Shown here: positions 1 through 13,624 of the stretch, piece after piece
Position numbering within the stretch: position 1 is the stretch's first letter
Layout of the letters: the number at the start of each line of letters is the position of its first letter
DNA from: Candidatus Heimdallarchaeota archaeon
GTDB lineage: Archaea; Asgardarchaeota; Heimdallarchaeia; JABLTI01
Reading direction: 5' to 3'
Length of the DNA: 13,624 nt
Assembly: GCA_030614005.1 (NCBI GenBank)
Contig: JAUWKS010000079.1
Location: 1 to 13,624, forward strand
Notes under the pieces: model-generated
What the model saw: only the letters and a program-made list of their open reading frames with translations
The model's database searches: none
What the model was told of the DNA's origin: nothing
Translations under genes and position numbers: made by a program

Positions 1-6790: not shown

Positions 6791-7948
6791 ATGTCCAAGA
6801 AAAGCAACAAGTCCAAAGAAGAAAAATCAGCAGATATGGTTGTTACCCCCTGGGAAGTTAGTGGTATTATTGATTATAAAAAACTGGTAAAGAAATTTGG
6901 AACAACTCTGCTATCCGATAAAGAAATTGAAACGATGCAAGAATATGGTAAAGGTGAATTACATTTACTATTAAGAAGAGGTTTATTCTTCAGTCATCGA
7001 GATTTTGATTGGATATTGAAGATGCTTGAAAAAGGAGAGAAATTTGTTCTTTACACAGGCAGAGGACCATCAGGACATACACATTTAGGACATCTTGTTC
7101 CATGGATTTTCACAAAATGGTTACAAGATATTTTTGATGTCGAATTATATTTTCAGATGACAGATGACGAGAAGTTTTTGTTTAATCAAAATCTTTCTTT
7201 TGATGATACGAGGAATTTTGCCTTTGAAAATGCAAAAGATGTGCTTGCTGTAGGTTTTGATCCGAAGAAAACACATTTCATTTTCGATTCACGCTTAACT
7301 CCGGCAATGTATAGAATTGCTACTGAAGTATCAAAAAGAGTTACTTTTTCAACAGCAAAAGCAGTATTTGGTTTCTCCAATGATTCAAATATTGGTATGA
7401 TATTCTATCCATCAATTCAAGCGATGCCTTGTTTTCTTCCATCTGTTCTAAAAGGAGAAAATGTTCCTATTCTTATACCAGCTGCAATAGATCAGGATCC
7501 TTATTGGAGGATAACTCGAGATGTTGCACCAAAACTTGGTTACTACAAACCAGCAGCCATTCATTGCAAATTTTTCCCCGGTTTAGCTGAAGGAGGTAAA
7601 ATGTCTGCTTCACAACCTGATACTTGTATCTTTACTACAGACACACCCAAACAGGCGAAAAAGAAAGTTATGAGTGCTTTCTCGGGTGGCCGAGCAACCG
7701 TAGAGGAACAAAGAGAACTTGGTGGTGAGCCGGACAAATGTATAGTTTACCAGTATGAGTATTATCTCTTTGAACCTGATGATGAGAAATTGAAACAAAT
7801 GAGAACTGATTGTTTAGGTGGTAAATTACTCTGTGGTTTTTGTAAAAAGAATTTAGCAGAAAAAGTTTACCAATTTATTGCGGAACATCAAGAACGTAGA
7901 GATAAAATATCAAAAGAAATGATTGAGAAAATGATTATCAAAGAATAG
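6791..7948 (+). CDS. trpS: Tryptophan--tRNA ligase (archaeal/eukaryal type)
   Basis: VTPWEV N-terminus, YTGRGPSGHTHLGH (HIGH), QMTDDEK, IDQDPYWR, KMSAS (KMSKS), AFSGG, CGFCK. Confidence 0.98.
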   Translation: MSKKSNKSKEEKSADMVVTPWEVSGIIDYKKLVKKFGTTLLSDKEIETMQEYGKGELHLLLRRGLFFSHRDFDWILKMLEKGEKFVLYTGRGPSGHTHLGHLVPWIFTKWLQDIFDVELYFQMTDDEKFLFNQNLSFDDTRNFAFENAKDVLAVGFDPKKTHFIFDSRLTPAMYRIATEVSKRVTFSTAKAVFGFSNDSNIGMIFYPSIQAMPCFLPSVLKGENVPILIPAAIDQDPYWRITRDVAPKLGYYKPAAIHCKFFPGLAEGGKMSASQPDTCIFTTDTPKQAKKKVMSAFSGGRATVEEQRELGGEPDKCIVYQYEYYLFEPDDEKLKQMRTDCLGGKLLCGFCKKNLAEKVYQFIAEHQERRDKISKEMIEKMIIKE

Positions 7949-7951
7949 TCA

Positions 7952-7983
7952 TCTCTAGTTTTCTACCACAGAAAAACTGGAGA
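7952..7983. terminator. Long hairpin at the convergent trpS / PHP junction (possible bidirectional terminator)
   Basis: TCTCTAGTTTTCT-ACCAC-AGAAAAACTGGAGA: about 13 bp stem with one bulged A and one G:T pair, overlapping the PHP stop codon. Confidence 0.45.
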
Positions 7984-8601
7984 ACATTTTCCTTTTTTGA
8001 TTTGTTCTATTAAATCCTGAATGGTCTTAATAGGTACAGAAAATCGTGTCACACACTTACCAACTTGTGTATGTATATGAGAATCACTTCCACCTACCAA
8101 GGGTAAATTTAATGTTGCAGCAGCTCCTTTAGCCAATTCATTAGAAAGTTGAGTTCTTGAACCATTTATTTCAATAGCATCAATTTCTAAATCATAAATA
8201 AGATCACCAACACCAAGATAATCAAATGGATGAGCTGAAATAGCGATGCCACCTTCTGAATGAATCATTTCAATCACCTTATGAGCATCTAAATAGGGAG
8301 TAGGGGGAGAAGAGATACCATAGGCTAAAATATCACCTTGAGCGGTTGAAATTTCTACTGATGGAACAAGAACACCAATCTGATATTTATCATAGAGTGC
8401 TTGAATGGTTTCCTCGGAATAGTTGTGAATGTAATTATGTTCTGTAACAGTAATTGCATTTACTTTACCCATCAGTTCATTTAATGTTTCATCAAGAGTA
8501 ATCCTAGCACATGAAGAGTAACTAGTGTGAATATGCATATCGACTAAAAAATCAGTTGAACGAGGTACCTTTGATGTTCTTTGCAAATTTTTCAGATTCA
8601 T
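7963..8601 (-). CDS. PHP-family metal-dependent phosphoesterase
   Basis: DMHIH (H23, H25), TEHN (H55), VE (E83), AHPF (H124), IEING, GGSDSH (D173, H175). Confidence 0.92.
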   Translation of the reverse strand: MNLKNLQRTSKVPRSTDFLVDMHIHTSYSSCARITLDETLNELMGKVNAITVTEHNYIHNYSEETIQALYDKYQIGVLVPSVEISTAQGDILAYGISSPPTPYLDAHKVIEMIHSEGGIAISAHPFDYLGVGDLIYDLEIDAIEINGSRTQLSNELAKGAAATLNLPLVGGSDSHIHTQVGKCVTRFSVPIKTIQDLIEQIKKGKCSPVFLW

Positions 8602-8640
8602 TTGAAACTCTAACCTAATGTTACAAGTACTTCGTTTTTT

Positions 8641-9108
8641 TTACAAAAAGATTATCCTATTTCCACCCAACTTCTTTGCTTTTTTCAATGCTTTGTGAGC
8701 TAATCTTTGTGCTTGACCTTTAAACAATCGTCTTGACCATTGATATGGACCAGTAGGTCGAATTGGTGTGTATGGTCCTCGAGATACTCCTATACTCAGC
8801 GATGCATCACAACCACAATTTTGACCCACATTGTTAATCTCAGTTATAATATATTCGAGGTCATTGATGATCTCTTCATGAGCAAGAGCACCTGTCAAAC
8901 GTAACATGCATTCTTCCGTGCCGTGTTTTTCATCTAAACCATAAATTACTTCTCCAAGGTGCTTTCGAACGAATTTTGTGATTAAAGAAGTAAGTGAACC
9001 TGTAATGTCATTTGGTTTGTAGGCAACCCAACCTTGATCCTCAGAGATCTTCTTGAAGTTGTCTAGGTCAATGAAAATTACCAATTCTTCAACAGTTTGG
9101 AAAGTCAA
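8641..9108 (-). CDS. Stand-alone GGDEF-like (nucleotide cyclase fold) protein with GTEEC signature
   Basis: IDLDNFKKI (cf. DIDxFKxIND), GTEEC in place of GGDEF, SLSIGVS, AHKALKKAKKLGGNRI (cf. ADxALYxAKxxGRNRV). TTG start with GAAGGTG SD at 9114-9120. Confidence 0.82.
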   Translation of the reverse strand: MTFQTVEELVIFIDLDNFKKISEDQGWVAYKPNDITGSLTSLITKFVRKHLGEVIYGLDEKHGTEECMLRLTGALAHEEIINDLEYIITEINNVGQNCGCDASLSIGVSRGPYTPIRPTGPYQWSRRLFKGQAQRLAHKALKKAKKLGGNRIIFL

Positions 9109-9246
9109 TTGTGCACCTTCGAGTTCTATTTTTAAACTTTCACAAAAAGAATGCCAAAATAGCTAATAAGTGTTTTGCGAGTTCTCGAATCTTGAAAATT
9201 ATTTTTTACTAAAAAAATGATGATTTTTGTTTTGAAATTCAACCGC

Positions 9247-9262
9247 TATCAATGAATTGATA
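9247..9262. promoter_or_regulatory. Palindromic candidate operator in the divergent intergenic region
   Basis: TATCAAT-GA-ATTGATA, perfect 7-2-7 inverted repeat 36 nt upstream of ATG 9299. Confidence 0.35.
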
Positions 9263-9298
9263 AAGAAGCCGTATTTTTACAGCGAGAGGGATAGAAAT

Positions 9299-9553
9299 AT
9301 GTCTAGCCAAAGTAATGAGAAAATGAAAGCATACATCCTAATCAATGCAAAATTGGGAAAGACAAATGAAGTTCTTGCAAAACTAAAGAAAATACCAGGA
9401 ATTATTACTGTAGCGGTTATTACTGGAGAATATGATATTATTGTACGTGTTGAAACAGAAGATATGAATGAAATGTATAACCGAACACAAGAAGTCCATC
9501 TCATTGATGGTATTATTGAGACAACAACGTCAATCATACAAAAGGAATTCTAG
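9299..9553 (+). CDS. Stand-alone Lrp/AsnC ligand-binding (RAM) domain protein, no HTH
   Basis: KAYILINAKLGKTNEVLAKLKKIPGI..V..ITGEYDIIVRVE...EVHLIDGIIETTTSI is the typical AsnC-family C-terminal domain. ATG 9299 follows GAGAGGGA; the listed TTG 9257 extension is probably not translated. Confidence 0.9.
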   Translation: MSSQSNEKMKAYILINAKLGKTNEVLAKLKKIPGIITVAVITGEYDIIVRVETEDMNEMYNRTQEVHLIDGIIETTTSIIQKEF

Positions 9554-9591
9554 ACACTAGCTGTAGCAATTAATATGGATGGTGACCATTC

Positions 9592-10998
9592 TTGGCAGAC
9601 AGAACAACAAGACCATTCGGTAAAATTAGCAGAAAATATACCTTCATAATTTTAGCTGTTTTGTCAGGGATAATAGGAGCTATTTGGGTAGCTATTGATA
9701 CTTTTACAGGTTCTGCTATTGTACTCTCAAGTGATGGAACGACAAATGAGTACGTATTTGCCATTCAATCAATGTTAATTGGTATTGTAGTAAGTTTACT
9801 TTTCGCTTTAGTTTTGTGGATTCCCATTAGCAAAAAACCATGGGAAGAATTTTTTCATAAACTGAAATCAATAAAAGGGCAAACTACGAGTAGTACACAA
9901 ACAACACAAAAAGTAATTCAAATACAACAAACAATTACACCAACAGCAAAACGTAGATTTTCATATTTAGGGCAATATATCGACCCACAGTATCAGGGAA
10001 TTAAAATACCAACGAAAAAAATGTTTCTTTGGTTAAGCCTTTCAGGACTTTTTTCCGGAGTGAATACTTTTGTTTATTTCATTCTCATAAAAGATATGGA
10101 TTTAGCTGTCTTTCTTCCTGCAGCTCAATTCGTTGTTGTTTATCTTTTAATAGGTGATTTAGTAATAGATAAGACAAAGCCTTGTGCTATTGAGATACAA
10201 TCGATAATTATGATTGTTTTAGGTGTCATTCTTGCTGCGATTGACTTTACTAGTGGTGCCTTTGAATGGCAAAGTCTCCTCTTAGTATTTCTAGTGTTAA
10301 ATGTAAGTGCAGCAATCTACGTTATTTTTCAAAAGAAAGTTATAGAAACTAAAGATGCAAAAGGTCGTACATTGGATTCAACTAATACTAGGTTGTGGAC
10401 TTTATTATTTATGACATTCATCACGGTAGTTCTCTCATTACCTTTTATGAAACAAGCTGATTGGATCGTCTTTAGGTCCACTTTCGGATCGGCACTATTT
10501 CCAATTTCATTGGCAATGATTTTAGTGTATATTGCTAGAATTCTCTACGTTCGAGCTCTTTCTATGGGAAAAATGGCTATAGTTAACTCCCTTTCATCTG
10601 TTTCAGTTATTGTTGGGATACCAATAGCAATAATTGGAAACTTCATTTGGCCCGATTATTTTCTATTACCAACAGGTGAATATGCCTGGGCAGTTTGGTT
10701 ACTTAGAGGAATTGGAGTCATACTTGTATTTACGGGTATAGTTGGATTATCTATGAGTGAGGTGAAGATAATCGTTCTAGCAAAAGTAAAAGGAGGAATG
10801 GAATGGGATGGAGAAAAAATAAAAAGTATTTCAGGTGTAGAAAAAGTTGCTGCAATAACAGGAAAATATGATTTATTGATTGTTCTTCGCTTGAGAACAA
10901 TTGGTCGAGGATACCAACCAATAGTTGAGCAATTAGAAAAACTTCCATTCATTGCAGATATTAAATCTAATACTCTGCTCAAAGAATGGAATGCATAA
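9592..10998 (+). CDS. EamA/DMT-family transporter fused to a C-terminal Lrp/AsnC ligand-binding (RAM) domain
   Basis: About 10 TM helices in two EamA-like halves (e.g. EIQSIIMIVLGVILAAI and GIGVILVFTGIVGLS as last helices). Residues 390-466 contain IKSISGVEKVAAITGKYDLLIVL. TTG start preceded by TGGTGA. Confidence 0.8.
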   Translation: MADRTTRPFGKISRKYTFIILAVLSGIIGAIWVAIDTFTGSAIVLSSDGTTNEYVFAIQSMLIGIVVSLLFALVLWIPISKKPWEEFFHKLKSIKGQTTSSTQTTQKVIQIQQTITPTAKRRFSYLGQYIDPQYQGIKIPTKKMFLWLSLSGLFSGVNTFVYFILIKDMDLAVFLPAAQFVVVYLLIGDLVIDKTKPCAIEIQSIIMIVLGVILAAIDFTSGAFEWQSLLLVFLVLNVSAAIYVIFQKKVIETKDAKGRTLDSTNTRLWTLLFMTFITVVLSLPFMKQADWIVFRSTFGSALFPISLAMILVYIARILYVRALSMGKMAIVNSLSSVSVIVGIPIAIIGNFIWPDYFLLPTGEYAWAVWLLRGIGVILVFTGIVGLSMSEVKIIVLAKVKGGMEWDGEKIKSISGVEKVAAITGKYDLLIVLRLRTIGRGYQPIVEQLEKLPFIADIKSNTLLKEWNA

Positions 10999-11008
10999 TC
11001 ACTTTTTA

Positions 11009-13624
11009 TTAACCAGTATAGCGTAATGCTTCACTTGGAGGTATTTTAGATGCCCTTCTTGCAGGTAGAACTGCCGAAATTATCGACAAGAGTACTGTTA
11101 AACCAATAAATATCCCAAGGGTTCCCCACGGGATAATGAAATTGAAATCATACTGCTTAAGATATTGAGTATACATTCCATAACCAAGTACGAAACCATT
11201 AATGACTCCAATAACGAGACCAACAAATGCTACGGCAAAAATTTCAATGACCACAGCTGTAATGACTTCTGCACGTTGGAACCCAAGAGCACGCATCATA
11301 CCAATTTCTCTGGTTCTTTCAGATATTCCGCGTAAGGATACAACAATTAAACCCAAGACGCCAACCACTAATCCCAAGGAAACAAATGCTTGCATGAAAT
11401 TAATTGATTGAGATATAAGTTCAAGCAAAGACTCAATCCGATGTCTCAGACTGATAGTATCAAAATAATCCAATTTTGCTTCTATTTTGCGACTTATTTC
11501 TACTATTTGATTTGTATTTAACTTTGAATCAACAGAAATGAGAAAAGCGGTATCATTGTAACCTATTGAAGCAAATATCGGTGAATCCTCACTGGTGAAT
11601 AAGAAAGCAGAGAAGAGCATTGAGTAAGAAGTTGTTTCGACAAAAGCGGCAATAGTATAATTCGAGAGAGTAGTAACAGTATGAGTTTCATTTGATAAAG
11701 CAAAATCAATTCGAGGTATTGTAACCACATCGCCTACAGTTTGATTAACAAAATACTCTCCACTCGCGTCATCATAATTAAATTCCCTTAATAGATTTGG
11801 AAGTATAACATAATTATTTGCTACATTCATCGTTTCAATCCATGGATCACCTTCAAGTTCATCCCATACTTCTACAAACCGATACTCAGTCATATCAAGG
11901 AATTCTTGGTTAATACCCCACATATCAGTTGGAATAGGAACTTCGAACTCATATAAACCAGTAGCATTTTCCGTAGTGAATTTAATAAAAGTGACCGCCC
12001 CCGCTAATGAAAACAGAAATCTCATTCCGACGACTTCTTTAATATTTTCGTCTGCGGATTTAATGAGTTCAATAGGATCATCAATATCAGAAGATATTGG
12101 AAATGGTTGATAAGCAACAATATCTACTCCCCCTTCTTCGTTTTCAGCAAAATCAGCAAAACCTAAAGTAAAGCTTCCCGTGAACACAGCCAGAAAGACA
12201 TTCATAGTGAGAATAACACCAAATATTGCAAATGTTAATGCTGAGCGGGTTTTCTTTTTTCCAATATAACGCATTGAGATGATACCCAGAGCGCGTGTGG
12301 TTTTGATTTTTTGGAAAATATCGTTAAATCTATCCGATAACCACTCCAAGTTGAGAGCAACAAAGATGATTGTGCCGAAGACTAAACCCAACATTCCAAT
12401 TAAGAATGCATATAATGCCTGATCTTCTTGCACACCGATTTCACCCAGATATGGATTCAGCACAAGAACAGCCAGTAAACCTGCAACCATCCAAGAAAGT
12501 GCAAATCCATTATAAGATAACCTCTGATTGATAAATCGAGCTAGCGTAAAGCCTAACCCCATCAAAATTCCTAGACCACTTCCGATAAACATCATCCACC
12601 GCCAATCAGGAGTGATAAGCAAGGAAATTGTCATTGCTGTAATACCAGCTATTAAAAGAGCTGTTCCTAAATAAATTGACCAGTTGCCACTTCGGTTATT
12701 TGCTTTTGCGGATTGAATTTCATTTATCGTTTCAACAATATCTATACGAGAAGCTTTCCAAGCTGGATAGAGAGCTGCAAGTGAAGATATTAATATCCCA
12801 ATAGCAAACGAAATTATCAAACCAACGGGATTAACCATTAAGGGTATATTAGTAAGCACTTCACCAATATTCAAGAAATTTTCAAGTAGAAATATAATCA
12901 ATAAACCATTCAGTAATCCGCCACCAACACCCAATAATGACCCAATTCCACCCAATATTACACTTTCAGTTATTAATGTGGTTAGAAGTTGCTTTTGCGT
13001 CATACCTATTGCACGTAGGATACCAATTGAACGTTGTCGTTCATCTATATTCATCATTGTAATATTGAGAATAAGTAAAATACCAGAAATAATAATCAAC
13101 GAACCAAAAACGTACAAAACAATTCTGAAAGATTTTATAGAAGCAGCAACTTCTCTGAAAGCTTCGTGTTTTTGGGGGTCGACATTATATTTACCTCCGT
13201 CTTCTGCTCCTAGATCGGCTACTAATTTCTCTTCTAACATTGTAGTTACATTTAGAGCATTATCATTGCCTAAAGTAGTACTCACAACAATAGCATTAAT
13301 TTTAGAAGCGGATACATTGTAAATAGCTTGTGCAAGATCTAATTTAACAAAAATAACATTCCCTGCATCAAGAACTCCTTTGCCGGAAATATCTACTACT
13401 CCTTTTACGCGCAAAGTATAGAAGGAAAAGTTTCCTTGAGCATTGAGATAGAGAATTTGGATTGGAATTACAGCAGGCAATACTTTGATCTCATTAAATC
13501 CTGAATAATCGATATCAAAATCAATTAATGAGTCAGCTAAATTATTACCAATGAAACATTCTTTTCCCTCTAAACTACTGAAATTATTGTCATTATTTCC
13601 ATATTGGTCATCTAGAACAAAATC
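11009..13624 (-). CDS. FtsX/MacB-type ABC transporter permease with two repeats, 5'-truncated by the window edge
   Basis: Two FtsX signatures, ERQRSIGILRAIG and ERTREIGMMRALG, large extracellular domains, and C-terminal PARRASKIPPSEALRY. The frame is open from 13480 to 13624 (DFVLDDQYGNND...), so the real start lies beyond the window. Confidence 0.93.
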   Translation of the reverse strand, partial: DFVLDDQYGNNDNNFSSLEGKECFIGNNLADSLIDFDIDYSGFNEIKVLPAVIPIQILYLNAQGNFSFYTLRVKGVVDISGKGVLDAGNVIFVKLDLAQAIYNVSASKINAIVVSTTLGNDNALNVTTMLEEKLVADLGAEDGGKYNVDPQKHEAFREVAASIKSFRIVLYVFGSLIIISGILLILNITMMNIDERQRSIGILRAIGMTQKQLLTTLITESVILGGIGSLLGVGGGLLNGLLIIFLLENFLNIGEVLTNIPLMVNPVGLIISFAIGILISSLAALYPAWKASRIDIVETINEIQSAKANNRSGNWSIYLGTALLIAGITAMTISLLITPDWRWMMFIGSGLGILMGLGFTLARFINQRLSYNGFALSWMVAGLLAVLVLNPYLGEIGVQEDQALYAFLIGMLGLVFGTIIFVALNLEWLSDRFNDIFQKIKTTRALGIISMRYIGKKKTRSALTFAIFGVILTMNVFLAVFTGSFTLGFADFAENEEGGVDIVAYQPFPISSDIDDPIELIKSADENIKEVVGMRFLFSLAGAVTFIKFTTENATGLYEFEVPIPTDMWGINQEFLDMTEYRFVEVWDELEGDPWIETMNVANNYVILPNLLREFNYDDASGEYFVNQTVGDVVTIPRIDFALSNETHTVTTLSNYTIAAFVETTSYSMLFSAFLFTSEDSPIFASIGYNDTAFLISVDSKLNTNQIVEISRKIEAKLDYFDTISLRHRIESLLELISQSINFMQAFVSLGLVVGVLGLIVVSLRGISERTREIGMMRALGFQRAEVITAVVIEIFAVAFVGLVIGVINGFVLGYGMYTQYLKQYDFNFIIPWGTLGIFIGLTVLLSIISAVLPARRASKIPPSEALRYTG

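What the first reader, a model, noticed from the sequence alone, without database searches (positions are those of the whole stretch)
7963..9108. GGDEF-like cyclase plus PHP phosphoesterase: candidate archaeal nucleotide second-messenger write/erase pair
Seen: the two genes are co-oriented and 39 nt apart, with no T-tract on the coding strand between them, so co-transcription is plausible. The 155-aa protein keeps both metal-binding acidic positions of diguanylate cyclases (D14 in IDLDNFK; E65 in GTEEC) and the Lys of AK..G. The guanine-reading Asn (PleD N335 equivalent) is Ser22, the Arg of GRN is Gly, and there is no sensor domain or RxxD site. The PHP protein retains its metal ligands. Established: GGDEF domains share the palm fold with Cas10 and adenylyl cyclases; c-di-GMP signalling is not established in archaea; PHP proteins hydrolyse varied phosphoesters, including nucleotide substrates. 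Inference: a metal-competent cyclase or nucleotidyltransferase with non-guanine or relaxed specificity, paired with a degrading enzyme. No cyclic-dinucleotide phosphodiesterase activity is established for PHP proteins, so this is a hypothesis.
Basis: partly seen in the sequence, partly recalled or inferred. Interest (0 to 1): 0.72.

Follow-up and report, generated by a model that had tools for sequence, protein, structure and literature searches.

The report
Archaeal GGDEF-like enzyme with PHP partner
This Asgard archaeon carries a small, sensor-less relative of the bacterial enzymes that make cyclic-di-GMP, apparently co-transcribed with a metal-dependent phosphoesterase; the pairing recurs in distant archaea, so the two probably work on the same nucleotide, but nothing yet shows that this is a signalling molecule.

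Summary
Two co-oriented minus-strand genes lie 39 nt apart: a 155-aa GGDEF-like protein (8641-9108) and a 212-aa PHP phosphoesterase (7963-8601).

The 155-aa protein belongs to an archaea-only family of stand-alone palm enzymes with a GTEE motif. I found it in at least 117 species. It is very probably the "MK0296/APE1864" family noted in 2005 and 2010 and never characterised. This scan has already met the family on other DNA.

The catalytic acids and the phosphate-binding lysine are conserved family-wide. The guanine-reading residues are not.

The pair test gives a mixed answer:
- **For a link:** a PHP gene sits next to the family gene in about five independent contexts, including a different PHP subfamily in reversed order and a Toprim fusion.
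- **Against a dedicated pair:** most family members have no PHP neighbour. Loki genomes keep the PHP gene in the same slot without the GGDEF-like gene. A second recurrent partner is tgtA, a tRNA-modification gene.

So a functional link is likely, and a dedicated second-messenger write/erase pair remains unproven. I see no sensor and no receptor. An RNA- or tRNA-directed role is a serious rival.

The parts
8641..9108 (-). 155-aa stand-alone GGDEF-clade palm protein ('GTEE family'). Motifs: D14-L-D16-N-F, Y30-x-P32-N33-x-x-T36, G57-x5-G63-T64-E65-E66, A144-K145-K-x-G-G-N150. TTG start.
   Evidence: ORF. (homologues). (conservation). (AF2 model pLDDT 86; GGDEF Z 13.2). (profile against DosC, E 9e-4). 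(12 of 29 members hit Pfam GGDEF, best 4.5e-5).
7963..8601 (-). 212-aa PHP-family metal-dependent phosphoesterase (PHP plus PHP_C), TM0559/EndoQ/RNase AM-like. Metal ligands D21, H23, H25, H55, E83, H124, D173, H175.
   Evidence: PHP_C 59.9 bits against cut-off 21.3. (invariant ligands). (pLDDT 93.6; 2anu Z 20.2, 5zb8 EndoQ Z 17.7, 9etk RNase AM Z 15.4).
8602..8640 (-). 39-nt intergenic spacer. A-rich on the coding strand, no T-run, with AGGT at 8613-8616, 12-15 nt before the PHP ATG (possible ribosome-binding site).
   Evidence: sequence read directly. Co-transcription is inferred, not shown.
8645..8649 (-). T5 run on the coding strand inside the last two sense codons (TTT TTG) of the 155-aa gene. 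Possible weak archaeal terminator, so read-through into PHP may be partial.
   Evidence: sequence. Its function is inferred from general knowledge that archaeal terminators are oligo-T tracts.
9127..9136 (-). TATA-like TTTAAAAATA preceded by purine-rich GAAAG, about 24 nt upstream of the TTG start. Candidate promoter of a leaderless bicistronic transcript.
   Evidence: sequence. Inferred only; no RNA data are available.

Best explanation
The 155-aa gene encodes a catalytically competent, sensor-less member of an old archaea-only branch of the GGDEF clade. Its signature is DLDxF, YxPNxxT, G-x5-GTEE and AKKxGGN. It is very probably the MK0296/APE1864 family.

Proposed mechanism (inferred):
- D14/D16 and E65/E66 hold two divalent metals, and K145 holds the triphosphate of an NTP.
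- A ribose hydroxyl attacks the alpha-phosphate, forming a phosphodiester bond and releasing PPi.
- By analogy with every characterised enzyme of this clade (diguanylate cyclases, Cas10, mCpol), the acceptor is most likely a second NTP. The product would then be a small linear or cyclic di- or oligonucleotide.
- That product is not c-di-GMP, because the guanine-reading pair N335/D344 is replaced by S22/N33.

The downstream PHP enzyme belongs to the nucleotide and nucleic-acid branch of PHP proteins. It most likely hydrolyses that product or its linear intermediate, much as a nanoRNase would.

The coupling is real but facultative, because PHP also has a job of its own. The module looks constitutive and vertically inherited. 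It does not look like a sensor-driven switch or a defence cassette.
For: **Fold and family.**
- AF2 model pLDDT 86. Best structural matches are the DgcB GGDEF domain (Z 13.2), mCpol OptS (Z 12.8) and class III cyclases (Z 12.7). Foldseek top hits are GGDEF domains.
- The family profile hits DosC GGDEF over its full length, E 9e-4, with catalytic positions aligned.
- 12 of 29 members hit Pfam GGDEF and 10 of 29 hit GGDEF_GdpP. None hits mCpol or GCH_III.
- Invariant across 29 divergent members: D16, N33, T36, G57, G63, T64, E65, K145. Nearly invariant: D14, E66.

**Link to PHP.**
- A PHP gene lies next to the family gene in the window's own Asgard family (11 of 11 genomes). It also does in three other Asgard families that share no other window gene.
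- The same holds in a Methanomethylicota MAG (4-nt overlap), and in Theionarchaea and a Thermococci MAG, where a different HisJ-like PHP subfamily lies upstream (3-nt gap or overlap).
- A Toprim fusion of the family is also followed by a PHP gene.
- On the family tree the PHP-linked members fall in at least four separate supported clades.

**PHP fold.** The nearest structures are TM0559, PsfC, EndoQ and RNase AM.

**Housekeeping character.**
- The gene is single-copy.
- Its amino-acid identity to the relative in L005 is 61%, comparable with neighbouring housekeeping genes there (55-78%).
- The family tree roughly follows taxonomy.
- There are no PADLOC hits.
Against: - No biochemistry exists for any family member.
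- The scores lie below the curated GGDEF cut-offs: Pfam 12.9 against 23.8 bits, TIGR00254 19.3 against 37.4.
- A stand-alone GGDEF domain has no obvious way to dimerise, and cyclic-dinucleotide synthesis needs a dimer.
- Most family loci have no PHP neighbour: 101 of 117.
- PHP persists without the family gene in the same Loki slot. A possible decayed relic of the gene lies in one such genome. PHP is therefore not a dedicated eraser.
- tgtA is translationally coupled to the family gene in three lineages, one family member is fused to Toprim, and the family is mildly basic, median pI 8.8. These fit an RNA substrate as well as, or better than, a free-nucleotide product.
- Anantharaman et al. 2010 (PMC2904730) judged the family unlikely to be signalling proteins.
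Confidence: 0.35

Rival explanations
1. The pair is a nucleotide second-messenger system: the GGDEF-like protein writes a regulated (cyclic) nucleotide signal, and the PHP protein is its dedicated phosphodiesterase.
For: - This shares all the catalytic-competence and pair-conservation evidence above.
- In one metagenomic relative (P0041) a histidine-kinase gene overlaps the start of the family gene by 4 nt, with further HATPase and PAS genes nearby.
- The window's own genome has no canonical GGDEF gene, so no known system is being duplicated.
Against: - There is no sensor domain. The family is overwhelmingly stand-alone: 36 of 37 representatives are under 200 aa, and no longer forms were found (weak evidence).
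- No receptor or effector is conserved next to the pair.
- PHP is present in 147 of 399 Asgard genomes against 30 of 399 for the family. It remains intact where the family gene is missing.
- Most family members lack a neighbouring PHP gene.
- The histidine-kinase link was seen only once.
Confidence: 0.2
2. RNA/tRNA-directed nucleotidyltransferase. The palm enzyme adds nucleotides to an RNA or tRNA end (Thg1-like or tailing/repair). The PHP protein acts as the end-processing nuclease or phosphatase. The module works in tRNA maturation or repair alongside TgtA.
For: - tgtA (TIGR00432, 547-569 bits against cut-off 350) overlaps the start of the family gene in Jordarchaeia, Asgardarchaeum and Methanomethylicota. 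In the last case the operon is tgtA, family gene, PHP.
- A Toprim domain (a nuclease/primase-type fold) is fused to the family domain and followed by a PHP gene.
- The closest functionally known PHP structures are a DNA endonuclease and a 5'-3' exoribonuclease.
- Neighbours elsewhere are information-processing genes: trpS here, TRAM/RsmB/LysRS in Nezhaarchaeales, L35Ae in Loki, TBP in Desulfurococcales.
- Median family pI is 8.8.
- Anantharaman et al. 2010 raised RNA-directed activity for some GGDEF relatives.
Against: - No characterised GGDEF, Cas10 or mCpol enzyme uses an RNA acceptor.
- A 150-aa protein has no fingers, thumb or other RNA-binding module.
- Thg1 structures were not among the top 50 fold matches.
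- There is no complementary distribution with Thg1. Thg1 occurs in 16 of 399 Asgard genomes and co-occurs with the family in two.
- The window's genome has no close TgtA orthologue; the best match is 30% identity.
Confidence: 0.25
3. NTP-hydrolysing or ring-opening metabolic enzyme. It would resemble GTP cyclohydrolase III, or be an ATPase like the degenerate GGDEF domain of GdpP. The PHP protein would act as a phosphatase on the product.
For: - The fold matches GCH III (2qv6, Z 11.1).
- 10 of 29 members hit Pfam GGDEF_GdpP. That domain is reported to have ATPase activity (title of Rao et al. 2010, cited in PMC8646023).
- The genome has no GCH_III gene.
- In Theionarchaea the partner is a HisJ-like PHP phosphatase.
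- The tgtA link could reflect GTP- or guanine-derived metabolism.
Against: - No member hits Pfam GCH_III.
- GCH III has two domains and about 250 aa with a GGDN motif, unlike this protein.
- The family is patchy: 30 of 399 Asgard genomes.
- The conserved DxD plus EE dyad and Lys are the transferase set.
Confidence: 0.1
4. No functional link. The adjacency would be inherited gene order, with the two proteins working independently.
For: - Within the window's own Asgard family a whole block of about 12 kb is syntenic, so adjacency there proves nothing.
- The PHP tree follows taxonomy.
- Each gene occurs without the other.
Against: - The adjacency survives where every other neighbour differs.
- It recurs with a non-orthologous PHP subfamily in reversed order and with the Toprim fusion.
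- Overlaps or gaps of 3-4 nt in several lineages suggest translational coupling.
Confidence: 0.1

Closest known systems
Archaeal GGDEF relatives typified by MK0296 (Methanopyrus kandleri) and APE1864 (Aeropyrum pernix): Galperin 2005 (PMC1183210); Anantharaman, Iyer and Aravind 2010 (PMC2904730)
   Same: Archaea-only, small and stand-alone, with the three acidic palm residues kept and no signalling domain. The 2010 authors predicted them active but 'unlikely to be signaling proteins'. An Aeropyrum sp. MAG carries a member of the present family.
   Different: I could not fetch the MK0296 or APE1864 sequences, so identity of the families is likely but not directly tested. The passages I read in those papers mention no PHP or tgtA partner.
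Bacterial diguanylate cyclases (GGDEF, PF00990/TIGR00254; DosC 4zve, PleD, DgcB 6ttr)
   Same: The palm fold is shared (Z 13.2, rmsd 2.9, 131 residues aligned). So are the DxD metal site, the acidic dyad in the beta2-beta3 hairpin, and the C-terminal A-x-x-A-L-x-x-A-K-x-x-G-x-N motif with the phosphate-binding Lys.
   Different: - The signature is G-x5-GTEE in place of GGDEF.
- The guanine readers are replaced (S22, N33).
- The Arg of GRNR is Gly.
- There is no RxxD inhibitory site.
- There is no sensor or dimerisation domain.
- Scores fall below the curated cut-offs.
mCpol / Panoptes OptS minimal CRISPR polymerase (PF18182; 9mnr)
   Same: It is a minimal stand-alone palm enzyme of similar size, and the closest match by rmsd (Z 12.8, rmsd 2.5, 109 of 119 residues). 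Protein language-model features place mCpol clusters nearby.
   Different: No member hits PF18182. There is no adjacent CARF or transmembrane effector and no PADLOC hit. The family is inherited vertically with housekeeping-type neighbours.
TM0559-type PHP phosphoesterases, EndoQ and RNase AM (TrpH/YciV)
   Same: The PHP partner shares the fold and the metal ligands (2anu Z 20.2; 5zb8 Z 17.7; 9etk Z 15.4).
   Different: The substrate of this subfamily is unknown. It lacks the extra domains of EndoQ. I found no PHP cyclic-dinucleotide phosphodiesterase in the paper library.

Membership tests
GGDEF diguanylate cyclase (PF00990 / TIGR00254) | Score above the curated family cut-off | tested here: not met
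   Pfam 12.9 bits against 23.8. TIGR00254 19.3 against 37.4. The best family member reaches only E 4.5e-5.
GGDEF diguanylate cyclase (PF00990 / TIGR00254) | Palm fold with the GGDEF-type C-terminal helix | tested here: met
   6ttr Z 13.2, 5euh Z 12.6, 6eib Z 12.3. Full-length profile alignment to DosC.
GGDEF diguanylate cyclase (PF00990 / TIGR00254) | Metal-binding acids (PleD D327, E370/E371 equivalents) and phosphate-binding Lys | tested here: met
   D14/D16, E65/E66 and K145 align to these positions and are conserved family-wide.
GGDEF diguanylate cyclase (PF00990 / TIGR00254) | GG[DE]EF signature and guanine-specifying Asn/Asp | tested here: not met
   The signature is G57-x5-G63-T64-E65-E66-C67. 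S22 and N33 stand at the base-reading positions, and G149 stands in place of the Arg of GRNR.
GGDEF diguanylate cyclase (PF00990 / TIGR00254) | c-di-GMP synthesis | not testable with these tools
   This needs an enzyme assay.
MK0296/APE1864-type archaeal GGDEF relatives | Archaeal, about 150 aa, stand-alone, three acidic palm residues kept, no signalling domain | tested here: met
   compared with the description in PMC2904730.
MK0296/APE1864-type archaeal GGDEF relatives | Direct sequence match to MK0296 or APE1864 | not tested
   These sequences could not be fetched here. An Aeropyrum sp. MAG member was found, but its cluster carries no APE name.
mCpol (PF18182) | Match to the family profile and an adjacent nucleotide-sensing effector | tested here: not met
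   0 of 29 members match at E <= 0.1. No CARF, SAVED or transmembrane effector lies beside the gene. No PADLOC hit. The fold similarity is tied with GGDEF.
GTP cyclohydrolase III (PF05165) | Match to the family profile; two-domain protein of about 250 aa | tested here: not met
   0 of 29 members match. The protein has 155 aa and one domain. Fold match Z 11.1 to the C-terminal domain of 2qv6 only.
PHP phosphoesterase (PF02811 / PF13263) | Profile match, PHP barrel fold and conserved metal ligands | tested here: met
   PHP_C 59.9 bits against 21.3. 2anu Z 20.2. Invariant D21, H23, H25, H55, E83, H124, D173, H175.
Dedicated cyclase/phosphodiesterase operon (write/erase pair) | The two genes co-occur and are lost together | tested here: not met
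   The pair recurs in about five contexts. However, 101 of 117 family loci lack a PHP neighbour. PHP also stays in the same Loki slot without the family gene.

The most novel reading that the evidence does not exclude
The GTEE family is a GGDEF-clade enzyme that acts on tRNA or RNA ends. It would add or repair nucleotides, working with TgtA and using the PHP protein as its end-processing nuclease or phosphatase. That would be a new class of RNA-modifying nucleotidyltransferase, conserved from hyperthermophilic Thermoproteota to Asgard archaea, and it would bear on the proposed RNA-repair ancestry of GGDEF and Cas10 enzymes.
Probability: 0.2. Interest if true: 0.85.

Novelty: new variant of a known kind. 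Interest (0 to 1): 0.55.

Why it matters
GGDEF enzymes and c-di-GMP signalling are treated as essentially bacterial (PMC5847659, PMC8646023). Here an intact GGDEF-clade enzyme is conserved in at least 117 archaeal species, including the closest archaeal relatives of eukaryotes. It has gone uncharacterised for about 20 years.

Finding its product would have one of two outcomes. It would either reveal a nucleotide signal or metabolite native to archaea, with a PHP enzyme as a new type of hydrolase for it. Or it would show that this enzyme clade can work on RNA. The recurrent partners PHP, tgtA and Toprim give concrete substrates to test.

Tried and rejected
- **RNA evidence:** no RNA holder was listed among the sequencing runs, so read laying was not used and co-transcription is untested.
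- **The search for related loci with the wide alignment:** it failed for lack of a conserved stretch. A degenerate motif pattern was used instead.
- **Thg1 replacement idea:** there is no complementary distribution.
- **Defence reading:** no PADLOC match for either protein or for three relatives.
- **GCH III:** no profile match for the family, and none in the genome.
- **Longer or fused forms:** none found by the word-based search (weak evidence). One Toprim fusion came from the exhaustive search.
- **PDB sequence search with the PHP protein:** the top hits were polyubiquitin repeats, which are artefacts.
- **Earlier findings by sequence:** none. A word search found four earlier notes on the same family.
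- **Relic of the lost gene in Loki slots:** only one marginal hit (E 0.025), a YSPSKIT-like frame with stop codons. This is suggestive, not proven.
- **Naming through cluster look-ups:** members are all annotated 'hypothetical protein'.
Full report
**Observation.**
The window holds two co-oriented minus-strand ORFs: 8641-9108 (155 aa, TTG start) and 7963-8601 (212 aa, ATG start). They are separated by 39 nt.

On the coding strand the spacer is A-rich and has no T-run. A T5 run lies at 8645-8649, inside the last two sense codons of the first gene, so termination there cannot be excluded. A TATA-like TTTAAAAATA at 9127-9136 lies about 24 nt upstream of the TTG, which fits a leaderless first cistron. 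An AGGT lies 12-15 nt before the PHP ATG. These are sequence readings only, and co-transcription is inferred. No RNA runs hold the stretch.

No RxxD motif occurs.

**What the 155-aa protein is.**
Curated profiles see it only weakly: Pfam GGDEF E 0.099, TIGR00254 E 7e-4, both below cut-off. Three further lines place it in the GGDEF clade.
- A profile of 23 homologues hits the DosC GGDEF domain over its full length (E 9e-4). D14 aligns with the first metal Asp and S22 with the guanine-reading Asn. TEEC aligns with GDEF after a six-residue insertion. A-L-K-K-A-K-K-x-G-G-N aligns with the A-L-Y-x-A-K-x-x-G-R-N motif.
- An AF2 model (pLDDT 86, pTM 0.83) matches GGDEF domains (6ttr Z 13.2), mCpol OptS (Z 12.8), class III cyclases (Z 12.7) and GTP cyclohydrolase III (Z 11.1). 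These values are effectively tied, so the fold alone does not choose among them.
- Sequence does choose. Of 29 divergent members, 12 hit Pfam GGDEF, 10 hit GGDEF_GdpP, 1 hits a Cas10 palm, and none hits mCpol or GCH_III.

Across those 29 members D16, N33, T36, G57, G63, T64, E65 and K145 are invariant. D14, L15, F18, Y30, P32 and E66 are nearly so. The two-metal transferase set and the phosphate-binding Lys are therefore under selection. The base-reading positions carry a family-specific Y-x-P-N-x-x-T motif.

**Distribution.**
An exhaustive search of 1.84 billion representatives gave only 37 clusters, all but one under 200 aa. Source names place them in Asgard lineages and in Nezhaarchaeales and Desulfurococcales.

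Of these, 117 encode a family member. Most are Desulfurococcales, Acidilobaceae, Pyrodictiaceae and Sulfolobales MAGs, including an Aeropyrum sp. MAG. Others are Nezhaarchaeales, Methanomethylicota, Culexmicrobium, Theionarchaea, a Thermococci MAG and several Asgard groups.

Within Asgard the family is patchy, in 30 of 399 genomes. It is single-copy in this genome, which has no canonical GGDEF gene. By contig matching, records of the window's own genus are titled 'Candidatus Heimdallarchaeota archaeon'.

**Literature.**
Galperin 2005 listed MK0296 and APE1864 as truncated GGDEF sequences. [quoted passage not shown] They predicted these to be active but unlikely to be signalling proteins.

The description fits this family, and an Aeropyrum sp. 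MAG member exists. I could not align those two sequences directly. Four earlier notes of this scan describe the same family on other DNA, one of them with a PHP partner. I used them as leads and re-tested the claims here.

**The PHP protein.**
- It matches PHP_C above cut-off.
- Its ligands D21, H23, H25, H55, E83, H124, D173 and H175 are invariant in 28 homologues.
- A confident model (pLDDT 93.6) is closest to TM0559 (Z 20.2), PsfC, EndoQ (Z 17.7) and RNase AM (Z 15.4). This is the nucleotide and nucleic-acid branch of the superfamily.
- I found no paper describing a PHP cyclic-dinucleotide phosphodiesterase.

**Testing the pair.**
Within the window's own Asgard family, all 11 genomes that carry the gene (the window's own included) have the pair. 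A block of about 12 kb is syntenic there, however, so this proves little.

The informative cases are elsewhere.
- In three other Asgard families (Loki-type and one of the window's class) the two genes are the only window genes retained, and they are still neighbours. Both are at 31-40% identity to the window's copies.
- A Methanomethylicota MAG has tgtA, the family gene and PHP in a tight operon.
- Two Theionarchaea and a Thermococci MAG have a different, HisJ-like PHP subfamily immediately upstream of the family gene, with a 3-nt gap or an overlap.
- The one fused family member, Toprim plus palm, is followed by an overlapping PHP gene.
- On the family tree the PHP-linked members fall in at least four separate supported clades.

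Chance adjacency of this kind is very unlikely, so a functional link is probable.

**Against a dedicated pair.**
- Only 16 of 117 species-level loci have a PHP gene in the fetched stretch. The large Desulfurococcales clade has none.
- PHP homologues occur in 147 of 399 Asgard genomes, against 30 for the family.
- In Loki genomes the same slot (a 700-aa gene, then PHP, then L35Ae) exists both with and without the family gene, and PHP is intact in both forms. One empty slot holds a possible decayed relic.
- Elsewhere PHP orthologues sit in glycosyltransferase/phosphodiesterase operons or behind a Pol-beta-type nucleotidyltransferase.
- The PHP tree follows taxonomy.

PHP therefore has a role of its own.

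**Other partners.**
- tgtA, the tRNA-guanine(15) transglycosylase (TIGR00432, 547-569 bits), overlaps the start of the family gene in Jordarchaeia, Asgardarchaeum and Methanomethylicota.
- One relative is overlapped by a histidine-kinase gene.
- Other neighbours are information-processing genes: trpS here, TRAM/RsmB/LysRS in Nezhaarchaeales, L35Ae in Loki and TBP in Desulfurococcales.
- The window's own genome has no close TgtA orthologue, no Thg1 and no GCH III.
- Thg1 shows no complementary distribution in Asgard.

**Mechanism.**
What is shown: the fold, the conserved catalytic set, the recurrent but facultative PHP link, and the tgtA link.

What is inferred: two-metal nucleotidyl transfer from an NTP.

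I commit to NTP-NTP condensation into a small linear or cyclic oligonucleotide that PHP hydrolyses (0.35). This is the only chemistry known for the clade. A nanoRNase-like PHP would also explain why PHP survives without its partner. The narrower claim of a regulated second messenger gets 0.2. An RNA/tRNA-directed transferase gets 0.25, a hydrolytic metabolic enzyme 0.1, and no functional link 0.1.

**Verdict.**
The gene is a new member of a published but uncharacterised family. Relative to known cyclase/phosphodiesterase systems it is a new variant. I found no description of the PHP and tgtA associations in the papers I could search. The limits are the absence of biochemistry, RNA data and a complex prediction.

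Noticed in passing
L126:2835-5472 (Methanomethylicota MAG): A tight three-gene operon: tgtA (539 aa, TIGR00432 569 bits), the GTEE-family gene, then PHP, with overlapping stops and starts. It unites the two recurrent partners of the family.
   Followed up: partly
L087:4782-6237: A 292-aa fusion of a Toprim domain with the GTEE palm domain, overlapped at its 3' end by a PHP gene and preceded by a PF1765-like (DUF167) gene.
   Followed up: partly
L088:3883-5462: A histidine-kinase gene (HisKA/HATPase_c, 373 aa) overlaps the start of a family member by 4 nt, with a second HATPase and a PAS gene nearby. This is the only signalling-type context seen.
   Followed up: no
L080:3780-3899 (Loki-type genome G160): Just upstream of an intact PHP gene, in the slot where relatives carry the family gene, a frame reads ...YSPSKIT... 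with stop codons. It may be a decayed relic of the family gene (tblastn E 0.025).
   Followed up: partly
L045:5818-6528 and L076:3269-3988: In two Asgard genomes the PHP orthologue lies directly behind a Pol-beta-type nucleotidyltransferase (NTP_transf_2) gene. PHP may therefore pair with nucleotidyltransferases of two unrelated folds.
   Followed up: no
window 9257-9553 (+) and 9592-10998 (+): A 98-aa AsnC/Lrp ligand-binding-domain-only protein with no HTH is transcribed divergently from the GGDEF-like gene. It is followed by a 468-aa multi-pass membrane protein that ends in the same domain (E 1.9e-5). Both are conserved only within the window's own Asgard family.
   Followed up: no
window 2-1363 (+): A TnpB/IS605 OrfB-type gene (Cas12f1-like TNB and OrfB_IS605 domains) runs off the contig start.
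   Followed up: no
G000 whole genome: No close orthologue of canonical TgtA was found in this 90%-complete assembly. The best matches are a 375-aa TGT-like ORF at 30% identity and a 644-aa ORF.
   Followed up: partly
L078:1854-4612; also L073, L074, L075 and L069: In several other Asgard families (Jordarchaeia among them) the PHP orthologue is the last gene of an operon with a type I phosphodiesterase/nucleotide pyrophosphatase and, in at least the Jordarchaeial locus L078, a family-2 glycosyltransferase.
   Followed up: no
L116 (DATKZI010000024.1): This record is titled 'Candidatus Bathyarchaeia archaeon'. The public label is probably wrong.
   Followed up: no
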